Shown here: positions 1 through 64,000 of the stretch, in pieces | How the letters are laid out: each line of letters opens with the position of its first letter | How positions within the stretch are numbered: position 1 is the stretch's first letter | NCBI GenBank assembly: GCA_965218695.1 | Contig: OZ244651.1 | Span: forward strand, 224,001 to 288,000 | Length of the DNA stretch: 64,000 bases | Direction: 5' to 3' | Source: Nitrosopumilus sp. | GTDB taxonomy: Archaea; Thermoproteota; Nitrososphaeria; Nitrososphaerales; Nitrosopumilaceae | The notes under the pieces: model-generated | What the model saw: the letters and a program-made list of their open reading frames with translations, nothing else | Database searches by the model: none | Told to the model about the DNA's origin: nothing | Position numbers and translations under genes: made by a program

Positions 1-1061
1 GCGGGACGTGGAGAAGCTAAACAGCGGAAAGGTCGGCCACCCGTACGTGTTCTCAAACGCGTGCTTTGCAGCAGCGTTCCTGTTCAGGAATGCCACCGGC
101 ATCAGGTACAGGCAGCTCCAGGGCCTGGCAGAGACCGTGGTTGGCAAGGAAAACTCACCCACGTACTCGGCATTCCAGAAGAGGATTGCCAAGCTTGGCT
201 GCACCTTTGACGAGAAGGGTGCCGGCAACACGACTTCGGTGTGGTTTTCAGACGGCGGCGCCAGAACAGAGATCAGCCTGTTTGCATTTGACTCCACGGG
301 GCTCAAGCCCACAAACCGCGGCGACTGGATGACGGCAAAGTGGGGGACCCGGCGCGGGTTCATAAAGATGCACGTCGGCGTGGACGCCAAGACCAAAAAG
401 ATCTACGCCGTGGCAATCACTGACGACAGGTGCGGGGACTCTCCGCAGTTTGAGGAACTGGTGGAGCAGGCCTTTGCAAACGCAGAAAAATCACCAAGCG
501 CAGACACGTCTGCAGGCACCAGGGTGGCAGCCGACGGCGCGTACGACGCCAGGAAGATCCACAGGTACTGTGACGATCGCGGCATCTCCCCGCTGATTCC
601 AGTCCGCATAAACTTTGCCGGAAAGGCAAAAGGGTGCATGCCCCGCAAGAAGGCCGGATTCGAACAGCTTGGGGGGATGGACCACATTGACAAGACGGCC
701 GAGCGCGAGTTTGCCGGCCTTTCGCGTGAACAGAAAAGGGAATTCCAGAAGGCGTGGCGCGAGGAGTCCGGGTACAACCAGCGGTGGTCAGCCGAGATTA
801 CATTCTCCACGTTCAAGCGGGTGTTGGGCGAGTGCATAAGCGCCCGAAAATGGGAGAACGTCAAGGCCGAGATATACGGAAAGGTGCAGCTGTACAACCA
901 GATGATCGATACTGCCATTGACAACGGGTACGGCACGCCAAGGATCGTACAAGTCTACAGACCCGAATCAAGGACGGCAGGAAATGGAGGGGATGCAGGA
1001 CGATGACATAGGCAGTATTGTACAGACGGGTGTCTCTGGTTCATAATTAGGAAACAAAGTT
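1..1061 (+). mobile_element. IS5-family (IS903-like) element, left end outside window; transposase ORF 8..1006
   Basis: DDE motifs DSTG / VD / ADGAYD / RWSAE; homologous to the transposase at 16636; probable right TIR aattaggaaacaaagt at 1045-1060. Confidence 0.85.
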
Positions 1062-1109
1062 TGTGAACCAGCATGGTTTTAAATAGGGCTTTGGAAGGTT
1101 TTACACTAC

Positions 1110-1409
1110 ATGGCAACCAAGAAGCCCCACGGCCGCTCCCACGGGTTCAGACACAAGTCCAGATCCATTATGAAAAAGAAGGCACCGAGAGGCGTCTCGT
1201 TTCTGTTGCACGAATACCAGACAGGCCAGCAGGCACTTGTAATTATTGATCCTAGGCAGCACAAGGGGCTGCCGCACCGGAGATACCACGGCAAGGTTGG
1301 TGTGATAACCGATGTTGGCCGGCGAGCTGTAACACTTGATGTAAAACTTGGAAACAAATCGAAAACCTTAATCACTAGGCTGGATCATATAAAACCGTTC
1401 GGTGTATAG
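1110..1409 (+). CDS. rpl21e: 50S ribosomal protein L21e
   Basis: HG.R.KSR, HKGLPHRRYHGKVG, HIKP motifs; conserved rpl21e-rpo4-DUF655-rsmA order. Confidence 0.97.
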   Translation: MATKKPHGRSHGFRHKSRSIMKKKAPRGVSFLLHEYQTGQQALVIIDPRQHKGLPHRRYHGKVGVITDVGRRAVTLDVKLGNKSKTLITRLDHIKPFGV

Positions 1410-1413
1410 AGAT

Positions 1414-1740
1414 ATGGAAGAAATACAAAAAAGACAGGCAATCTCACTGCCAGAGGCCAAACAGATTCTGGGCAAGGTTGATCCCGAGGACATGGATCAG
1501 ATTCAGCGCTGGACGTTTGACTATGTATCAAAATTTACATCAATTGATTCTGATAGCGCCGGGAGGATGAAGAAGATACTCATAGAGGAATGCGAACTGA
1601 CCGAAGACGAGGCAGTTGAAATCGTAAACATCAGACCAACAAGTATGGCCGAACTTCGCTCCTTTACTTTTGGGTGGAAGAAGCTGATTCTTGCCGAGAC
1701 TCTGGAAAGAATACTTAAGATAATCCGGGAGCATTCCTGA
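1414..1740 (+). CDS. rpo4: RNA polymerase subunit Rpo4 (RpoF)
   Basis: ISLPEAK...QRWTFDYVSKF...EIVNIRP.S..ELR; operon context. Confidence 0.93.
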   Translation: MEEIQKRQAISLPEAKQILGKVDPEDMDQIQRWTFDYVSKFTSIDSDSAGRMKKILIEECELTEDEAVEIVNIRPTSMAELRSFTFGWKKLILAETLERILKIIREHS

Positions 1741-1760
1741 ATATTCAAGCGTGTTTAATC

Positions 1761-2327
1761 TTGGACCGGGCACAACAACCACCCAGAAGATATGAAGAAT
1801 ACACATATGTATTGGACTTTAACCCGCGGGGAAGATCGTCGACCATCCGCGGCAAGGATGGGATAATCGTGACTGCAATAGGGGAAGACCGGCTAACCCT
1901 CCTGGAGGTTCTCGGGGTGCCAAACTCGACATTTGATGTCGGGGAGCGGATCTACATTGGCAGGGAGGGGCGTACAAAGGTCCTCTCCGTATTGGGAAAG
2001 ATGGATTATTCCAGGATCTCAATGTCAGCGCAGAACGAACTGCCCGGAGTGGTTGAAAATATTGTGACTCGTAACGAGTCCAGGTTTGTTGAATATTTGA
2101 ACAACGCCAGACCCCTGACCCCAAGAATTCATGCATTGGAACTGATTCCGGGAATAGGCAAGATGTACATGAAGACAATGCTTGAGGAGCGGGAGATCAA
2201 AAAGTTTGAGAGCTACGAGGACCTGCAGGAACGTGTGGGACTCAAGGATCCGGTAAGGCACATCTCTGAAAGAATCATAGATGAGCTGACAGGACAGAGT
2301 CGGATGAATCTTTTTGTAAAGAAATGA
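1761..2327 (+). CDS. DUF655 putative RNA-binding protein
   Basis: EEYTYVLDF, AIGEDRLTLLE, HALELIPGIGK helix-hairpin-helix; TTG start. Confidence 0.92.
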   Translation: MDRAQQPPRRYEEYTYVLDFNPRGRSSTIRGKDGIIVTAIGEDRLTLLEVLGVPNSTFDVGERIYIGREGRTKVLSVLGKMDYSRISMSAQNELPGVVENIVTRNESRFVEYLNNARPLTPRIHALELIPGIGKMYMKTMLEEREIKKFESYEDLQERVGLKDPVRHISERIIDELTGQSRMNLFVKK

Positions 2328-3028
2328 CAAGGCAGCGACAACTGGGACAACACTTTCTAAACTCCGATTCCATTGCCAGACTGATAGTGTCTGAGGCCGG
2401 GATCACAAAGAATGATGTCGTCTTTGAACTGGGAACCGGTCTGGGAATACTCACGCCGCTGCTGTGCAGCATGGCAGGCCGTGTGATATCTATTGATGCT
2501 GACAGACAGCTTGCAGAGGATGCCAGATCCGCACTCTCTGATGTCAGAAACCTTGTCATACGGCACGGCGACGGCCTTGAGAGCACCTATAATTTTTCAA
2601 TCTTTGTATCAAACCTGCCATACTCTCGAAGCAGGGATGCAATCGAGTGGCTGGCCCAGAGGCAGTTCTCCCACGGAGTAATAATGGTTCAGCGGGAGTT
2701 TGCAGAAAAGCTGTTTGCCGTATCCTCTGCAAGAAGGGCAGTAAGCATAGTGGCCATGCATGCATTTGACATCCGGGTGATCTCTTCGGTGGGCAGGAAC
2801 AACTTCAAGCCGCCTCCCAAGGTCGGTTCTGTGATTCTGGGAATAACAAAAAGAGGCAGTCTGGACGAGGAACAGATACAAACCATCAACAGAATCTTCT
2901 CGTACAGGCGCAAGACTGTGAAAAACGTTTTACGGCAGTTCGGACTGGATTCAACAGAATGCCAACGAATAGACGACCTTTCAGGAGATGAGATAGTCGG
3001 CATTGCAAACCGGATTCTTGGCAGATGA
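2324..3028 (+). CDS. rsmA: 16S rRNA dimethyladenosine transferase
   Basis: LGQHFL, ELGTGLG, VSNLPY, F.PPPKV.S motifs. Confidence 0.95.
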   Translation: MTRQRQLGQHFLNSDSIARLIVSEAGITKNDVVFELGTGLGILTPLLCSMAGRVISIDADRQLAEDARSALSDVRNLVIRHGDGLESTYNFSIFVSNLPYSRSRDAIEWLAQRQFSHGVIMVQREFAEKLFAVSSARRAVSIVAMHAFDIRVISSVGRNNFKPPPKVGSVILGITKRGSLDEEQIQTINRIFSYRRKTVKNVLRQFGLDSTECQRIDDLSGDEIVGIANRILGR

Positions 3029-3536
3029 CGAGTATACCCCGTCTGAGGACACCTTCTTCATGGCAGATCACCTTGAAGACGAGACAGGTAGCATGGCACT
3101 GGATGTGGGAAGCGGCTCGGGATATCTGACCAAGCTGCTCTGCAGAAACTTTTCGCTGGTGGTGGGAACCGACATCAACTTCGGCGTATTAAGCAGACAG
3201 ACATACCGGACAGAAAACTTGGTGTGCTGTAATGGATCCGATGCCCTGCGGGCAAGGTTTGATCTCATAGTCTGCAACCTGCCGTATCTTGCAACCGATG
3301 AAATACTGGATGCTACAACCGACGGCGGTCCCGAGGGCTTTGAGATCCCCAAAAGAATCCTTGACTCCGTATGCGGGAATATTCAAAATAACGGCAAGTT
3401 TGTCTTTGTGACGTCCTCGCTGTCAAACCATGAACGACTGATCTGCTACACCCAAAGCCTGGGGCTGAGGACCAGGATAGTTGCAAGAAAGAGACTCTTT
3501 TTTGAGGAACTGATTCTTGTAGAGGCGGCACGCTGA
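3003..3536 (+). CDS. HemK-family (release factor glutamine) methyltransferase
   Basis: YTPSEDT, DVGSGSG, NLPYL, GG.EG motifs. Confidence 0.88.
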   Translation: MQTGFLADDEYTPSEDTFFMADHLEDETGSMALDVGSGSGYLTKLLCRNFSLVVGTDINFGVLSRQTYRTENLVCCNGSDALRARFDLIVCNLPYLATDEILDATTDGGPEGFEIPKRILDSVCGNIQNNGKFVFVTSSLSNHERLICYTQSLGLRTRIVARKRLFFEELILVEAAR

Positions 3537-3537
3537 A

Positions 3538-4569
3538 TTATCTTCTGAGCATACCGACTGCATATGCGATTATGGCATCTGTCATCTGTGTTGTTGAGGC
3601 GCTGCCTCCGATATCCCACGTTACGGCCCTGCCCTCGTTGACTACCCGCTCTGTTGCAGAAAATACCGCATCCCTGATTGCAGTCTCTCCCAGATAGTCT
3701 GCCATCCAGGCTCCTGAAAGGATGGCCGCAGTAGGATTTACCTTGTTCTGGCCTGCAAACTGCGGCGCACTGCCGTGTGCGGCCTCAAACATCGCAAAGT
3801 CGTCACCCATGTTTGCCGAATAAATGAGCCCTATGGATCCCACCAGTCCTGATACAAGCTCCGAGATTATGTCCATGAACAGGTTTGTACTTACCAGGAC
3901 GGTCCCGTTGAACTGCTCCGGGGCCACAACCAGCTGTTGTGCCATATTGTCTATGTATATCTCCGATACCTCCACATCCGTCCCTTCTGCGGCCCTTACT
4001 GCGGCATTCCAGAATATGCCGTCAGTCTGTTTCAGGATGTTCCTCTTGGTTATTGCCACCATCTTCTTCATATCGTGATCCCTGGCCCACTCCATTGCAG
4101 AGTTGAGCAGCCTGTCGCACCCGCTTCTTGTTATCTTTCTGATGGCAATTGCATCGTCATCTGTAATCTTGGTCTCGATGCCTGCATACAGCCCCTCGGT
4201 GGCCTCCCTGAAGCATACGCAGTCGAGTTTCCTGCCCGGGGTCAGCCTCTCAAAGGTCTTTGCAGGCCTGATGTTGGCGTACAGGTTGAACTTTTGGCGC
4301 AGAGTGACTGCAACGCTTCTTGGCGCATCTGGAACGGGAATAGTCGTGGTCGGACCCTTGAAGCATGCATCCGAGTCTTCCAGAATCTTGGCAGTCCCTT
4401 CCGGAATGTATGATGAATCTCTCCTGCCGTTCCTGTCCCACTGCTCGGATCCTGCATCGCACAGGATGATCTCAGACTGGACGTTGCACTCCCTGAGAAC
4501 CCTGAGCATCGAGTCTACGACCTCTGGCCCGATCCCGTCTCCCCTCATCACTGCAGTCTTTTTGCCCAA
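3538..4569 (-). CDS. Isocitrate/isopropylmalate (beta-decarboxylating) dehydrogenase family
   Basis: GDGIGPEV, LYANIRP, NLFMDIISE, FEAAHGSAP, NPTA motifs. Confidence 0.92.
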   Translation of the reverse strand: MGKKTAVMRGDGIGPEVVDSMLRVLRECNVQSEIILCDAGSEQWDRNGRRDSSYIPEGTAKILEDSDACFKGPTTTIPVPDAPRSVAVTLRQKFNLYANIRPAKTFERLTPGRKLDCVCFREATEGLYAGIETKITDDDAIAIRKITRSGCDRLLNSAMEWARDHDMKKMVAITKRNILKQTDGIFWNAAVRAAEGTDVEVSEIYIDNMAQQLVVAPEQFNGTVLVSTNLFMDIISELVSGLVGSIGLIYSANMGDDFAMFEAAHGSAPQFAGQNKVNPTAAILSGAWMADYLGETAIRDAVFSATERVVNEGRAVTWDIGGSASTTQMTDAIIAYAVGMLRR

Positions 4570-4700
4570 AACTGTCAGGCCTTACGGCGTTTATTATTTA
4601 ATCCTACTCCAGCTAAGCGAAATGTGCTTTGATCTAGGCAAAATCTGACAAGAATGCAAGCAGATCAATAAGGGTACGGCCCTATGGTTTTTGTTGTCTA

Positions 4701-5801
4701 TACTGACACGCAAAAGTCTTTGAGCAAATGCCCTAGCCAACCGCAAAGTTTCTAGATCAGACTTTCTTTCATGGAGACATGGACGACTCCAAACTGGAAG
4801 AACTAAAAAAAGCGTGCAAAAAAGAAAAAGACCACAAGGTTCGGGCTAGGATGGTCACGGTACGCATGGTTCGCGTGTTCAACATGACCGTGGAGGAGAC
4901 TGCCGACATCCAAGGACGGAGCCCAAACTGGGTCCGCAACTGGTTGAGCCGCTTCGATGACGGAGGCCTGCAAGGCCTCCGTGATCTTCCCAGATGCGGA
5001 CGGCCCAGAAAGATCCCGCAAGACGTCATCGACGGAATAATTGCAAAGACGGCATGCCATAAAATCACGCCCTCGGAACTGCAACAGAACATACACCATG
5101 ACACGGGCGTAAAGCTTCACATCACGTACGTCAGGAAGATCATGCACCAGTACGGCCTGTCCCCGAAGGCACCACGGAAAGTCCATGTTAACAGGGCCAA
5201 CAAAAAGGCCGTGCAGAACTGGAAATACCGCTTCAACAAGCGCGTTTCACGCCTAGAAAAGGAGGGATTTACCACGGTAATGGAGGACGAGGCAATCTTC
5301 ATACACGACGTGATAGTCGGCCGTAAATATTGGTCCCTGGTGGGCCATCCCATAAGCGTGCCGTACACCGGCAGCCACAAGAGGATCGCAGCGTACGGCT
5401 CGATCGCAAAAGACGGCAGGCAGTTTTTCCGGACGTACGAGAAATTTGACGGACCCACGTTTGTCAGATACCTCAAGGATCTGCACCGGCATTTTGGCAA
5501 GGTGGTAGTGACGGCAGACCGGGCCCCGCAGCACCGCTCAAAACTGGTAAAGGAATTTCTGCGCAGCAACAGGGATGTCAAGATGATCTATCTGCCAAAG
5601 GGCTCGCCGTACCTCAACGCGATGGAGGAATGCTGGCACCAAGGAAAGCGCGTCCTGCTCGTCTCGGAATATTACCGGACATTTCAGGACATGCACCGGG
5701 CAGTTTCGTTGTATTATCGAACCGCCAGGTTCAAGCTTGACATCCTCAAATTTACCAGCCGAAAATATGAGGCATTGTGCACAAACTTTTGATCGTCAGT
5801 A
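4701..5801 (+). mobile_element. IS630-family element, transposase 4779..5792
   Basis: HTH plus DE(A) / D / SPYLNAMEE DDE triad; TIR tactgac..caaaagt; TA duplication at 4699-4700 and 5802-5803. Confidence 0.93.
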
Positions 5802-5934
5802 TAGACAAAAAACCAAGCAGGGCCGCGATCTACTGAACAATCCAAGAATATATCAAGATGTCGCAAGCGGCATGAAAAACATGCTTGCCTGCGCCAACAC
5901 GTCAAACAGGTACAATGCGGTATTTGGAACAGAC

Positions 5935-7698
5935 GTAATTGTTTCGCTTTTTGAAGTAACCGGATGGCCTAGCGGACATCCATGGTACCGGGAATGAATC
6001 TAATAATTTCGTACTCGGGATGACAAAGTTAGACCATCGCGATCCAAGTACGAGTGGGTGCCAGTCCCTTCGATCTTTGGAAATGAAGGAACCAGCACGC
6101 CGAACATGCTTGGAGGCGGAGGAATTTAAGGCAATGCACGAACACTCCTTGCCGCAAATCCCGCTGGATGCCGGGGCGTGCATGGAACCAGGGTGCAGGT
6201 GCTGCCTGCACTGGGCAAAAATGTTCGGCGACGTGCTAGGCCCAACCCGCAAGATCCTGGAGGCAGCCTGCGAAATTGCAGGCGAGTCGGGCGCAGACTG
6301 GAAGGAGGCCGGGCGCCTGCAGGCGCTCGTCTCGTCCCTCACAGAGGACAACAAGAGGTACGCCAAGACAAACAGGGATCTCAACGCCAAGGCAAACGGG
6401 ATCAGCGTCCCCGCGCCCAAGAAGAAGGCCGGTCAGGGAAAGAAGGCCGCCGGCAGGCCCAAGGGGCAGAAACCCACCGTCAACTGCAGGCCAAAGCGCG
6501 TGGACCGCGTCGAGGAGATCGACTGCAAGGAGTGCCCCGACTGCGGCGGCGGGCTCTCTGGGAGGGTGACTGCCGAGTACGATCGCATCGTGACTGTCAT
6601 GCGCGTCCTGTTGGAGAACGTCAGGTACGTCATCAAGCGGCGCTGGTGCCGCGTGTGCAAAAGACAGGTCTCCGGGAGGGTTCCCGGCGCGGCAAAACAC
6701 GCGCGCCGTTCATCAAACTTTGACGCGGTCATGACGTCCCTGAACATGAATGGCATGTCGCATGCCAGGACCGCAGAATTTGGCGGCGACGCGTTGGGGC
6801 ACGTAACCTCGCGCTCGTCTGCCTACCGCGGCAAGATCAGGCAGGCCGGGCGCATGGCGCCGGAACGCGATTCGGTAAGGGAGCGCGTGCTGGAGGCGCC
6901 ACACCTGAACGTAGACGAGTTTCACTGGCCGCTGGGCGGCAAGCGCGGCTACGGGATAGTGGCTCTGGCAAAAAATCACTGCCTCGTGGAGGTGGCCGAC
7001 TCGCGGGACATCAAGACGCTCCGCCAGACGCTCCCGGGCTACCGGGGAACCATAACGCAGGACTCGTATCCCGGGTGGCTCCACGTGGGATCGTGCCGCC
7101 AGATGTGCGTGTGGCACCAGGAACGCCTGGTGCAAAAGGACGTCCTGACCAACCCCGGGGGTGACGTTCCGGCGTTTCTGGACAGGCTGTCGGCAATCCA
7201 CATGAAGATTTACCGCGCCTCCAGGATCAAGGACCGGCACCCAAGGATCGTCGCTGCCCGCTGCATAGACGCGGAGCTGCGCGAGCTGATGAACGAACCG
7301 TTTGCAGGCGACGGGGACGGCACCATCGCCCGGCACAAGAAGAGGTACCCGCGGGAGGGATATTTCATGACCACCTGCCTGCACGTGGACGGCATCGAGC
7401 CTGACAACAACGCAGTCGAGAGGGCCAACCGGAGGTTCGTGGCCGTAAGGAGCGACGGGGGCGGGAACCGCTCCAGGAAGGGCATGGATGCCAACTCGAT
7501 CCTGTTCACGCTGCTGGCAACTGACAGGATCAACAAGGACAGCTTCTTTGATCACCTGGTCCGCTCGTCTTCCGGGGACGGATGAGGCGCCGTCCGACGG
7601 CACGTGCAGTGCGTCACGGGGAAAAAGAGTCCACGGTAAGGGGAAGGCTGCACCCGCTCCGCTGCCAAGCAGCCCACTTCAAAAAGCGAAACTATTAC
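5935..7698 (+). mobile_element. IS66-family single-ORF (TnpC-only) element, transposase 6020..7585
   Basis: GTAA...TTAC ends, 23-bp TIR with 1 mismatch, 8-bp TSD gaacagac at 5927-5934 and 7699-7706; CPDCGG zinc finger, NNAVER motif. Confidence 0.93.
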
Positions 7699-8834
7699 GA
7701 ACAGACGATCTAAATCACGGCATGCTGAGGGGAGCCACCATGGATTCGTCCGTAGGCGGGTGCGCAAACGCGGTAAAGCGCACGCACTGCGACGCTCCCT
7801 CCGACAGGTGGCATGCATCGGCAATCAAGGGGATGGAGCAGGGCACGGTTCAGCGCGCATTCGAAGAAATGGTGGCAGTGCAACTTGACACATTCAAAAA
7901 ACTGGGCAAATTCCCAAAAGAAGGACTGGACATCGCAATCGACATGCACCTCATACCGCGTTATGACCGGGCACCCGGAGGGGAGCTGACCCGTTCCAAA
8001 TACAAAAACGGAACCACGTATTTTGAGCGTTACATGACAGTCCAGTGCGTAAACGACAAGATGCGCATGGTCCTTGCAGCATCATACCTCAAAAGGCTCG
8101 AATTCGTGCCTGATTACGTGGATGCAGTCCTCAAGACCATGGCAGGGATGGGCATCAGGATCCGCCTGGCGCTGCTTGACCGGGAATTCTTCTCAGTCGA
8201 CACGATAAGCAGGCTGCGGGCAAACGGCGTAAGGTACCTGATGCCGTGCAGGAACACGCCCAACGTGGTGGAAGCCCTGCAGGATTTTGCACAAGGAAAG
8301 AGGGAAAGGATCTCAACAAACGTGATTGAGAACAACCAGGGCTCCGTCGAATATTCCATGATAATAACTGAAAGAAAAAACGCCAAAGACCCTGATGTCC
8401 CGGAAGAGAAATACATCGGGTTTGCAACAAACCACCCCACAATCAAGACGGAGGCTTATGCCAAAAGATGGGGAATAGAGACCGGGTACGGTAAAATCGA
8501 GGAGTGCAGGGCCAAGACGCGGATTTCGGACATGGAATCGCGGATGTTGTGTTTTTACTATTCCCTAACATTGTACAATGAATGGATAATCGTCAGGGCA
8601 ATGCTTTCTGACGGTACCGAAAGGCAGAGTGTCATGACCATGCTCACGTTCAAGGTGCAGTTGGAATCACTCCTCATACGCCAGTCCAAACCGCCTACCT
8701 GATCTCAGATGAGGCACTTTTCGCTTAGCTGTACTCTGAATGTTCAGGTACAGGCCTTCCGGCCGTGATGTAATACATGATCCGTACTTTCTATAGATTC
8801 GATTTAATACGTGATGCAGCCATGACAAATCTAA

Positions 8835-9584
8835 ATGCTGATTGTCCAGATATCTGATCTCCATGTAGGCTCCCAGTTCCTGCCAGAAAAGTTTGGTGTT
8901 TTGGAAGACGAGATCAACGGACTGAATCCGGATGTCATCGTCGTTACGGGGGATCTGACCAACGAGGGCCTGGTAGGCGAGTATGAGCGGTGCAGGACGC
9001 TGCTGGAGAGGCTTTCGACGGGGAGGAGGATGATTGCAGTCAGCGGAAACCATGACTACCGAAACACCGGCTACCTGCTGTTCAAAAAATTCTTTCCGTT
9101 TGAGCCGGTAAACGAGCTTGATGATGACACCGTTCTGGTCACTGTGGGAACTGCCAGACCGGACAGAAACGAGGGGGAGGTGGGATACAGGCAGAACCTC
9201 TGGCTGGAGCGAACCATGAAAAAGTATGCAGACCGGGTAAAGATTGTTGCAATGCATCACCACCTTATTGCCATTCCTGATACGGGATCGGATCAGCTTA
9301 CTGTGGTTGATGCAGGCGACGTACTGCGGACCGTACTGGATGCCGGGGTGGACGTTGTCATGTGCGGACACAAGCACAGGCCGTGGGCGTGGAACCTTGG
9401 CACCCTGACTGTCCTCAATGCAGGCACCCCCACATCCGAACGGGTACGCGGCCTGTTTGAGAACACCTACAACATCATCAGCATCTCCAACAGGCAGATA
9501 AGCATAGATCTCAAGATTGTAGGCGGAAAAAGGATCCCAATGGAGGAATTTGTGAGAGACTACAGCCAATCTCGCGTCGAATGA
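8835..9584 (+). CDS. Calcineurin-like metallophosphoesterase
   Basis: SDLH, TGD, GNHD, HH, GHKH motifs. Confidence 0.93.
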   Translation: MLIVQISDLHVGSQFLPEKFGVLEDEINGLNPDVIVVTGDLTNEGLVGEYERCRTLLERLSTGRRMIAVSGNHDYRNTGYLLFKKFFPFEPVNELDDDTVLVTVGTARPDRNEGEVGYRQNLWLERTMKKYADRVKIVAMHHHLIAIPDTGSDQLTVVDAGDVLRTVLDAGVDVVMCGHKHRPWAWNLGTLTVLNAGTPTSERVRGLFENTYNIISISNRQISIDLKIVGGKRIPMEEFVRDYSQSRVE

Positions 9585-9615
9585 TTTTTTTAGATACTGA
9601 TTCTAGGGCTCTTGT

Positions 9616-9702
9616 GCGGGGATCGCCTAGCCTGGTAGGGCGTGGGATTGCTAATCCCATGTCCGCAAGGACACGGGGGTTCAAATCCCCCTCCCCGCGC
9701 CA
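9616..9702 (+). tRNA. tRNA-Ser(GCT)
   Basis: Cloverleaf with GCGGGGA/TCCCCGC acceptor stem, TTGCTAA anticodon loop, long variable arm, GGTTCAAATCC T-loop, encoded CCA. Confidence 0.96.
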
Positions 9703-10158
9703 TTAAAACTTTATAGTGAGTTCCAGAAGAGTTATTCCATGGGACGAAGAAAGACTCAAAAGATTATTCGCACTGGCCCAAAGAACGCAACCACGGGAAT
9801 GTGTCCACTCTGCAAGACCATTGGCAGGGTGTTTCTCCTTGGCCCCCCCGGAGAAGAGAGGGGAAAGTGTGAAAAGTGCCGTCAGGAATTTGAATTATAG
9901 CCTTGCATGAAATCTGCCCTGATTTTTACAGTCCGCCGGCACCTGTCGCCGGATGCGCAGATCGCATGCGTCCTGACCGACCCATGCATTCTGAAGCCTC
10001 ATTCCAGAAACCCCCATGCAAGCACTGCATGTCCGTAGCATGCCTGTCCGATTTGTGCCTGCGCCTTCAGGCATCATCATCATCCTAGGAGTATCGTGCG
10101 TGAGGGATCCCGTGCCAAACCATTAACTTTTTAAGAAAAATCATTTCCATAGATCTGT

Positions 10159-10332
10159 ATGGATCCTCCTGAAGCAGAAACGGTATATGGTCGTGTTGCA
10201 AAACTTGAAGACGAGGTCGCCCTTCTTAGAAGCGAGATCGATATCATAAAAAAGGCAATGAGAAGCAAGATTATACGCCATGAGATAGCGATGATCAAGA
10301 ACGGCGCAGATGTAAATTCTATAGTTGATTGA
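10159..10332 (+). CDS. Small coiled-coil hypothetical protein (57 aa, MDPPEAETVYGRVAKLEDEV...)
   Basis: Manually translated ORF below the track cutoff; upstream TTTTAA box; heptad-like pattern. Confidence 0.7.
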   Translation: MDPPEAETVYGRVAKLEDEVALLRSEIDIIKKAMRSKIIRHEIAMIKNGADVNSIVD

Positions 10333-11086
10333 TCCTTTGTTTTGTCTCGTTGATCAACTCTAGAACGAAATCCATATCATCTGCATCCGGACTGATCTCC
10401 AGATATCTTGCAAGATCCTCCAGTCCCTGTTCCGGATTTGACATCCTGCACTCCAGAATCCCCCTGTCCCTGATGTCCGGAGGGGACTCTGGCATGACGG
10501 CCAGGATCATGTTTGTGCACCTGAGCGCCCTGTCATAATCAAGCATCCTGGCATAGGAATCCCTTGCCTCGTGCATCATCTCCACAAGAATCCATCTCTG
10601 GTTCATCTGTCCGGAGGCCCCGTGCCGCATCCTGTCTTGTTGCTGCAGTAGCAGCCTGCCGCGGGCCGTATCAAGGATCATGCCGCCGCATTCCACCATG
10701 ACAGATTCTGCATTCCTGAAAATCACAGCGTCCAGTCCGACAAATCTTGCAACCTCTGCATACAGGACGGCCATGCACATGACAGTCCCCCTCCTCCTGT
10801 CAATCAGGTTGTTTAGGAACGTGCCGGATGCATCACCATCTGCATCAAAGCCCAGATTCCCAAAGAGATGCTCGTTTAGCATCCGGACCCTGTCTGCCGG
10901 ATCATTAATGGCTCCTGCCTGCTCCCTCAGGGACATCCCAATCCTGCCTACTCTTCGGACATATTCGTCCACATCAAGATCCGGATGCTCCAGAATCTGT
11001 GCCGTCTTTAGCGCCTTTTCAACCAGATTGAATCCGGGATTCTCCACAAACGAGAGCCATTCGGCTACAAGCGGATCAAACTTCAA
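10319..11086 (-). CDS. SirB1/transglutaminase-like protein with C-terminal TPR
   Basis: LNEHLF..LGF, NLIDRRRG, RDRG..., YLE.SP.A.D; TTG start overlapping the upstream stop. Confidence 0.8.
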   Translation of the reverse strand: MKFDPLVAEWLSFVENPGFNLVEKALKTAQILEHPDLDVDEYVRRVGRIGMSLREQAGAINDPADRVRMLNEHLFGNLGFDADGDASGTFLNNLIDRRRGTVMCMAVLYAEVARFVGLDAVIFRNAESVMVECGGMILDTARGRLLLQQQDRMRHGASGQMNQRWILVEMMHEARDSYARMLDYDRALRCTNMILAVMPESPPDIRDRGILECRMSNPEQGLEDLARYLEISPDADDMDFVLELINETKQRINQL

Positions 11087-12300
11087 CTCTGCCGGCTCAT
11101 CTTTTTGACATACATCTGCGGATCCTTGAGCTCCCTTGTACTTGGAGGCACCTCGATTATCTTTTTGAATGCGCTCCTGCCAAGGCTCTCGTAGACTGTC
11201 CTGGTGAAATCCTTGCCCATACTCTTTCTGACCTGGTATGACGAAAAATCCGTCCCCATGAACGTGGCCAGGTAGTTTTGAAAGTCCTGATCGTCTCGCA
11301 GAATGTTCTCGATTGCAAATCCTGCCATCCCCTCCATTGCGGTAAATGCTGCATGGTGCTGCTGTATGGGAACAAGCCACCTCCTGTAGATGTCCAAGAG
11401 CTGAGGAACGGCTTGGCCGATCTGGGGATCTATCTCTACGTGCGTAAACGTCATGACGTCCGGCCCAATCTGCTCAATCAGAAAGTGATCCGGATTCAAA
11501 AAGAAGAACAGGTTGGCCCTCTTTGCAATTGGAAAGTCGTCTGGCACCGCCTGCAGCTGGCAGTACTCTGAGAGCCTGCTGACAGTATCGTCATCAAGTG
11601 ACAGTATTATGCCTGCAAGCTCCTCGTTGATTCTGTTGACCTCTGCTGCAGCACGCCTGTTTACCTGCTGCAGGTTCTCCTGCGCCGAGTGGATGATCTC
11701 CTCCAGGACTGTCATCTTTATGGCTCCCCTGTACCCTGAATTCACGTCTCCAAACTTTGACTCGTACGGTTCCCCCTGCTTGTGGAGGATTATCTGCGGA
11801 TACCTTGAGAGGATGAATCTGTTCAGGTATATCACGGAGTCCAGATAGTCGCCATACGTGGTGGTAATCTTTGATATGTACTGTATCGCATACGTCGAAT
11901 AAACAAAATACTTTGCCGTATCCTGCTGCATCAGTTCTGCTACCCTGCCGTGATCCTCCTTTGCAACCGCTGCAAAAAGATCCCTGACATACTCTGTTGC
12001 CCCCCTTTGTGCAAAGACCTTCCTGCCCTTGAGCATCTTCAGCTTGTCAAGCTCCGGAAACTCCAGCTGCAGTCCCTCCGGAATGCTGACTCCGAGGAAT
12101 TCCTCTGCCTTGCGTCTGTATGATGCAAGGGCCTCTGCTGCAACCTCGCTGATGTCCTGAAACCGCACCCTTTCACCGATATCCTCTGCGGCCATGGCAG
12201 CCATGCGTGTAATCTCCTTCTCCTCGTCGATCTCCACTGTCAGCTGGCCAAACAGGGCCTCGGCAAACTCCTCAAACTCACCCAATTCGAATAGGATCAA
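11083..12300 (-). CDS. Conserved hypothetical protein, possibly zincin-like
   Basis: 405-aa ORF; LEEIIHSAQ and AMEGMA motifs. Confidence 0.75.
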   Translation of the reverse strand: MILFELGEFEEFAEALFGQLTVEIDEEKEITRMAAMAAEDIGERVRFQDISEVAAEALASYRRKAEEFLGVSIPEGLQLEFPELDKLKMLKGRKVFAQRGATEYVRDLFAAVAKEDHGRVAELMQQDTAKYFVYSTYAIQYISKITTTYGDYLDSVIYLNRFILSRYPQIILHKQGEPYESKFGDVNSGYRGAIKMTVLEEIIHSAQENLQQVNRRAAAEVNRINEELAGIILSLDDDTVSRLSEYCQLQAVPDDFPIAKRANLFFFLNPDHFLIEQIGPDVMTFTHVEIDPQIGQAVPQLLDIYRRWLVPIQQHHAAFTAMEGMAGFAIENILRDDQDFQNYLATFMGTDFSSYQVRKSMGKDFTRTVYESLGRSAFKKIIEVPPSTRELKDPQMYVKKMSRQS

Positions 12301-12469
12301 GGCACACTACATTTAACGCTATCCTGTCCCCTGGCATGTCAGATCCGCTGTCCGTGCCATCTCAGAGCCATGGCATTTGAGAATAAACGGGCGTACAACC
12401 ATGCAGTACATGGTGAATCTGGTCGTCGGCGCCAGATGGCCAATCCCGTACCTGCCGCCACGATGCAGG

Positions 12470-13624
12470 GGGGGGGGGGTTGTCGCATAAATCAGTCAAG
12501 CCATAACCTGCCTTGCTTTTAGGTTCCGTCTGGCATGTACTAGGAATTCATCGCGGCTTTTTTGGCGTCATGCGTAGGCTACCCTGACTCCCAGGTTCGT
12601 GGTATGCTCCAGCCTGTTGAGGACCTCGATGTTCCAGCCTATCGCCTTTAGCAGCCCGAACCTTCTCTGGTTAACGTCCTTGCGGAACCTGCAGTACAGC
12701 TGGTGGTGTTCTGTCTCCTCGGCTCCGAATATTCCCTCGATCATCCCGCGCTGCTTGTAGAGGATGGCATCGAACAGTTTGGCTGCCTTTTTCCGATGTT
12801 TTTTGCCCCTGCTCTTTGCGTTCTTTCTCTGCTTGATGTTGGGAACCATGCCAAGCGCAAAGACGGCCTCGCAGTTGCTGTCAGAGTCGTATCCCTTGTC
12901 GGCGTTGAACCTCCACCCGGCAAAGATTCCCTTCATTCCAGCAATGCGGTTCAGCATCGTCTTGAGCACGGCAGTGTCCGTCGTGCGGTTGGACGTGATC
13001 CTGCAGGACAGTATGATCTGCAGTCCGACTGCCGCCGTCACGTGCCACTTGACGTACCGTTTCACCCTTTTTGGGACGAATTCGTGCCTGATTTTGTCCG
13101 GCCAGTCGGCGGTTTCGTACCTGTCCGTCTCCACTCCGGTGCTGTCTGCGGCCAGTATCCCTTCTATCGTGTCGGCTGCATCCATGCATTGGCGCGCAGT
13201 CTCCCTCAGGATTCGCTCCAGCCACCGGATTGGAATCGTCTCCAAGAATCGCGCGATCGTTGAATGGTCCGGAACCGGCTCGTGCCACGGAAGGTACCAC
13301 CCGGGCACGCAGTTTTGCGCGTCCCTGGACGTGAGACCCTCGAAGATCATGATGGCGCATATGCAGGCCATCTTCTCTGCCGAGTGTATTCTGGGTCTTC
13401 CGCGTTTACAGTTGCCTTGTTTTGCCGGCAGTGGGTTCCTCCGGACCAAAGACACGATAGTTTTTATCCGAAAGTCACGCTCTGTAGTATGTGCCCTGTG
13501 ATAACTATTCCAGTAGTTAGTCCTTCTCTTGTGATTCATTGAAGGAGGGCACACTTTATGATCCTTACCGGTATGAGTCAATGGTACGCGATCATACGCT
13601 CAACGTGATTTATGCGACAACCCC
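12470..13624 (-). mobile_element. IS5-like DDE element, transposase 12568..13581
   Basis: TIR ggggttgtcgcataaatca on both sides; TSD cgatgcagg at 12461-12469 and 13625-13633; ADSTG, ADKGYD, RGMIEGIFG motifs. Confidence 0.9.
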
Positions 13625-13668
13625 CGATGCAGGACAACAATGAAATACCAATACTGTGTGATAATGGT

Positions 13669-13974
13669 ATGGTAACACAGATCGTAATCCCGATAATCGT
13701 GGTGGCGATCATCGGACTGTCAGGATATTTCATATACAAGTTTGTGATATTTGATTTCTACTGCAAGAGATCCGTAGCCCAGATGCTTCGCGCATACAAT
13801 ATCCAAAAGACCCCCTCCCAGATAATCCAGGAGTACTATGCCCTGAAGGGCGAATCGATCCCTGCAAAGGACGTCATGGAACTCGAACGCAACTATCGGC
13901 AGACAGAGCCCGAGCAGTTCCTTGAAATGTATGATGCGGTGCGGGAAAGCCACAAGCGAAACGGAATAGAGTAA
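13669..13974 (+). CDS. Small membrane-anchored hypothetical protein
   Basis: N-terminal hydrophobic helix followed by a soluble domain. Confidence 0.75.
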   Translation: MVTQIVIPIIVVAIIGLSGYFIYKFVIFDFYCKRSVAQMLRAYNIQKTPSQIIQEYYALKGESIPAKDVMELERNYRQTEPEQFLEMYDAVRESHKRNGIE

Positions 13975-14116
13975 CACCAGTCCTCATGGGAGCATATTGC
14001 TCGGGTGTGAGGCATGTAGGTACGTCCGTGCCTGTTGCAGGAAACCGCTTCTGATGTGGCATATTGGGGAATATGGAAATAATTGAAAATAAAAATGAAG
14101 GAATTGGCGGCCAGTT

Positions 14117-14980
14117 TCAAGGATTTGTTGGGATTGCGATGAATGGCGTTCCGCCTTCGCCCACGACGAGCGGCAGTTTGCCGTCCCATGCTTGCGTCTT
14201 CAACCATTCAAGGTAGTTCGGGTTCGCGGCCAGCGCGTCGTTGATGATGGATATGGCTTCTGCCTCTCCCTTGGCCTCTGCGATGTTCGCGTTTGCGAGT
14301 CCTATGGAGTTTGCCTCCCTCTGTTTTGCCTCGACTTCTATCCTGAGCAGGTCGTTTTCAGCCTTTAGTGCCTTTTGCTCCGCTTCCACCTTTGACTCGA
14401 TTGCCTGCGAGAATAATGATGAAAACTCAAAGTCGGTGATCGATATTACCTCTGTTACTATTCCAAACTGGTTCAGCCTCTCTCGGATGGATACTTCTAT
14501 ATCGGATTTGACCAGTGGACGTTTCGTAATCAGCTCTTCTGCGTTGTAGGTTGCCGTTACCTGCTTGACCGTCTCTTCTATTGCGGGCTGGATAACCCTG
14601 TTTTCATAGTCCAGTCCCAGATTCTGGTACAGGGTGTGTATTGCCTCCTTGTCCGGGTGGTAGTTTACAGTTACAGTAGTCTCTACTGTCTGCAGGTCCT
14701 TTGATGAGCCTCTGGTGTTCTTTTCATACTTTAACGTACGAACCTCGATGTTGATTACCTCGTCCTGAAATGGCACCACAAAATGCAGCCCCTCACCCAG
14801 CGGAGGCTTTGTCAAATCCACTGCGTTCCAATGTAAAAGGACGCCCCTGTGCCCTGCCTCTACAATCTTTACTGATGCAAATATTGCAAGGCCAACTACT
14901 ATGAGTGCTATGATGGCTATTGCAACTCCTTTTGCCGCATTCGCGTTTACGTTGGTTCCTGGTGATCTGTATCTTGACAA
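14117..14980 (-). CDS. SPFH/prohibitin (band 7) family protein
   Basis: TM anchor, GEGLHFVVP, SKDLQ, EELITKR, AIE.KV.AEQ coiled coil. Confidence 0.93.
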   Translation of the reverse strand: MSRYRSPGTNVNANAAKGVAIAIIALIVVGLAIFASVKIVEAGHRGVLLHWNAVDLTKPPLGEGLHFVVPFQDEVINIEVRTLKYEKNTRGSSKDLQTVETTVTVNYHPDKEAIHTLYQNLGLDYENRVIQPAIEETVKQVTATYNAEELITKRPLVKSDIEVSIRERLNQFGIVTEVISITDFEFSSLFSQAIESKVEAEQKALKAENDLLRIEVEAKQREANSIGLANANIAEAKGEAEAISIINDALAANPNYLEWLKTQAWDGKLPLVVGEGGTPFIAIPTNP

Positions 14981-15062
14981 TTGTACATGTATGATGCATC
15001 CTTCTATTATATTATCCTTGGTAATAGCCTGTTGAATACATGATAACCCTGCCCACCCACCA

Positions 15063-15190
15063 TGTGTGACGGGCTGACCCCTGATTATGCATGGTCGTCA
15101 AGGCCTTCTTGTTGAATGGGGCTATCCGAGCTGCTGGGTTACTGGACTTCGAGTCCTGATAGATGCATGCAGCTTCCAGCCTGTCACACA
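15063..15190 (+). ncRNA. Predicted bridge (seek) RNA of IS110 copy 1
   Basis: 14-bp basal stem tgtgtgacgggctg / cagcctgtcacaca enclosing two stem/internal-loop/hairpin domains whose loops match target and donor sequences. Confidence 0.82.
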
Positions 15191-15200
15191 CGGAAAGGAG

Positions 15201-16277
15201 GTGAGAGAAATAGAAAAGAGTATTGGAATCGACATAGGAAAAAGGAAATGCGTGGCATGCGTGATGGAACACGACGGGGTGATCCTCGAAGAGTCATCGT
15301 ATGACAACACGGCCAAGGACGCGCTAGAGTTTGCCACGTCCGCAAAGGCCAGGTACGGCACATGCAGGGCAGTCTGCGAGTCCACCGGGAACCACTGGAT
15401 AAAGACTATCGATGCCTTTGAACACGTGGGAATCCCCATCGCCCTTGCAAACCCGTTCAAGATCAAGGCAATCGCGTCTGCCAGCATAAAAAACGACACC
15501 ATCGACGCAAGAACGCTTGCCCACCTGTTAAGATCCAACCTGATTCCCGCCTGCCATATTGGTTCGGCCGAATCTAGGGGGATAAAACAGATCCTCAGGT
15601 ACCAGATCCGCCTGGTGCAGGACAGGACGAGGGCGATAAATTTCGTGCACACGCTGACTGACAAGTATGACGTAAACCCGAAAGACGGCGGGAAAAACGT
15701 CTGGACCAAAAGGGTCCTGGCGTACCTTGAAGAAGCGGACGTGGAGAGTCCCCATGACAGGTTCGTCCTGGACCGCTGCATAGCCAAGATACGGCACTAC
15801 AATGACGAGATAAAAAAGACCGGGAACGAGATCAGGCGCTACGTCCGTGACGCCCACGGCCCAAAGATACTGATGAGCATTACCGGAATGGATGCGTTTT
15901 CTGCGGCGCTCCTGGCAGCAGAGATTGACACCATCGACAGGTTCGGGAACCCAAAAAAGTTCGTGTCCTGGGCGGGCATGTGCCCGACGCTCCACCAGTC
16001 AGGCGACACGTCATACCACGGCAGGATGAAAAAGGACTCGAACCGGAAGGTCAACTGGGTCATGGTCCAGTGCGCGCTGGTGGCAGTGAGACACGACCCG
16101 AGGATGAAGGAATACTACGTGCGCCTCATGAAGAGGCACAGGCACAACATCGCCATAACGCACGTCGCAAACAAGATGCTGACGATCATCTGGCACATGT
16201 TGACAGAAGACAACCTGTACGAGGACAGAAACGAAAAGCTGTACCGCGCCAAGATCAGACAAGTCATGAGGGCGTAA
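15201..16277 (+). CDS. IS110 DEDD recombinase
   Basis: GIDIGK, CESTG, KNDTIDA..LA (DEDD RuvC-like), GM.P..HQSG serine motif; start uncertain (GTG at 15201). Confidence 0.95.
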   Translation: MREIEKSIGIDIGKRKCVACVMEHDGVILEESSYDNTAKDALEFATSAKARYGTCRAVCESTGNHWIKTIDAFEHVGIPIALANPFKIKAIASASIKNDTIDARTLAHLLRSNLIPACHIGSAESRGIKQILRYQIRLVQDRTRAINFVHTLTDKYDVNPKDGGKNVWTKRVLAYLEEADVESPHDRFVLDRCIAKIRHYNDEIKKTGNEIRRYVRDAHGPKILMSITGMDAFSAALLAAEIDTIDRFGNPKKFVSWAGMCPTLHQSGDTSYHGRMKKDSNRKVNWVMVQCALVAVRHDPRMKEYYVRLMKRHRHNIAITHVANKMLTIIWHMLTEDNLYEDRNEKLYRAKIRQVMRA

Positions 16278-16635
16278 TCCGGGAACCGGTGATGATAGGC
16301 GGTACCGGATCTAGCGGATGCTGTGCACGAATTATGGGAATAATGAAACATGCTTGCATGAATGCTGGGGGACGCCCCCCAGACCCCCCGGAAGGGATTA
16401 TGCATGTCACTCCGCGGGGCAACAAGCCACGTTTTCTGCGGATCTGGCAGGATTCTGCATGCAGGTAATGCTTAAGAAGACAAAAAACACACCCAAAATG
16501 ACAAGCTGGACGCAAAACCTGGATAAGTCCGGGGATGGGTTACATAGATGCATAATTACGCCTAGCTGCAGTGAGTGATGTTGACTGTGTTCTAGACCGA
16601 AAAAGCTAAAGATCAGTGGATCCTAGAGTGTCGGA

Positions 16636-17610
16636 TTGAAGACGGACAACGAAAAATACATCAGGCGCGGCCAGGCATTAATTATTCGCGATGACCCGGA
16701 GAGATGCATCGAGGTCAAAAAGGCCAACCGTCACAAGGTCGGGGCTCCTTTCCAGTATGCAGACTCGTTCTTTGCCTCCCTGGCGGCAGTAAAATCGATG
16801 ATCCACATCCCCTACAGGAACCTGATGGGCATGGTCGTGGAGGTGCTCAGGGAGGAGCAAGTGCCCCACTATACCACCATCTTCAGAAGGATCCAGTCGC
16901 TGGATGTCCAGAGGAATGGCAGAATCATCACGGTCACCGGCAGCAAGGGCGCTGCAATCAGGCTTGCAGTGGATTCTACCGGCCTCAAGCAGCACAACAG
17001 GGGGGAGTGGATACGGCAAAAGTGGAAGGTAAGACGCGGATTTGTAAAGATGCACATTCTGGTTGACGTGGATACAAAAAAGATACTGGCAGTCCGTGTC
17101 ACCGATGATCGGACAGGGGATTCTCCCATGTTCGTTCCGCTGCTTGATGACGCTCTGGAGAACTGCGTGGGTCCGACATCAGAGTCCCGTCATGCTGGCA
17201 GTCCCGCAAAATGTTCTGCGTATGGCGATGGCGCTTACGCCTCTCGGGACAACCTAAAGGCATGCAGGGAGCGCAACGTGACCCCGCTCATCAAACTCAA
17301 GGTAAGCTCCACCCCGAAAGGAAAGGGCGCAGGCGACGTGTGGGGCATGGCAGTCCGGGACCAGTTTGGCGGCTCTGATCCCAATCGGGTGAAATGGCTG
17401 CCCGATGATGAAAAGAAAAGTAATCAGGAGGCGTGGAAGACTCGAGTCGGATACGGCAAAAGGTGGATTGTGGAGATTGTGTTTTCTGCATTCAAGAGAA
17501 TGTTCGGGGAACACCTGTACTCATTGAAATGGAAGAACATGATCCAGGAGGTCAATCTCAAGGTGGCCACCTACAACAAGCTGATAGACATGGGAGCAGG
17601 GGCAATGTAG
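16636..17610 (+). CDS. IS5-family DDE transposase, intact ORF
   Basis: VDSTGLK, KMH..VD, GDGAY, RWIVE.VFS motifs; TTG start. Confidence 0.92.
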   Translation: MKTDNEKYIRRGQALIIRDDPERCIEVKKANRHKVGAPFQYADSFFASLAAVKSMIHIPYRNLMGMVVEVLREEQVPHYTTIFRRIQSLDVQRNGRIITVTGSKGAAIRLAVDSTGLKQHNRGEWIRQKWKVRRGFVKMHILVDVDTKKILAVRVTDDRTGDSPMFVPLLDDALENCVGPTSESRHAGSPAKCSAYGDGAYASRDNLKACRERNVTPLIKLKVSSTPKGKGAGDVWGMAVRDQFGGSDPNRVKWLPDDEKKSNQEAWKTRVGYGKRWIVEIVFSAFKRMFGEHLYSLKWKNMIQEVNLKVATYNKLIDMGAGAM

Positions 17611-17941
17611 AGTCGGATAGGCGAATCCGGTACAAGTCTTGGGTGACTGAGTTGAATTATGCATCTATGTAACCCATCCCCGGACTTATCCAGGTTTTGC
17701 GTCCAGCTTGTCATTTTGGGTGTGTTTTTTGTCTTCTTAAGCGTTACCTGCATGCAGAATCCTGCCAGATCCGCAGAAAACGTGGCTTGTTGCCCCGCGG
17801 AGTGACATGCATAATCCCTTCCGGGGGGTCTGGGGGGCTGGCCCCCCAGCATTCATGTAGAAACATCCCACAATTCCCATAATTCGTGCACAGCATCCGC
17901 TAGGGCCGGCACTGCATTTACTGACACCACCGGTTCCGCGT

Positions 17942-19021
17942 CTACGCCTCCTTCATGACTTGTCTGATCTTGGCGCGGTACAGCTTTTCGTTTCTGTCCT
18001 CGTACAGGTTGTCTTCTGTCAACATGTGCCAGATGATCGTCAGCATCTTGTTTGCGACGTGCGTTATGGCGATGTTGTGCCTGTGCCTCTTCATGAGGCG
18101 CACGTAGTATTCCTTCATCCTCGGGTCGTGTCTCACTGCCACCAGCGCGCACTGGACCATGACCCAGTTGACCTTCCGGTTCGAGTCCTTTTTCATCCTG
18201 CCGTGGTATGACGTGTCGCCTGACTGGTGGAGCGTCGGGCACATGCCCGCCCAGGACACGAACTTTTTTGGGTTCCCGAACCTGTCGATGGTGTCAATCT
18301 CTGCTGCCAGGAGCGCCGCAGAAAACGCATCCATTCCGGTAATGCTCATCAGTATCTTTGGGCCGTGGGCGTCACGGACGTAGCGCCTGATCTCGTTCCC
18401 GGTCTTTTTTATCTCGTCATTGTAGTGCCGTATCTTGGCTATGCAGCGGTCCAGGACGAACCTGTCATGGGGACTCTCCACGTCCGCTTCTTCAAGGTAC
18501 GCCAGGACCCTTTTGGTCCAGACGTTTTTCCCGCCGTCTTTCGGGTTTACGTCATACTTGTCAGTCAGCGTGTGCACGAAATTTATCGCCCTCGTCCTGT
18601 CCTGCACCAGGCGGATCTGGTACCTGAGGATCTGTTTTATCCCCCTAGATTCGGCCGAACCAATATGGCAGGCGGGAATCAGGTTGGATCTTAACAGGTG
18701 GGCAAGCGTTCTTGCGTCGATGGTGTCGTTTTTTATGCTGGCAGACGCGATTGCCTTGATCTTGAACGGGTTTGCAAGGGCGATGGGGATTCCCACGTGT
18801 TCAAAGGCATCGATAGTCTTTATCCAGTGGTTCCCGGTGGACTCGCAGACTGCCCTGCATGTGCCGTACCTGGCCTTTGCGGACGTGGCAAACTCTAGCG
18901 CGTCCTTGGCCGTGTTGTCATACGATGACTCTTCGAGGATCACCCCGTCGTGTTCCATCACGCATGCCACGCATTTCCTTTTTCCTATGTCGATTCCAAT
19001 ACTCTTTTCTATTTCTCTCAC
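17942..19021 (-). CDS. IS110 DEDD recombinase, copy 2
   Basis: Protein identical to copy 1 except the last residues (MKEA vs MRA). Confidence 0.95.
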   Translation of the reverse strand: MREIEKSIGIDIGKRKCVACVMEHDGVILEESSYDNTAKDALEFATSAKARYGTCRAVCESTGNHWIKTIDAFEHVGIPIALANPFKIKAIASASIKNDTIDARTLAHLLRSNLIPACHIGSAESRGIKQILRYQIRLVQDRTRAINFVHTLTDKYDVNPKDGGKNVWTKRVLAYLEEADVESPHDRFVLDRCIAKIRHYNDEIKKTGNEIRRYVRDAHGPKILMSITGMDAFSAALLAAEIDTIDRFGNPKKFVSWAGMCPTLHQSGDTSYHGRMKKDSNRKVNWVMVQCALVAVRHDPRMKEYYVRLMKRHRHNIAITHVANKMLTIIWHMLTEDNLYEDRNEKLYRAKIRQVMKEA

Positions 19022-19031
19022 CTCCTTTCCG

Positions 19032-19159
19032 TGTGTGACAGGCTGGAAGCTGCATGCATCTATCAGGACTCGAAGTCCAGTAACCCAGCAGCTCGGATAG
19101 CCCCATTCAACAAGAAGGCCTTGACGACCATGCATAATCAGGGGTCAGCCCGTCACACA
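19032..19159 (-). ncRNA. Predicted bridge RNA of IS110 copy 2
   Basis: Reverse complement of 15063-15190. Confidence 0.82.
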
Positions 19160-19215
19160 TGGTGGGTGGGCAGGGTTATCATGTATTCAACAGGCTACTT
19201 GGTAACGGACGTGCA

Positions 19216-19294
19216 GTACGGACTCGCCCAATACATTTCTAGGGACGAATTTGCATGAATCATGCCTGTGTTTATAAGGGATCCGAGTGCGTAC
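19216..19294. mobile_element. ~80-bp MITE, copy A
   Basis: gtacggactcg...cgagtgcgtac TIR; flanks gacgtgca / ggcgtgca (7/8); similar to 35730 and 50192. Confidence 0.8.
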
Positions 19295-19432
19295 GGCGTG
19301 CATGCTCGCCGCCTCCAAAATCAGGCGTGTCCATTTGCATGATTCATGTCCATGCAGATCCCGTAGGCCGGATTTTGCAAATGTGGAGAACGCCCGGGCA
19401 TATCAACAGATTTATCTCATGACTGCATACGG

Positions 19433-19903
19433 TTGGTAATGGAGCACGACTTTATCTGGGCGTACATGCTCATATTTCTGGCAATCCCACTTGCAAGAAT
19501 CATTCCCAGACTGCTGTCCCGAAGAGCCCGGGGTGACCGATACCCGGACATTGGGCAGGAATCAAGCCCCAAGGCGTCCAAAGGGGAGCCGGAGCCGTCA
19601 AAGCATGAAGACATCTCAGGACATGAAGACCCATCAGGAAAAGATGCCGACAGGCACCAAAAGATACCAGAGCCATCCAAGCCGCAGACAAAAGAGATGG
19701 TCGTTCTTGGCGAGCTTCACAGGGGGGCCAGAACCTTTGAGAACATTCAAAAGAATACGGGCATGGACGGCGGCGTCCTTGAGAGGATCCTTGAGAAACT
19801 GGAGAAAGACGGCCTGCTAAAGGTGGTCCAAAGACAGCGCATGCTTGGTTCCAGAGTCGAACTGCACCCCACCGACAAGGGGTTCAGGGAGTACTACTCT
19901 TAG
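19433..19903 (+). CDS. Membrane-anchored winged-helix protein
   Basis: N-terminal TM helix, low-complexity linker with an 18-bp duplication, LE.LEKDGL...TDKG wHTH. Confidence 0.75.
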   Translation: MVMEHDFIWAYMLIFLAIPLARIIPRLLSRRARGDRYPDIGQESSPKASKGEPEPSKHEDISGHEDPSGKDADRHQKIPEPSKPQTKEMVVLGELHRGARTFENIQKNTGMDGGVLERILEKLEKDGLLKVVQRQRMLGSRVELHPTDKGFREYYS

Positions 19904-20029
19904 TCGTGTGGCTCGTATCTGGTGACAAGGCCGCTGCATGCTCCTGTGTCCAACAAACATGATGCAATGCCTGAAGAGATTGACTGGGGCGTGGAAAACA
20001 CCATGCGCATTCCTCTGCATTATTTTATA

Positions 20030-20144
20030 TGCCGGGGGCGGGTTTCGAACCCGCGACCTCCAGATTATGAGTATTGCCTTAGTTGGAGAAACCCTGGAGT
20101 TTGCCAATCAAGCTGGCACTCTAACCAGGCTGAGCTACCCCGGC
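20030..20144 (-). tRNA. tRNA-Met(CAT), elongator type, with 40-nt intron at 30/31 (20073-20112)
   Basis: Spliced product gives CCAGA-CTCATAA-TCTGG anticodon arm; exact bulge-helix-bulge at the junctions. Confidence 0.92.
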
Positions 20145-20227
20145 ACGTTACTTGTGTGAATCCATAGGGAATTAAATGCTACGCCGAGCAAGCCGAAGGA
20201 GTCAAAACCTCACTCCATACAACGGAT

Positions 20228-22066
20228 TCATCTGGACATCTCTGACCATTTTGGTTTCTCGTTTTGAACCCACAGGAACTTCTTTTGCAGTGCCGACGTG
20301 TACATCTTCTCCCATTCTACACCCACATGATCAGCCCATGCCTTGAACATGCGGGGATCGATATAGTTTCGAAGGGATGTGCCGAGGTTGTAGTCCTTGG
20401 TCTTCCCTGTCAGGGTGATCTGCAGTTTCATCTTCTCGATCTGCATACCATGTCTTTCCTTCTGCCCTCTGATCTGCTTGTTCAATCTCCTGATTCTTTT
20501 GTTTTTGTTCTTCCTCTGAATGTCGGTTTTTGGTTCACTGTCTTTTACCTGCGTCCGCCTCTTCTCTGTTTTTTCCCATGGCTTTTTTTCCATCCTGATC
20601 TTGAGATTGTCCCTCCTCTTTTGCAGTCCCTTTTCAAACGTCTTGGGGATGGTTCTCTTGTGGTTGCATTTTTTGGCGGCCTCAAGGTTTGCCAGTTTTG
20701 CGTGATGAATCTTTGCATCTACACTCTTTTCTTTTATCGTGTCGTGTTTTGCAAGATAATCCTTGACTGCCTTGGTGGCAAGATAAGTCCTGAACACCTT
20801 GGCAGTCATTCCCGGTACTATTTTTGAATAGTATGCATTGACCCGTCTTGAGGTGATCTTGTCAAAGATCTCATCCTTTGGCTTCTTCTTGCCAATTATC
20901 CTCTTGAGGTTTTCCTGAAACTGCTTGTCATCACCTTCTGCCTTTACCGTCTTCTGCCATTCTACGCTGTCTTTTCCAAGAAAATCAAATTTTACTGCAT
21001 TCTCCGTGATGGTGATATGCTCCTTTCTCAGGGTAGTGGCACCTACCGTGTCTGCCTCGTCAGAATCCTTCTCGTCACCTACCCTCATCGCAGTACTGTA
21101 AATAAGATAGCATACAGTAGCGATTGTACGGGTTTTTTCATCCTTACTTTTCATGTCCCGCACCATCTCTTTCAGTATCTCGCCAATCTCCTTTCCCAGC
21201 GTTGCTACCTTGTCGTACTTTTCCTTGTCCTTGTCCTGCTTTACTCCGGCAGTATCTGCAAGCCACACATACTTTGTGTTCCCTGTAAGGTGATCCGTCC
21301 ACTTGGCAAGCCATGTCGCATCACTCTGGGAGACGATCTTGCCCCAATCTCCCTTGGGCACCTTGGCCTGCTTTCCAAGGTTCAGCGTCACATCCTTGAA
21401 GTCAACCCGTGGTTTCCACCTGCCCCTGAGCGGATGATCGCCCCTTCCGATGAATATTCCGGGTGGCTCTGCCATGTAGTTTGCAATATCCACCTTTTTC
21501 CCGTTCATGATGGCAGTGCCGTATTTCCTTTTCAATTTATCCCGTTCTGCATTCTTTTCTTTTGCACGCGCCTCTCTTTCTTCTTTCTTCTTTTTTGCAC
21601 GCGCCTCTCTTTCTTCTTTTATTTTCTTTGCAAATTCCTCTCTTTCTTCCTTTGTCATCTTTGCCATGGCTTCCTTTTCCTCCTTTCTCTTCTTTATTCG
21701 CGCCTCTTTCTCTTCCTTTCTCTTCTTTATTCGCGCCTCTTTCTCTTCCTCCTTCCTTTTCTCCCGCTCGGCTTTTTCCTCGTCGACTATCCTGTAGGCG
21801 TCTGAAAAATCGATATCCTTGTAGGAGATCTTTCTGAATTCTCGGTTCAGGGTTTTGGCAAAATCCACCGTAAAGTTTTTTTGAAACACACTGTCCTGTA
21901 CGTATGGCGTGTCCTTCTTTTTTGCCCACTGATAAACCATCTCTTCCTGTTCAATGTTCAGGTCTACCTCCTCCCCACGAATCCTTATCTTGATCTGGCG
22001 GGACTCGTATGCCGGCGGGAACCGTATTCCGTTATGCTGTAGGGCTTTCCATTTCATTCTCTTCAA
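20228..22066 (-). CDS. DNA topoisomerase IB
   Basis: WK.LQHNG..FPP, EPPGIF.GRG.HP.RG, R.GDEKD, FLGKDS, AKVFRTY, CNHKR, LGTSLRNYIDPR motifs. Confidence 0.96.
   Translation of the reverse strand: MKRMKWKALQHNGIRFPPAYESRQIKIRIRGEEVDLNIEQEEMVYQWAKKKDTPYVQDSVFQKNFTVDFAKTLNREFRKISYKDIDFSDAYRIVDEEKAEREKRKEEEKEARIKKRKEEKEARIKKRKEEKEAMAKMTKEEREEFAKKIKEEREARAKKKKEEREARAKEKNAERDKLKRKYGTAIMNGKKVDIANYMAEPPGIFIGRGDHPLRGRWKPRVDFKDVTLNLGKQAKVPKGDWGKIVSQSDATWLAKWTDHLTGNTKYVWLADTAGVKQDKDKEKYDKVATLGKEIGEILKEMVRDMKSKDEKTRTIATVCYLIYSTAMRVGDEKDSDEADTVGATTLRKEHITITENAVKFDFLGKDSVEWQKTVKAEGDDKQFQENLKRIIGKKKPKDEIFDKITSRRVNAYYSKIVPGMTAKVFRTYLATKAVKDYLAKHDTIKEKSVDAKIHHAKLANLEAAKKCNHKRTIPKTFEKGLQKRRDNLKIRMEKKPWEKTEKRRTQVKDSEPKTDIQRKNKNKRIRRLNKQIRGQKERHGMQIEKMKLQITLTGKTKDYNLGTSLRNYIDPRMFKAWADHVGVEWEKMYTSALQKKFLWVQNEKPKWSEMSR
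21560..21746 (-). repeat. Two in-frame 33-bp tandem duplications inside topoisomerase IB
   Basis: 21681-21713 repeated at 21714-21746; 21560-21586 repeated at 21593-21619. Confidence 0.88.
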
Positions 22067-22371
22067 TTTCGATCCTGTGTATGTATATCAACTTACCGTA
22101 AAACGTCAAAATAACGCATGGTTGTTCCACAAGTGGCAGAAACCTTGATGTGTCGTGGTAGCATGCCTGAAGATGCATGCTGGATCAAATTGCATCACAT
22201 CATGATGCAGTGCATCCAATTCTGACACCATACGAGTTCATCCTGCTGTGGAAAAATATCCAAAATGGCGTGTTTTTCTGGTCGTTACACATATCATGTA
22301 AAATTCATGTATGTGTCTGTTGTTGGATTTTCCGTGTCTACAAATCAGATTGAGCTATTTTTCCCGTGGTG

Positions 22372-23199
22372 CTATCTGGGAAAGAGCTCCTTGCTCATGT
22401 ATTCTTCAAACTCCAAATCCGTCTTTTCCTCCTTTGCCTGCATGAACATGGCCGCATCTGTCCCTATAAGGTATCTTGGCAGCATCTTTTGATCATGAAT
22501 CGCCTTTAGGACGGTCGCTGCAACCTGTGCAGGCGGCGTCCCCATATCTATCATCATTTTTAGACCCATCTGTATGTGGTCAGTAAGTTTCTTGTACCTG
22601 GGATCCTTGCTCGAGTCCGGCGTTTTCATGGCCTCAAGAAAGTTTGTCTTGACCACTCCTGGCTCAATCAGCGTTGTCCTAATTCCAAACTGGCCAAGTT
22701 CATACCTGAGACATTCCCCCAACCCCTCAAGCGCAAACTTTGAACTGATGTATGCCGGAAAGCCGGGCAGGCCCATTCTTCCTGCAACCGAACTGATGTT
22801 TACTATGTCCCCTGAACCCTGTCTTCTCATGACCGGGGCTACCTCCTGGATGATCCGTACAATGCCAAAAAAATTCGTCTCAAACTGCTTTCTAAAATCA
22901 TCCGTTGATATCTCTTCTGTGCATCCAAACTGTGCATATCCGGCATTATTTACCAGCACATCGATCCTCTGGCAGTCATCCAGGATCTTTCCAATTGCAG
23001 ACACCACCGATTTCTCCTTGGTTACATCCATCTCGATGATGTTGATTGGAAGGCCCTCATTTACGGCAGATTCCAGTCCCGAGGATTTCTTGGTATCCCT
23101 CATGCTTGCAAATGTTTTGTATCCGTCTCTTGCAAGTGCCAACGCCGTCTCTAATCCTATGCCTGATGAACTTCCTGTTACAAGGGCTATCTTTTCCAT
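22372..23199 (-). CDS. Short-chain dehydrogenase/reductase
   Basis: TGSSSGIG, NNAG, YISSK, IEPG motifs. Confidence 0.94.
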   Translation of the reverse strand: MEKIALVTGSSSGIGLETALALARDGYKTFASMRDTKKSSGLESAVNEGLPINIIEMDVTKEKSVVSAIGKILDDCQRIDVLVNNAGYAQFGCTEEISTDDFRKQFETNFFGIVRIIQEVAPVMRRQGSGDIVNISSVAGRMGLPGFPAYISSKFALEGLGECLRYELGQFGIRTTLIEPGVVKTNFLEAMKTPDSSKDPRYKKLTDHIQMGLKMMIDMGTPPAQVAATVLKAIHDQKMLPRYLIGTDAAMFMQAKEEKTDLEFEEYMSKELFPR

Positions 23200-23350
23200 G
23201 GATATGCTGTTACCTTGCCATATTTATGCTGTTTTGGATTGTTGCAGCACGATACTGTCTGTCACGTATGCCCTTTGGATGTTGTGTGTCCCATGAATTA
23301 ATCCCAGCCAAGTTCCGTCCAAGACATGTTTTCCAGACTATCAATGACTA

Positions 23351-24438
23351 TAGTGTCAATCAAAAGTCTTCTACGTCAGTCTGAGCGTAACATTTTTTGA
23401 TCACTCCGCACTACCGCCCACATGGATGAAAAAAGCAAAAAGCTGTTAATCCAGGCCTACAAGAAAGAGAAGAGGGGAACCATAAAGGACAGGATCCACG
23501 CCGTCTGCATGGTCAAGATCAGGGGGCTGGGCGTATCCGAGGTGGCATCACTGTGCTTTTGCGACCCGCACACTGTCACAAGCTGGGTCCGGCATTTTGA
23601 TAGCGAGGGTCTTGCAGGCCTGGAAGACAGGCCCCGCCCGGGCAGGCCGCCCAAGGTCGGGCTTGAGAAGATTGCGGGGCTTGCAGCAAGGACTGGCAGC
23701 ATCACAACTCCAAAGCAGCTCAAAGAAAACATACGCAAAGAATTCAAGGTGACATACCACATTTCAAACGTCACAAAGATAATGCACAGGCTTGGCCTGT
23801 CTGCCAAGACGGCCCGGCGCATCCACGTCAACAGGCCAGAGATCAAAAAGATCAGGCAGTGGCAGCGCAACGCCAAAAGGCGGATTTCACGCCTGCAAGA
23901 GAAGGGTTTTCTCCCAGTCGTCTTTGACGAGGCCATATTTGTAGACGATCCGGCATCGGGCGTAAAGTATTGGTCGCCAGAAGGCGAGCCGATTGTCACG
24001 ACATACAAGGGACGGCACGGAAAGGTGGTGGCATACGGTTCCATTGTAACAGACGGCAGGCAGTTCTTCAGGACGCATGAAAAATTTGACAAGGAGACGG
24101 TCCTGCAGTATCTCAAGGATCTGGTCAGGCATTTTGGAAAGGTGGTCGTAATCATGGATAATGCGCCACAACACAAGTCAAGGATCGTGATGAAATTTCT
24201 AAAGGAAAATCCCGACATCAAGGTCATGTGGCTTCCAGCTGCAACGCCCGAGCTTAGCGGCGTGGAGGAGTACTGGCACCAGGCAAAACGTAACGTGCTG
24301 GTGTCCGAGTACTATGCCACGATAGTGCAGATGCGCAACGCGATGTCGGAGTATTTCAGGACCGCGCGTCCAAGGATTGACGTAATGGAGTTTATCTGTA
24401 GAAAGTCCCTAAATGTAAAAAACTTTTGATCGACACTA
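23351..24438 (+). mobile_element. IS630-family element, transposase 23422..24429
   Basis: TIR tagtgtc(a/g)atcaaaagt; TA duplication at 23349-23350 and 24439-24440; FDEA, MDNA, PELSGVEE motifs. Confidence 0.93.
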
Positions 24439-24577
24439 TATATGAAGGCAGTCTGTCAAAGCCAGCAGGTCTGATGTTGGTATGATTTCAAGTTCAAGTG
24501 CGGTTTTACGAGTCTGGTATTTGATACAAGCCCGCACCGCTGCAAAAACCGCGACTTGTCCCTTTAGAGGATGAAAA

Positions 24578-25375
24578 ATGAGGACGGCTTTTTATATAAT
24601 TATCCCGGTAGCGATATTTTCAATAGTGTTTGTCAATGCGCTTTTTGGCCATTTGATTTTTGCATCAGACGCCTCTCAGGCAACCAGCAAGTATTCGGTG
24701 TATGTGCATTTGTTGACTGAATGGGGCAGCAACTCCAAAAATATTATTTTTGACGTAACAAATTCCTGGTACCGGTCAGGCAATAACGCTGATCGGGATC
24801 TTGTATTTGATGCAGAATCCAAAGAGTATAACGCAAACAATCTTCAAGAAATACATGAAAAATCATACGTCGAGCTAAAGCACGAATTTAGTGACTGCAA
24901 GGAGGAATGGCAGCCGGTGCTATACCGGAGGGCAGTGGACGCCGTGCAGCATGGAATTGAATATGTCCGGGGAAGTCAGCTAAGCACAGATCCCGGCATT
25001 TCAGTTTATCCAGACGTTGATAATGCCAATTATGACAACCTTGAGCAGCAATCAAAAATTAAAAACGGATACCTGCAGTTTCTCCCAATATGCACATCCA
25101 AAAGTAACACGTCCTATGACTATAGCATAAGGACAGACAACGGAGATGTTGGGTTCGATGTATATTTTGTCCCGTCCCCGGCACAGGTTGAAACATTTTC
25201 CAGTCCTGATTTTGAGCACTACTCCGAGCCTGGTTGCTATGGACAAAACAAGCAGAGCTATAGCGGCACATGCCATAACATTCAAAGAAATGGCGGCCTG
25301 CTGGTAATACTTCCGGACGAACTCAGGCCATCTACCACAAAAGTCACTGTAAACATGTATGAAAAAGACCAGTGA
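24578..25375 (+). CDS. Secreted/membrane-anchored hypothetical protein
   Basis: Hydrophobic N-terminus; 265-aa ORF with four Cys. Confidence 0.8.
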   Translation: MRTAFYIIIPVAIFSIVFVNALFGHLIFASDASQATSKYSVYVHLLTEWGSNSKNIIFDVTNSWYRSGNNADRDLVFDAESKEYNANNLQEIHEKSYVELKHEFSDCKEEWQPVLYRRAVDAVQHGIEYVRGSQLSTDPGISVYPDVDNANYDNLEQQSKIKNGYLQFLPICTSKSNTSYDYSIRTDNGDVGFDVYFVPSPAQVETFSSPDFEHYSEPGCYGQNKQSYSGTCHNIQRNGGLLVILPDELRPSTTKVTVNMYEKDQ

Positions 25376-25550
25376 TGCAGGCAGTCATTTTATTGTTCAT
25401 GGCCCAACTCTAAATGATGTGGAAAATGGCAGTAAGTTTGACTACAGCGCAGGCGTCAACAGCATAACATGATAAAAAAATTCGACATTCTTTTTTATTT
25501 TTTTATATTAATATTTTTAAAAATGGAAGCATGTTTGGGAATATTCCTGC

Positions 25551-28049
25551 TCATACCAGAGGCCTCTCTCCTTCAACAGGCTCGACAATCTTTGTCTCCT
25601 CCCCGCCAATAATCCTCTCAAGAATCTCCCGTGACGCATTCTTGTGCAGGTACTCGTTGTTGTTTCCGCATCTGTATGAGAACGTGCAGCGGGGGCACCC
25701 TGACTCTGCCTTGCATGGGCACTCCCCCACGATGGCAAGTCCCCTCCTGAGCACCTTCTCAAACCTGTCATAGAGGGCCTTGCTGGCACCGCTGCCCCCC
25801 ACCGCCCCGTCATATACAAAAATCAGACCCGACGTACCCAGCGATATGCCGCCAAGATCCTGGGAAACCCCCCCGGTAATCATGTTGCCTCCCTCAATCA
25901 CCACATGCTCTGTCGCATGGTATCCGCTGGCCTCTACATACTCTGGATTCTCTGCAGTGCCGGCGGATTTGACGGGCCTTGGAGCATGAAAGACGATTCC
26001 CTTTGTGACAAAGTCATACTCGATGGGTTCATCGAGCAGAAACTTTTCCCCCTGACCGACCTCTTCGCCAAATCTGATCCTGACATACCCGTAGACTGTC
26101 TTTTTGATGTGCAGCCTGCAGAATGCAACCTCGATGCCGTACGCATTCCTCCTCTCCATGACCATCCTGATCGTGGGCCATTCCTCGGTAAGCGCCCTTG
26201 TGTAGTACGGGTAATCCCAGGTAATCCTCTCCAGCCTGGCGTGCCTCCCGGCAGCATCAAATTCACTTACCCTGTACTTGGTGCCTGCCAGAAGATAGAT
26301 GGCATCCTTGTGCAGCTCCCCCAGCGCAATCGGAAGTGCCCTCTCTCCCACCTTTTTGCCATCCAAAAGTATGTCTACTGACTCCCCAATCCCCCTGATG
26401 CTGTACTGCGCCAGCTGCCGAATCCTGTTCGGAACCGGAAGTACCCTGTCGTTGGAAACTTTGAGATTCCCCCTCATGATGTGGCTTTCTATGACATCCC
26501 TGTGCTCTGCCATCCCGCGTACCGATATTGGCATGTCGCAGGCCATGGCCAGTATCTGAAACTCCTCTATGAACGGGTTGTCCGGATCAACGTAGATCCT
26601 CTCGATGTCCTCAAAGTAGTCATCAGAATGATTCCTATAGTACTGGGAGATGGGATCATTTCCAAGCACCAGGAACGCGTACCCGCGCTGCCCCTTTCTT
26701 GCCGATCTCCCTATTCTCTGGATCAGCCTGTTTACCGGTACTGCCGATGAGACCACACAGTCAACATCCCCAATGTCTATGCCAAGTTCCAGCGTGGGGG
26801 TGCACGATATTGCCTGCAGGCTGCCATCCCTGAACTGTTGCTCGACTGCCCTCCTGTAGCCCGACATCAGGCCCGCCCTGTGAACCCTTATGTCGATCTT
26901 TTTTCGCTGCGCCTGAATCGCCAGCAGTTCGGCGTTCAGGTGGGAGTTGCTGAAGATCATCGTCTTGTGGTGCTGCTTTGTCATCTTTTTTGCAATATCC
27001 GTCATCAGGTTTCTCTGTGACATGAGGGACGGAAACAGCATTGCAAAGTCTATGCCTCCCCTTCTTCCTGCGCCGCAGATAACACGCATCTCTTGGCCAA
27101 ACAACTGACTGCAAAACTCTTCGGAGTTTTCAAGGGTTGCAGATGCTGCCACGATCTGCAGTTTGTTCCTGCATATTCTCCTGAACCTCTTTATGATGTA
27201 GTGCACGTTTGAGCCAAAGATTCCAGAGTAGACATGCGCCTCATCAACCACAAGAATCCTGGCTGATGCCAGAAGCGATGCAAACCTAGTATGCCTCCAC
27301 ATGTGGTAGTGTAGCACGTCAAAGTTTGTCACTATTATTTTGGGAGAATTCTTGATGATTCTGATTCTGTCTACTTGTGCAGTATCCCCGTCAAACACCT
27401 CTGCGCTAATCCCCATTGCCCCTGCAAGCTCCCGAATCTTTGTAATCTGATCGCGTGCAAGCGCCTTTGTGGGATATACAAACACCGCAAAGACTCCCGT
27501 GCCTGCCTCCCCTGCAACCCTCTGTATTGTGGGAACCATGAACGCCTCGGTCTTGCCTGACGCGGTGGGTGCCTCAATGACCACGCTCTGTCCTGCCATG
27601 ATCCCTGTGATCGCCTCCTCCTGAAACCTGTAAAACCTCTCTATTCCCCTTTCTGCCAGATGCCTGCAGATGGGCTCACTCAGGCCCGACTCGTTCACAC
27701 TGACACCCATGTCCGGTTCGGGACCTGTCATGTCCCTATACTGCGCCACATAGTACCTGCGCGAGAAGAGTATCCCCCTGACTGTCTCGTCTGGCTCGGA
27801 GTCTCTGATCATTGCAGCAACCTCTTCCCTGCTTCTGATCATCTCAAGCTCTTCAAACTTCTGCCCAGCCCCGTCTGTGACCAGTCCTTGGTCAAACCTT
27901 GCAAGAAACTCCAGAAATATCTCATCTGTACTCCCTAACGGTTCAACCATGTCTCCGATTCCGCAACTGCTGCATGAGACGTGCATCATCTTGTTGAATG
28001 TCTTTTGAATATCCATTCCTGATCTGCATTTGGGACAGGCAAACTTCAC
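25551..28049 (-). CDS. DEAH-box helicase with C-terminal DUF1998 (Hrq1/YprA-like) and N-terminal Zn ribbon
   Basis: PTASGKT, DEAH, SAT, LELGIDIG, QRIGRS, CPC..GCPRC..C; GTG start at 28049. Confidence 0.92.
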   Translation of the reverse strand: MKFACPKCRSGMDIQKTFNKMMHVSCSSCGIGDMVEPLGSTDEIFLEFLARFDQGLVTDGAGQKFEELEMIRSREEVAAMIRDSEPDETVRGILFSRRYYVAQYRDMTGPEPDMGVSVNESGLSEPICRHLAERGIERFYRFQEEAITGIMAGQSVVIEAPTASGKTEAFMVPTIQRVAGEAGTGVFAVFVYPTKALARDQITKIRELAGAMGISAEVFDGDTAQVDRIRIIKNSPKIIVTNFDVLHYHMWRHTRFASLLASARILVVDEAHVYSGIFGSNVHYIIKRFRRICRNKLQIVAASATLENSEEFCSQLFGQEMRVICGAGRRGGIDFAMLFPSLMSQRNLMTDIAKKMTKQHHKTMIFSNSHLNAELLAIQAQRKKIDIRVHRAGLMSGYRRAVEQQFRDGSLQAISCTPTLELGIDIGDVDCVVSSAVPVNRLIQRIGRSARKGQRGYAFLVLGNDPISQYYRNHSDDYFEDIERIYVDPDNPFIEEFQILAMACDMPISVRGMAEHRDVIESHIMRGNLKVSNDRVLPVPNRIRQLAQYSIRGIGESVDILLDGKKVGERALPIALGELHKDAIYLLAGTKYRVSEFDAAGRHARLERITWDYPYYTRALTEEWPTIRMVMERRNAYGIEVAFCRLHIKKTVYGYVRIRFGEEVGQGEKFLLDEPIEYDFVTKGIVFHAPRPVKSAGTAENPEYVEASGYHATEHVVIEGGNMITGGVSQDLGGISLGTSGLIFVYDGAVGGSGASKALYDRFEKVLRRGLAIVGECPCKAESGCPRCTFSYRCGNNNEYLHKNASREILERIIGGEETKIVEPVEGERPLV

Positions 28050-28087
28050 AATATGTGCAGGCAGGGACTGATTTATTGCTATATCTG

Positions 28088-29300
28088 GGGTGTGTCCTAG
28101 TAATAAAAAATGCCATTTCATGTGCCAGGATGCCAAAGACATGATTGGTGCCAGAACCCGTCGACACCAACAGTGCCGCACCATTAATCCCCCACAACCC
28201 ATAAAATCCCCCAAATCCAAGACACTGTGCGGAGGCTCCGCTAGGAGGCGCGTGTCAAGACGCGCCGGTTACGCTGCAAGTGTTGCGATTTGATCCTGTG
28301 TGAGCCTGCCGTCTTTTGCCTGCAATCTGGCCACGAGCTCGACGTTGTAGCACATGACACGGATCGCAGTCTCCCTTCTCCGGTTCTCGTGTTTTCGGCA
28401 CCTGGTGCTGTCCCCGTACATCTTCTTGAGGGCTGCAAAGACTGCCTCGATGATGCTGCGCTGGTGGTACTGCGAGTCAAACCTGTCCTTGTCATCCATG
28501 TACAGGCTTACCATTTCGCGCCACGACTGACTTCCCCTGGCGTTGCGTATGGTGTTGGATTTTGGCTTGATGCGGGGCACCATTCCCATCGCAGATATCA
28601 TGTTGCACATGAGCCTTGCCAGGTATGCAGAATCCAGGCAAAAGTCACCGGTGCCTAGGCCGAGCCTGCCGAGCATCGCGTACAGCCCGTTTATGTCTGC
28701 CACCGCGCTGTCAGTTGCCATGCAGTCGATTATCACCCTGGTGCGTATGTCCACGATTGCGTGCAGCTTGACCCATCCCTTTCTGGTACGAAAACTGTCG
28801 GTCCTGACGTTAAACCACCTGACAAACCGCAGGTACGAGTACCCGGTACTGTCTGCTGCCAAGGAGCCTGTCCCCACCTCCCTGATGGCAATCCGGTGTG
28901 TCTCTGCCAGATACCATTCCGGGATCAGGCCGTAGGCGCGTGCTATCGTGCTCTTGGAGGGAATTCTGTCCAGGCCCATCCTGGCTGCCATGACGCTGTT
29001 ACTTCGGAGAATGCCGACCATCTTGCGGTAGGTCGTGCGCTGTGCCTCAAGCATGATGCAGACAGCTGCCATGGCGCCAGGCGGGTATGCCGTCATGCCG
29101 CCCAAGCCGGGCCAGACGGCGTACGGATCCCCAAGCTCTTTGATTATCCCCAGCACGGTATTCAGCATGAGGCCCGGCATGTACTGCTGAACCAGATCGT
29201 ACTGTCGTTGGTCGCGTTTCTTTGTAGTCATTAGGCGATGCCGTGATCTGCCGATCCATATCTTTTGTCATCCTAGAGTATATCTCTCTAGGACACACCC
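28088..29300 (-). mobile_element. IS5-like element, transposase 28269..29231
   Basis: TIR gggtgtgtcctag; 9-bp TSD ctatatctg at 28079-28087 and 29301-29309; ADSTG, LDSAY, YHQRSIIE motifs. Confidence 0.92.
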
Positions 29301-29338
29301 CTATATCTGCCATCATTTATTAGACAAGAGCAGATTCC

Positions 29339-30118
29339 TTGAATCTAAAAATGGTAGAGATTAAGACCAACTGCATCTACAACATGGACTGCGTTGATGG
29401 CATGGCAATGATTCCTGACGGCATGATTGATCTCGTCATTACGGATCCCCCGTTTGCCATAAGGTTTGGTGGAAGAAAGGCAAACTACAACCGGCTACCA
29501 TCAAGGGTGCTCTCCGGATACAGCGAGATCAAGGCCGATGACTATTACCGTTTTACCCGCGAATGGATGACCCAGGCATTCCGGATCCTCAAGGATTCTG
29601 GAAGCATGTACGTCTTTTCAGGCTGGAACAACCTCAAGGACGTTCTTCAGGCACTTGACGATGTGGGGTTTGTAACTGTCAACCACATCATATGGAAGTA
29701 CCAGTTTGGGGTAGTCACCAAAAGGAGGTTTGTGACCTCCCACTACCACTGCCTCTTTGTCTGCAAGGACGACTCCAAGAAGCAATTCTATCCGTTCTCC
29801 AGATTCGGCAAGGACCAAAGGGAGGACGGGCGGAGCCTTCACTATAGGGACAAGGAGGATGTCTGGGAGATCAAGAGGGAGTATTGGAGTGGTTCTGAAA
29901 AGACCCCGACCAAGCTGCCTGCAGATCTGATAAAAAAGATACTGGCATACTCTAGCCAGGAACAGGACACTGTACTGGATCCGTTTCTTGGTTCCGGACA
30001 GGTTGCAGTCGTAAGCAAGTCATGCGGCAGGAATTTTGTGGGCTTTGAGATAGTCCCGGAATATTACCGGTTTGCCAAAAGGAGGCTTGACGAGAACCTG
30101 TACAAGATAGACTCATGA
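29339..30118 (+). CDS. Site-specific N4/N6 DNA methyltransferase (beta class), no adjacent endonuclease
   Basis: TDPPF motif IV before DPFLGSG motif I. Confidence 0.92.
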   Translation: MNLKMVEIKTNCIYNMDCVDGMAMIPDGMIDLVITDPPFAIRFGGRKANYNRLPSRVLSGYSEIKADDYYRFTREWMTQAFRILKDSGSMYVFSGWNNLKDVLQALDDVGFVTVNHIIWKYQFGVVTKRRFVTSHYHCLFVCKDDSKKQFYPFSRFGKDQREDGRSLHYRDKEDVWEIKREYWSGSEKTPTKLPADLIKKILAYSSQEQDTVLDPFLGSGQVAVVSKSCGRNFVGFEIVPEYYRFAKRRLDENLYKIDS

Positions 30119-30149
30119 CAAGACACCACTACCACCGCCCATGATGGAT

Positions 30150-30500
30150 TCATGATGATACATCACCCTGACTGTTTGGCCTGCTACCGCCCATCTTGTC
30201 TGAAATGATCTTTCGCAGCTCCTCGTCTGTCTTTCCATCCACGCTGGCCCCTGCCGACTTTGCCATTGCCTCAAGCTTCTCCCTCTCTGTTCCCACGGGC
30301 CCTGTAATCTCCTGCATCTTGCCTGATGCATCATCCATGTGCTCCTGTATGCCTTTTTTGGCCTTGTTGTATTCGTTGACTGCCTTTCCAATCTTCCTTG
30401 CAGTGCCTGGAAGCTTTCCTGTACCCAGAATGAGGATCAGTGCTGCAAATATGATGATTATCCACTCGCTACCGCCTATGTTCAGCCCATACTCCTGCAT
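30150..30500 (-). CDS. tatA: Twin-arginine translocase TatA/E subunit
   Basis: IGGSEWIII...LG..KLP..AR.IGKA..EY. Confidence 0.88.
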   Translation of the reverse strand: MQEYGLNIGGSEWIIIIFAALILILGTGKLPGTARKIGKAVNEYNKAKKGIQEHMDDASGKMQEITGPVGTEREKLEAMAKSAGASVDGKTDEELRKIISDKMGGSRPNSQGDVSS

Positions 30501-30886
30501 GGTGTGTAATGGTCAGGATTGAAATTAAATGTAATGTTGTTTGATTGACCGGACCTGGCATGAACTCCCTGGTTCACAAAAAAAAGGACAGACCTGTCAG
30601 TTCCAGACCTGCGTGTCTAAGTTGCAGGCTACCAGGGTCACCGGCAGGAACCACAATGTGCGTAAAATGTTTTTCAGGAATTAATCCCAAATTATGCAGA
30701 CTGATAACACGCATCCTTCTGATTGGGCGCCTGCAGGCCGTCTGAGAATGTCCCTGACAGGTTTTGCCATTTTTTATCCTGTCTGGAAACCCGCATATTC
30801 TCCGATGTCCGTACCTTATCCCCTCACGGAAACTGCCTGTCTGTGGCGTCGGGATTTGGCCATGCATTATTCTGCATGGAAATGGC

Positions 30887-32053
30887 CTAGCTTCGAATCC
30901 ATTGGGGCTCCAGACTCTTTCTTGAGAGTACTGCCATGACGGTAACTGCGATTCCTATCGCAAACAACACCACGTACGGCATTCCGCCTCCAAACGACTG
31001 CGTCAGCGAGCCTCCGATAATCGGACCAACCGCCCACCCTGCACCAAACACGGCCTCGTACGCGCCGATCATTCTGCCTGACATCTTGCTCTGGGTCTTG
31101 GTCAGGATTATCTCCAAGGTAAGCGGAAATATCACGCTGAACCCGAACCCCATCAGGATGACGGCAAGTACAAACCCGGCAAACGAGTCTGCAACAGCCG
31201 AGATGCCAAGCCCCGCTGCAAGCGTAAACGCTGCAACAATCAAGGTCAGACTCGTCCTTCTTGCAACCTTTCCTGTCAGTCCCAGCGAGACTACGCGCGA
31301 GATCCCGAGGATAAAGAACAGCATCAGGATGTCCGTGTCTGTCATACCCCTGTCGTTGAGGAATGCCGGATAGATTGTAAGGACTATTCCCAAAGACGAC
31401 GTGCAGAAGATCAGCATGACGATTATCTGCGGGAATCTCCTCATCTCCCTGATTGACACAAACGAGAACTTTTGGATACTTTTTTTGGGATCCCCTCTGG
31501 ACTCCCTTTTTAGGACCATGAGTGCTGCCACTATTGCCACCACCACAGACAGCCCTGTCATCTCAAAGAGCATCCTGTAGGTGACGTCTGCGTTCTCAAG
31601 CAGAAACGATCCGATCATGGGGCCTATCATAAACCCTATTGCAAAGAACATCGTAAACCATGAGATGTTTCTCACCCTGTCTCTTCTGGAGCTGTGGTTG
31701 GATATGATGGACTCGCACGGCGGCCAGAAGAACGCGTGGGACACGCCTATCATGATCCTGAGCAGTACCATCTCAGGAACCGTCTGCACGACCGAGAGAA
31801 GGTATATCGAGGTCATGCTGATTGCGGTCCCTGCCACCAGCAGGTACCCGCTGTTGAATCTGTCAAGCAGAATGCCTACAAAAAGAGGAATGAACATGTA
31901 TGGGATGAAATTGGCCAGTCCGATGATGCCAAGATCAGAGTATGATGCGCCGACCACGTTCTTGGCAAAGACAGGCAGGATCGGCCCGTGCAGTCCGTAG
32001 GATATCCCTATTACCATGCTGATAATGCCCACTAGTATGAGGATTCTGTTCAT
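30887..32053 (-). CDS. MFS transporter
   Basis: About 12 hydrophobic segments; G.L.DRF loop motif. Confidence 0.92.
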   Translation of the reverse strand: MNRILILVGIISMVIGISYGLHGPILPVFAKNVVGASYSDLGIIGLANFIPYMFIPLFVGILLDRFNSGYLLVAGTAISMTSIYLLSVVQTVPEMVLLRIMIGVSHAFFWPPCESIISNHSSRRDRVRNISWFTMFFAIGFMIGPMIGSFLLENADVTYRMLFEMTGLSVVVAIVAALMVLKRESRGDPKKSIQKFSFVSIREMRRFPQIIVMLIFCTSSLGIVLTIYPAFLNDRGMTDTDILMLFFILGISRVVSLGLTGKVARRTSLTLIVAAFTLAAGLGISAVADSFAGFVLAVILMGFGFSVIFPLTLEIILTKTQSKMSGRMIGAYEAVFGAGWAVGPIIGGSLTQSFGGGMPYVVLFAIGIAVTVMAVLSRKSLEPQWIRS

Positions 32054-32781
32054 TTATGCGCAGCGACTATTACTGCCCCGCCCATAAGATCCTTATCAAA
32101 TTCCACCCTTGAGAACTTTTCAAGCAAAAGACCCTCGAGCTTTCTGTTCTGGGGCCATCTCTTGAACGTGTCATACAGCGCGCCAAACTTCAGTCCTAGC
32201 CTGCCTCCTGCAAGAAACGCCAGTACCGGAAGTATGAATCTCAGATAGAACGAGACTCCTGCCCTGACAAATGCCCGGTCCGGCTTTCCCAGGTCGACTA
32301 TGACCAGCCTGCCGCCATCCTTGAGTACCCTGTGTATCTCTGATATTGCAGTCCTGAGCCTTATTGCATCCCTCAGCGAATATCCGCACAGTACCGCATC
32401 AAACTCCCCGTCCCTGAACGGCATGTGCTCAAAGACCCCGTTTGCCATATCCGGCGGCTCCTCAAAGAACGCGCCTGTATTTCTGAGCATGGGGACCAGC
32501 GGATCATAAAGCGTCACTGAGATCCGGCCGCCTGTAAGATCAACTGCAGTCTTTGACATGTTCCCAAAACCGGATCCGGCGTCAAGAATTCTGTCTCCCG
32601 GATGCACCCTGTCTGAGATCCCCATGTTCCTGTGTTTGGCATCCCTCCCAAGGGATATGATCGAGTTTACCTTGTCATAGACTGGGATGATCTCCTCTAG
32701 TACCTTGATGACTGTCCCCCATTGGCCCCCAAGTCCCAAACTATCTGCCATCAAACTCCCATCCGGACAGTTCAGATCCAA
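32050..32781 (-). CDS. UbiE/MenG-like SAM methyltransferase
   Basis: YDKVN.IISLG, LDAGSG.G, EIHRVLK.GG; true start probably near 32740. Confidence 0.85.
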   Translation of the reverse strand: MDLNCPDGSLMADSLGLGGQWGTVIKVLEEIIPVYDKVNSIISLGRDAKHRNMGISDRVHPGDRILDAGSGFGNMSKTAVDLTGGRISVTLYDPLVPMLRNTGAFFEEPPDMANGVFEHMPFRDGEFDAVLCGYSLRDAIRLRTAISEIHRVLKDGGRLVIVDLGKPDRAFVRAGVSFYLRFILPVLAFLAGGRLGLKFGALYDTFKRWPQNRKLEGLLLEKFSRVEFDKDLMGGAVIVAAHK

Positions 32782-32786
32782 AACTC

Positions 32787-33509
32787 TTATGCGGCAAATC
32801 TTGATGCGTTTCCGGAGTGGTTCTGCAGATCCGAGTCTGGGATCCTTTCAAACAGTCCGCCATCTGATGTTATTTTTGCCATCTTGATGTGACTGACATC
32901 GTCTTTCTGCTCTGACTTGAGGTTTATTGCCGCAATGGCAAGGGACACTGCATCATCCATGTTCATCTCCGGGCTGTAGAACTTTTCGAGAAATTCGTTG
33001 ACGTCGTCAGAACCTGCGCCTATTGCCACTGCTGCATACTGGACATACGTTCCGCTTGGGTCAGTCACGTATATCGAGATGCCCTTTTGATCGACTCCTG
33101 CAATGATTAGTGATACCCCGTTTGGGCGGACTCCTGAGTACTGTGTAAACTGGTGAGACTGATCTGCAAGATGCTTGGCCACCGTGGCAACCTCGACTGA
33201 TTCGTCATATGTCATCCTGGTTCCCTGCGAGAAGAACCTTGCATTGTCCACCTGTACGCGTGCATCCGGAATGTAGCCGGCAGCTGCCACCCCTATGTGG
33301 TGATCCACCTGAAATATCTTTTGTGTGATACCCCTTGTCTGAAGGGTTCTTGGCTTCTCCTCGACTGCTATTATCACTCCCTGGCTGGTGACTACCCCGA
33401 TGGCCAGGGTTCCCCTCTTTACAGTCTCGATGGCGTATTCCACCTGATATATCCTGCCGTCTGGCGAATACATTGTAGGTGTCATGTCGTAGCCGCGTGA
33501 TGCCATCAT
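32787..33509 (-). CDS. psmA: Proteasome alpha subunit
   Basis: GYD...T.YSPDGRIYQVEYA signature. Confidence 0.97.
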   Translation of the reverse strand: MMASRGYDMTPTMYSPDGRIYQVEYAIETVKRGTLAIGVVTSQGVIIAVEEKPRTLQTRGITQKIFQVDHHIGVAAAGYIPDARVQVDNARFFSQGTRMTYDESVEVATVAKHLADQSHQFTQYSGVRPNGVSLIIAGVDQKGISIYVTDPSGTYVQYAAVAIGAGSDDVNEFLEKFYSPEMNMDDAVSLAIAAINLKSEQKDDVSHIKMAKITSDGGLFERIPDSDLQNHSGNASRFAA

Positions 33510-33710
33510 GTCATAAAATCTCCGTTCTAAGTTAATTTAAGGGTAATTATACAGCATGTTCCTGCCTCCGTGTCAGGACGGTGCCTGTTCTGGCATGCCC
33601 TCCCTGATTCATGCCGTTCTTGCCGAATCGGTGCCTGGTAGAATTCTGTCTGATGTGGATGACACCATTTCATATTTTGCCCATCGGAGTATCAAATATG
33701 GATGCGATAT

Positions 33711-35002
33711 CAGTCTTCCCAGAAGTAGCTCAGGGTAGCACCGGCGGCGGGGGCTCCGGCGGCTCTTTGTAGCCAAATACGATCAGCAACAGCAGCATGT
33801 CCCTGAGATCCTGTTGGGTGATCGGGGGATCCGTGGGATAAATCCCGGTAACGTGCATCAGCGTTGCGTTTGCCATTACCCAAGCGTTAAAGACGGCTAC
33901 AGAGTACACAAAGCACAAAAGTCGCGCCATCGGGTTCTTGCTGTGCGTCTTGGCCCTTGTGTTTTCTATCATCCGGTATCCAGTCTCTATGCCCCACCTG
34001 TTCCCGTACGAGTCCGGATCCACGTCGGGGACGTTGGTGGCAAACCCGATGTATTTCTCGTGCGGCAGCAGCTCGTCGTCGTCCTTTCTTTTCTTCCTCT
34101 TCTTCCTTTCTGTGATGGTCATCGTATACGACACCTCCCTGCCATCTCCCCCGACGATGACGGATTTGGAGACGCGGCCGCGCCTGCCTGTAGCAAACTC
34201 TGCGATGGCATCCACCACAGTATCCGTATTCTTGCATGGTATCAGATATTTGATGCCCATGTCCCCAAGCGTCCCCATTACGTCTGCCGTAAAGAACTCC
34301 CTGTCCAGCATCGCCATTCCGATGCAGGCCCCCACGTCCCGTGCAGAGCCGATGATTTTACGCACGAAATCGGCAGTATCCTCAAGTGACGGCATGTTCA
34401 GGACGCCTAACACGAGGCGAAGGTTCTGAACCGTGGACTGTATCGTGATGTACCTCTCAAAGACGTGTGTCCCGTCCTTGGCCTTTGAGCGCACCAGTTC
34501 TGCCCCGTAGCTCTTGTCGTATCTGGGTATCAGGTGCATGTCGATTGCCAAGTCAATCTCCTGGTCTTTCTTGAGCAGTCTCATCTTGCGCATCTGGTCA
34601 AGCTGCAGGACGACTGTCTTGGCAAAGCATTTGTAGACGTCGCTGCCACGCGTCCGGGATGCCGCATCGCGCATCCACTCATCACTTGGGCGTGAGTCCC
34701 CGTCTGCACCGCCGATTCTCTTGGAGGACCTGGTGCATCCGGCCACCTGCCTGCCGTGCGCACATGCGCCTGCCATGCTTCTGTGAAAATCCTCGGTGCC
34801 GTAGATGGCATTGTGCCTGTGTGAGACCATGATGCACGGGGACATGCCTGCCCCTACCGTGTCCAGAACATCTTGATATATGCGTGGGTTGTTAAGCAAG
34901 TCGCGTCTCAGTTGGTTCATTGGTAGTTCGATGACCTTCTGAGATTGCCCTAATTGATCTGTTTTGATTTTGGGCTGTTTTCAGGTACTTCTGGGAAGAC
35001 TG
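33711..35002 (-). mobile_element. ISH3-family element, intact transposase 33730..34920
   Basis: Perfect 17-bp TIR cagtcttcccagaagta; 5-bp TSD gatat at 33706-33710 and 35003-35007. Confidence 0.93.
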
Positions 35003-35052
35003 GATATGGAAATAGAGTTTTAAGGGAAATCGATGTTACTATATAATATACA

Positions 35053-35436
35053 ATGGCCGATCAGCTCTTAGAATTTCGAAGGATAATCCAATCAAGAACA
35101 CCCCCCGCATCTCGCAAGCCAGACAAGCAAACCAGAAAGCTGCTTCTGTATCTGTTTACCAGTACCAGGGGGGGATTCACAAGAATGCGAATCATCATAC
35201 TTTTGATTGACCGTCCCTACAACACCCACCAGCTTGCAAAGGAGCTTGGCATTGACTACAAGGCAGTCCAGCATCACATGAAGGTGCTTGAAAAGAACAG
35301 CATGGTATCAAGGATCGGGGAAAAATACGGTGCAATATTCCACCTCTCAAACCTGCTTGAGACCAACTTGGCTGCCCTTGATGAGGCAATCTATAAACTT
35401 CACCAAAAAATGAATCACAAAAAAGTCTATATCTGA
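35053..35436 (+). CDS. ArsR-like winged-helix regulator
   Basis: TRGG.TR.RII, N.HQLA.ELG.DYKAVQHH..VL. Confidence 0.88.
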   Translation: MADQLLEFRRIIQSRTPPASRKPDKQTRKLLLYLFTSTRGGFTRMRIIILLIDRPYNTHQLAKELGIDYKAVQHHMKVLEKNSMVSRIGEKYGAIFHLSNLLETNLAALDEAIYKLHQKMNHKKVYI

Positions 35437-35729
35437 TACGACTGTACAACAACTCAGACACAACCGTTCAGACATGTCCTTGCGTGCGTTGGATTTTCTG
35501 GCACGCATCAAATCTGTTCGTCTGGTCTGCGCATCAAATCATTGGCATGACCGCTCTACACTGGCTCCTATCTGGCAGACTATATCCTTTGAGAATATCT
35601 GTCAGTCATTTGTCTCTGACTGCATGACAGAACCGACGCCAGCGTACAGATGATACAAGCAGATGCCTGTTCCTTGACGATTCAAGCTCGATACCGTTTT
35701 GCCGATTTTACAAAAACCCCAAACCCACA

Positions 35730-35807
35730 GTGCGCACTCGTCCAATACAATTCTGGGCACGAATTTGCAATGAATTATGCCTGTGTCTAAGGAGACTGAG
35801 TGTGTAC
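35730..35807. mobile_element. ~80-bp MITE, copy B
   Basis: 47/50 identical to 50198-50247; flanked by aaacccac repeats. Confidence 0.78.
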
Positions 35808-35853
35808 AAACCCACGACATATTTGGTTTATATAGGACGGATGTCTGTGAGAA

Positions 35854-37137
35854 ATGATATATTTGGTCAAGGCAGATCCTTTTGCAAATGCCACGCAGCA
35901 GGTAAATGACGCATGTGACATACTTGAAATTTCAGATGATGGGCTGCGTCAGTATCTGGCAATGCCAAACAAGGTACTGAGGGTAAAGATTCCCGTGAAG
36001 ATGGATGATGGAAGCATCAGGATATTTACCGGCTTTCGAAGCCAGCACAATAACGACAGGGGCCCATACAAGGGTGGTATTCGATACTTTGATCCAAAAG
36101 GCGGTGTCGAGTATATGGAACGCGAGGTCATGGCCCTGTCCTCATGGATGACATGGAAGTGTGCAATAGTCGATGTTCCCCTAGGTGGTGGCAAGGGTGC
36201 AATATACGTAAACCCCAAGACTGAAAAACTCAGTGACGGCGAGATGGAGAGGCTTACACGTGGATTTGCCTACAAGATCTCCGAGATAATAGGACCAGAA
36301 AAGGACATTCCCGCCCCCGATGTCTACACCACCGGTCGGGAGATGACTCAGATTATGGATACATTTTCCAAACTAAACGGCAACAAGTACTCCCCTGGAG
36401 TCATTACCGGAAAGCCAATCTCCATGGGTGGATCACTTGCACGAAATGTGGCTACAGGATTGGGTACTGCATACACGGTACGGGAGGCTGCAAAGACGCT
36501 GAAACTGAACCTGAAAGGCACCAAGGTCGTACTTCAGGGGTTTGGAAACGCGTCGACATTTGCAGGCATCTATCTTGAAAAGATGGGCGCAAAGGTGATT
36601 GCGGTCAGCGACTCTAGGGGCGCTATATCCATTCCAAGAGGAGCAAAGGTTGAGAAGATTCTTGAACACAAGCAAAAGACAGGCTCTGTAGTCGGCTACC
36701 GCGGCAGCAAGGGTATCACAACCGAACAACTGCTTACTACAAAATGTGACGTTTTGGTTCCAGGCGCACTGGAGAATCAAATTAATGCCAAAATTGCAAG
36801 GAATCTTCAATGCAAGATTATTGCCGAGGCGGCAAACGGGCCCACACTCCCGGAGGCTGATCCAATAATATACAAAAACAACATCCTGATAATACCTGAC
36901 ATTCTTGCCAACTCCGGCGGCGTCTGCATCTCCTATCTGGAATGGGTACAGAACAACATGGGTTATTACTGGTCGTTTGATGATGTGGCAAGCAAGATGG
37001 AAAAGAACATCACTGCCGGTTTCAAGGATGCATACGCCCTATCCAAAAAGCACAAAATTGACATGAGAAAGGCTACAATGGTTCTTGCAGTGTCCAGAGT
37101 TCTTGAGGCATTCAACCAGAAGGGCATCTGGCCATAA
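35854..37137 (+). CDS. gdhA: Glutamate dehydrogenase (Glu/Leu/Phe/Val family)
   Basis: GPYKGGIR, PLGGGKG, DIPAPD, GFGN, EAANGP, NSGGV..SY.EW. Confidence 0.93.
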   Translation: MIYLVKADPFANATQQVNDACDILEISDDGLRQYLAMPNKVLRVKIPVKMDDGSIRIFTGFRSQHNNDRGPYKGGIRYFDPKGGVEYMEREVMALSSWMTWKCAIVDVPLGGGKGAIYVNPKTEKLSDGEMERLTRGFAYKISEIIGPEKDIPAPDVYTTGREMTQIMDTFSKLNGNKYSPGVITGKPISMGGSLARNVATGLGTAYTVREAAKTLKLNLKGTKVVLQGFGNASTFAGIYLEKMGAKVIAVSDSRGAISIPRGAKVEKILEHKQKTGSVVGYRGSKGITTEQLLTTKCDVLVPGALENQINAKIARNLQCKIIAEAANGPTLPEADPIIYKNNILIIPDILANSGGVCISYLEWVQNNMGYYWSFDDVASKMEKNITAGFKDAYALSKKHKIDMRKATMVLAVSRVLEAFNQKGIWP

Positions 37138-37234
37138 TAATAGCCGAATATACCTGTCAGTTGCGAATCCTGAACCATACGTCGGTCTACCTCGGTACAC
37201 CAGCACATATTAGGAATAACTGGCCATACCTTGT

Positions 37235-37915
37235 GTGATGTCCCGCGTACTGCTTGTACAGAACACGCGCGCCGAGGGCTCAGGACATTTGGGCCGGTTG
37301 CTTGCCGATGACGGATTTGATACCGTCTCAATAAATGCAAAACGTGATCCAATCCCGGACGCGGATTTTGCCCTTGTCGTCATACTGGGGGCACCGGAGA
37401 GTGCAAACGACGATCTGCCGTACCTTCATGCAGAGCAGAACCTGATAAGGGATTCTGTCGACCACGACATCCCTGTTCTGGGGATCTGTCTGGGCTCGCA
37501 GCTCATTGCCAGGGCCCTTGGCGGGAGCGTGTACCGGGGGCCAAGGACCGAGATCGGCTTTTACAGCGATCTGAAGACAAGTAGCGATTCGCCGCTGTTT
37601 TCAGGATTTGAAGACCCGTTTACCGTCTTTCACTGGCATAGGGATACCTTTGATCTGCCTGAAGGCGCGCTCAGGCTTGCATCATCTGAGTACTATCCAA
37701 ACCAGGCATTCCAGTACAGGTGCGCGGTGGGAGTACAGTTCCATTTGGAGGTAGATGCCAGGATGGTCAATCTCTGGCTTGACAACTTCCAGAGGCATTC
37801 TGCAGGAACCCTGGATATACAGCGGATTCGGATGGATGTGGATGAACAGATTCAAACCGTCCACTCAAACATGAACCTGTTCTATGACAACTTCAAATCG
37901 ACGTTTGGGCTGTAA
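37235..37915 (+). CDS. Type 1 glutamine amidotransferase
   Basis: LGICLGSQ nucleophile, WH.D, QFHLE. Confidence 0.92.
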   Translation: MMSRVLLVQNTRAEGSGHLGRLLADDGFDTVSINAKRDPIPDADFALVVILGAPESANDDLPYLHAEQNLIRDSVDHDIPVLGICLGSQLIARALGGSVYRGPRTEIGFYSDLKTSSDSPLFSGFEDPFTVFHWHRDTFDLPEGALRLASSEYYPNQAFQYRCAVGVQFHLEVDARMVNLWLDNFQRHSAGTLDIQRIRMDVDEQIQTVHSNMNLFYDNFKSTFGL

Positions 37916-38082
37916 TCTGCATCATGACACCTGTTCTGCATATTGCTGTGTCTGCATGGGATTGTTATGTTGTGTCAGATGATCCCTGCATGACGTGCAT
38001 CCTGGTAGCCGGTTCGTGATTCCTGACGGTTCTAGATGATTTCTGGAATCCTGCAGACTCGCCGGCAGCTCCCGAATATGTC

Positions 38083-39514
38083 TGTGGGATCCCGAAAGTA
38101 GTTCGCCCCCCTCCAAGACTTGGAGGTACTTCCATGTTTGATGTTGCCGGCTGTTGCATAATTGTCTTGTGTTGGATCCTGCGTCCGGAATCATGAATTT
38201 TTGTCATTTCCACTCCACGCATGGCGACTTTCAAAAAATTGTGCGCAACATCCCCCAGGATGGGGCGCGGTTGTGACGTCGTGCCGGACAGCTATTCTGC
38301 GCGGTATTCCTCACCGGTCTGGCCGTCCACTACCATCTCTCCTGCAGGGGGCATCTTTCTTTCGAATGCCTGCGCCGGGGTCTCGAGGTTGTCCCAGTCA
38401 AGGGACATGTGCGGCCGGTCGTGGTTGTACCACTCCATGAACCGCTCCACGGGATCCTTTGCTGGCGCGGTGCAAAACGGCCCTCCAACGTGGGAATCCC
38501 CTGAGGCGCCGCGCCTGGTCTTGGCAGAAGATGCCGCCTCGAACCGGCGCAGCTTGCGCTGCATCTCCCCGTGCAGGCGCTCCAGCTTGCCGTTGGTTTG
38601 GGGGTGCCGCACGCGCGCCAGTATGTGCCTGATTCCAAGCTCGACTAGCCTCTGCTCGAACCTGGAGGCTCCCTTCTTCTTGACCTCGGATTCCGTGGCA
38701 TAGAACTGGGCGCCGCGGTCAGTCAGGATCGATGCGGGCTTGCCGTAATTTTTTATGGCCTCGTCGAGCACCTTCAGGGCGTTTTCGGTTGTCGCCTCCT
38801 CAAATACCCCAAATCCGGTCACGAAGCGCGAGGCGTCGTCTTCATAGCACAGGAACCACCTGCCGTCGTCAAGCTGTTTGTAGTCTGTGTGCCACATCGA
38901 GTTGGAGTGCTCGCGCTCGTAGCGGATCCACTTGCGGCGCTGGCTCTTCCTTGGCTGGGTGTCTGCAAAATCGGCATCCTTCAATATCCTGTGCAGGACG
39001 TTGTGTGGGATATGTATTCCTGTAAGCGACTTTATGATGCGCTCCAGGGACGCTGCCCCGTGGACTGCAGTGGACGCAGCCGATAAAACCGCCGAATGAT
39101 CCCGCCTCCCGGGCGCGCACTTTTTGGGCCTGCCCATGGGAGCAGGATACGCGATCCGATCCTTGTCCCTGTACCTCTTCCACAGCTTTTGGACCCAGCG
39201 GACCGACACTCCCATGCTTGCTGCAATCTCTTTGTTGCGGGAATTCTTGCGCTTTTCTTGTATGATCCATTCGACTTTGGACTGGTCAAGCTTTTTCATC
39301 ACTCGCACTCTCCGTCTTCCTATATGACGCCACACGGCCGAGCGTCTCCACCGACGGGAAACCCACACACCGTCGTTTCTGGTAAGGGACAGGCTGACTG
39401 CATTTCCCAGTAATCTTGCACGCGATGCCATGCCGCGGATAATGTCCTTCATTGGGCATGTCCACCCCGGGCCGGAGCCTCATGTGGGGGGTGAACAACT
39501 TTCGGGACTATACA
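38083..39514 (-). mobile_element. IS481-family element, transposase ~38292..39299
   Basis: TGT...ACA ends, ~29-bp imperfect TIR, 15-bp TSD gctcccgaatatgtc; WHTD, DD.SR, TDRG, PQTNGKLER motifs. Confidence 0.92.
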
Positions 39515-39572
39515 GCTCCCGAATATGTCCACACAAGTTTAATATAATGAACTTTAGCCTCATCGGTATATC

Positions 39573-41687
39573 ATGCCTGATGTCAAGACGATATTCGAGG
39601 AGACCATCCAGACAGACCACAAGATTATCACCGAGGAACTCTCAAAATCCATTCTCAAAGAATATGGTGTCAAGGTTCCCCCCTTTGCGCTTGTGACATC
39701 CGAGGCAGATGCTGTAAAAAAGGCCAAGAAGATCGGCTTTCCGCTGGTAATGAAGGTGGTATCACCTCAGATACTCCACAAGACTGATGTCGGCGGAGTC
39801 AAGGTGGGAATAGACAATATCGGAGATGTAAAAAAGACATTCAACGACATGTATGGTAGGCTCTCAAAGAAAAAGGGCGTAAACGTCAAGGGAATCCTTC
39901 TTGAAAAGATGGTTCCAAAGGGCGTGGAACTAATAGTGGGAATCCAAAACGATCCGCAGTTTGGCCCGGTAATAATGGTCGGACTCGGGGGAATCATGAC
40001 CGAAGTAATGAAGGATGTCGCATTCAGAATGCTCCCAATCACAACATCTGATGCAAGGTCCATGCTAAACGAGTTAAAGGGCTCGCAACTTCTCAAGGGA
40101 TTCAGGGGAAGTGATCCTGTTGATCTTGGAATGGTCGCCGGCATGCTGGCCAGCATTGGAAAACTGGGCGTGGAGAATGCAGACTATATCAACAGCATCG
40201 ACTTTAATCCCGTGGTGGTATACCCAAAGTCCCACTATGTCGTTGACGCAAAGATCATCCTAAATGATGCTGTAAAAAAGAACTCTATCTCAAAGGCAAA
40301 GCCAAACAAGGATCACATGGAGAAGTTCTTTACGCCAAGATCAGTCGCGCTCGTGGGAGCCTCCACAAGCAAGGGCAAAATTGGAAACTCCATACTAGAC
40401 AGCCTTGTAAACTACGACTACAAGGGGGAGGTGTACCCAATCAATCCCAAGGCAGACAAGATATTTGGGAAAAAGTGCTATCCGTCGGTTGCAGATATTC
40501 CCGGCGATGTTGATCTCGTAGTCGTCTCAGTAGACCTCTCAATCACGCCCCCCATCCTGAAGGACTGTGCCAAAAAGGGGGTTCACAGCGTGGTGATAGT
40601 CTCCGGCGGTGGTAAGGAGCTCGGCGGAAAACGGGCCGCGTATGAGGCAGAGATCAAGCGACTGTCTGCAAAGTACAACATCCGAATCATAGGACCAAAC
40701 TGTATCGGAATGTTCAATGCTGCAAACAGACTTGACTGTGCGTTTCAGGGACAGGAGAGGATGATACGTGCAAAACTGGGCACTGTTGCACTGCTCTCCC
40801 AAAGCGGAACCATGGGAATCAGCTTTTTGGAGACTGCCGATGCATTCGGACTCTCAAAGATGGTAAGCTATGGAAACCGTTCTGATGTGGACGAGGCAGA
40901 CATGATATGGTACCTTGCAAACGATCCCCAGACCAGCGTGATCCTACTCTACGTCGAGGGATTCGGAGACGGAAGAAAATTCATCAATACTGCAAAGCGC
41001 GTAATGAAGGAGACAAAGAAACCTGTTGTCATATGGAAGAGCGGCAGGACCGCACTTGGCGCAAAACAGGCCGCATCGCACACCGGCTCCCTTGGGGGTT
41101 CAAATGCAATAATAATGGGTGCCTTCAAGCAGGCTGGAATCATCTCTGTTGACAGTTATCAGGAGCTAGCAGCTGTTGCAAAGGCACTTACCTGGCAGCC
41201 GGGCGCAAGGGGCAACCGGGCTGCAATGACAAGCAACGGTGCGGGCCCGATGATTGGGGCAATTGACCACTTTGACAGAATGGGGCTGAGGCTTGCCAAG
41301 GTTACCTCAAAGTCACTCAAGCACATGAAGGAGCATTTTCCGCCAACCTACGTGATAGGCAAGGGCAATCCTGCTGATGTTACAGGCGGCGCCAGTGCCG
41401 AGGACTATCAGTTTGTAATCAAGACTTTCATGGACGATCCAAACGTGGACATTGTAATGCCATGGTTCGTATTCCAAGACGATCCGCTTGATGAGGTAAT
41501 CATTGATTATCTGGCAGATTTCTCCAATGAGAAGAGCAAGCCTGTTCTTGTCGGGGGAAACGGCGGACCATACACGCAGAAGGTCTCGCGTCTCGTTGAG
41601 GCAAGAGGCGTTCCAGTCTATGACGATCTGCGGGACTGGGTGGCAGCTGCGTCCGCGCTTGCCCACTGGGGAAAAATCTCAAAATAG
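39573..41687 (+). CDS. ADP-forming acyl-CoA synthetase, probably 3-hydroxypropionyl-CoA synthetase (3HP/4HB cycle)
   Basis: N-terminal ATP-grasp domain (HKTDVGGV) fused before the CoA-binding domain (GPNC, SQSG, SHTGSL); a crotonase is the next core gene. Confidence 0.85.
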
Positions 41688-41782
41688 ACATCATCATGCC
41701 AAAGAGGATCCTGAATACCGCATGAGTGCCGTTCACGCCACTATCCAATGCAGTATTTATGCGACATCCGCGTAACGGGGTT

Positions 41783-44700
41783 GTGAGAAAAACCGGCACG
41801 CGCAGACGTGTCATTTACGCGAGTATCTCTGCGGTGCTTGCAGCAACTGCAATACTGCTGGCTGTTATCAATGTCCCGCCTACCTGTACTGGTAAGTGTT
41901 CACGTGGTTTAACTCATTTTTAGGCGTATTTTGCAATCTCCGCCAAGTAATCCAATTTCTTGTTTTTCCATGTCATTACACATGAAAAGAAATTCGCCAT
42001 CCACGTCATCGTCTCCTCTGCCCTTATGCTGCCCCGTATTTTTCTGTGCACGACTATCTCGCGCAACCCGCGTTCTGCAGCATTGTTTGTAGGCGGGATC
42101 TTTGGGTTCAGCACGAACCGGAACAGGTCGCTGCCAGCATTGCTGATCTTGACCATGAATTTTTCCAATATTGGATCGTCGGCGTACCTTGCAACGATCT
42201 TTTCGATGCATGACGTCAGCATGGCAGACGCGTTGTCCCGGAGAGAGCGCGAGCGTTTCCTGCTTGCCCTTCTGGCATAATCATAGATTATGCGCAGGTG
42301 CTTCAGGACGTTGCGCGCGCCTGGGCAGTCCGGATTGCGGTTGCAGATGTCCCTGGCCTCGCGTATTATGTGCGACCAGCAGCGCTGGACGCGGTATTTT
42401 CCGTACGCCGTCCAGCCGTCGCACACTAACGTGCCGTCCCAACCCCCAAGCGCTTCTTTCAGAACCTTTGCCCCCCGGCTGTCCCGTATCACGTACAGCG
42501 CGTGCCCGGTCAGCGGATCGTGCAGTATCCACACCCAGACGTTGCGGCCGTTTAGGTGAATCGATGTCTCGTCGGCGTGCAGTATCTTGGCCTTGCGTAT
42601 CATGGCGGCAATGGCTGCCGCAGGGGCGCCCAGCGACGTTCCCAGCCTGCGCATTATGTTGTGCGCCGTGCCCGAGGAGAGTGTAATTCCGTACCGCGAC
42701 ATGCGGTCTGCGATCATCCTAAACGGCATGCGACACACGTAATCGTCTGCAACATCAGTCGTTATGCTCGGATCGTAGCTGCCCTTGTCTGGAAGGCCGG
42801 TCTCGGGCTTGATGTCCACCAGACCGCAGGAGCAGCGACACGTGTTTATGGTGTGGCGCGTGGTGATGACCTTTATCGTGCGCTCCACTCTGGTAATGTC
42901 GCGTTTTTCTGACTGCACTATGGAAAGGCTACCCGAGCCGCATTCGGGGCAGGCCTCCGGGGTGTGTTCCTCAAACTCGGTGGGTTTTGGCTTGCGGGTG
43001 CGGCCCATGTGGCCTTTTTGCCCCCCGCGCGACTTCCCGCTGCCGGCCGCATCCACGCGGTCCTTTTGATCCCGGGAGGCTTTTGTGGATTTATTGTAGG
43101 CATTCTTTTCGTCGCCTTTTCCCTTTGTGTCAGGCCATCCGGGCCCCCTTTTTTGTGATGACGGGGTGTTGTAATTGTCATGCCGCACCAGCCTGCGCTT
43201 AAGATCAGCAACTGCCAGATTCAATTCCTCAATTATCTGCCCTTGCATCTCAATCGTCTGCTTGAGCTTGATGTTCTCAGTCTTGAGATCCGTGTACATC
43301 TTTTTGAGTTCAGCCTGGCTTTTCACATCGGGTTTGGATTACCATCCTATTTGGATCTGTGGTTTGCACAAAATTTACCCAAGAGTGAACTGAATTAGGC
43401 ACGACGTGAACACTTACCTGTACTGTAACCGGCATCATGCACGTGGGAGGAATACAGGTCAACAAGACGGCACCTGTTTGGAGCCAGGTTGGGGATATAG
43501 AATACTTTGAGTCGTCAGACGGCCACACCTATCTCTTGGTTGCCGGACGCTCCGATGGCATCCTGGTGGTGAATGCGACCAATCCGCATGTCCCGGTTCA
43601 AATAGGTAGCATATCATACAAGAGTTCGGAAGAGTCGTGGCGCATGGACGTGGAGGTGTTCAAGTCGCCGGAGGGTCGGAACTATGCGCTGCTTGCCGGC
43701 AGCGATGCCATGATCCTGGACGTGACGGATCCGCAGAGTCCGGTACCTGTTAATGATGCTCGGGGTGATCCTGGCGTTTTAGATGACGCTTACGACACCA
43801 CAATATTCGAGCCATCAGACGGCCACACCTATGCCTGGGTAGAAGGCAGCAGCGAGGTTCGGATTGTCGACATGACAGATCCGCACGACCCCGTACTCGT
43901 AAACGATGGACGCGACAATTTCTTCGTGCACCATAACGGAGCGGTCTTTGAGTCGCCGGACGGCCACGCATATGCCATGTCTGCATCTCCCATTTTCGGC
44001 CTCTACATCGAGGATGTCACCGATCCACACAATCCCGTGCCCGTGGCAGTTGTGCGCCATGACGGCTATCCAGCAGAGCGATTCTTGCTATCAGTGGATG
44101 CAATTTCAGAACTGCCAGTGATCCTCATCCCAGGCGAGTATGCTGCAGGGCTTTTCCATGCAGAAACGATGGCCACGTTCGAGTCGTCTGACAGACACGT
44201 CTATGCCATGATAGCCAACAACGGCGTAACATCGACCTTTAACGGAGAGGATGCAAGAATCATCCCCACAGGCATACTTTTCATGGACGTCACAGACCCG
44301 CGCGCGCCGGTCCCGATATATGATATTCGAAACGGGGATGACGGATTTGACATAGGATCCCACATTCGATCCATCAAGGTCTTTGAGTCGCCAGACGGCC
44401 ACGCATATGCAGCCATAGCCGGGGGCTGGGACGTGCTGGTCATGGACATCACCGATCCGCGCGCGCCTGTCCTGGCAGGCAAGATACAAGACGGCGAGGG
44501 TGGCTTTTATGAGATGGGAATAGTCTCCAGCATGGCACTCTTTGAGCAGTCTGACGGCATCGTCTATCTGGCCACTGTCAGCGACGAGGGCGTCCAGATT
44601 ATGGATATTACCTCCCCACACCAGCCGGTGCCGGTGGGTACCCTGTGGGATGATCAGAGCGGCATTTCTGCCATAGGCACGGCCTCCTACCACGCCGTCT

Positions 44701-45785
44701 TTGGGCCAGGCGACGGCCATACATATGCCCTGGGAACCGGCACTGACGGCGTTCATGTCGTGGATGTCACAGTCCCGCACGCGCCGGTCCCGGTAAGCAG
44801 CATGTGGGATGGAAAGGACGGATTTGACACCCTGGACCGCGCAGGCCATATCGCGTCCCTCAGGTCTGCTGACGGCCGCTCCTACGCCCTGGTGGGCAGT
44901 GCTGAAGGCGTTCAGATTGCAGATGTCACCGATCCTCACAATCCGAGTCCTGCAGGCAGCATACGGGACGGCAAAGACGGGTTCGAGTCAGAATGGATAA
45001 CCGGCATCGCCATCCTCCAACCGACCGACGATCGAGCCTACGCCATGATCGCGGATCACCGCATAGGCATCCACATTGTAGACATTACCGATCCGTCAGC
45101 ACCTGTTCTTGCAGGGGGCATGCTGGCAGAAGACGGCTTTGATATTTTGGGCGGCGTACACGCAATCGCAGTGTACAGGCAGCCGCAGCAGCAGCCTGAC
45201 GGACGCGACTATGCCTTGGTGACCGGGGATTGGGGCATCCACATTGTGGATATTGCCAATCCATCAGAGCCGGCACTGACAGGCACCCTGCGGGGCGGCG
45301 TGGGAAATTACACATTTACCGCAGCCGATTAGACCGTCATCTTCGAGTCCCCCGAAGGTCGCACATACGCCCTGCTTGCAGACTATGCAAGCGGATTGCA
45401 CATTGTGGATGTCACTGACCCGTACGGCCCCGTACCGGTAGGCATCATGCCGACGGAGGATGACACACTCATCTTGCATCCCGGCACGCCGGTCACGGTG
45501 GCCGGATCCCACGATAACCGCACGTACGTTATGCTGGGCAGCGAAGACGGCATACGGATCTTGAATGTCACCGATCTGTATGCTCCGATGCTGTTAAACA
45601 ACACGCTTGCAGGCGAGGCGAGTTTTTCCTTGGATCCGTACCCCTGGTACATCACGCTTTTTGGGGCAGACGACGGCCGCACATACGCCCTGACGGGCAG
45701 CGGCAGCGGCATGCAGATCTTGGATGTCACAAAACCGTATGTGTCTGAGACTGTCGAAAGTGCCAAAGGAGACCCTGCATGCTGA
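41783..45785 (+). pseudogene. LVIVD-repeat (beta-propeller-like) surface protein disrupted by IS66 and an in-frame TAG
   Basis: Signal/TM segment 41783-41891 rejoins in frame with 43426 onward; many 'DG.TYA...G..I.DVTDP..P' repeats; TAG at 45330-45332 with repeats continuing in frame. Confidence 0.85.
41892..43417 (-). mobile_element. IS66-family single-ORF element, transposase 41920..43326
   Basis: TIR gtaagtgttcacgt; 8-bp TSD ctgtactg at 41884-41891 and 43418-43425; HADET, CDG, NNAAER motifs. Confidence 0.94.
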
Positions 45786-46018
45786 CTCTGATGACACGGG
45801 CGTGCCGCGAGTCTACGTATAGGCAAGGCGTGGGAGGGGAGGAACTTTGATGCCCATCCTCTTTGGAGTCAGCAACGGCCACATGTTTTGGCGAACAGCA
45901 ACGGCCCGCGCACATCATGTAAAGGGGAACTGTAAAGATACAGGTACATGAATAACGCTGTAAAGCCGGGCACATGGTGAATCTTTTCCAGAATGATGAT
46001 AAAAAAAGAAAGGAATGA

Positions 46019-46285
46019 TCATGATTTCCCGATCCCTGCGAGGATATACCGGATGAACCGCCTGGCTATTATGACAAGTGCAGTCCCGCTGACTGCTATG
46101 AGAATCAATCCGTATATCGGTATGGACTCGCTGAATATTATGTCCCCGATGTGACGGCCCTTCTCCAATCCTCGCATAATGGTGTCAGGTATGATGTATA
46201 TGCTGAGAATAAACACGAGTCCGCTAAGCATGGTGCCGACTGCGCCAAGAACGTGCCAAAAAAAGGGGGGAAACGTGATACCCAT
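46019..46285 (-). CDS. Small two-TM membrane protein
   Basis: 88-aa ORF MGITFPPFFW... with two hydrophobic helices. Confidence 0.55.
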   Translation of the reverse strand: MGITFPPFFWHVLGAVGTMLSGLVFILSIYIIPDTIMRGLEKGRHIGDIIFSESIPIYGLILIAVSGTALVIIARRFIRYILAGIGKS

Positions 46286-46314
46286 TATGACACAGCTCAG
46301 TTTTAAAGCACAAT

Positions 46315-46510
46315 TTATGGGTTTTTTGCCGCCGCTTGGATGAGGGCCATCCACTTGTTGCTTCCTTCTATCCTGATGCCTGCCCTGTCTGCCGGGGTGT
46401 CGCCGTCCAGTCCTTGGTGAGGCCTGACGTAGTTGTGGTAGAGTTGCAGGCCCGTAAGGAGCGCCGAATCGTTTTTTTTGAGACCCCTTATCACTTTCTC
46501 GTGTTGCGCG
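46315..46510 (-). pseudogene. C-terminal remnant of a DDE integrase/transposase
   Basis: EKV.RGLKK...YHNYVRPH.GL.G.TPA..AGI...G.NKW..LIQ. Confidence 0.75.
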
Positions 46511-46690
46511 ATGGTGAAGCGACGCATGGATAGAACTGGCGAGGATCGGAGCACGGCGACACCCCAAGTGAGGCGCTGGTGCTAGGCAAATACACAATAC
46601 AGCCACCGGGCGCAGCCTGGAGAAGATCCACATTCATGTACCCAACTTTACAGTGTTATCCGTATACCTGTATCTTTACAGCCCCTGTAA

Positions 46691-48452
46691 CATCTAACCC
46701 AAATCTAATTCACTACACGCAAGTCCAACACGTGATGCCATGCATTCTGATGTAAAACTGCCCGCAGGTTCCATGAAAACGGAATTAGTCGACCGACACG
46801 CGCATCCCAAACCCGGAGTGCTGGCATCCTGTCCATGTGATGTGCAGATATCGACGCGGCGTGAAAAAATGTGCGCAATATGCCCTGTCATGCGGCATGC
46901 AGGCAGGCAGGCAACAGATGAGATCAGGCGGGCACTGGCCGGACGCCGGGCAAGTCAGGCAAGCCCGGCGGGGGTTCGGGACCGGGCCGCTGCCCAAGGA
47001 TCCACAACAGCAGCACGAACTTTAGCGCAGTCTGCGTGGTCTTGGGGCCGGCATGGTCTCCTGACCGGAACGCCAAAAGCGCGTTGGCTGCAACCCACAG
47101 GTTGAATAACAGCAGGGAGTACAGGAAGCAGAAGAGGCGCGCGACGCGGTTGCGGCTGCGCGTCTTGGCCCTCATGCTCTCTATCTTGGCGTATCCGGTC
47201 TCTATCCCCCATCGGGCGGCATACGCGTCGGGGTTTATGCCCGGCACGCTGGTGGCAAACCCGATGTACTTCTCTTCTGGTTTGGCGTTGGGATCTTGGC
47301 AGCCCTTTCGCCTCACTATGGACAGAAAGCACGATGCCGACTTGCCCCGGCCGTGCATGACGTACTCTGAGACTGCGTTTCTGGTGCCTTCTGCAAACTC
47401 CCGCAGCGCCTCTGCCACCCCGGGGGTGTTCCTGGCAGGCATGAGGTAGTCGATTCCCCTGCTGTTTAGCGCGTCGATCGTCTGCATTGCAAAAAATTCC
47501 CTGTCCATCAGGACAAGGCCGATCTTGGCTCCTGCGGCAAGGCAGCCGTCAAGCACGGCTCCTGCCATGTCCGGGCCTGACGTGAGCGCCGGCACGCCCA
47601 GCGCGGCAAGGTTCAGGCGCGCGCCGGGGTTGACTGCTTGGGCGGTGATGTATCTTTCAAAATATTTTGTCCCGTTTTTGTACCTAGAGCGCGCAAGCTC
47701 GGGACCGCGCGTTCGGTCATACCGGGATATCAGGTGCATGTCTATGGCGACTGTGAGCCCCTCGACAGGCAGCATGCCTGCCTGTCCCAGCCGGTCCAGC
47801 TGCCCAGAGACTGCCTGCCTGAACCGGCACGCCATGTTGTCCTCGTCGATGCCAAGCAGCCTCAGCCGGAACCACTCGTCACTTGGAACCGCATGGCCTG
47901 CCCTTGCGTCTCCGGCCTCCGATGTTGGCCGCATGCCGTTGGCCGCGCCGCCGACTGACGTGTCAAGGATGGCTCCCCTCACCATGCCGTCGCTCAGGTC
48001 CGATACGCCGTATTTCCTGTTGCGTCCGGCCGGAAGAGGGACGATCGACCCGACGACGTCGCAGAGTCCCGGCATCATTTGGCAGCGGATCCGGGAGTTG
48101 TTTCGGAAGTCGCGCATGATCTTGTTTGCCCCCTGATTGGAGGGCACGCCGTGTCTGCTCATCCCGGCTGCCTCCCCGGGGCGTGCTGCGTTTGTGCCTG
48201 CACGGCACGCCTTGCCGCCGCACGGGTGCGCTTAAATAAAAACCCGGCAAGGATATTATGGATTCTGGGTTGTCCTGTGTGGTGGTGCATGCCGTGCATC
48301 CCCGAATCCACTTATCTGCACAACAACCATCCCGAGCCCGGAATGCGGTCCGATGTGACGTGCGTTGACACTGATCATCTAGGTCGAATGCTTCTGCAGC
48401 CATGTTTTGGCGCATGTGCGTTACGTGGACAAAATTACTTTTGGGTTAGCTG
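46691..48452 (-). mobile_element. ISH3-family element, transposase 46924..48162
   Basis: TIR ca(t/g)ctaacccaaa..taatt (17/20); 5-bp TSD tgtaa at 46686-46690 and 48453-48457. Confidence 0.9.
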
Positions 48453-48496
48453 TGTAAAAGATAACATTTAAGTCAAGCATGGCTGGGCAAACCATA

Positions 48497-49258
48497 TTGT
48501 CTCTGGTCACCACATCCAAATCCGATGGCATATGCACTGTTACAATCAACAGGCCTGAAAAACTCAACGCCATGAATACCGCAGTAGCAAAGGAACTTAT
48601 CTCGACTTTTGAGGCGCTGAATCTGGATGACGACGTTCGGGTCATAATCCTGACCGGCCAGGGAGACAGGGCGTTTTCTGCAGGGGCAGACATTGAGTAC
48701 ATGTCAAAGATCTCCGCAGACGAGTCAGTGGAATATGCAAAGACCGGGCAGCTTGTCACTTCCACAGTCGAACTTGTAAGGCAGCCGACCATTGCAGCCG
48801 TCAACGGCTTTGCGCTTGGAGGCGGGTGCGAACTTGCAATGTCCTGCGACATCCGAATAGCATCCGATACTGCCAAGCTTGGACAGCCGGAGGTCACCAT
48901 TGGCATCCCCCCGGGCTGGGGCGGAACACAGAGACTCATGAGAATCGTGGGAATTGCAAAGGCAAAGGAGCTTGTATACACCGGCAAGATGGTCAAGGCA
49001 GAAGAGGCAAGGGAGATTGGACTTGTAAATCACGTCGTTCCGCTTGCATCGCTGCAGGAGGAGGCCCTCAAGATGGCACAAAAGATATCTGCAAACTCTA
49101 CCATGGGCGTTCAGATGTCCAAGGTCGCAATCAACAAGGGACGAAACGCGGATCTTGACACCGGACTTGGAATCGAGCTTCTCGCGTGGAGAAACTGCTT
49201 TACCCACCCTGACAGGGAGCAGCGCATGACTGCGTTTGTCCAAAAGTCAAAGAAATAA
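48497..49258 (+). CDS. Enoyl-CoA hydratase, probably 3-hydroxypropionyl-CoA dehydratase/crotonyl-CoA hydratase
   Basis: [42 protein letters not shown]; TTG start. Confidence 0.88.
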
Positions 49259-49411
49259 TCACACAACCATTTCATTCTGATGAATTTTACATTTCAAGTC
49301 GTGCCTGTGGGGTGCTGCCGACGTCATCATCCCCCGGCATCCACACGACGGTTCCTTCAGCATGGAATGCATGCCGCCCTCAGCACCACCATCCTGGGAA
49401 TACAAGGTCAC

Positions 49412-49518
49412 ACCATCGTTGATCCGTGTGCCAAACTGTATTGTCTGCTCCTTGACAACGCTTATGCTTGGATTTTTGGCGAACCATCGTTGATCCGTGT
49501 GCCAAACTGTATTGTCTG
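49412..49518. repeat. Perfect 36-bp direct repeat pair with a 35-bp spacer
   Basis: accatcgttgatccgtgtgccaaactgtattgtctg at 49412-49447 and 49483-49518. Confidence 0.9.
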
Positions 49519-49644
49519 GGCACTCGCTTGGTTTTGTAGAGGTGCACTCCTCAAGGCATCCTGGCAGCAGCATTGATCTCCATCAAACCCCGTTGGAAGG
49601 GCACGAAAAGCTTATTATAATTACGAGTGGTATTTTTACACATT

Positions 49645-49995
49645 ATGGCATCTGAACAAGTACAGAAGATGATCGCAGTAACCCCAAAGGCTGCTGATAA
49701 GATCAAAGAGTTCATGAAGGAGGAGGCTGAATCTCCCGAGTACCTTAGGGTCTATGTCCAGGGCGGAGGATGCTCCGGCCTGTCTTACGGCATGGGTTTT
49801 GAAAAGGCACCCGAAGAAGACGACATTGTTCTGGAGGAGAACGGAGTCAAGCTCCTAGTCGACAGTTACAGCGTTGATCACCTACAGGGCGCAAATGTAG
49901 ACTATATCGAAAGCCTGATGGGCTCTGGATTCAAGGTCAACAATCCAAACGTCACAAAATCGTGCTCTTGCGGTCACTCATTCAGCACCGAATAA
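49645..49995 (+). CDS. HesB/IscA-family Fe-S cluster carrier
   Basis: GGGCSG.SY and CSCGHSF motifs. Confidence 0.95.
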   Translation: MASEQVQKMIAVTPKAADKIKEFMKEEAESPEYLRVYVQGGGCSGLSYGMGFEKAPEEDDIVLEENGVKLLVDSYSVDHLQGANVDYIESLMGSGFKVNNPNVTKSCSCGHSFSTE

Positions 49996-50191
49996 GCAAG
50001 ACATACTTATTTTTCGATTCCGGCCTAGCGTATGCTGGGCCAAACTACTCGTTGTGCCAACCGGCATCCCGTGTACAGGACACGGCCAGCTAACGGTGGG
50101 TGATTCTGTCGTGCATGTGTGTCCGGCATTGTATGTGTGCCTCACGGATGATGTGGTGGAACTGGCTGTTCCGGGCACACGATCGCAACCC

Positions 50192-52471
50192 GTACGGACT
50201 CGTTCAATACAATCCTGGGCACGAACTTGCAATGAATTATGCCTGTGGTTATAATGGACATGAGTGCGGTACGCGTTCACCTCCCCCCTTGCCAATTCCA
50301 CGCTAGTCGGGATGTCATACATGGGCATGTGATTGACTCCATCATGGAATCATCCACCAGAAGACACGTCGGTGTGAAAATGTATGGCAATGCCATCCTG
50401 CAGGCAGGCCTGAGGCTTTTTGCGGCATGATCTGCGATGCATCCTGCCTAAGCCAAATGGTGCGGCAACGATCCGGATCTGCGGGATGTCGTGGCACGGT
50501 TATTTGAGATTCGGAAATATCGGGGGCGGTATTCCGGACCCGAACATGTCCTGCGAGGCATCGGCAGTCACCGCGTCCCCCGAGAACATTCCAAGCTTTT
50601 CTGCCGTGGCGTGAATCGTCTGGAGTTTGGCAAAAGTGTCGGCTGCCTTCCAGTTGGGAAACGCGTGGTGTATGTCGCGCGGCCTTACGATGTGCGTTCG
50701 TACGGCCCTCTCGCACGCGTTGTTGTTGCCGTCCATTCCAGGATGCCTGATAAACTCTGTAAGGTATGGCGCGGCGCGTTCAAGCGAGCCTGCAAAATCG
50801 CGGCTCTTCTCGTCTGAGACGCATCCGTTGCGGCAGGCATCGACGAGCGTCAGGATGCGTTTTTGCAGGGAATCCTGGCTTGATTTGACGTATTCTTCCA
50901 GTCCCGGGGTGTTTTTGACGAGTCGGCCTGCGTCGCAGGCCGACTCTTCTGCCCTGCCGGCCATCTCGAGTGCATTCCTTGCGGCGGTCTTGGCGTCCCG
51001 ATATATCTTGAGCAGCGTCACGTACCACGCATACTCGAAGGAATTGACTCCGTGGCGTATGGCCAGGCCCTCGCACTTGCGAACCACGTGGACAAAGCAC
51101 GTCTGAAAGTCCCCCTCAAGGGCGTTGCCGGCACGGTACATGTCTGCCACGAACGGCCTGTTCAGCACCATCCAAAGCACGTCCCTCATGGTCTCCTTGG
51201 TCTTGTCAGGCCTGATGCATACCAGCACGCAGTATTTTGAGATCAGTAGTATGGCCTGCACGTTCTTTCCTGCGACCTTTTCGCCGGACTCGTCTTCGGA
51301 CACGCTTGGCGCCATGCTCATCTTTTCTGTTATCTGCGTGATGAGCGGCCGCCTCATCAGGCCGTTCCATGCGGTATGGCCGCCGGCGTCGGGTTCGGGG
51401 CGCGCAGGCGTGGGGAACGGCGCCCCGAACAAGGGAGACGGCATGTCCTCCTTTGGCTCCGGCAGCCTCGGGGCGTCTCCGAGGCTGCCGCGCGTTGCTA
51501 TTGCCTCTAGGGCGTGGGATATGCACCCCAGTGATGCCCTGATGCCGTGGTTTGATGCCAGCAGGTACTGCATGCTTCTGAGCGAAACCGATACCCTGTG
51601 CATGTTGGCAATCTTCTTTCTCAGGTTGGGGCCAAACCACGTTCCGGGAATCGAGTCCGCGTCAGGATACGTGACTGCCTGGCACGTGAGGCAGTACCCG
51701 GGCGCGATCATCTCGGCATAACAGACTGGCTTGCCGGATTCGGTGACATCTATCACCGTCTTCCAAAAGGCATCCTCGGGCAGCATGTAGGTGCCGCCGC
51801 AGTTTTTGCACATGGGCGCACTGCACATCCTGATGTCAGCCGGCCTGCGGCCGTGGGAGACTCCCGGCTGACCCGGCCGGTGTCCGGGCTTTTTGCCCGT
51901 ATCTGGGGCATCGCCCGTGTCTGCCCTTACCTGCGGATCACTTTTGAAGGCTCTTCGCTTCCGGGTAAACAGCACGGCGCCCCTGGATGAATGGTTCCAA
52001 CTCTCGTGGACTGAAAGTTCCCGGGCCAGCTGCTTCTTCTCTGCCTTCAGGGTCCGGATCTCCTCTGCCTGGTGCGCCGTCTCCTCGATAACGACAGCCA
52101 GCGTCTTTCCGGTGGTTCCCAGAGAGGCTGCGACCAGGCCCAGCAGGATCTCCACGATTCCCCACACGCGGCGCAGCTCTGCCTGCAGTATGATCCTTTC
52201 GGATTTCGGGACAACCATTCAGGACTGCACCTGCATCCGCCGCGACGCCGTGCAGTTTGCATTCTTAAATACGGATTCTGCGTGTGTATATTGGCGCACG
52301 TGCGTGTGGGTCATGGTAATTCACATCTCACGTGCAGCCGTTTTAATCACCTAATCTAAAAAATCTAATTTTGTTTGTAAATTCTGACCCATCCAATTGT
52401 CATATGTGCCAAAAGGCTCAACAGTGTCGCACCAAATGGAGGGGGGAGGTGAACGCGTACTGAGTGCGTAC
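50192..52471. mobile_element. ~80-bp MITE, copy C, interrupted by an IS66-like element
   Basis: gtacggactc...gagtgcgtac after removing the IS66; perfect 8-bp TSD cgcaaccc at 50184-50191 and 52472-52479. Confidence 0.82.
50269..52460 (-). mobile_element. IS66-like element with GTAC termini, transposase 50500..52218
   Basis: Perfect 21-bp TIR gtacgcgttcacctcccccct; 8-bp TSD tgagtgcg at 50261-50268 and 52461-52468; C..C zinc finger, DES, QTCFVH, NNACER motifs. Confidence 0.92.
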
Positions 52472-52544
52472 CGCAACCCATCCGATACCCTCATATATCG
52501 TATATTGGAATTAATGTCATGATGATTAAGGAGATGAATAATTT

Positions 52545-53687
52545 ATGCCCCAATCAGGAATTGTCAAGTATCACGTTAAACTTTCCTATAAAGTTGATGG
52601 GCTAGTCGAAAGGGCGGACATAATAGGTGCCATCTTTGGCCAGACAGAAGGACTGCTTGGCCCCGAGATGAATCTAAATGAACTTCAGCGTGTCTCCAAG
52701 GTGGGACGCATCGAGGTCAACGCAAAGTCCACGACTAACACAACTTCAGGAGATGTTCTGATTCCTATGAGCACAGATATTGATACCTGCGCACTGATTG
52801 CCGCAGGCATTGAGAGTATAGACAAGGTGGGACCGTTTGACTGCACGTTCAAACTTGATGCAATTGACGATGTGCGGGCCGCAAAAAAGGATGACATAGT
52901 CAGGCGCGCAAAGGAGATCAAGCAGAGATGGGCAACCAAGACTGTCAGCGAGGGCGAGAGCATGCTAAACGACGTTCATCAGAGCGACTCTAGAAAACTC
53001 TCCACATACGGATCATCAAAACTTACATGCAGTCCTGGTATACATGACTCCAAATGGATAATCCTGGTGGAAGGAAGGGCAGACGTAATCAACCTTCTTC
53101 GTGCAGGCTATGACAACGCAATTGCAATCGAGGGTGCCAAGATTGACGAGTCGATAAAAACACTGTGTGCCACCAAGGACACAATCGTTGCATTCCTTGA
53201 CGGGGACAGGTCAGGCGGTTTCATCCTAAAGGAGCTAAAGTCCATCGTCCCGCTGGATTACGAACTCAGGGCCGACCACGGCGTTGAAGTCGAGGAGCTT
53301 ACCCCGCAGAGGATAGACGAGATCCTAAGACCGGTCGCCGATGAGATAAAATCCGGAGGGCCTGCAGTCTCGCTCCGGGATGATGCTGACAAACCATTGG
53401 CAGACGTTGCCTCCAAGGTTTATCCTGATCTAAACGAGACCCTGGAGGCAGTGGCACTTGATAACCGCAACAAGCAGATCTTCAGGGTTCCAATCAGCGA
53501 GCTTGTCAACAAACTGGCTACGCAGTCCGGCGTCCAGTATCTTCTGCTGGACGGTATCATAACCCAGAGGCTTCTGGAAGGTGCCAGAAAAGCAGGCATT
53601 GCATGCATAATGGGTCACAGGATCGCAAGGCTCTCAAACTCTGATGGCATAAAGCTCAAAACGTTTGGCGATCTTGGCATAACATAG
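52545..53687 (+). CDS. dnaG: Archaeal DnaG-like primase/exosome-associated protein
   Basis: D.IGAIFGQTEGLLG, VEGRADV.NL, DGDR.G TOPRIM motifs. Confidence 0.96.
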   Translation: MPQSGIVKYHVKLSYKVDGLVERADIIGAIFGQTEGLLGPEMNLNELQRVSKVGRIEVNAKSTTNTTSGDVLIPMSTDIDTCALIAAGIESIDKVGPFDCTFKLDAIDDVRAAKKDDIVRRAKEIKQRWATKTVSEGESMLNDVHQSDSRKLSTYGSSKLTCSPGIHDSKWIILVEGRADVINLLRAGYDNAIAIEGAKIDESIKTLCATKDTIVAFLDGDRSGGFILKELKSIVPLDYELRADHGVEVEELTPQRIDEILRPVADEIKSGGPAVSLRDDADKPLADVASKVYPDLNETLEAVALDNRNKQIFRVPISELVNKLATQSGVQYLLLDGIITQRLLEGARKAGIACIMGHRIARLSNSDGIKLKTFGDLGIT

Positions 53688-53691
53688 ACTG

Positions 53692-54390
53692 ATGACCGAA
53701 CTGAAGATTCAGCACATTCTCACCCTCTCTTATCTTCTGTCTGCAGGCGCAAGACACAACTACATCCTGATTACCACCTCGTCCCTTGGACGAAGCATCA
53801 AAAGGTCACAGCAGGCAGCCTCGCAGCATCTTGTGGATCTTGAGCAGGGCCGGTTCATTGAGAGGATAATGAGCGGGGGGAGCATATCTGTCAAGGTGAC
53901 TCCCAAGGGATTTGCAGAGGTATCCAGGCTCTCGTCCATTCTCCAAAAATGCATCGACTCCTCGCCGTCACATGTGGACCTTGAGGGGGTGCTGGTATCC
54001 GGAATGGGCGAGGGCGCATACTATATGGGGCTGGAGGGATACACCAGGCAGTTCAAGTCCAAGATAGGGTATGTTCCATTTCCCGGCACGCTCAACGTAA
54101 GGCTTGATGAGCGGGTCTACCTGGAGGCAAGAAGGCAGCTTGACGGCATGGACGGCGTAACGATAGATGGCTTTTCAGACGGACAGAGGACATACGGATG
54201 GGTCATGTGTTTTTCGGCAGTATTAAACGACACAACCAAATGCCAACTTATCGTGCTTGAAAGGACGCATCATGACGAATCCATAATGGAACTGATCTCA
54301 GAGGTGTGCATACGGGAGACTGCCGGACTTGTAGACGGATCCCGAGTATCCATTAGGATTCCAATCGGCGGCTCAGATCCCGTGGATTGA
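53692..54390 (+). CDS. ribK: CTP-dependent riboflavin kinase with N-terminal HTH
   Basis: SQQAAS HTH; SGMGEG.YY, PFPGTLN, RTHH. Confidence 0.94.
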   Translation: MTELKIQHILTLSYLLSAGARHNYILITTSSLGRSIKRSQQAASQHLVDLEQGRFIERIMSGGSISVKVTPKGFAEVSRLSSILQKCIDSSPSHVDLEGVLVSGMGEGAYYMGLEGYTRQFKSKIGYVPFPGTLNVRLDERVYLEARRQLDGMDGVTIDGFSDGQRTYGWVMCFSAVLNDTTKCQLIVLERTHHDESIMELISEVCIRETAGLVDGSRVSIRIPIGGSDPVD

Positions 54391-55002
54391 CTCGCCGTAC
54401 TCTTTTTGTATCTTTGAACTGGAGATCTCCGGAATCGGGGACTGGAGTCTTGCAACCCGCGCATTCAGGCTGATCTTCTTGCATCCCTCTGTAATGAACT
54501 TCTCCTGATGAATCTGATCGTATCCCAGGGCAATGATCTCGGGCCTGACGTTGTCTACCGTCTTGAAGATGTCATCCTCCTGTCCGATCAGACACAGATC
54601 CACCATCAAAAGCGCTCTGACCATCTCCTGCCTCTGTTCCTGCGAGTGCAGCGGCGCCTTCTTCTTCATCCTTACTGCCGTGTTGTCTGTTGCAACCACC
54701 ACCACAAGCACGTCGCCCAGCGCCTTTGCAGCATTAAGAGTATGGATGTGTCCTGGATGGATTATGTCAAAGACGCCCCCTGCCAGTACCACCTGCAGCG
54801 AGTCGCGGCCAAAGTCAGTCAGCGTCTTCCTGTCCGTCTCCACAAGCTGGTTCTTTACCAGATCATCGATACTCTCCTTAATCTTCCTTGCCGAAAGCAT
54901 GCCGCTTCTTCCTATCTCCTCCAAGGGAGAGGTTCCTGTAATCTGGGACGTATACATGATTGCAAGAATCTTCTTCTGACTCTGATCCAACAACCCTCTC
55001 AT
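54373..55002 (-). CDS. ribL: FAD synthetase (cytidylyltransferase family)
   Basis: GVFDIIHPGH, LGYDQ, SSSKI; next to ribK. Confidence 0.88.
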   Translation of the reverse strand: MRGLLDQSQKKILAIMYTSQITGTSPLEEIGRSGMLSARKIKESIDDLVKNQLVETDRKTLTDFGRDSLQVVLAGGVFDIIHPGHIHTLNAAKALGDVLVVVVATDNTAVRMKKKAPLHSQEQRQEMVRALLMVDLCLIGQEDDIFKTVDNVRPEIIALGYDQIHQEKFITEGCKKISLNARVARLQSPIPEISSSKIQKEYGESIHGI

Positions 55003-55028
55003 TTTCTCCCTATCTATAATTCATCATG

Positions 55029-56093
55029 CTACATCTTTGGTCCCAGGCCGTTTGTAATCATCAGCGCGTCTACCAGCCCGTCTGCATACCCGATACTCAG
55101 CACCGCCACCTCGTCGTGCCCGTCTGCCAGAAACTTTTCTGCATCCCTGACATACAGGTCTGCATTCTCCAAAACCTGCAGCGACTCCTGGTCCTTGCAG
55201 TATGGCCTGACCTCCTCGATGGCCTCCCTGACCATCGGCACGTACTTTTCAAGCATCTGAACCGGTATCCTCTTCAGCCTGCCGGAGTTGTCAAGCGGCT
55301 CGTCGATGCACCTGCATGATGACTTTAGGGCGTCTGATTCTGTGAAATGCATGCTTCCGGGAACGATTATTGCATGCGGCGGCATGCCAAAGTCAATCTT
55401 TTCAAGACTGGATATCATGCCTGCAACAATCGACTGGTCTGCTGAGCCTATCCTTGATGCCACTATGCAGTATGTGGACGGCGTCATGACATCCCTTGCC
55501 TGGCCCTCCTCTGTCTTGATGAGTGCGGACAGTGCGTCCCCGGGATCAAGAAAAAAATCCCCGTCCTGGCTGTACTCCAAAAGGAGTATTGTGTGATTTC
55601 CATGGATCATGTTCCTGTATGTCACATAGTATGGGGTTGTCAGGGACCTTGCCTCGTTCATTATGGTTGCCGGCCTTCCCATCTTGTAAAAATGCAGGCC
55701 GCACTCGCCAGTCATTGCAGTGACTGCAGATGATGCATGGATGCATCCTGTTCTTATGCCCTGCTCGGCTGCCCTTGTCCTCAGCTCCGTGTGCGTTGTG
55801 GCTACAAAGGGATCCCCGTACGATGCCAGAACCACCACGCCGTCTTTGGCATTCCTGAGAATCTCACCGCCGTCCTCCACCTGCCATCTCTTGACAAGTT
55901 TGAACCGTCCTCCTCCTTCTCCTCCTGAGGCATCCCTGATCCTGGAGATCTCTGATTCTGCAACGGGACTGGTAAAATGCTCCAGATACACCATGTCTGC
56001 ACTTGAGAGTATCCCCAGTGCCTCGTTTGGGATTGAGCCAAACCCGGATATCCCAAGGCCTACAAACCACAGCATGCCCTGTCCTTCCGGCAT
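55029..56093 (-). CDS. dph5: Diphthine synthase with C-terminal DUF357-like domain
   Basis: GLG, GDPFVATTH, GLHFYK.G, HT..LL, PG..HFTE; C-terminal YA.GL.DA. Confidence 0.93.
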   Translation of the reverse strand: MPEGQGMLWFVGLGISGFGSIPNEALGILSSADMVYLEHFTSPVAESEISRIRDASGGEGGGRFKLVKRWQVEDGGEILRNAKDGVVVLASYGDPFVATTHTELRTRAAEQGIRTGCIHASSAVTAMTGECGLHFYKMGRPATIMNEARSLTTPYYVTYRNMIHGNHTILLLEYSQDGDFFLDPGDALSALIKTEEGQARDVMTPSTYCIVASRIGSADQSIVAGMISSLEKIDFGMPPHAIIVPGSMHFTESDALKSSCRCIDEPLDNSGRLKRIPVQMLEKYVPMVREAIEEVRPYCKDQESLQVLENADLYVRDAEKFLADGHDEVAVLSIGYADGLVDALMITNGLGPKM

Positions 56094-56103
56094 GCGCCTG
56101 CTC

Positions 56104-57264
56104 TCATGCCTGTGATCCTTCCGTGCCGGTACCCATCGTGCCCAGCCTGCTGACCCTTTTGTCGTGAAGCCTCTTCAGGTTGTGCAGGGTGCTCTTGATG
56201 ATCTCAATTCCCTTCAGATACTCGCTGACAGAGACCTTTTCGTTGATCGTGTGGGCCTCGTGGGGGTTGCCGGGCCCGTATGTGACAACCGGGATGCCCC
56301 ACCTGCTTCCAAGTATGTTCATGTCCCCGGTCCCAGTCTTTCTGATAAGCATGGGTCTGTTATTCCCGTTTTTCATAACGCCGATGATTAGTGCCCTGAC
56401 CAGCGGCGAGTCGTGGGGCGCCTCAAACGGCTCGGTCTCGTCAAGTATGGAGTACATGGCATTGACGCCCCGCTCCACCTCTGTCGTCCTTACCGTGGTC
56501 TCTATGTCCTGCTCCACCGACTTGCAGTTCATGTCCACTGGAATCCTGATGTCGAAGGTTATCTCGCACTCCTTGGGGGTTATATTGTGACTGCTTCCGC
56601 CCCTTACCTGGGTCATGGTCGCAGTCAGAAGCATTCCGTTGGTCTTGCCTTCCTGGCCCTTCTCCAGTTTCTCCTTGAGCTTTTCTGCAAAGATCATCGA
56701 CTCTGAGATTGCATTCTTTGAAAGCCACGGCGCGCCTGCATGCGAGCTGTCCTTGACGCTTATCCTGAGGTTGATTGCAAGCCTTCCCTTGTAGGCAATG
56801 GTGATTCTGTTGATCCCGCTTGGTTCCCCAAACATGGCATAGTCTACATCCATTCTCTTCTTGACAAGGTTCTTGACCCCTGTTGCGTTTCCCTCCTCGT
56901 CTACTGCGCCGACAAAGATTATGGTCCCGCACCCGTCCTGCACTGATGCTGCTGCAAGCAGCATGGCCATAAGGGGGGCCTTTGCATCAGAGGCACCGCG
57001 CCCGTAGAGATAGTCCCCGTCCCTCCTCACCTTGATCTTTCCGGGAACGACATCCATGTGTCCGCAGAGGATGATCTTGGGGGAGCCGGAGCCCTTCTTT
57101 GCAATCACGTTGCCCACCTCGTCGATCACAGTATCCCTGAATCCAAGATTATCGCACATGTCTGCAAGAAATTCGGCCAGCGGCTTCTCGGCAAGGGACG
57201 GCGTATAGAACCTGAGCGTCCTTTCAAGCATCTTTGTTGCAAATTCCGGCGTTACTCTTTCCAA
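56104..57264 (-). CDS. lysK: [LysW]-lysine/ornithine hydrolase (M20)
   Basis: GHMD, GRGASDAK, DEEG, GEP, GTGDMN; operon context. Confidence 0.9.
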   Translation of the reverse strand: MERVTPEFATKMLERTLRFYTPSLAEKPLAEFLADMCDNLGFRDTVIDEVGNVIAKKGSGSPKIILCGHMDVVPGKIKVRRDGDYLYGRGASDAKAPLMAMLLAAASVQDGCGTIIFVGAVDEEGNATGVKNLVKKRMDVDYAMFGEPSGINRITIAYKGRLAINLRISVKDSSHAGAPWLSKNAISESMIFAEKLKEKLEKGQEGKTNGMLLTATMTQVRGGSSHNITPKECEITFDIRIPVDMNCKSVEQDIETTVRTTEVERGVNAMYSILDETEPFEAPHDSPLVRALIIGVMKNGNNRPMLIRKTGTGDMNILGSRWGIPVVTYGPGNPHEAHTINEKVSVSEYLKGIEIIKSTLHNLKRLHDKRVSRLGTMGTGTEGSQA

Positions 57265-57270
57265 TCTGCC

Positions 57271-58113
57271 CTAACCCTGTCTTGCATACTCTAGCATGAT
57301 GGATGGAATGTCCACTCCGCACACCCTTACCGTATTTTTGTACTCTGTCGTATTGTTTACCTCGTGCACTACGAGCCCGTGCTCCTCGCTCTCCATCAAA
57401 TCCACACCGACAATCTCCCCCTGCACTGCATCCTTTGCCTTGATGCACATCTCCTCAAGCTCCTGAGTGACCGGGCACGGCTCTGCAATTCCGCCAAGCG
57501 CCATGTTGGTCTTCCAGTTTCCGTCGCCGGAGGTCCTGTATATTGCAGCAACCACCCTGTCCCCGACTGTGATCGCCCTGATGTCCCTTGGGGGCCTCTT
57601 GACAAACTCTTCAATATAGTGAATCTGGTATATCGGATACATGCCCTCCCTGCCCTCGATGATCCCCTCTGCCGAGTCCCTGTCGTTGAGCTTTGAGATG
57701 AGCCTCCCCCAGCTGCCCACTGTGGGCTTGATGATCCGGGGAAAACCTTCCGTCTCCAGTGCCTGCAGGGCCGCATCCTTGGAGAATGCGACTGTCGCAT
57801 CCGGGGTCGGAACGCCCTTCTTCTTTAGCAGCATGTGGGTGAACAGCTTGTTCCCAGCCAGAATCCCCGTGTTGAGGCAGTTGACCACCCTGACTCCGAG
57901 GCCCTCGAGGGCTGCAGTCGAGTGCAGATTCCTGTAGTAGCTCACGCACCTCTGAATAACGGTGCCGTACTCCTCAGGCTCGCTTTCCAGATTCAGTGCA
58001 AGCTTTTTGCAGTCTACCATCTCTATGTTGGCATCGTTTCTCCTGCCGGCCTCCAGCAGAGCCTTCTCCTCCCAACGAATGGTGTCATAAAGAATGGTTA
58101 CCTTTGGACTCAC
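57271..58113 (-). CDS. lysX: LysX/ArgX ATP-grasp ligase
   Basis: R.EEK.L, KP.VGSWGRL, WKTN.ALGG, HEVN.T.E. Confidence 0.92.
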   Translation of the reverse strand: MSPKVTILYDTIRWEEKALLEAGRRNDANIEMVDCKKLALNLESEPEEYGTVIQRCVSYYRNLHSTAALEGLGVRVVNCLNTGILAGNKLFTHMLLKKKGVPTPDATVAFSKDAALQALETEGFPRIIKPTVGSWGRLISKLNDRDSAEGIIEGREGMYPIYQIHYIEEFVKRPPRDIRAITVGDRVVAAIYRTSGDGNWKTNMALGGIAEPCPVTQELEEMCIKAKDAVQGEIVGVDLMESEEHGLVVHEVNNTTEYKNTVRVCGVDIPSIMLEYARQG

Positions 58114-58277
58114 TGCCCCCAATCCTCGCCAACCGTCTGGGCAGGCTTGAAATCAAAGCTGTCTGAACCTTTCACCAGTTCGAAACTTGCGCCACATTCC
58201 GGACATGCTACAATCTCCCCCTCCATTGCGTCATCTGGAATCGGAATATTTGCATCACATTCTTCGCATTTTGACAT
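58110..58277 (-). CDS. lysW: Amino-group carrier protein LysW (55 aa, ends EDWGQ)
   Basis: Manually translated MSKCEECD...CPECG...VGEDWGQ; between homocitrate synthase and lysX. Confidence 0.93.
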   Translation of the reverse strand: MSKCEECDANIPIPDDAMEGEIVACPECGASFELVKGSDSFDFKPAQTVGEDWGQ

Positions 58278-58298
58278 GTCTCTTCCTTGATATTCTCT

Positions 58299-59462
58299 CT
58301 ATTTATCGTTAATCATCTTCTCGATTCTGTCCTCGAGCGGAATCTCGATGAGATCGCCCATTCTGAGCCTCTTGAGTCCGGCTGCAACCGCCTTTGCATC
58401 CTCCTCATTCTCCACAAGTCCGAGCAGGGACATCAGGTATGCGGCCCCCGTCTTTCCTGCCAGTTCCCCGAACACTATCCTGCGCCTGTTTCCAACGGCC
58501 CTTGGAGGTATGGGCTCGTAGGCTGCCGGGTTTCTGAGAATTGCTGCAAGGTGCGTCCCGGCCTTGTGCTTGTATGCAGATGAGCCGACTATCGGCTTTG
58601 AGTCATATGGGGTTATGGACGCGTACTCCTCTATCAGTCTGGACAGGTCAAGCAGCATGTCGAGTCGGAAATCGTTTGGGGACTTGTACAGGTACGTCAG
58701 CGCCACTGCCACCTCTGCGAGGGGCGGAATTCCGGTCCTCTCGCCTATGCCATCTATGGTTGTATGAATCTGATCCACCCCTGCATCGCATGCGGCAAAT
58801 GCGTTTGCAACCGCAAGCCCTATGTCATTATGAACATGCGCGTCAAGAGGAACGCTGACTGTCTCCCTTACGCCCTTGACAAAGTTGTACATGCCTATGG
58901 GACGAAGAATTCCGACCGTGTCCGGAAGGCTGATCCTGTCAACCCCTGCATCCTCTATCCCCCTGCACACCTCCATGAGAAACTCGGGGTCCGCCCTGCT
59001 TCCGTCCTCCACGGTAAACCTGATCTTCAATCCGTGCGACTTTGCATACTCTACCGTATCCACTGCCCTCTCCAGGGCATCCTCCCTTGATATGCGAAGC
59101 TTGTCCTTGAGATGGACGTCCGAGATTCCCAGATACGCAGCGCACCACTCTGCATCGCATCCCAGCGAGGTGTCGATATCGCCCCTCAGCGCCCTTCCGT
59201 GAGACACGATGTCTGCCTTGAGTCCCTGTTTTATGATGGTCCTTGTAGCCTCCCTGTGATCCTCTGAGACGACAGGCGATATCTCAATCTGGTCAACCCC
59301 GAAATAATCCAGCATCCAGGCAATCTGGATCCTGTGCTTGTTTGTAAAGGATACCCCCGGATGCTGCTCTCCCTCCCTGAGGGTGCTGTCAAGTATCCTG
59401 ATCTTCTTCTGGTTTCTGTCGTATGCGTTGTAGATGTCTGCATAGTGATTCGGTTCCATCAT
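58299..59462 (-). CDS. Homocitrate synthase / LeuA-family
   Basis: DSTLREGEQ, HVHND.GLA.AN, GIGERTG, HKAG.H; lys operon context. Confidence 0.88.
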   Translation of the reverse strand: MMEPNHYADIYNAYDRNQKKIRILDSTLREGEQHPGVSFTNKHRIQIAWMLDYFGVDQIEISPVVSEDHREATRTIIKQGLKADIVSHGRALRGDIDTSLGCDAEWCAAYLGISDVHLKDKLRISREDALERAVDTVEYAKSHGLKIRFTVEDGSRADPEFLMEVCRGIEDAGVDRISLPDTVGILRPIGMYNFVKGVRETVSVPLDAHVHNDIGLAVANAFAACDAGVDQIHTTIDGIGERTGIPPLAEVAVALTYLYKSPNDFRLDMLLDLSRLIEEYASITPYDSKPIVGSSAYKHKAGTHLAAILRNPAAYEPIPPRAVGNRRRIVFGELAGKTGAAYLMSLLGLVENEEDAKAVAAGLKRLRMGDLIEIPLEDRIEKMINDK

Positions 59463-59579
59463 TACCGAAATCGTTGGAGTTTACTGTCGATATAAACATA
59501 TTCGTACCAAAATCGTTGGAAACAGTCTGAATTGATCCTGAATCCGTCTTGAACCGTTGTCATGTTGCGAAAATCGTCT

Positions 59580-59999
59580 TCATGCAATCTTCCGCAGGAT
59601 GATCACCGTGTTTGTATCCATGACGCCGTTTATCTTTCGCAACGCGTCAATGGTGGCATTTATTCCTGCAATGCTTGAGGAGCTGATTATTGTGGCAATG
59701 TCGTACTGCCCGGTAATCTCGTAGACTGTTCTGACCCCCTCTAGGCCTGCAAGGTTCATGGAGACCTTGGACGTGTCTGTTGCAGATTCCACTGAGACCA
59801 GAACTATCGCGCTTGTGGTCTCCTCGTGGCCCATCTCCAGCGTGAACCTCTTGATGATCCCGCCGTCGACCATCCTCTTTACGCGTCTTCTGACTGCAGA
59901 CTCGGAAAGCCCTATGCTTCTGCCGATCTCCCCCAATGACGTTCTGGAATCGACTTTGAGGTGCTCTATGATCTTGTCGTCTGTGCTATCCCTGTACAC
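59580..59999 (-). CDS. lysM: Lrp/AsnC regulator LysM
   Basis: D.R....IG...GLSESAVRRRV, YEITGQYD; GTG start. Confidence 0.88.
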   Translation of the reverse strand: MYRDSTDDKIIEHLKVDSRTSLGEIGRSIGLSESAVRRRVKRMVDGGIIKRFTLEMGHEETTSAIVLVSVESATDTSKVSMNLAGLEGVRTVYEITGQYDIATIISSSSIAGINATIDALRKINGVMDTNTVIILRKIA

Positions 60000-61170
60000 T
60001 GCGCCTCTTCTCCTCCTCCTGGCCAAGTACGACATCAAGTGCGTTTAGGGTCTGCGCCACGTCCTGTTCTGATATTACCAACGGGGGAAGCATCCTCAGC
60101 ACGTTTCTTCCTGAGTACAGCATCAGTACGCCCTCTCTTATCAGACCCGTCAGAACCTCCCTGACATCAAACCTCAACTCGACTCCTATCATGAGACCCT
60201 TTCCGCGAATCTCCCTAATAATGGGATGCTTCCTTTTGAGTTCCTCCAGTCCGTGCCTGAACATAGCGCCCATTCTCTCGGAGTTTTTTACAAGTCCGTC
60301 CTGTGTTATTGCCTCAAGGGCGGCAGTTCCTGCCGCACACGACAGGGGGTTACCGCCAAATGTGGAAGAGTGCTCGCCTTTGCTCATGGATGCAAGAATG
60401 TCCGGCCTTGTCAGGGTCGCCCCCATGGGAACCCCCCCCGCAATACCCTTTGCCAGGCACAGTATGTCCGGGGCAGTGTCCCAGTGCTGGCATGCCCACA
60501 GCCGTCCGGTCCTTCCAAGGCCGGCCTGTATCTCGTCAAATATGAGCAGGATTCCCTTCTCGTCACAGAGCCTCCTTGCATCCTGCAGGAATCCGTCCGG
60601 AGCCACATTGATTCCGCTCTCGCCCTGAATCGGCTCCATGATGATGCATGCCGTGTCCTCGTCAACCACTGAGCGCAGGGACTCGGCATCGCCAAACGGC
60701 GCAAACGAGACCTTTTCGACGAGCGGCGCAAACGCCTTTCTGTACTTTGGATGGAATGTAAGCGAGAGGGCGCCAAACGACTTGCCATGGTATGATCCCT
60801 TCATTGCAACCATTCCCTTCTTTTTGGTAAACTTTCTTGCAAACTTCATGGCCGCCTCGACTGATTCGGCCCCACTGTTGTTCAGGTGCACCTGCGTCAG
60901 GCCGTCGGGGGCAAGACCCGTAAGTGTTTCCAGAAATTTTTCCCTCGTCTTATTGTACAGGGAGCTGTGCACCGTGATTATCCTGCCCAGCTGCTCCCTT
61001 ATTGCGCCGTTGACCCTTGGATTCTGGTGTCCGACCAGCGCCACTCCGTACCCGCCCATGCAGTCGACGTACTCCTTTCCGTCAGTATCCCACACCCGGG
61101 CTCCGATCCCCCTCTCTATTGTTACTGGAAACCTCTGGTACAGGTTTCCCATGAATGTGTCTTCACTCAC
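59986..61170 (-). CDS. lysJ: [LysW]-aminoadipate semialdehyde/glutamate semialdehyde aminotransferase
   Basis: SGAESVEAA, EPIQGE.G, DEIQAG.GRTG, AKG, TFGGNP. Confidence 0.92.
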   Translation of the reverse strand: MSEDTFMGNLYQRFPVTIERGIGARVWDTDGKEYVDCMGGYGVALVGHQNPRVNGAIREQLGRIITVHSSLYNKTREKFLETLTGLAPDGLTQVHLNNSGAESVEAAMKFARKFTKKKGMVAMKGSYHGKSFGALSLTFHPKYRKAFAPLVEKVSFAPFGDAESLRSVVDEDTACIIMEPIQGESGINVAPDGFLQDARRLCDEKGILLIFDEIQAGLGRTGRLWACQHWDTAPDILCLAKGIAGGVPMGATLTRPDILASMSKGEHSSTFGGNPLSCAAGTAALEAITQDGLVKNSERMGAMFRHGLEELKRKHPIIREIRGKGLMIGVELRFDVREVLTGLIREGVLMLYSGRNVLRMLPPLVISEQDVAQTLNALDVVLGQEEEKRRSVQG

Positions 61171-61966
61171 GCTCGATCACCGTACAGTTGTCACGTAAAA
61201 TGGCAGATGATATGGGATTCTCCTTCTGGCCGTTTGCAATCAGTGCAGTACCAACTCCCATGTCTAGTGCCTCAGTCGATGCCAAAATCTTCTTCTCCAT
61301 GCCCGGTCCTACCTTGGGTCTTATCTTTTTTGCCTCTTCCAGCGTCAGCTTTGGCACCAACGTGCCATCCATTAGCAGTCCGTCCACGTTTGTAATGAAC
61401 AGTACCATCCTGCTGCCTACACTGCCTGCAACAAATGCTGCAGCCCTGTCCCCGTCGACGTTGAGAAACTCCGACTCCTCGCTGATTGCAATGGGTGATA
61501 TGACCGGCGTCATGCCCATGTCCAAAAGGCTTCTGATGAATTTGGAGTTTACCTTGCTTATCTTCCCCGTGTACCCGCCGTCGATTGCCTGCTTTCTGCC
61601 CTTCTCGTTGACTATTATCAGCCTCTTCTTTCTGTCTGCCTGTATGACCCTGGCATCGACACCTGACATGCCTACTGCATTGATGCCGTTCTCTTGAAGC
61701 ATTCTGACTATGGCCTTGTTTATCCTGCCTGACATTACCATGGTAAATATCTCTGCAGTCTGGGCATCCGTATACCTGCTCCTGCTTCCGCCTGGCGATG
61801 TAACGAATCTTGGCTCCACTCCAAGCTGGCTGCATACCTTTGTTACCTCCTTTCCGCCTCCGTGAACCAGAATCACGCCCTCTGACTCTGCAACCCTCTT
61901 TATGTCCGAGATTGCCGACGGATGCAGATCGTCTACGACGCTTCCGCCGATCTTGATTGTAATCAT
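61163..61966 (-). CDS. lysZ: [LysW]-aminoadipate/glutamate kinase
   Basis: KIGG, VHGGG, SRYTD, NVDGDRAA, GM..K. Confidence 0.93.
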   Translation of the reverse strand: MITIKIGGSVVDDLHPSAISDIKRVAESEGVILVHGGGKEVTKVCSQLGVEPRFVTSPGGSRSRYTDAQTAEIFTMVMSGRINKAIVRMLQENGINAVGMSGVDARVIQADRKKRLIIVNEKGRKQAIDGGYTGKISKVNSKFIRSLLDMGMTPVISPIAISEESEFLNVDGDRAAAFVAGSVGSRMVLFITNVDGLLMDGTLVPKLTLEEAKKIRPKVGPGMEKKILASTEALDMGVGTALIANGQKENPISSAILRDNCTVIERE

Positions 61967-61976
61967 GCCGCCGTCC

Positions 61977-63023
61977 CTAAACCGGGGTCAGCGGGGTGTA
62001 CCTGAGCCCATCCATCTCGTCAAAGCCGCACATTACGTTCATGTTCTGGATGGCCGAGCCTGCAGCCCCTTTCATCAGATTGTCTGATGCAGAGAGTGCT
62101 ATCAGCCTGTTGTTGTCCTCGTCTATGTCAAACCCAACATCGCAAAAGTTCGAACCCACCACAAACTTGGGATCCGGAAACTTGTACGTCCCCTTCTTGT
62201 CCCGTATCAGTCTGACAAACCTTTCCTCGCCATAGGCCTTGCGGTATATCTTCCACACCTCCTTTTCGCTTATGTCCTTGTTCAGGAATGTGTGGTTTGT
62301 ACACAGGATTCCGCGTACCACGTCGACTGCGTGCGGACTCATCGATATGCTGATCTTTCTTCCTGCAATCTCGCCTAGTTCCTGTTCAATCTCGCCTGTA
62401 TGCCTGTGCCTTGCCGGTTTGTACGGTCTGATTACGCCTGCCCTCATTGCGTGATCCGTTCCCGTGCCGGAGCCGGCACCTGACGATCCGATTTTAGAGT
62501 CCACGATGATGTGATCCGTATTTATTACATTTTCCCTGATCAGTGGGGCTAGCGCGAGTATGGACGTGACTGCCATGCATCCCGGACATGAGACCAGCTG
62601 TGCGTTTCGAATCTCCTCCCTGTGAAGCTCGGGCACGCCAAAGACTGACTTGGGGAGGTAGTCCGGATGCGGATGGGTCCAACCATACCATTTGTCATAA
62701 CCGTCCTTGTCATGCAGCCTGTAGTCTGCGCTCAAATCAATTATCTTCAGCCCCCTGTCGTACAGGGCCGATACTATCTCACTTGCCGTTCCGTGGGGGA
62801 CTGCAGTGAAGATGAGATCACACTTGTCGGCAAGCCTGTCGTAGTTTTGCTCTGAAAATACGAGATCCGTGAATCCCTTCAGGCTTGGCTGAACCCTGTG
62901 GAGGTACTCTCCCACGTACTTTCTTGATGTAATCTGGGTAACCTCTATCCTTGGATGGTTTATGAGAAGACGGATCGTCTCGCCCCCGACATAGCCTGAC
63001 GCGCCTACGATCCCCACCCTCAT
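61977..63023 (-). CDS. lysY: [LysW]-aminoadipyl/glutamyl-phosphate reductase (ArgC)
   Basis: GASGY.G, DLSADYR, PGC, HRH..EI, DNL.KGAAG.AIQ. Confidence 0.94.
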   Translation of the reverse strand: MRVGIVGASGYVGGETIRLLINHPRIEVTQITSRKYVGEYLHRVQPSLKGFTDLVFSEQNYDRLADKCDLIFTAVPHGTASEIVSALYDRGLKIIDLSADYRLHDKDGYDKWYGWTHPHPDYLPKSVFGVPELHREEIRNAQLVSCPGCMAVTSILALAPLIRENVINTDHIIVDSKIGSSGAGSGTGTDHAMRAGVIRPYKPARHRHTGEIEQELGEIAGRKISISMSPHAVDVVRGILCTNHTFLNKDISEKEVWKIYRKAYGEERFVRLIRDKKGTYKFPDPKFVVGSNFCDVGFDIDEDNNRLIALSASDNLMKGAAGSAIQNMNVMCGFDEMDGLRYTPLTPV

Positions 63024-63541
63024 GATTATCTAACAGATTATGGAGCATATTTAGAGTTTGTCAAAACCGACCCGTCATATGTCGTGATGGTGATTGTACA
63101 TGCTTGTGGGTATCTGCTGTAAGCCTTCGGTTCCTCAAGTCTCAAAGCCCCGGCCGGTTCTGGCAGTTTGAGGCCCCGGTTGCTGCCCGAACCCATGGTA
63201 GAAACGGCCTGCAGTCCCCTCCTCTTATTTAAAATCAAAGTGTATTTTTGGACGCATCGCACATTTGCACTCCTGGGCAGGATGGACGGGGACGCGCATT
63301 TTATGTGGCATGTGATGCTGCCTGTGTCCGTCCCGGTTAATCATCGGCTGCCGGCATCGGTCTGCAAATTGATGAAGACATGACGTCAATATTGGCGCCT
63401 TTTATTGCAGTTCCGGGAGAACCTGGAGGCATCCAATAATTAACGGTGCCCCAGTTTTCTCTCGAATACTACGGTTCTTTCCAAAAATATTATGGATAAA
63501 ACGACAGTAAATCCTGACGTGGTCGACGGCGGGAATAATCA

Positions 63542-63775
63542 CTACAAATGTCTCTTGGAACGTATTTTGGAATATATTTTGAAACCTATGAACAGTAATA
63601 TTGCAATACTCGTTGCAAATAAAATCAACGTAATTGGATTTTCCATGACATAAGAGGGCCCAAACGACGTTAAATCCAGACGGATCTGCTGTGCCAGCAG
63701 CATCGAGCCGGCTCCAAGTATTGCCAGCCCGCAAAAACCGAACAATAACCTGGGATAAACCAGCCTAGATGACAT
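63542..63775 (-). CDS. Possible small two-TM membrane protein
   Basis: Hydrophobic segments in an AT-rich ORF; start uncertain. Confidence 0.4.
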   Translation of the reverse strand: MSSRLVYPRLLFGFCGLAILGAGSMLLAQQIRLDLTSFGPSYVMENPITLILFATSIAILLFIGFKIYSKIRSKRHL

Positions 63776-63917
63776 GGATTGTAATGTCAGACATATCCAA
63801 TAAACATTTTCCTGTACGCCGTGTATGAATTCACCTGTCCTTCCTGTCACAAAAAAATGATCATACTGATCCATATGCTGGCAATACACATCACTTTACA
63901 TGGTAAATTCACGGCAC

Positions 63918-64000
63918 ATGAGCAGGGACCAGCTAAAAGAGGAACTCCTAGCACGGAACCGGGAGATTGCCACCCTCAAATCCGATCTTGAGAAGGCACT
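63918..64000 (+). CDS. Truncated ORF start (MSRDQLKEELLARNREIATLK...), possibly an IS66-type transposase N-terminus
   Basis: Coiled-coil N-terminus like that of 41920-43326; GTAA at 63903; runs off the window. Confidence 0.35.
   Translation, partial: MSRDQLKEELLARNREIATLKSDLEKA

Follow-up and report, generated by a model that had tools for sequence, protein, structure and literature searches.

IS1383 is a member of the IS110 family of insertion sequences. To judge from the titles and partial texts that represent the bacterial precedents, targeting of another transposon's end repeats is not a new principle. The title of Mueller, Lauf and Herrmann (2001) already names the inverted repeats of IS1384 as the specific integration target of IS1383 in Pseudomonas putida strain H, and that of Partridge and Hall (2003) gives the terminal repeats of Tn21-family transposons as the target of IS4321 and IS5075, which belong to the IS1111 group. 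This targeting in bacteria was reported before guide RNAs were known. For IS1111-type elements, the available portion of Siddiquee (2024) places the long non-coding region usually downstream of the gene, with exceptions including ISMtsp17, whose non-coding region is upstream, and two diverged elements, ISHvo10 and ISAcp5, in which long regions are found on both sides.

Here we describe a case, from an ammonia-oxidizing archaeon, in which guide, target, donor, and covariation can be read from sequence alone. Its novelty as an archaeal transposon-on-transposon hyperparasite, as put forward in the original prediction, was overstated given the IS1383/IS1384 and IS4321/IS5075 cases that precede it; within the literature, as represented by these titles and partial texts, we found no archaeal report of an IS110 element that targets transposon repeats.

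Anatomy of the locus

The window, i.e., the whole 64,000-nucleotide stretch analysed, belongs to an archaeal genome, which includes a full-length archaeal SSU rRNA match and an archaeal AmoA (the same AmoA search was positive in 0 of 14 control genomes). Two IS110-family copies in inverted orientation, at 15035-16548 (+) and 17664-19187 (-), each at a TG, were read around an IS5-family element:

15017-15024, no strand: left copy of the IS5 target duplication, cttggtaa, the same letters as 19198-19205
15025-15034, plus strand: outermost 10 bp of the IS5 terminal repeat on the left, tagcctgtTG, with the TG core last; target of the left IS110, inside the 100% inverted arm
15035-16548, plus strand: IS110-family copy A1, 1514 bp, termini AATACATG...ACATAGA (sequence and repeat comparison)
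15201-16277, plus strand: A1 recombinase gene, GTG start, 358 aa, DEDD_Tnp_IS110 and Transposase_20 (Pfam, NCBIfam)
16273-16366, plus strand: patch unique to A1 (copy comparison)
16549-17663, plus strand: IS5-family body between both IS110s, with TGcataatt...aattatgCA as the inner parts of the terminal repeats
16636-17610, plus strand: IS5-family transposase gene, 324 aa, intact and equal in length to that of uninterrupted copies (Pfam, NCBIfam)
17664-19187, minus strand: IS110-family copy A2, 1524 bp (sequence and repeat comparison)
17942-19021, minus strand: A2 recombinase gene (open reading frame)
19188-19197, minus strand: outermost 10 bp of the IS5 terminal repeat on the right, plus-strand reading CAacaggcta
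19198-19205, no strand: right copy of the IS5 target duplication, cttggtaa

The left junctions read cttggtaa / tagcctgtTG / AATACATG...IS110 15035-16548...ACATAGA / TGcataatt, and the right junctions are their exact mirror, aattatgCA / TCTATGT...IS110 17664-19187 (-)...CATGTATT / CAacaggcta / cttggtaa. When each IS110 is removed with one TG, tagcctgtTGcataatt is obtained at both ends as a 17/17 inverted repeat, and the restored 1131-bp element is bounded by an 8/8 target duplication, cttggtaa, at 15017-24 and 19198-205. Both IS110 insertions occupy the identical base in the identical relative orientation, with the IS110 left end outward. The arrangement that had been predicted, namely paired inverted IS110s with TG cores, a restored 17-bp repeat and an 8-bp duplication, entry at the same nucleotide and in the same orientation in both IS5 repeats, and no target duplication by the IS110 itself (only a TG on each side), was thereby confirmed. 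A TG likewise stands on both sides of all complete IS110 copies examined, in this genome, in G200 (a genome from another family of the order), and in G041, G133, and G092. Since the 8-bp duplication of the IS5-family element is intact, this element was inserted before the IS110s; three IS5 copies of this genome show a 17-bp repeat and 8-bp duplications, as do at least two G200 copies checked by eye.

The recombinase matched DEDD_Tnp_IS110 (E = 1.5e-23) and Transposase_20 (E = 9e-25) in Pfam and NF033542 in NCBIfam (232.3 bits vs a cut-off of 140). Aligned to IS621 (8wt6), its GIDIGK, cESTG, KNDTIDAR, and HQSGD lie opposite GIDTAK, EATG, KTDTVDAR, and YESGS, with the catalytic D, E, D, D and the C-terminal-domain serine conserved. 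The host element carries a DDE transposase of IS5 type (NF033579, 200.3 bits vs a cut-off of 140) and a 17-bp terminal repeat.

Inverted 1.5-kb repeats around 1.1 kb are hard to assemble, and a mis-join of separate IS copies could give such a picture; on either side, contigs from public runs break off 20 nt inside the IS110, and no junction was bridged under a 31-letter rule. We nevertheless find a mis-join hardly credible: the window lies on a 2.46-Mb contig carrying dozens of IS copies, there is an exact fit of the 8-bp duplication and of both repeat halves, and in the run contigs, from runs that may be the source of the assembly, each unique flank is continuous with the outer half of the repeat and the initial 20 nt of the IS110. 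The same architecture moreover occurs in the unrelated assembly G200. No circle joints were seen among the public-run contigs, a form of data from which rare forms are dropped.

Complementarity between the inverted arms (15025-16272 and 17950-19197) is 100% across 1248 nt, while A1 and A2 are only 76% alike over ~100 nt directly 3' of the stop codon and 98% alike over the final 191 nt. This mosaic indicates that gene conversion acted on A1 and A2, and hence the two insertions need not share one recent source. Identity over 1248 nt next to a differing downstream region is also the gene-conversion mark that would be left had one targeted insertion been copied afterwards, whether through recombination or gene conversion of one repeat with the other or because the element preferentially re-inserted nearby. 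We consider a copying origin unlikely, as the repeats share only 17 bp outside the IS110, which is very short for homologous copying, and both junctions are exactly as guided insertion predicts.

A candidate guide RNA and its targets

Three non-coding features were assigned to the two copies:

15062-15192, plus strand: A1 bridge/seek RNA, with a basal stem and two arms bearing one internal loop each (alignments, consensus fold, RNA model R1)
16278-16548, plus strand: A1 downstream non-coding region, 271 nt, kept between subfamilies and without covariation with the target
about 19029-19160 (genome 243029-243160), minus strand: A2 bridge/seek RNA (RNA model match)

The guide RNA is encoded in the element's left end, upstream of the recombinase gene. 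Across 12 sequences from 5 genomes, 90.2% of the cells in the fold are paired, as opposed to 34-54% with the partners slid, and compensatory change was found at 13 of the 32 RNA pairs, a level equalled in 0 of 500 shuffles. Comparison with Rfam matched no family. The split IS5 repeat is matched by one loop and the element's own joined ends by the other. In A1, the target loop has GAUUAUGCA on its 5' side and CUUGUUG followed by AAU on its 3' side, this AAU corresponding to the element's first bases much as a handshake guide does. The donor loop's 5' strand, UGGGUUAC, could pair with the element left end, and the 3' side consists of GAUAGAUG, which matches the element right end plus TG, followed by CAU.

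The strand order of this RNA is of IS1111 type, with the top-strand complement 5' of the bottom-strand match. Also present are subterminal inverted repeats, for which a length of 7-17 bp was taken as characteristic of the IS1111 group, as an imperfect ATG(A)TAACCC..CCC in A1 (13 matches in 16 columns) and as 12 perfect bp with an imperfect extension to ~40 in the G200 element. However, the guide RNA is not located downstream of the gene as expected for that group: the loops lie upstream, and the 271-nt downstream region is constant across targets. The RNA layout mixes features by which the IS110 and IS1111 groups are told apart, a point relevant to how the RNA shifted between one end of the element and the other.

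This one genome harbours five or more relatives that have been reprogrammed naturally. The guide of subfamily A, AAUUAUGCA, goes with the flank TGcataatt, that of subfamily B, AAUUACGCA, with TGcgtaatt (one guide base and one target base changed jointly relative to A), and that of subfamily E, AUCAGAUCA, with TGatctg, while subfamily C fits at 8 of 9 positions after a one-base shift. On the left side, the guides CCUGUUG, GUUGUUG, GUUCGUG, and UCUGUUG correspond to the flanks cctgttg, gttgttg, gttcgtg, and tctgttg. Among copies outside the training of the RNA model, left guide and left flank agree at 7/7 positions in G038, G078, G053, and G021, and at 6/7 in a second G041 copy. At some occupied sites a single guide base fails to match, namely at -1 in B, at -2 in E, and also in G133, G092, and the second copy of G200. 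Pairing with the own site averaged 10.6, vs 7.2 for sites of other classes (12 non-core positions, 14 elements), a control weakened by the fact that several classes target related repeats, some cross scores reaching 15/16.

Because a guide RNA was found with loops that match the site, targeting is very probably RNA-guided, as had been proposed. Site choice directed by the protein or by DNA structure, with the RNA-like matches as leftovers of junction sequence, would draw on the fact that donor-loop sequences necessarily resemble the element ends. We judge it highly improbable, since target-loop bases covary with flanks elsewhere in the order as well as in at least five subfamilies of this genome while the stems stay fixed or compensated, and since the RNA is essential in related elements according to the partial texts cited here.

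Occupied and empty sites

The four near-identical copies of subfamily A all lie in c(c/t)gtTG^cataatt, in line with the predicted c(c/t)tgtTGcataat; each occupies the 14-nt guide site, three exactly and one with a change that preserves a G-U pair. Copies in unrelated flanks had been named as evidence against the prediction. While all subfamily-A copies are in the site, distant subfamilies do sit elsewhere, yet each flank fits its own guides. A whole-genome census, in effect a natural specificity experiment, detected no unoccupied exact 14-nt guide site, every exact site being filled, and found 15 of 15 one-mismatch sites empty. These empty sites include six IS5-type ends, four of which are the ends of both full-length uninterrupted copies. 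It had also been stated that intact IS5 copies with ends other than the restored repeat would speak against the prediction, and formally this is what was found: they end in tagcGtgtTGcataatt (tagcGtgt, 16/17 identical) and not in tagcCtgt. The changed base mismatches the left target guide, which explains why these copies were spared. Related repeats without the TG core are uninterrupted, in agreement with the original observation, both for ttgtCGcataa at the two ends of the IS at ~12475-13618 and for ttgtTTcctaatt at ~1045 on the minus strand.

Of 151 sampled genomes of the order, RNA model R1 had matches in 16, the present one included; in 10 of the remaining 15, one match or more lies directly upstream of an IS110 gene. 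G200 displays the same double insertion with a recombinase 47% identical to the one here: two inverted copies, 99.8% alike, surround an IS5-type gene at ccttgtTG^cccaact and gtttgtTG^cataact. G041 and G078 each have at least one insertion at tgctgtgtTG. A fixed position and fixed orientation within a transposon terminal repeat are seen for 4/4 subfamily-A copies, two copies of B, two in G200, and at least one each in G041 and G078. In at least five inspected uninterrupted IS5-type copies of G200, the left repeat is a closer fit to the guides than either occupied site, hence a good guide match does not guarantee insertion. That one G200 copy was entered twice while these remained untouched is what copying after a single insertion would lead one to expect; in the present genome, every exact site is occupied, and the double insertion thus needs no special mechanism.

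We hold RNA-guided insertion of an IS110-family element at the TG in both IS5 repeats to be highly probable. In the scenario we propose, an IS5-family IS inserted first, leaving its 8-bp duplication, and an IS110-family element with IS1111-like features later entered each terminal repeat at the TG, positions 9-10. A structured RNA of ~130 nt with two internal loops would be made from the element's upstream non-coding end, and the DEDD/serine recombinase would join a circle (right end-TG-left end) to the site, with a TG on both sides afterwards. Since a single site is present in both IS5 repeats in inverted orientation, one guide would serve for both and the IS110 copies would come to lie inverted. 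By inference, the RNA is both made and used, a circle is formed, the IS5 ends are disabled once the repeat is split 10 bp from its tip, and they would be restored by precise excision; the same holds for the immobilization of the IS5 element, its reversibility, and the activity of the system. If splitting does disable the IS5 element, IS expansion in IS-rich archaea would be under a built-in control that acts sequence-specifically and may be reversible.

Guided insertion may also have a more neutral meaning than hyperparasitism, the IS5 repeat serving the IS110 as a harmless multi-copy landing site, and we put the chances of this at not quite even. Other subfamilies use other repeats, with two copies of B placed in another IS5-type element's left repeat and C at an internal site of a DDE_Tnp_4 transposase gene, while D and E sit in unique DNA, so that not every subfamily targets insertion sequences. 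Bacterial relatives are described, in the partial texts cited here, as targeting REP and attC repeats, and most of the matching repeats in G200 were left empty. By contrast, the only uninterrupted IS5 ends in the present genome mismatch the guide, with G at -4 in 6/6, which is the expected leftover of selection by the IS110, and the same position in the same kind of repeat is used across two families of the order. A further possibility, which we regard as rather doubtful, is a long-standing parasite-on-parasite pair among ammonia-oxidizing archaea, in which one bridge-RNA lineage would track the TG of one IS5 lineage's repeat across at least two families, with single-base repeat variants as escape, guide reprogramming as counter-move, a brake on IS5 expansion as outcome, and an RNA layout intermediate between IS110 and IS1111.

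The position that would be tracked in such a pair is the TG at positions 9-10, in elements whose recombinases are only 47% identical. In the layout concerned, the RNA lies upstream and follows the IS1111 strand order, the subterminal repeats are long, and another non-coding region is conserved.

Comparison with described elements

Tn3-family transposons carry terminal repeats of 38 bp. Such repeats, in bacteria, are the targets of IS4321/IS5075, whereas those entered here are IS5 repeats in an archaeon; as the title of the bacterial report indicates, the two systems share subterminal inverted repeats and the use of another transposon's terminal inverted repeats as target. IS1383/IS1384 differs in being bacterial and plasmid-borne, and the archaeal case adds a readable guide RNA, a whole-genome site census, and recurrence of the association in a second family of the order.

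Similarities to IS621, as far as the available portions of Durrant (2024) and Hiraizumi (2024) describe it, include an upstream left-end RNA with a target loop and a donor loop, loops that would pair with each strand of the DNA around a 2-nt core, handshake-like bases, and conserved DEDD and serine residues. Unlike in IS621, however, the strand order is reversed, the 5' side pairing with the top strand, the core is TG instead of CT, and the two arms are closed by a shared basal stem; the protein is also distant (PDB match E = 2e-12). Such compact pairs of recombinase and RNA may interest collectors of programmable recombinases. With the seekRNAs of the IS1111 elements ISEc11, ISKpn4, and ISPa11, in the available text of Siddiquee (2024), the present RNA has in common a top-strand complement before the bottom-strand match, subterminal inverted repeats, and natural reprogramming among relatives, although their RNA sits downstream of the gene and the one here upstream. 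By description, the element described here resembles the exceptions ISMtsp17, ISHvo10, and ISAcp5.

The composite locus and its genes

Reading 14700-19500 alongside a repeat search reproduced, base for base, the anatomy given in the original prediction, namely two inverted IS110-family copies (A1 and A2) that split the terminal repeats of an IS5-family insertion sequence.

Features of the composite locus
15017-24, left target duplication of the IS5-family element, cttggtaa
15025-34, outer left IS5 terminal repeat with core, tagcctgtTG
15035-16548 (+), A1, starts AATACATG, ends ACATAGA
16549-17663, IS5 body, starts TGcataatt, ends aattatgCA
17664-19187 (-), A2, reverse complement of an A1-type element
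19188-97, outer right IS5 terminal repeat, CAacaggcta
19198-205, right target duplication of the IS5-family element, cttggtaa

Deleting each IS110 copy in silico together with one TG restored the terminal inverted repeat at 17 of 17 positions and the direct repeat at 8 of 8; the IS5 element therefore arrived first and was then struck twice, at the identical base of the repeat and in identical relative orientation. The repeat search also showed that the inverted arms (15025-16272 and 17950-19197, 1248 nt) are 100% complementary and that the final 191 nt of A1 and A2 are 98% alike. The ~100 nt directly past the stop codon (16273-16366 in A1, 17846-17949 in A2) are 76% alike, and the A1 patch is unique genome-wide, the next best match being 84%. 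Given copies identical over the left end and gene and divergent past the stop, with a patch unique to A1, both are mosaics, probably through gene conversion.

Both outer genes carry DEDD_Tnp_IS110 and Transposase_20 domains, score 232 bits against the NCBIfam model "IS110 family RNA-guided transposase" (cut-off 140), and have D, E, D, D and S residues that align with those of IS621. The inner gene encodes a 324-aa IS5-family transposase (DDE_Tnp_1 and DDE_Tnp_1_5; NF033579, 200 bits, cut-off 140) that is intact and equal in length to those of uninterrupted copies. A search of genome contigs gave one named, and one useful, recombinase relative, from a Nitrosopumilus sp. MAG (66% identity), and the best plasmid matches by tblastn were haloarchaeal genes named "IS110 family transposase" (~34% identity), a name under which the IS110 and IS1111 groups cannot be told apart. 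The genome itself (2.63 Mb, 9 contigs, 52.8% G+C) carries an archaeal SSU rRNA and an archaeal AmoA. On the minus strand, an SPFH/Band 7 gene (14117-14980) has the composite 37 nt upstream of its start, and a tRNA match of 115 nt (20030-20144), which probably contains an intron, is ~0.8 kb away from the composite.

None of the 23 public runs listed for the locus is on record as RNA, and these runs may be the assembly's own source or sample. Contigs from four public runs, searched as contigs only, held no joints, circle junction or restored tagcctgtTGcataatt; each unique flank in them runs 20 nt into the IS110 element and then ends, which is shorter than the 31-letter bridging rule. By analogy with IS621, for which a single complex is reported also to perform excision, less efficiently than insertion, the IS110 insertions here may be reversible.

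A predicted guide RNA and the sites it matches

An alignment of the upstream non-coding end of every IS110 copy in the genome, repeated for eight of them, gave a constant scaffold interrupted by two short variable blocks. The RNAalifold consensus is a basal stem around two arms, each made of an outer stem, an internal loop and a hairpin. When the alignment was widened to 12 sequences from 5 genomes, pairing held in 90.2% of cells, compared with 34-54% when partners were slid, two-sided changes occurred in 13 of the 32 pairs, and none of 500 shuffles reached the observed values. At the Rfam gathering score only two tRNAs were returned and no family matched the RNA, with snoRNA-like matches over 14950-16650 at chance level only.

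The first loop of A1 carries on its 5' side GAUUAUGCA, the complement of TGCATAAT (the right half-site including the core), and on its 3' side CUUGUUG, which matches cctgtTG, the left half-site, but for one U-G wobble and is followed by AAU, the element's first three bases. The 3' side of the second loop, GAUAGAUG, equals the element's right end plus TG, and the next bases, CAU, are those with which the right half-site begins; the 5' side of this loop, UGGGUUAC (UGUGUUAC in most relatives), is able to pair with the left end AATACA. This predicted A1 RNA follows the logic described for bridge RNAs and seekRNAs, which read the two strands of the DNA around a 2-nt core and carry handshake-like bases. 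The subfamilies share a strongly conserved 271-nt region downstream of the gene (16278-16548; 17664-17941, minus strand, in A2), which shows no covariation with the target and holds a G+C-rich palindrome and CTGCATGCAG. Two strings in this region that resemble guide copies, GGATTATGCATG and CAACAAG, were considered as a second guide and rejected because they are identical in all subfamilies regardless of target.

Related IS110 elements of this genome fall into subfamilies A-F, with A1 and A2 in subfamily A. Near-identical copies had been predicted to share one flank, and all four subfamily A copies (at least 94.8% identity) indeed lie at c(c/t)gtTG^cataatt (^, insertion point after the TG core), at the ends of IS5 copies. 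The subfamilies beyond A (~80-83%) occupy other places, and each flank fits the element's own loops.

Guides and flanks of subfamilies beyond A
Subfamily B, guide AAUUACGCA, flank TGcgtaatt; one guide base and one target base differ from A
Subfamily C, right, guide AAAUUCACC, flank TGgtgaac; 8/9 after a one-base shift
Subfamily C, left, guide GUUGUUG, flank gttgtTG
Subfamily D, guide GUUCGUG, flank gttcgTG
Subfamily E, guide AUCAGAUCA, flank TGatctg
Subfamily F, guide UCUGUUG, flank tctgtTG

Over 12 non-core positions in 14 elements, guides paired on average at 10.6 positions of their own site and at 7.2 of other-class sites, a contrast made less sharp by the fact that related repeats are the targets of several classes. 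One guide mismatch is present in some occupied sites (B at -1, E at -2). The two subfamily B insertions occupy the left repeat (GAGGTTGGTGCGTAATTC) of a different IS5-type element, whose right repeat (..GCATAATTC) mismatches the B guide and is empty; both B copies are broken by other insertion sequences. The subfamily C site is internal to a 447-aa DDE_Tnp_4 transposase gene with several copies in the genome, and the D and E sites are unique DNA. Of the five subfamilies whose sites could be read, three thus target other insertion sequences, and the targets of this IS110 lineage are not confined to terminal repeats.

Several of these elements have themselves been invaded. A 1214-bp IS5-family element with DDE_Tnp_1 and DUF772 domains, which has more than 25 copies (one at ~28088-29302), has inserted at one and the same palindrome (CTGCWTGCAGG) within the non-coding region downstream of the gene in one B copy (B1) and one C copy (C1), both outside the window (G000:C1:194237-195447 and G000:C1:2049305-2048095, G000 being the genome under study), and adds a third layer of nesting. 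The gene of the other B copy (B2, G000:C1:213721-216901) is split by a 1654-bp IS66-family element with ~20 genome copies. At G000:C1:2266392-2266644, a gap of ~25 nt separates two head-to-head IS110 right-end fragments, each followed by TGtggatct.

A census of occupied and empty sites

For the census, the whole genome was searched for the 14 nt that the A guides cover; an 18-mer census allowing up to two mismatches misses the eight-copy site GCTGTTGCATAATT. Occupied A sites comprised three exact matches and one site (cccgtTG) that keeps a G-U pair, and no unoccupied exact 14-nt site was found in the genome. All 15 one-mismatch sites were empty: six IS5-type repeats with G at -4, eight copies of a site with G at -5 about 70 nt inside a 1432-bp repeat, and one with a B-type right half. 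The 1432-bp repeat (~38083-39514 in the window, site at 38150) has eight genome copies at ≥99.9% identity, and in 8 of 8 the GCTGTTGCATAATT site, ~70 nt from one end, is empty and differs from the A-guide site at -5 only.

Intact IS5 copies had been expected to bear the ends restored at the composite, an expectation that failed: the two copies that are full-length and uninterrupted (96-97% identity to the hit copy, with 8-bp duplications) read tagcGtgtTGcataatt instead, changed at -4. The changed base falls within the left guide duplex, with a predicted C-C or U-C mismatch. The G variant also occurs in an 80%-identical IS5 relative and is therefore not a recent change. A related repeat lacking the TG core was correctly described as unhit: the IS5-type element at 12475-13618 has GGGGGTTGTCGCATAAATCA at both ends, with CG replacing TG. 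This element holds a 337-aa DDE_Tnp_1 gene (12568-13581, minus strand). The census fits the strong preference for perfect matches reported for IS621, and it would also be expected if only guide-mismatching repeat variants remain uninterrupted.

Related elements in the order and place among known systems

Among 201 genomes of the order, a protein search found recombinase relatives in 22, and the RNA covariance model matched 16 of 151 sampled genomes, in 6 of 20 families. In 10 of the 15 matched genomes other than the one under study, at least one match lies directly upstream of an IS110 gene that the protein search had found. Among elements outside model building, the left guide equalled the left flank at 7/7 positions in four genomes and at 6/7 in a fifth element, a comparison that leaves out 14 of the 29 model matches that could not be parsed automatically (pattern misses, divergent termini).

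A genome of another family (G200; protein 47% identical) also carries two inverted IS110 copies, 99.8% alike over 1482 nt and with termini (AATACATG...ACATAGA) identical to those of A1, that enclose a 979-bp body with an IS5-type transposase of the same two Pfam families. Their junctions read ccttgtTG^cccaact and gtttgtTG^cataact, and two genomes of the same genus (G041 and G078) have insertions at tgctgtgtTG. G200 holds many uninterrupted copies of its IS5 type, with 8-bp duplications, and in the five inspected the left repeat fits the G200 guides better than both occupied sites do, so a good match is not sufficient for insertion. That a single copy among many was hit twice hints at local re-insertion, an argument made post hoc. 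On a small contig of the genome under study, an IS110 left-end fragment (G000:C2:1538-1725) has guides and a left flank (cacTTAGTT.) equal to those of an element in another genome of the order (G038); it could be an element shared between the two genomes or foreign DNA on that contig.

IS1383 reportedly inserts into the inverted repeats of IS1384 in bacteria, and bacterial IS4321 and IS5075 reportedly do so in Tn21-family repeats. In the literature within reach, which takes in few subscription journals, we found no archaeal case of such targeting, and ISfinder-type notes or supplements may hold one. Given the bacterial precedents and the lack of an archaeal case found, the composite is therefore an archaeal instance of targeting known in bacteria, with an unusual RNA layout. 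As in IS1111, the elements have subterminal inverted repeats (imperfect; 12 perfect bp in G200), and the 5' side of the loop pairs with the top strand, the reverse of the IS621 order and the one reported for IS1111-type seekRNAs. The seekRNA paper also names exceptions: in ISMtsp17 the region is upstream, and two diverged elements, ISHvo10 and ISAcp5, have long regions on both sides. In position, the guide loops here follow the IS110 type, being upstream of the gene, and the 271-nt downstream region is conserved and does not vary with the target.

What the first reader, a model, noticed from the sequence alone, without database searches (positions are those of the whole stretch)
15063..15190. 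Bridge RNA readable from sequence: target guides, donor guide and both handshake segments match
Seen: a basal stem (15063-15076 with 15177-15190) encloses two domains. Domain 1, closed by cccc/gggg, has attatgCA (15084-15091; reverse complement of target TGcataat), a hairpin, then cttgtTG-aat (15108-15117), which matches the left junction cctgtTGaat with one G-U wobble. Domain 2, closed by agctgc/gcagct, has tgggttac, the hairpin ggac-ttcga-gtcc, then atagaTG-cat (15159-15168), which exactly matches the right junction. Known: IS621-type bridge RNAs have target- and donor-binding loops, with handshake nucleotides that pair after strand exchange. Inference: a compact (~130 nt), reprogrammable archaeal bridge RNA with a TG/CA core and 3-nt handshakes favouring insertion.
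Basis: partly seen in the sequence, partly recalled or inferred. Interest (0 to 1): 0.9.

Follow-up and report, generated by a model that had tools for sequence, protein, structure and literature searches.

The report
Archaeal insertion-sequence bridge RNA, confirmed
A 128-base structured RNA gene at the front of a jumping gene in an archaeon carries short guide sequences that match the DNA it jumped into and its own ends; it is a real but differently wired relative of the known bridge RNAs used for programmable DNA insertion.

Summary
Window 15063-15190 folds as described (-55.9 kcal/mol, z -4.4). It lies in the left non-coding end of an IS110-family element (15035-16550; recombinase ORF 15204-16277). 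A second copy lies inverted at 17662-19187.

A covariance model found the same RNA upstream of the recombinase gene at 60 places in 59 loci from 20 or more archaeal genomes. Across them, all four guide segments track the DNA they should pair with:
- Left flank against the 3' side of loop 1: 4.30 of 5 matches, against 1.51 when permuted.
- Right flank against the 5' side of loop 1: 4.02 of 6, against 1.72.
- 5' side of loop 2 against the first 5-6 nt of the element.
- 3' side of loop 2 against the last 5 nt of the element plus TG.

Uninterrupted target sites exist in the same genome.

- The wiring is not IS621-like. The 5' sides pair with the sense strand, as in IS1111-type seekRNAs, and the ends have IS1111-type subterminal inverted repeats. 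Yet the RNA lies upstream of the gene.
- "tgggttac" is the guide for the left end.
- Family-wide support for handshakes covers only 2 nt in loop 1 and is weak in loop 2.

No expression data could be obtained. Haloferax ISHvo9 shares the architecture.

The parts
15035..16550 (+). IS110-family element, copy 1. It is 1516 bp counting the right copy of the TG core; the left copy of the core is 15033-15034.
   Evidence: The ends were set three ways: comparison with copy 2 and other genomic copies, copy-to-copy alignments that stop at these junctions, and uninterrupted target sites.
15063..15190 (+). Bridge (seek) RNA gene, 128 nt. A basal stem (15063-15076 with 15177-15190) encloses two internal-loop domains.
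   Evidence: The MFE fold gives z -4.41. Models R1/R2 find it upstream of the recombinase gene at 60 places in 59 loci. 26 of 34 pairs show compensatory changes.
15083..15091 (+). Loop 1, 5' side: GAUUAUGCA. This guide pairs with the sense strand of the core plus right target (TG CATAAT, 16549-16556).
   Evidence: Reverse-complement identity to the right flank is 4.02 of 6 against 1.72 +/- 0.17 permuted, 0 of 5000 permutations as high, over 47 events and 31 guides.
15093..15105 (+). Loop-1 hairpin GGUC-GUCAA-GGCC.
   Evidence: All 4 pairs show compensatory changes and 99.4% of cells are paired.
15108..15114 (+). Loop 1, 3' side: CUUGU+UG. It has the sense of the left target plus core (CCTGT TG, 15028-15034), so it pairs with the antisense strand.
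   Evidence: Identity to the left flank is 4.30 of 5 against 1.51 +/- 0.15 permuted, 0 of 5000, over 54 events and 37 guides. Per-position identities are 0.65, 0.87, 0.89, 0.94 and 0.94.
15115..15117 (+). Loop-1 handshake AAU, equal to the first 3 nt of the left end (AAT, 15035-15037).
   Evidence: Across 59 hits, positions 1-2 match the left end (0.86, 0.95) but position 3 does not (0.14).
15135..15140 (+). Loop 2, 5' side: UGGGUU. This guide pairs with the sense strand of left-end nt 1-6 (AATACA, 15035-15040). This copy has one mismatch, G15137 opposite A; most relatives have UGUGUU.
   Evidence: Pairs with LE nt 1-6 average 4.92 against 3.88 +/- 0.16 permuted, 0 of 5000, over 26 distinct combinations. 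Covarying types include GCUUC/GAAGC, GCCUU/AAGGC, GCUUU/AAAGC and UAAAG/CTTTA.
15144..15156 (+). Loop-2 hairpin.
   Evidence: All 5 pairs show compensatory changes.
15159..15165 (+). Loop 2, 3' side: AUAGA+UG. It has the sense of the right end plus core (ATAGA TG, 16544-16550).
   Evidence: Six variants (ATAGA, ATAGG, ACAGA, ACAGG, ATGGA, ATGAG) each equal their own element's last 5 nt. The junction so defined is where copies diverge, in 48 of 91 pairs exactly.
15166..15168 (+). Loop-2 handshake CAU, equal to right-target nt 1-3 (CAT, 16551-16553).
   Evidence: It is exact in this copy. Family-wide it is weak: identities 0.32, 0.23 and 0.30, and position 1 gives 0.32 against 0.20 permuted with 53 of 5000 as high.
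15204..16277 (+). Recombinase gene, 357 aa from a GTG start preceded by GGAGGTG.
   Evidence: Pfam DEDD_Tnp_IS110 (1.2e-23) and Transposase_20 (7.5e-25). NCBIfam NF033542 'IS110 family RNA-guided transposase' scores 232 bits against a cut-off of 140. In the alignment to IS621 (8wt6, E 2.6e-12) the D, E, DxxD and SG residues align.
15040..15049 (+). Left arm of the subterminal inverted repeat, ATGATAACCC. It sits 5 nt inside the left end, or 7 nt counting the core.
   Evidence: Local alignment of the left end against the reverse complement of the right end.
16537..16545 (+). Right arm of the subterminal inverted repeat, GGGTTACAT. It sits 3 nt inside the right end.
   Evidence: 9 of 10 positions match with a 1-nt gap in this copy; relatives reach 12-30 bp. 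Offsets (5,3) occur in 13 of 32 distinct elements.
17662..19187 (-). Copy 2 of the element, inverted. Its bridge RNA is at 19032-19159, identical to copy 1, and its recombinase ORF is about 17942-19018.
   Evidence: 98% identity; model hit at G000:C1:243032-243159.
15025..15034 (+). Tip of the terminal inverted repeat of an IS5-family element (TAGCCTGT+TG), cut off from its body by copy 1. The mirror tip is at 19188-19197.
   Evidence: Intact copies of the IS5-family element elsewhere read TAGCGTGTTGCATAATT at both ends.
16551..17661 (+). Body of the targeted IS5-family element (transposase ORF 16636-17610). It is flanked overall by the 8-bp direct repeat CTTGGTAA (15017-15024 and 19198-19205).
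   Evidence: Pfam DDE_Tnp_1, NCBIfam IS5 family NF033579 at 200 bits, and the sequence itself.

Best explanation
Window 15063-15190 is the gene for the bridge (seek) RNA of an active-looking IS110-family insertion sequence in a thaumarchaeal genome.

The RNA has a basal stem and two internal loops.
- Loop 1 reads the target. Its 5' side (GAUUAUGCA) pairs with the sense strand of TG+CATAAT. Its 3' side (CUUGU-UG) pairs with the antisense strand of CCTGT+TG.
- Loop 2 reads the element's own joined ends. Its 5' side (UGGGUU) pairs with the sense strand of the first six bases of the left end. Its 3' side (AUAGA-UG) pairs with the antisense strand of the last five bases of the right end plus TG.
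- The two or three bases after each UG can pair with the partner duplex after strand exchange (handshake).

By analogy with IS621, a tetramer of the DEDD/Ser recombinase would hold both duplexes on one RNA. It would exchange strands at the shared TG/CA core and insert the circularised element without duplicating the target.

Shown here: the structure, its conservation, covariation of all four guides, the junctions, and the empty sites.

Inferred: transcription, recombinase binding, the circular intermediate, and that the strand bound by the 3' sides (the antisense strand) is exchanged first.

Relative to the genes, the wiring is rotated by 180 degrees compared with IS621. It matches the IS1111 type in guide order and in subterminal inverted repeats with 7-nt and 3-nt terminal extensions. 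But the RNA lies upstream of the recombinase gene, as in the IS110 group.

The programmed target is the terminal inverted repeat of an IS5-family element.
For: Fold: -55.9 kcal/mol, z -4.41, 0 of 200 shuffles as good.

Protein: IS110-family recombinase domains are present, and NF033542 is above its cut-off. The catalytic residues align with IS621.

Distribution:
- Model R1 found a full-length RNA directly upstream of the recombinase homologue in 21 of 32 loci, plus one hit cut by a contig end.
- It found 60 matches in 59 loci after more copies were fetched.
- R2 hits 16 places in the own genome and 6 of 151 genomes sampled from the phylum.
- The protein occurs in 31 of 201 genomes of the family.

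Stems: 88.6% of cells are paired and 26 of 34 pairs have compensatory changes. 0 of 500 shuffles reach this, and slid controls give 31-47% paired.

Guide covariation:
- Left flank: 4.30 of 5 against 1.51 +/- 0.15. With one event per guide (n=37): 4.22 against 1.45.
- Right flank: 4.02 of 6 against 1.72 +/- 0.17. With one event per guide (n=31): 4.06 against 1.60.
- All of these are 0 of 5000 permutations.
- The left-end guide gives 4.92 against 3.88 +/- 0.16, 0 of 5000.
- The right-end guide has six sequence variants, each equal to its own element's end.

Junctions and empty sites:
- Guide-defined junctions agree with copy-to-copy divergence. On the right, 48 of 91 pairs stop exactly there and 36 more within +1 to +8. 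On the left, 33 of 96 stop at the core and most of the rest within 12 nt outside it.
- Uninterrupted sites TAG-CGTGT-TG-CATAAT-T lie at both ends of other copies of the IS5-family element.

Recent activity and relatives:
- Four copies are 95-100% identical, which argues for recent activity.
- Haloarcula and Haloferax (ISHvo9) relatives, at 34% and 30% aa identity, show the same layout.

IS1111-type features were taken from passages of PMC11187229 and PMC11208160.
Against: - No evidence of a transcript or of protein binding was obtained.
- 24 of 47 right-flank events match at 5 or more of 6 positions in register. Five events (L007, L063, L071, L096, L047) reach 4 or more of 6 only with a 1-nt shift. 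Several match poorly: L088 1/6, L048 1/6, L084 2/6.
- The loop-2 handshake covaries only weakly with the target.
- In this copy the left-end guide has one mismatch, G15137 opposite A15038.
- The uninterrupted sites read CGTGT where the occupied sites read CCTGT or CCCGT.
- The pair counts rest on an alignment fitted to the model.
- Many insertions lie in repeated DNA, so not all events are independent. The one-event-per-guide tests partly answer this.
- Placement of the protein with the IS1111 rather than the IS110 clade was not tested.
Confidence: 0.88

Rival explanations
1. It is an IS621-type (IS110-group) bridge RNA in the strict sense. [quoted passage not shown]
For: The RNA lies in the left end upstream of the recombinase gene, as in the IS110 group (PMC11208160 passages). 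Both loops are simple internal loops. The lengths resemble IS621: 9 nt on the 5' side and 5+2 nt plus a handshake on the 3' side.
Against: - The 5' side of loop 1 is antisense to the right flank, and the 3' side has the sense of the left flank.
- The 5' side of loop 2 is antisense to the left end, and the 3' side has the sense of the right end.
- This is the reverse of the IS621 rule.
- The ends carry 9-30-bp subterminal inverted repeats, not 2-3 bp.
- The core is TG, not CT.
Confidence: 0.03
2. The structure is only a 5' leader of the recombinase mRNA, or a set of DNA sites bound by the recombinase. The resemblance to the junctions would be a by-product of repeated end sequences, with no RNA-guided step.
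For: - No transcript or binding data were obtained.
- The RNA ends 13 nt before the start codon, and a Shine-Dalgarno-like GGAGGTG follows it.
- Loop-2 segments match the element's own ends, which could also be protein-binding repeats.
Against: - The loop-1 segments change together with the flanking host DNA across 37 and 31 different guide sequences. End-binding sites or a translational leader would not do that.
- Stems keep pairing through compensatory changes.
- The protein family is the RNA-guided recombinase family.
Confidence: 0.05
3. The guide RNA is real, but these particular copies are relics that no longer move.
For: - The left-end guide of copies 1-4 carries a mismatch that other subfamilies lack.
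- Contigs of four runs showed no empty site or circle junction.
- Several other copies in the genome are truncated or interrupted.
Against: - The ORF is intact with catalytic residues aligned.
- The two window copies have identical RNAs and are 98% identical overall, and two more copies are 95% identical.
- Both ends of one IS5-family element were hit independently in the expected orientation.
Confidence: 0.15

Closest known systems
IS621 bridge RNA (IS110 group; Durrant et al. 2024, PMC11208160; Hiraizumi et al. 2024, PMC11208158; passages read)
   Same: - One RNA has a target-binding and a donor-binding internal loop, each with a long 5' guide, a hairpin, and a short 3' guide that ends on the core and is followed by handshake bases.
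- The RNA gene lies upstream of a DEDD/Ser recombinase.
- A shared 2-nt core sits at both junctions, with no target duplication.
   Different: - The strand rule is rotated. Here the 5' sides pair with the strand that has the sense of the genes.
- The core is TG/CA instead of CT.
- The RNA is 128 nt, against 177 nt (the 177-nt figure comes from DBL nucleotides 110-177).
- The subterminal inverted repeats are long.
- The left-end guide does not reach the core.
- Protein similarity is remote (E 2.6e-12, two partial stretches).
IS1111-type seekRNA / bridge RNA (ISEc11, ISPa11, ISKpn4; Siddiquee et al. 2024, PMC11187229; passages read)
   Same: - The top-strand complement lies 5' of the bottom-strand match.
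- The ends have subterminal inverted repeats with terminal extensions of 7 nt on the left (counting the core) and 3 nt on the right.
- Repeated DNA is targeted.
   Different: - The RNA lies upstream of the recombinase gene instead of downstream. The paper lists only a few such exceptions by position of the non-coding region: ISMtsp17, ISHvo10 and ISAcp5.
- The donor loop is a simple internal loop, whereas Durrant et al. describe multi-loop donor sites in many IS1111 members.
- Similarity to the IS1111-group protein IS5075 is low (19.9% identity, E 2e-11).
ISHvo9 of Haloferax volcanii pHV4 and an unnamed Haloarcula plasmid element
   Same: - TG core, extensions of 5 nt (7 with the core) on the left and 3 nt on the right, and 13-15-bp subterminal inverted repeats.
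- The upstream non-coding region holds, in order: a segment antisense to the right flank, a hairpin, a segment equal to left flank+TG+first end bases, and CATAGGTGAAT equal to the right junction.
   Different: - Only 30-34% aa identity.
- Model R2 scores the Haloarcula RNA weakly (15 bits, E 0.015) and does not find the ISHvo9 one.
- Their left-end guide was not identified.
- One library search for 'ISHvo9' found 2 papers and listed 1, which is on another subject.
[quoted passage not shown]
   Same: An IS110-family element is programmed to land at a fixed position and orientation inside the terminal inverted repeat of another transposable element, hitting both ends.
   Different: The host domain, the target (an IS5-family element) and the position of the RNA all differ.

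Membership tests
IS110 family in the broad (ISfinder/NCBIfam) sense: bridge-RNA-guided DEDD recombinase elements | Recombinase with DEDD_Tnp_IS110 (RuvC-like) and Transposase_20 domains | tested here: met
   Pfam gives 1.2e-23 and 7.5e-25. NF033542 scores 232 bits against a cut-off of 140.
IS110 family in the broad (ISfinder/NCBIfam) sense: bridge-RNA-guided DEDD recombinase elements | Catalytic D, E, D, D and Ser residues | tested here: met
   In the phmmer alignment to IS621 (8wt6), IGID, cE(s/a)TG, DT(i/v)DAR and (q/e)SG align. The residue names D11/E60/D102/D105/S241 come from PMC11208158.
IS110 family in the broad (ISfinder/NCBIfam) sense: bridge-RNA-guided DEDD recombinase elements | Site-specific insertion at a short core present once in the target and at both junctions, without target duplication | tested here: met
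   TG sits at 15033-15034 and 16549-16550. Uninterrupted sites carry a single TG. The same holds in relatives.
IS110 family in the broad (ISfinder/NCBIfam) sense: bridge-RNA-guided DEDD recombinase elements | Non-coding RNA with loops whose bases covary with target and donor | tested here: met
IS110 family in the broad (ISfinder/NCBIfam) sense: bridge-RNA-guided DEDD recombinase elements | The RNA is expressed and bound by the recombinase; a circular intermediate exists | not testable with these tools
   No RNA run was listed, and contigs showed no joints.
IS110 group (IS621 type) | Bridge RNA in the left end, upstream of the recombinase gene | tested here: met
   The RNA is at 15063-15190 and the ORF starts at 15204.
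IS110 group (IS621 type) | [quoted passage not shown] | tested here: not met
   The reverse assignment is found for all four guides.
IS110 group (IS621 type) | Only very short (2-3 bp) subterminal inverted repeats | tested here: not met
   9/10 bp in this copy and 12-30 bp in relatives.
IS1111 group | Subterminal inverted repeats (7-17 bp; usually 11-13 bp) | tested here: met
   ATGATAACCC against ATG-TAACCC in this copy, which is short and has one gap. Relatives reach 12-30 bp, and ISHvo9 has 14 bp perfect.
IS1111 group | Terminal extensions beyond the repeats of 7 bp (left) and 3 bp (right) | tested here: met
   TG+AATAC on the left and AGA on the right. Offsets (5,3) occur in 13 of 32 distinct elements, and a difference of 2 is kept in most others. 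Counting the core with the left end is a convention.
IS1111 group | In the RNA, the top-strand complement lies 5' of the bottom-strand match | tested here: met
IS1111 group | Guide RNA encoded downstream of the recombinase gene | tested here: not met
   All four guides lie upstream. The 273-nt downstream non-coding region is conserved but shows no guide covariation.
IS1111 group | Recombinase related over its full length to that of IS1111 | not tested
   Only a tblastn hit to IS5075 was obtained (19.9% identity, E 2e-11). No tree with named references of both groups was built.

The most novel reading that the evidence does not exclude
The thaumarchaeal elements, together with haloarchaeal ISHvo9-like elements, form a third architectural class of bridge-recombinase systems. 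The class would combine IS1111-type crossover polarity and subterminal repeats with a compact two-internal-loop RNA placed 5' of the recombinase gene. It could be the intermediate state in the proposed move of the bridge RNA between the element's ends. It would also be a natural, heavily reprogrammed archaeal system, with at least 37 guide variants here, that elements use against other insertion sequences by landing in their terminal repeats.
Probability: 0.35. Interest if true: 0.65.

Novelty: new variant of a known kind. Interest (0 to 1): 0.5.

Why it matters
Bridge and seek RNAs are the basis of a new class of programmable recombinases. Only bacterial IS110-group systems (IS621, ISCro4, IS622) have solved structures or are engineered in the papers I saw.

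This finding adds three things:
- A well-defined archaeal family with a short (128 nt) RNA.
- A natural data set of about 50 insertions that shows which positions are programmable: 5 nt + TG on one side and 6 nt + core on the other.
- An arrangement that mixes the hallmarks of the two known groups, which bears on how the RNA moved between the element's ends.

The same layout in ISHvo9 of Haloferax volcanii, a genetically tractable archaeon, makes it testable.

It also shows one insertion sequence programmed to disrupt the terminal repeats of another.

Tried and rejected
1. Rfam. No family covers the RNA. An E-value search of 14000-20000 gave only a chance sR32 match elsewhere. The gathering-threshold scan of the whole window gave two tRNAs.

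2. Expression. No RNA holder was listed.

3. Laid contigs. Contigs of four runs of unrecorded kind were laid on 14700-16900. They gave no joints, no empty site and no circle junction, only loose ends into other copies.

4. 'tgggttac' as a same-sense copy of the right end (GGGTTAC at 16537-16543). It is an 8 of 8 match in this copy. Across 24 distinct elements the match is not above permutation: 4.25 against 4.01, with 444 of 5000 as high. Rejected in favour of pairing with the left end.

5. Locating right junctions from the loop-1 guide alone over more than 1 kb. This was a poor test. It agreed with the other method in only 22 of 48 events, and half of the 22 distinct junctions it named were false places. 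I replaced it with copy-to-copy alignments.

6. A 10-nt copy of the loop-1 5' guide (GATTATGCAT) plus CAACAAG in the downstream non-coding region (about 16397-16430). It looked like a decoy target. However, the motif is conserved in subfamilies whose guides differ, so it does not covary. An alignment fold of that region showed 1 of 82 pairs with compensatory change.

7. Sigma-70 and terminator scans. They are not informative for an archaeon.

8. Other searches:
- The search for related loci in genome contigs gave only 2 loci.
- Model R2 found nothing convincing in the Rhizobium and IS5075 loci.
- An ungapped inverted-repeat search missed the gapped subterminal repeat. The same search on the IS5075 locus was not followed up.

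9. Left undone. A protein tree to place the recombinase between the IS110 and IS1111 clades was not built, for lack of named IS110-group reference sequences in the collections. Supplementary Table 5 of PMC11208160 may already list predicted RNAs for archaeal ISfinder entries.
Full report
**What is there**

The interval 15063-15190 lies between the left end of an insertion sequence and its recombinase gene.
- The gene (15204-16277, 357 aa from a GTG preceded by GGAGGTG) carries Pfam DEDD_Tnp_IS110 and Transposase_20.
- It scores 232 bits on NCBIfam NF033542, 'IS110 family RNA-guided transposase', against a cut-off of 140.
- In a phmmer alignment to the solved IS621 recombinase (8wt6, E 2.6e-12; ISCro4 9t56, E 1.7e-11) the acidic residues and the SG serine align.
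- A longer ORF from ATG 15087 would read through the RNA. That extension is not kept in other subfamilies, whose open frames run from 371 to 412 aa.
- A second copy lies inverted at 17662-19187.

**The observation**

The minimum-free-energy fold of the 128 nt is the described structure. It gives -55.9 kcal/mol against -40.3 +/- 3.5 for shuffles, z -4.41, with 0 of 200 shuffles as good. With flanks included, z is -3.05. No Rfam family matches.

**Ends of the element**

The two window copies share sequence from tagcctgtTG…aatac on the left to …atagaTGcataatt on the right.

The own genome (2.63 Mb, 9 contigs) holds 28 matches to the element, from 100% down to 65% identity. Alignments of their left and right ends show that conserved element sequence starts after TG and ends with TG. 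The flanks differ between subfamilies.

Local alignments between copies with different flanks stop at these junctions:
- On the right, 48 of 91 pairs stop exactly there and 36 more within +1 to +8 nt.
- On the left, 33 of 96 pairs stop at the core, and most others within 12 nt outside it, as expected if targets resemble each other.

The joined flanks were then sought in the genome. There is no exact copy, but there are 20 sites with one mismatch (about 3 expected by chance).
- Among these are six that read TAG-CGTGT-TG-CATAAT-T. They include both ends of at least two other copies of an IS5-family element (C1:1128407/1129519 and 1877360/1878472).
- Their inner sequence continues exactly as the right flanks of window copies 1 and 2.

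So the element sits in the terminal inverted repeat of an IS5-family element (body 16551-17661; transposase 16636-17610). Both repeats of that element were hit, in mirrored orientation. The target holds a single TG that appears at both junctions. The IS5-family element itself is flanked by the 8-bp direct repeat CTTGGTAA (15017-15024, 19198-19205).

**Relatives**

- The recombinase is found at E <= 1e-30 in 31 of 201 genomes sampled from the same GTDB family.
- The only named near relative is in a Nitrosopumilus MAG, at 66% identity.
- The own genome's SSU rRNA scores 1468 bits on the archaeal model and 1099 on the bacterial one.
- A covariance model built from eight diverged copies found a full-length RNA immediately upstream of the gene in 21 of 32 loci, plus one hit cut by a contig end.
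- After fetching more copies from multi-copy genomes, it found 60 matches in 59 loci.
- On that alignment (46 distinct rows), 88.6% of cells pair and 26 of 34 pairs show compensatory changes. 0 of 500 shuffles reach this, and slid controls give 31-47% paired. The alignment is fitted to the model. On the first, MAFFT-made alignment the figures were 93.4% and 7 pairs.
- A second model hits 16 places in the own genome. It hits 6 of 151 genomes sampled across the phylum, one of them in another family.

**Guides: loop 1 (target)**

For each hit I cut the four loop strands by alignment column.

Junctions for the loop-1 tests were located with the loop-2 strands only, and the reverse for loop 2. This keeps the tests non-circular.

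The 3' strand of loop 1 has the sense of the left flank:
- Per-position identities for the 7 nt before the core are 0.13, 0.20, 0.65, 0.87, 0.89, 0.94 and 0.94.
- The five adjacent positions give 4.30 of 5 against 1.51 +/- 0.15 in 5000 permutations, with none as high (54 distinct events, 37 distinct guides).
- With one event per guide the result is 4.22 against 1.45.

The 5' strand of loop 1 is antisense to the right flank:
- Per-position identities are 0.77, 0.77, 0.72, 0.62, 0.57, 0.57 and 0.23.
- That gives 4.02 of 6 against 1.72 +/- 0.17, with none of 5000 as high (47 events, 31 guides).
- With one event per guide the result is 4.06 against 1.60.

Results against the reading:
- 24 of 47 right-flank events match at 5 or more of 6 in register.
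- Five reach 4 or more of 6 only with a 1-nt shift (L007, L063, L071, L096, L047).
- A few hardly match at all (L088, L048, L084).
- The abstract of a 2026 preprint (10.64898/2026.08.31.748434; search listing only) reports half-match recombination for bridge recombinases. That would allow such sites, but I did not read the paper.

**Guides: loop 2 (donor)**

The 5' strand of loop 2 pairs with the sense strand of the first 5-6 nt of the left end.
- Pairs run UGUGUU/AACACA, UGUAU/ATACA, GCUUC/GAAGC, GCCUU/AAGGC, GCUUU/AAAGC, UAAAG/CTTTA and UGUGUA/TACACA.
- The score is 4.92 pairs against 3.88 +/- 0.16, with none of 5000 as high (26 distinct combinations).
- In the window's copy (UGGGUU against AATACA) one position is mismatched.

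The 3' strand of loop 2 has the sense of the last 5 nt of the right end plus TG. Six variants each equal their own element's end, and that point is where copies diverge.

UG is kept in the 3' strand of both loops in 58 of 59 hits each.

**Handshakes**

- The three bases after UG in loop 1 (AAU) equal left-end nt 1-3 in this copy. Over 59 hits the identities are 0.86, 0.95 and 0.14. There are a few covarying cases: GAU with GAA ends in 3 of 10, and ACU with ACT in 1 of 1.
- The three bases after UG in loop 2 (CAU) equal the first three target bases in this copy. Over 47 events the identities are 0.32, 0.23 and 0.30. Position 1 gives 0.32 against 0.20 permuted, with 53 of 5000 as high. Against the target named by the RNA's own 5' guide, positions 1-2 give 0.80 against 0.52, with 27 of 5000 as high.
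- In this copy the target begins CAT and the left end begins AAT. Only the first handshake base therefore tells donor from target.

**Comparison with known systems**

[quoted passage not shown] Here every assignment is swapped between the 5' and 3' sides. Geometrically this is the same complex with the DNA turned by 180 degrees. The strand bound by the 3' guides, and presumably exchanged first, is the one antisense to the genes. That last step is inference.

Siddiquee et al. report exactly this order for IS1111-type seekRNAs: the top-strand complement lies 5' of the bottom-strand match. They report the opposite order for the IS110-type ISEc21 (passages of PMC11187229). They give three IS1111 hallmarks:
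- subterminal inverted repeats, usually 11-13 bp;
- terminal extensions of 7 bp on the left and 3 bp on the right;
- a downstream non-coding region, with a few exceptions (ISMtsp17 upstream; ISHvo10 and ISAcp5 on both sides).

Durrant et al. give long left ends and 2-3-bp repeats for the IS110 group, and long right ends and 7-17-bp repeats for IS1111.

The window's element compares as follows:
- Its repeat is ATGATAACCC against ATG-TAACCC. It starts 5 nt (7 with the core) from the left end and 3 nt from the right end.
- The offsets (5,3) recur in 13 of 32 distinct relatives, with repeats up to 30 bp. The G135/G065/G145 subfamily has almost none.
- Both non-coding regions are long (169 and 273 nt), but all four guides lie in the upstream one.

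The element therefore has IS1111-type ends and polarity with an IS110-type RNA position.

**Beyond the phylum**

The best plasmid-borne relatives are haloarchaeal, at 34% identity; ISHvo9 is at 30%. IS5075 of the IS1111 group is at 19.9%.

The Haloarcula element and ISHvo9 both have a TG core, 5(+2)/3-nt extensions and perfect 13-15-bp repeats. In each, the upstream region holds a segment antisense to the right flank, a hairpin, a segment equal to left flank+TG+end nt 1-2 or 1-3, and a segment equal to the right junction. ISHvo9 has GCTGTATTC, GTGCTGACT and CATAGGTGAAT there, and no such match in its downstream region apart from the right junction itself.

On what is in print:
- A search for 'ISHvo9' found 2 papers, with 1 listed, on another subject.
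- A search for 'bridge RNA' + 'archaeal' + 'IS110' found 17. Of these I read passages of one (10.1101/2024.06.21.599552). It counts 662 archaeal IS110 recombinases but, in the passages seen, describes no archaeal bridge RNA.
- Supplements could not be read, so a prediction may already be tabulated there.

**Verdict**

The finding is real and correctly read as a bridge RNA. It is a new variant of a known kind rather than a new kind. Expression, binding and activity are untested.

Noticed in passing
window 15017-15034, 16551-17661, 19188-19205: One IS5-family element (8-bp direct repeat CTTGGTAA) has both terminal inverted repeats split by inverted copies of the IS110-family element. Intact copies elsewhere in the genome read CGTGT where the occupied ones read CCTGT or CCCGT. 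That is one mismatch to the guide at a position that is 87% matched family-wide. It could mean escape from targeting, or change after insertion.
   Followed up: partly
window about 16397-16430 (and the same place in copy 2): The downstream non-coding region contains GATTATGCAT, identical to the loop-1 5' guide, and 15 nt later CAACAAG, the complement of the loop-1 3' guide. The motif is conserved in subfamilies with other guides, so it does not covary. Its meaning is unexplained. The whole 273-nt region is strongly conserved.
   Followed up: partly
L084 (G065:C1:242186-244826) and L087: Two different subfamilies lie head to tail sharing one TG. The right end of one (…CATACACAGA-TG) is the left flank of the next (AAAGCCTGTA…). 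The second element's left-target guide (CCAGA-UG) matches the first element's end, so one element seems programmed to land at the end of another.
   Followed up: no
G000:C1:192792-195551 and 2047998-2050753 (L005, L007): Two subfamily copies are about 2.75 kb instead of about 1.5 kb. About 1.2 kb is inserted in their downstream non-coding region, and they lie in duplicated flanking DNA.
   Followed up: no
G000, nine places, e.g. window 38150 (C1:262150): A repeated sequence GGTACTTCCATGTTTGATGTTGCCG-GCTGTTGCATAAT-TGTCTTGTG… occurs 9 times in the genome. It carries a near-target (one mismatch) that is unoccupied in all nine.
   Followed up: no
window 20030-20144 (-): Rfam calls a tRNA 115 nt long. 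ARAGORN, run over 9000-21000, did not report it. It may be an intron-bearing archaeal tRNA.
   Followed up: no
window 12568-13581 (-) and 14117-14980 (-): Just left of the element lie another DDE transposase gene (Pfam DDE_Tnp_1, 1e-09) and an SPFH/Band 7 gene (3.1e-29). The region is rich in insertion sequences.
   Followed up: no
L061, L062 (G006): Two copies lack the first 8 nt of the left end (AACACATG), yet their left flank still matches the left-target guide at 6 of 7. They lie in duplicated DNA.
   Followed up: no
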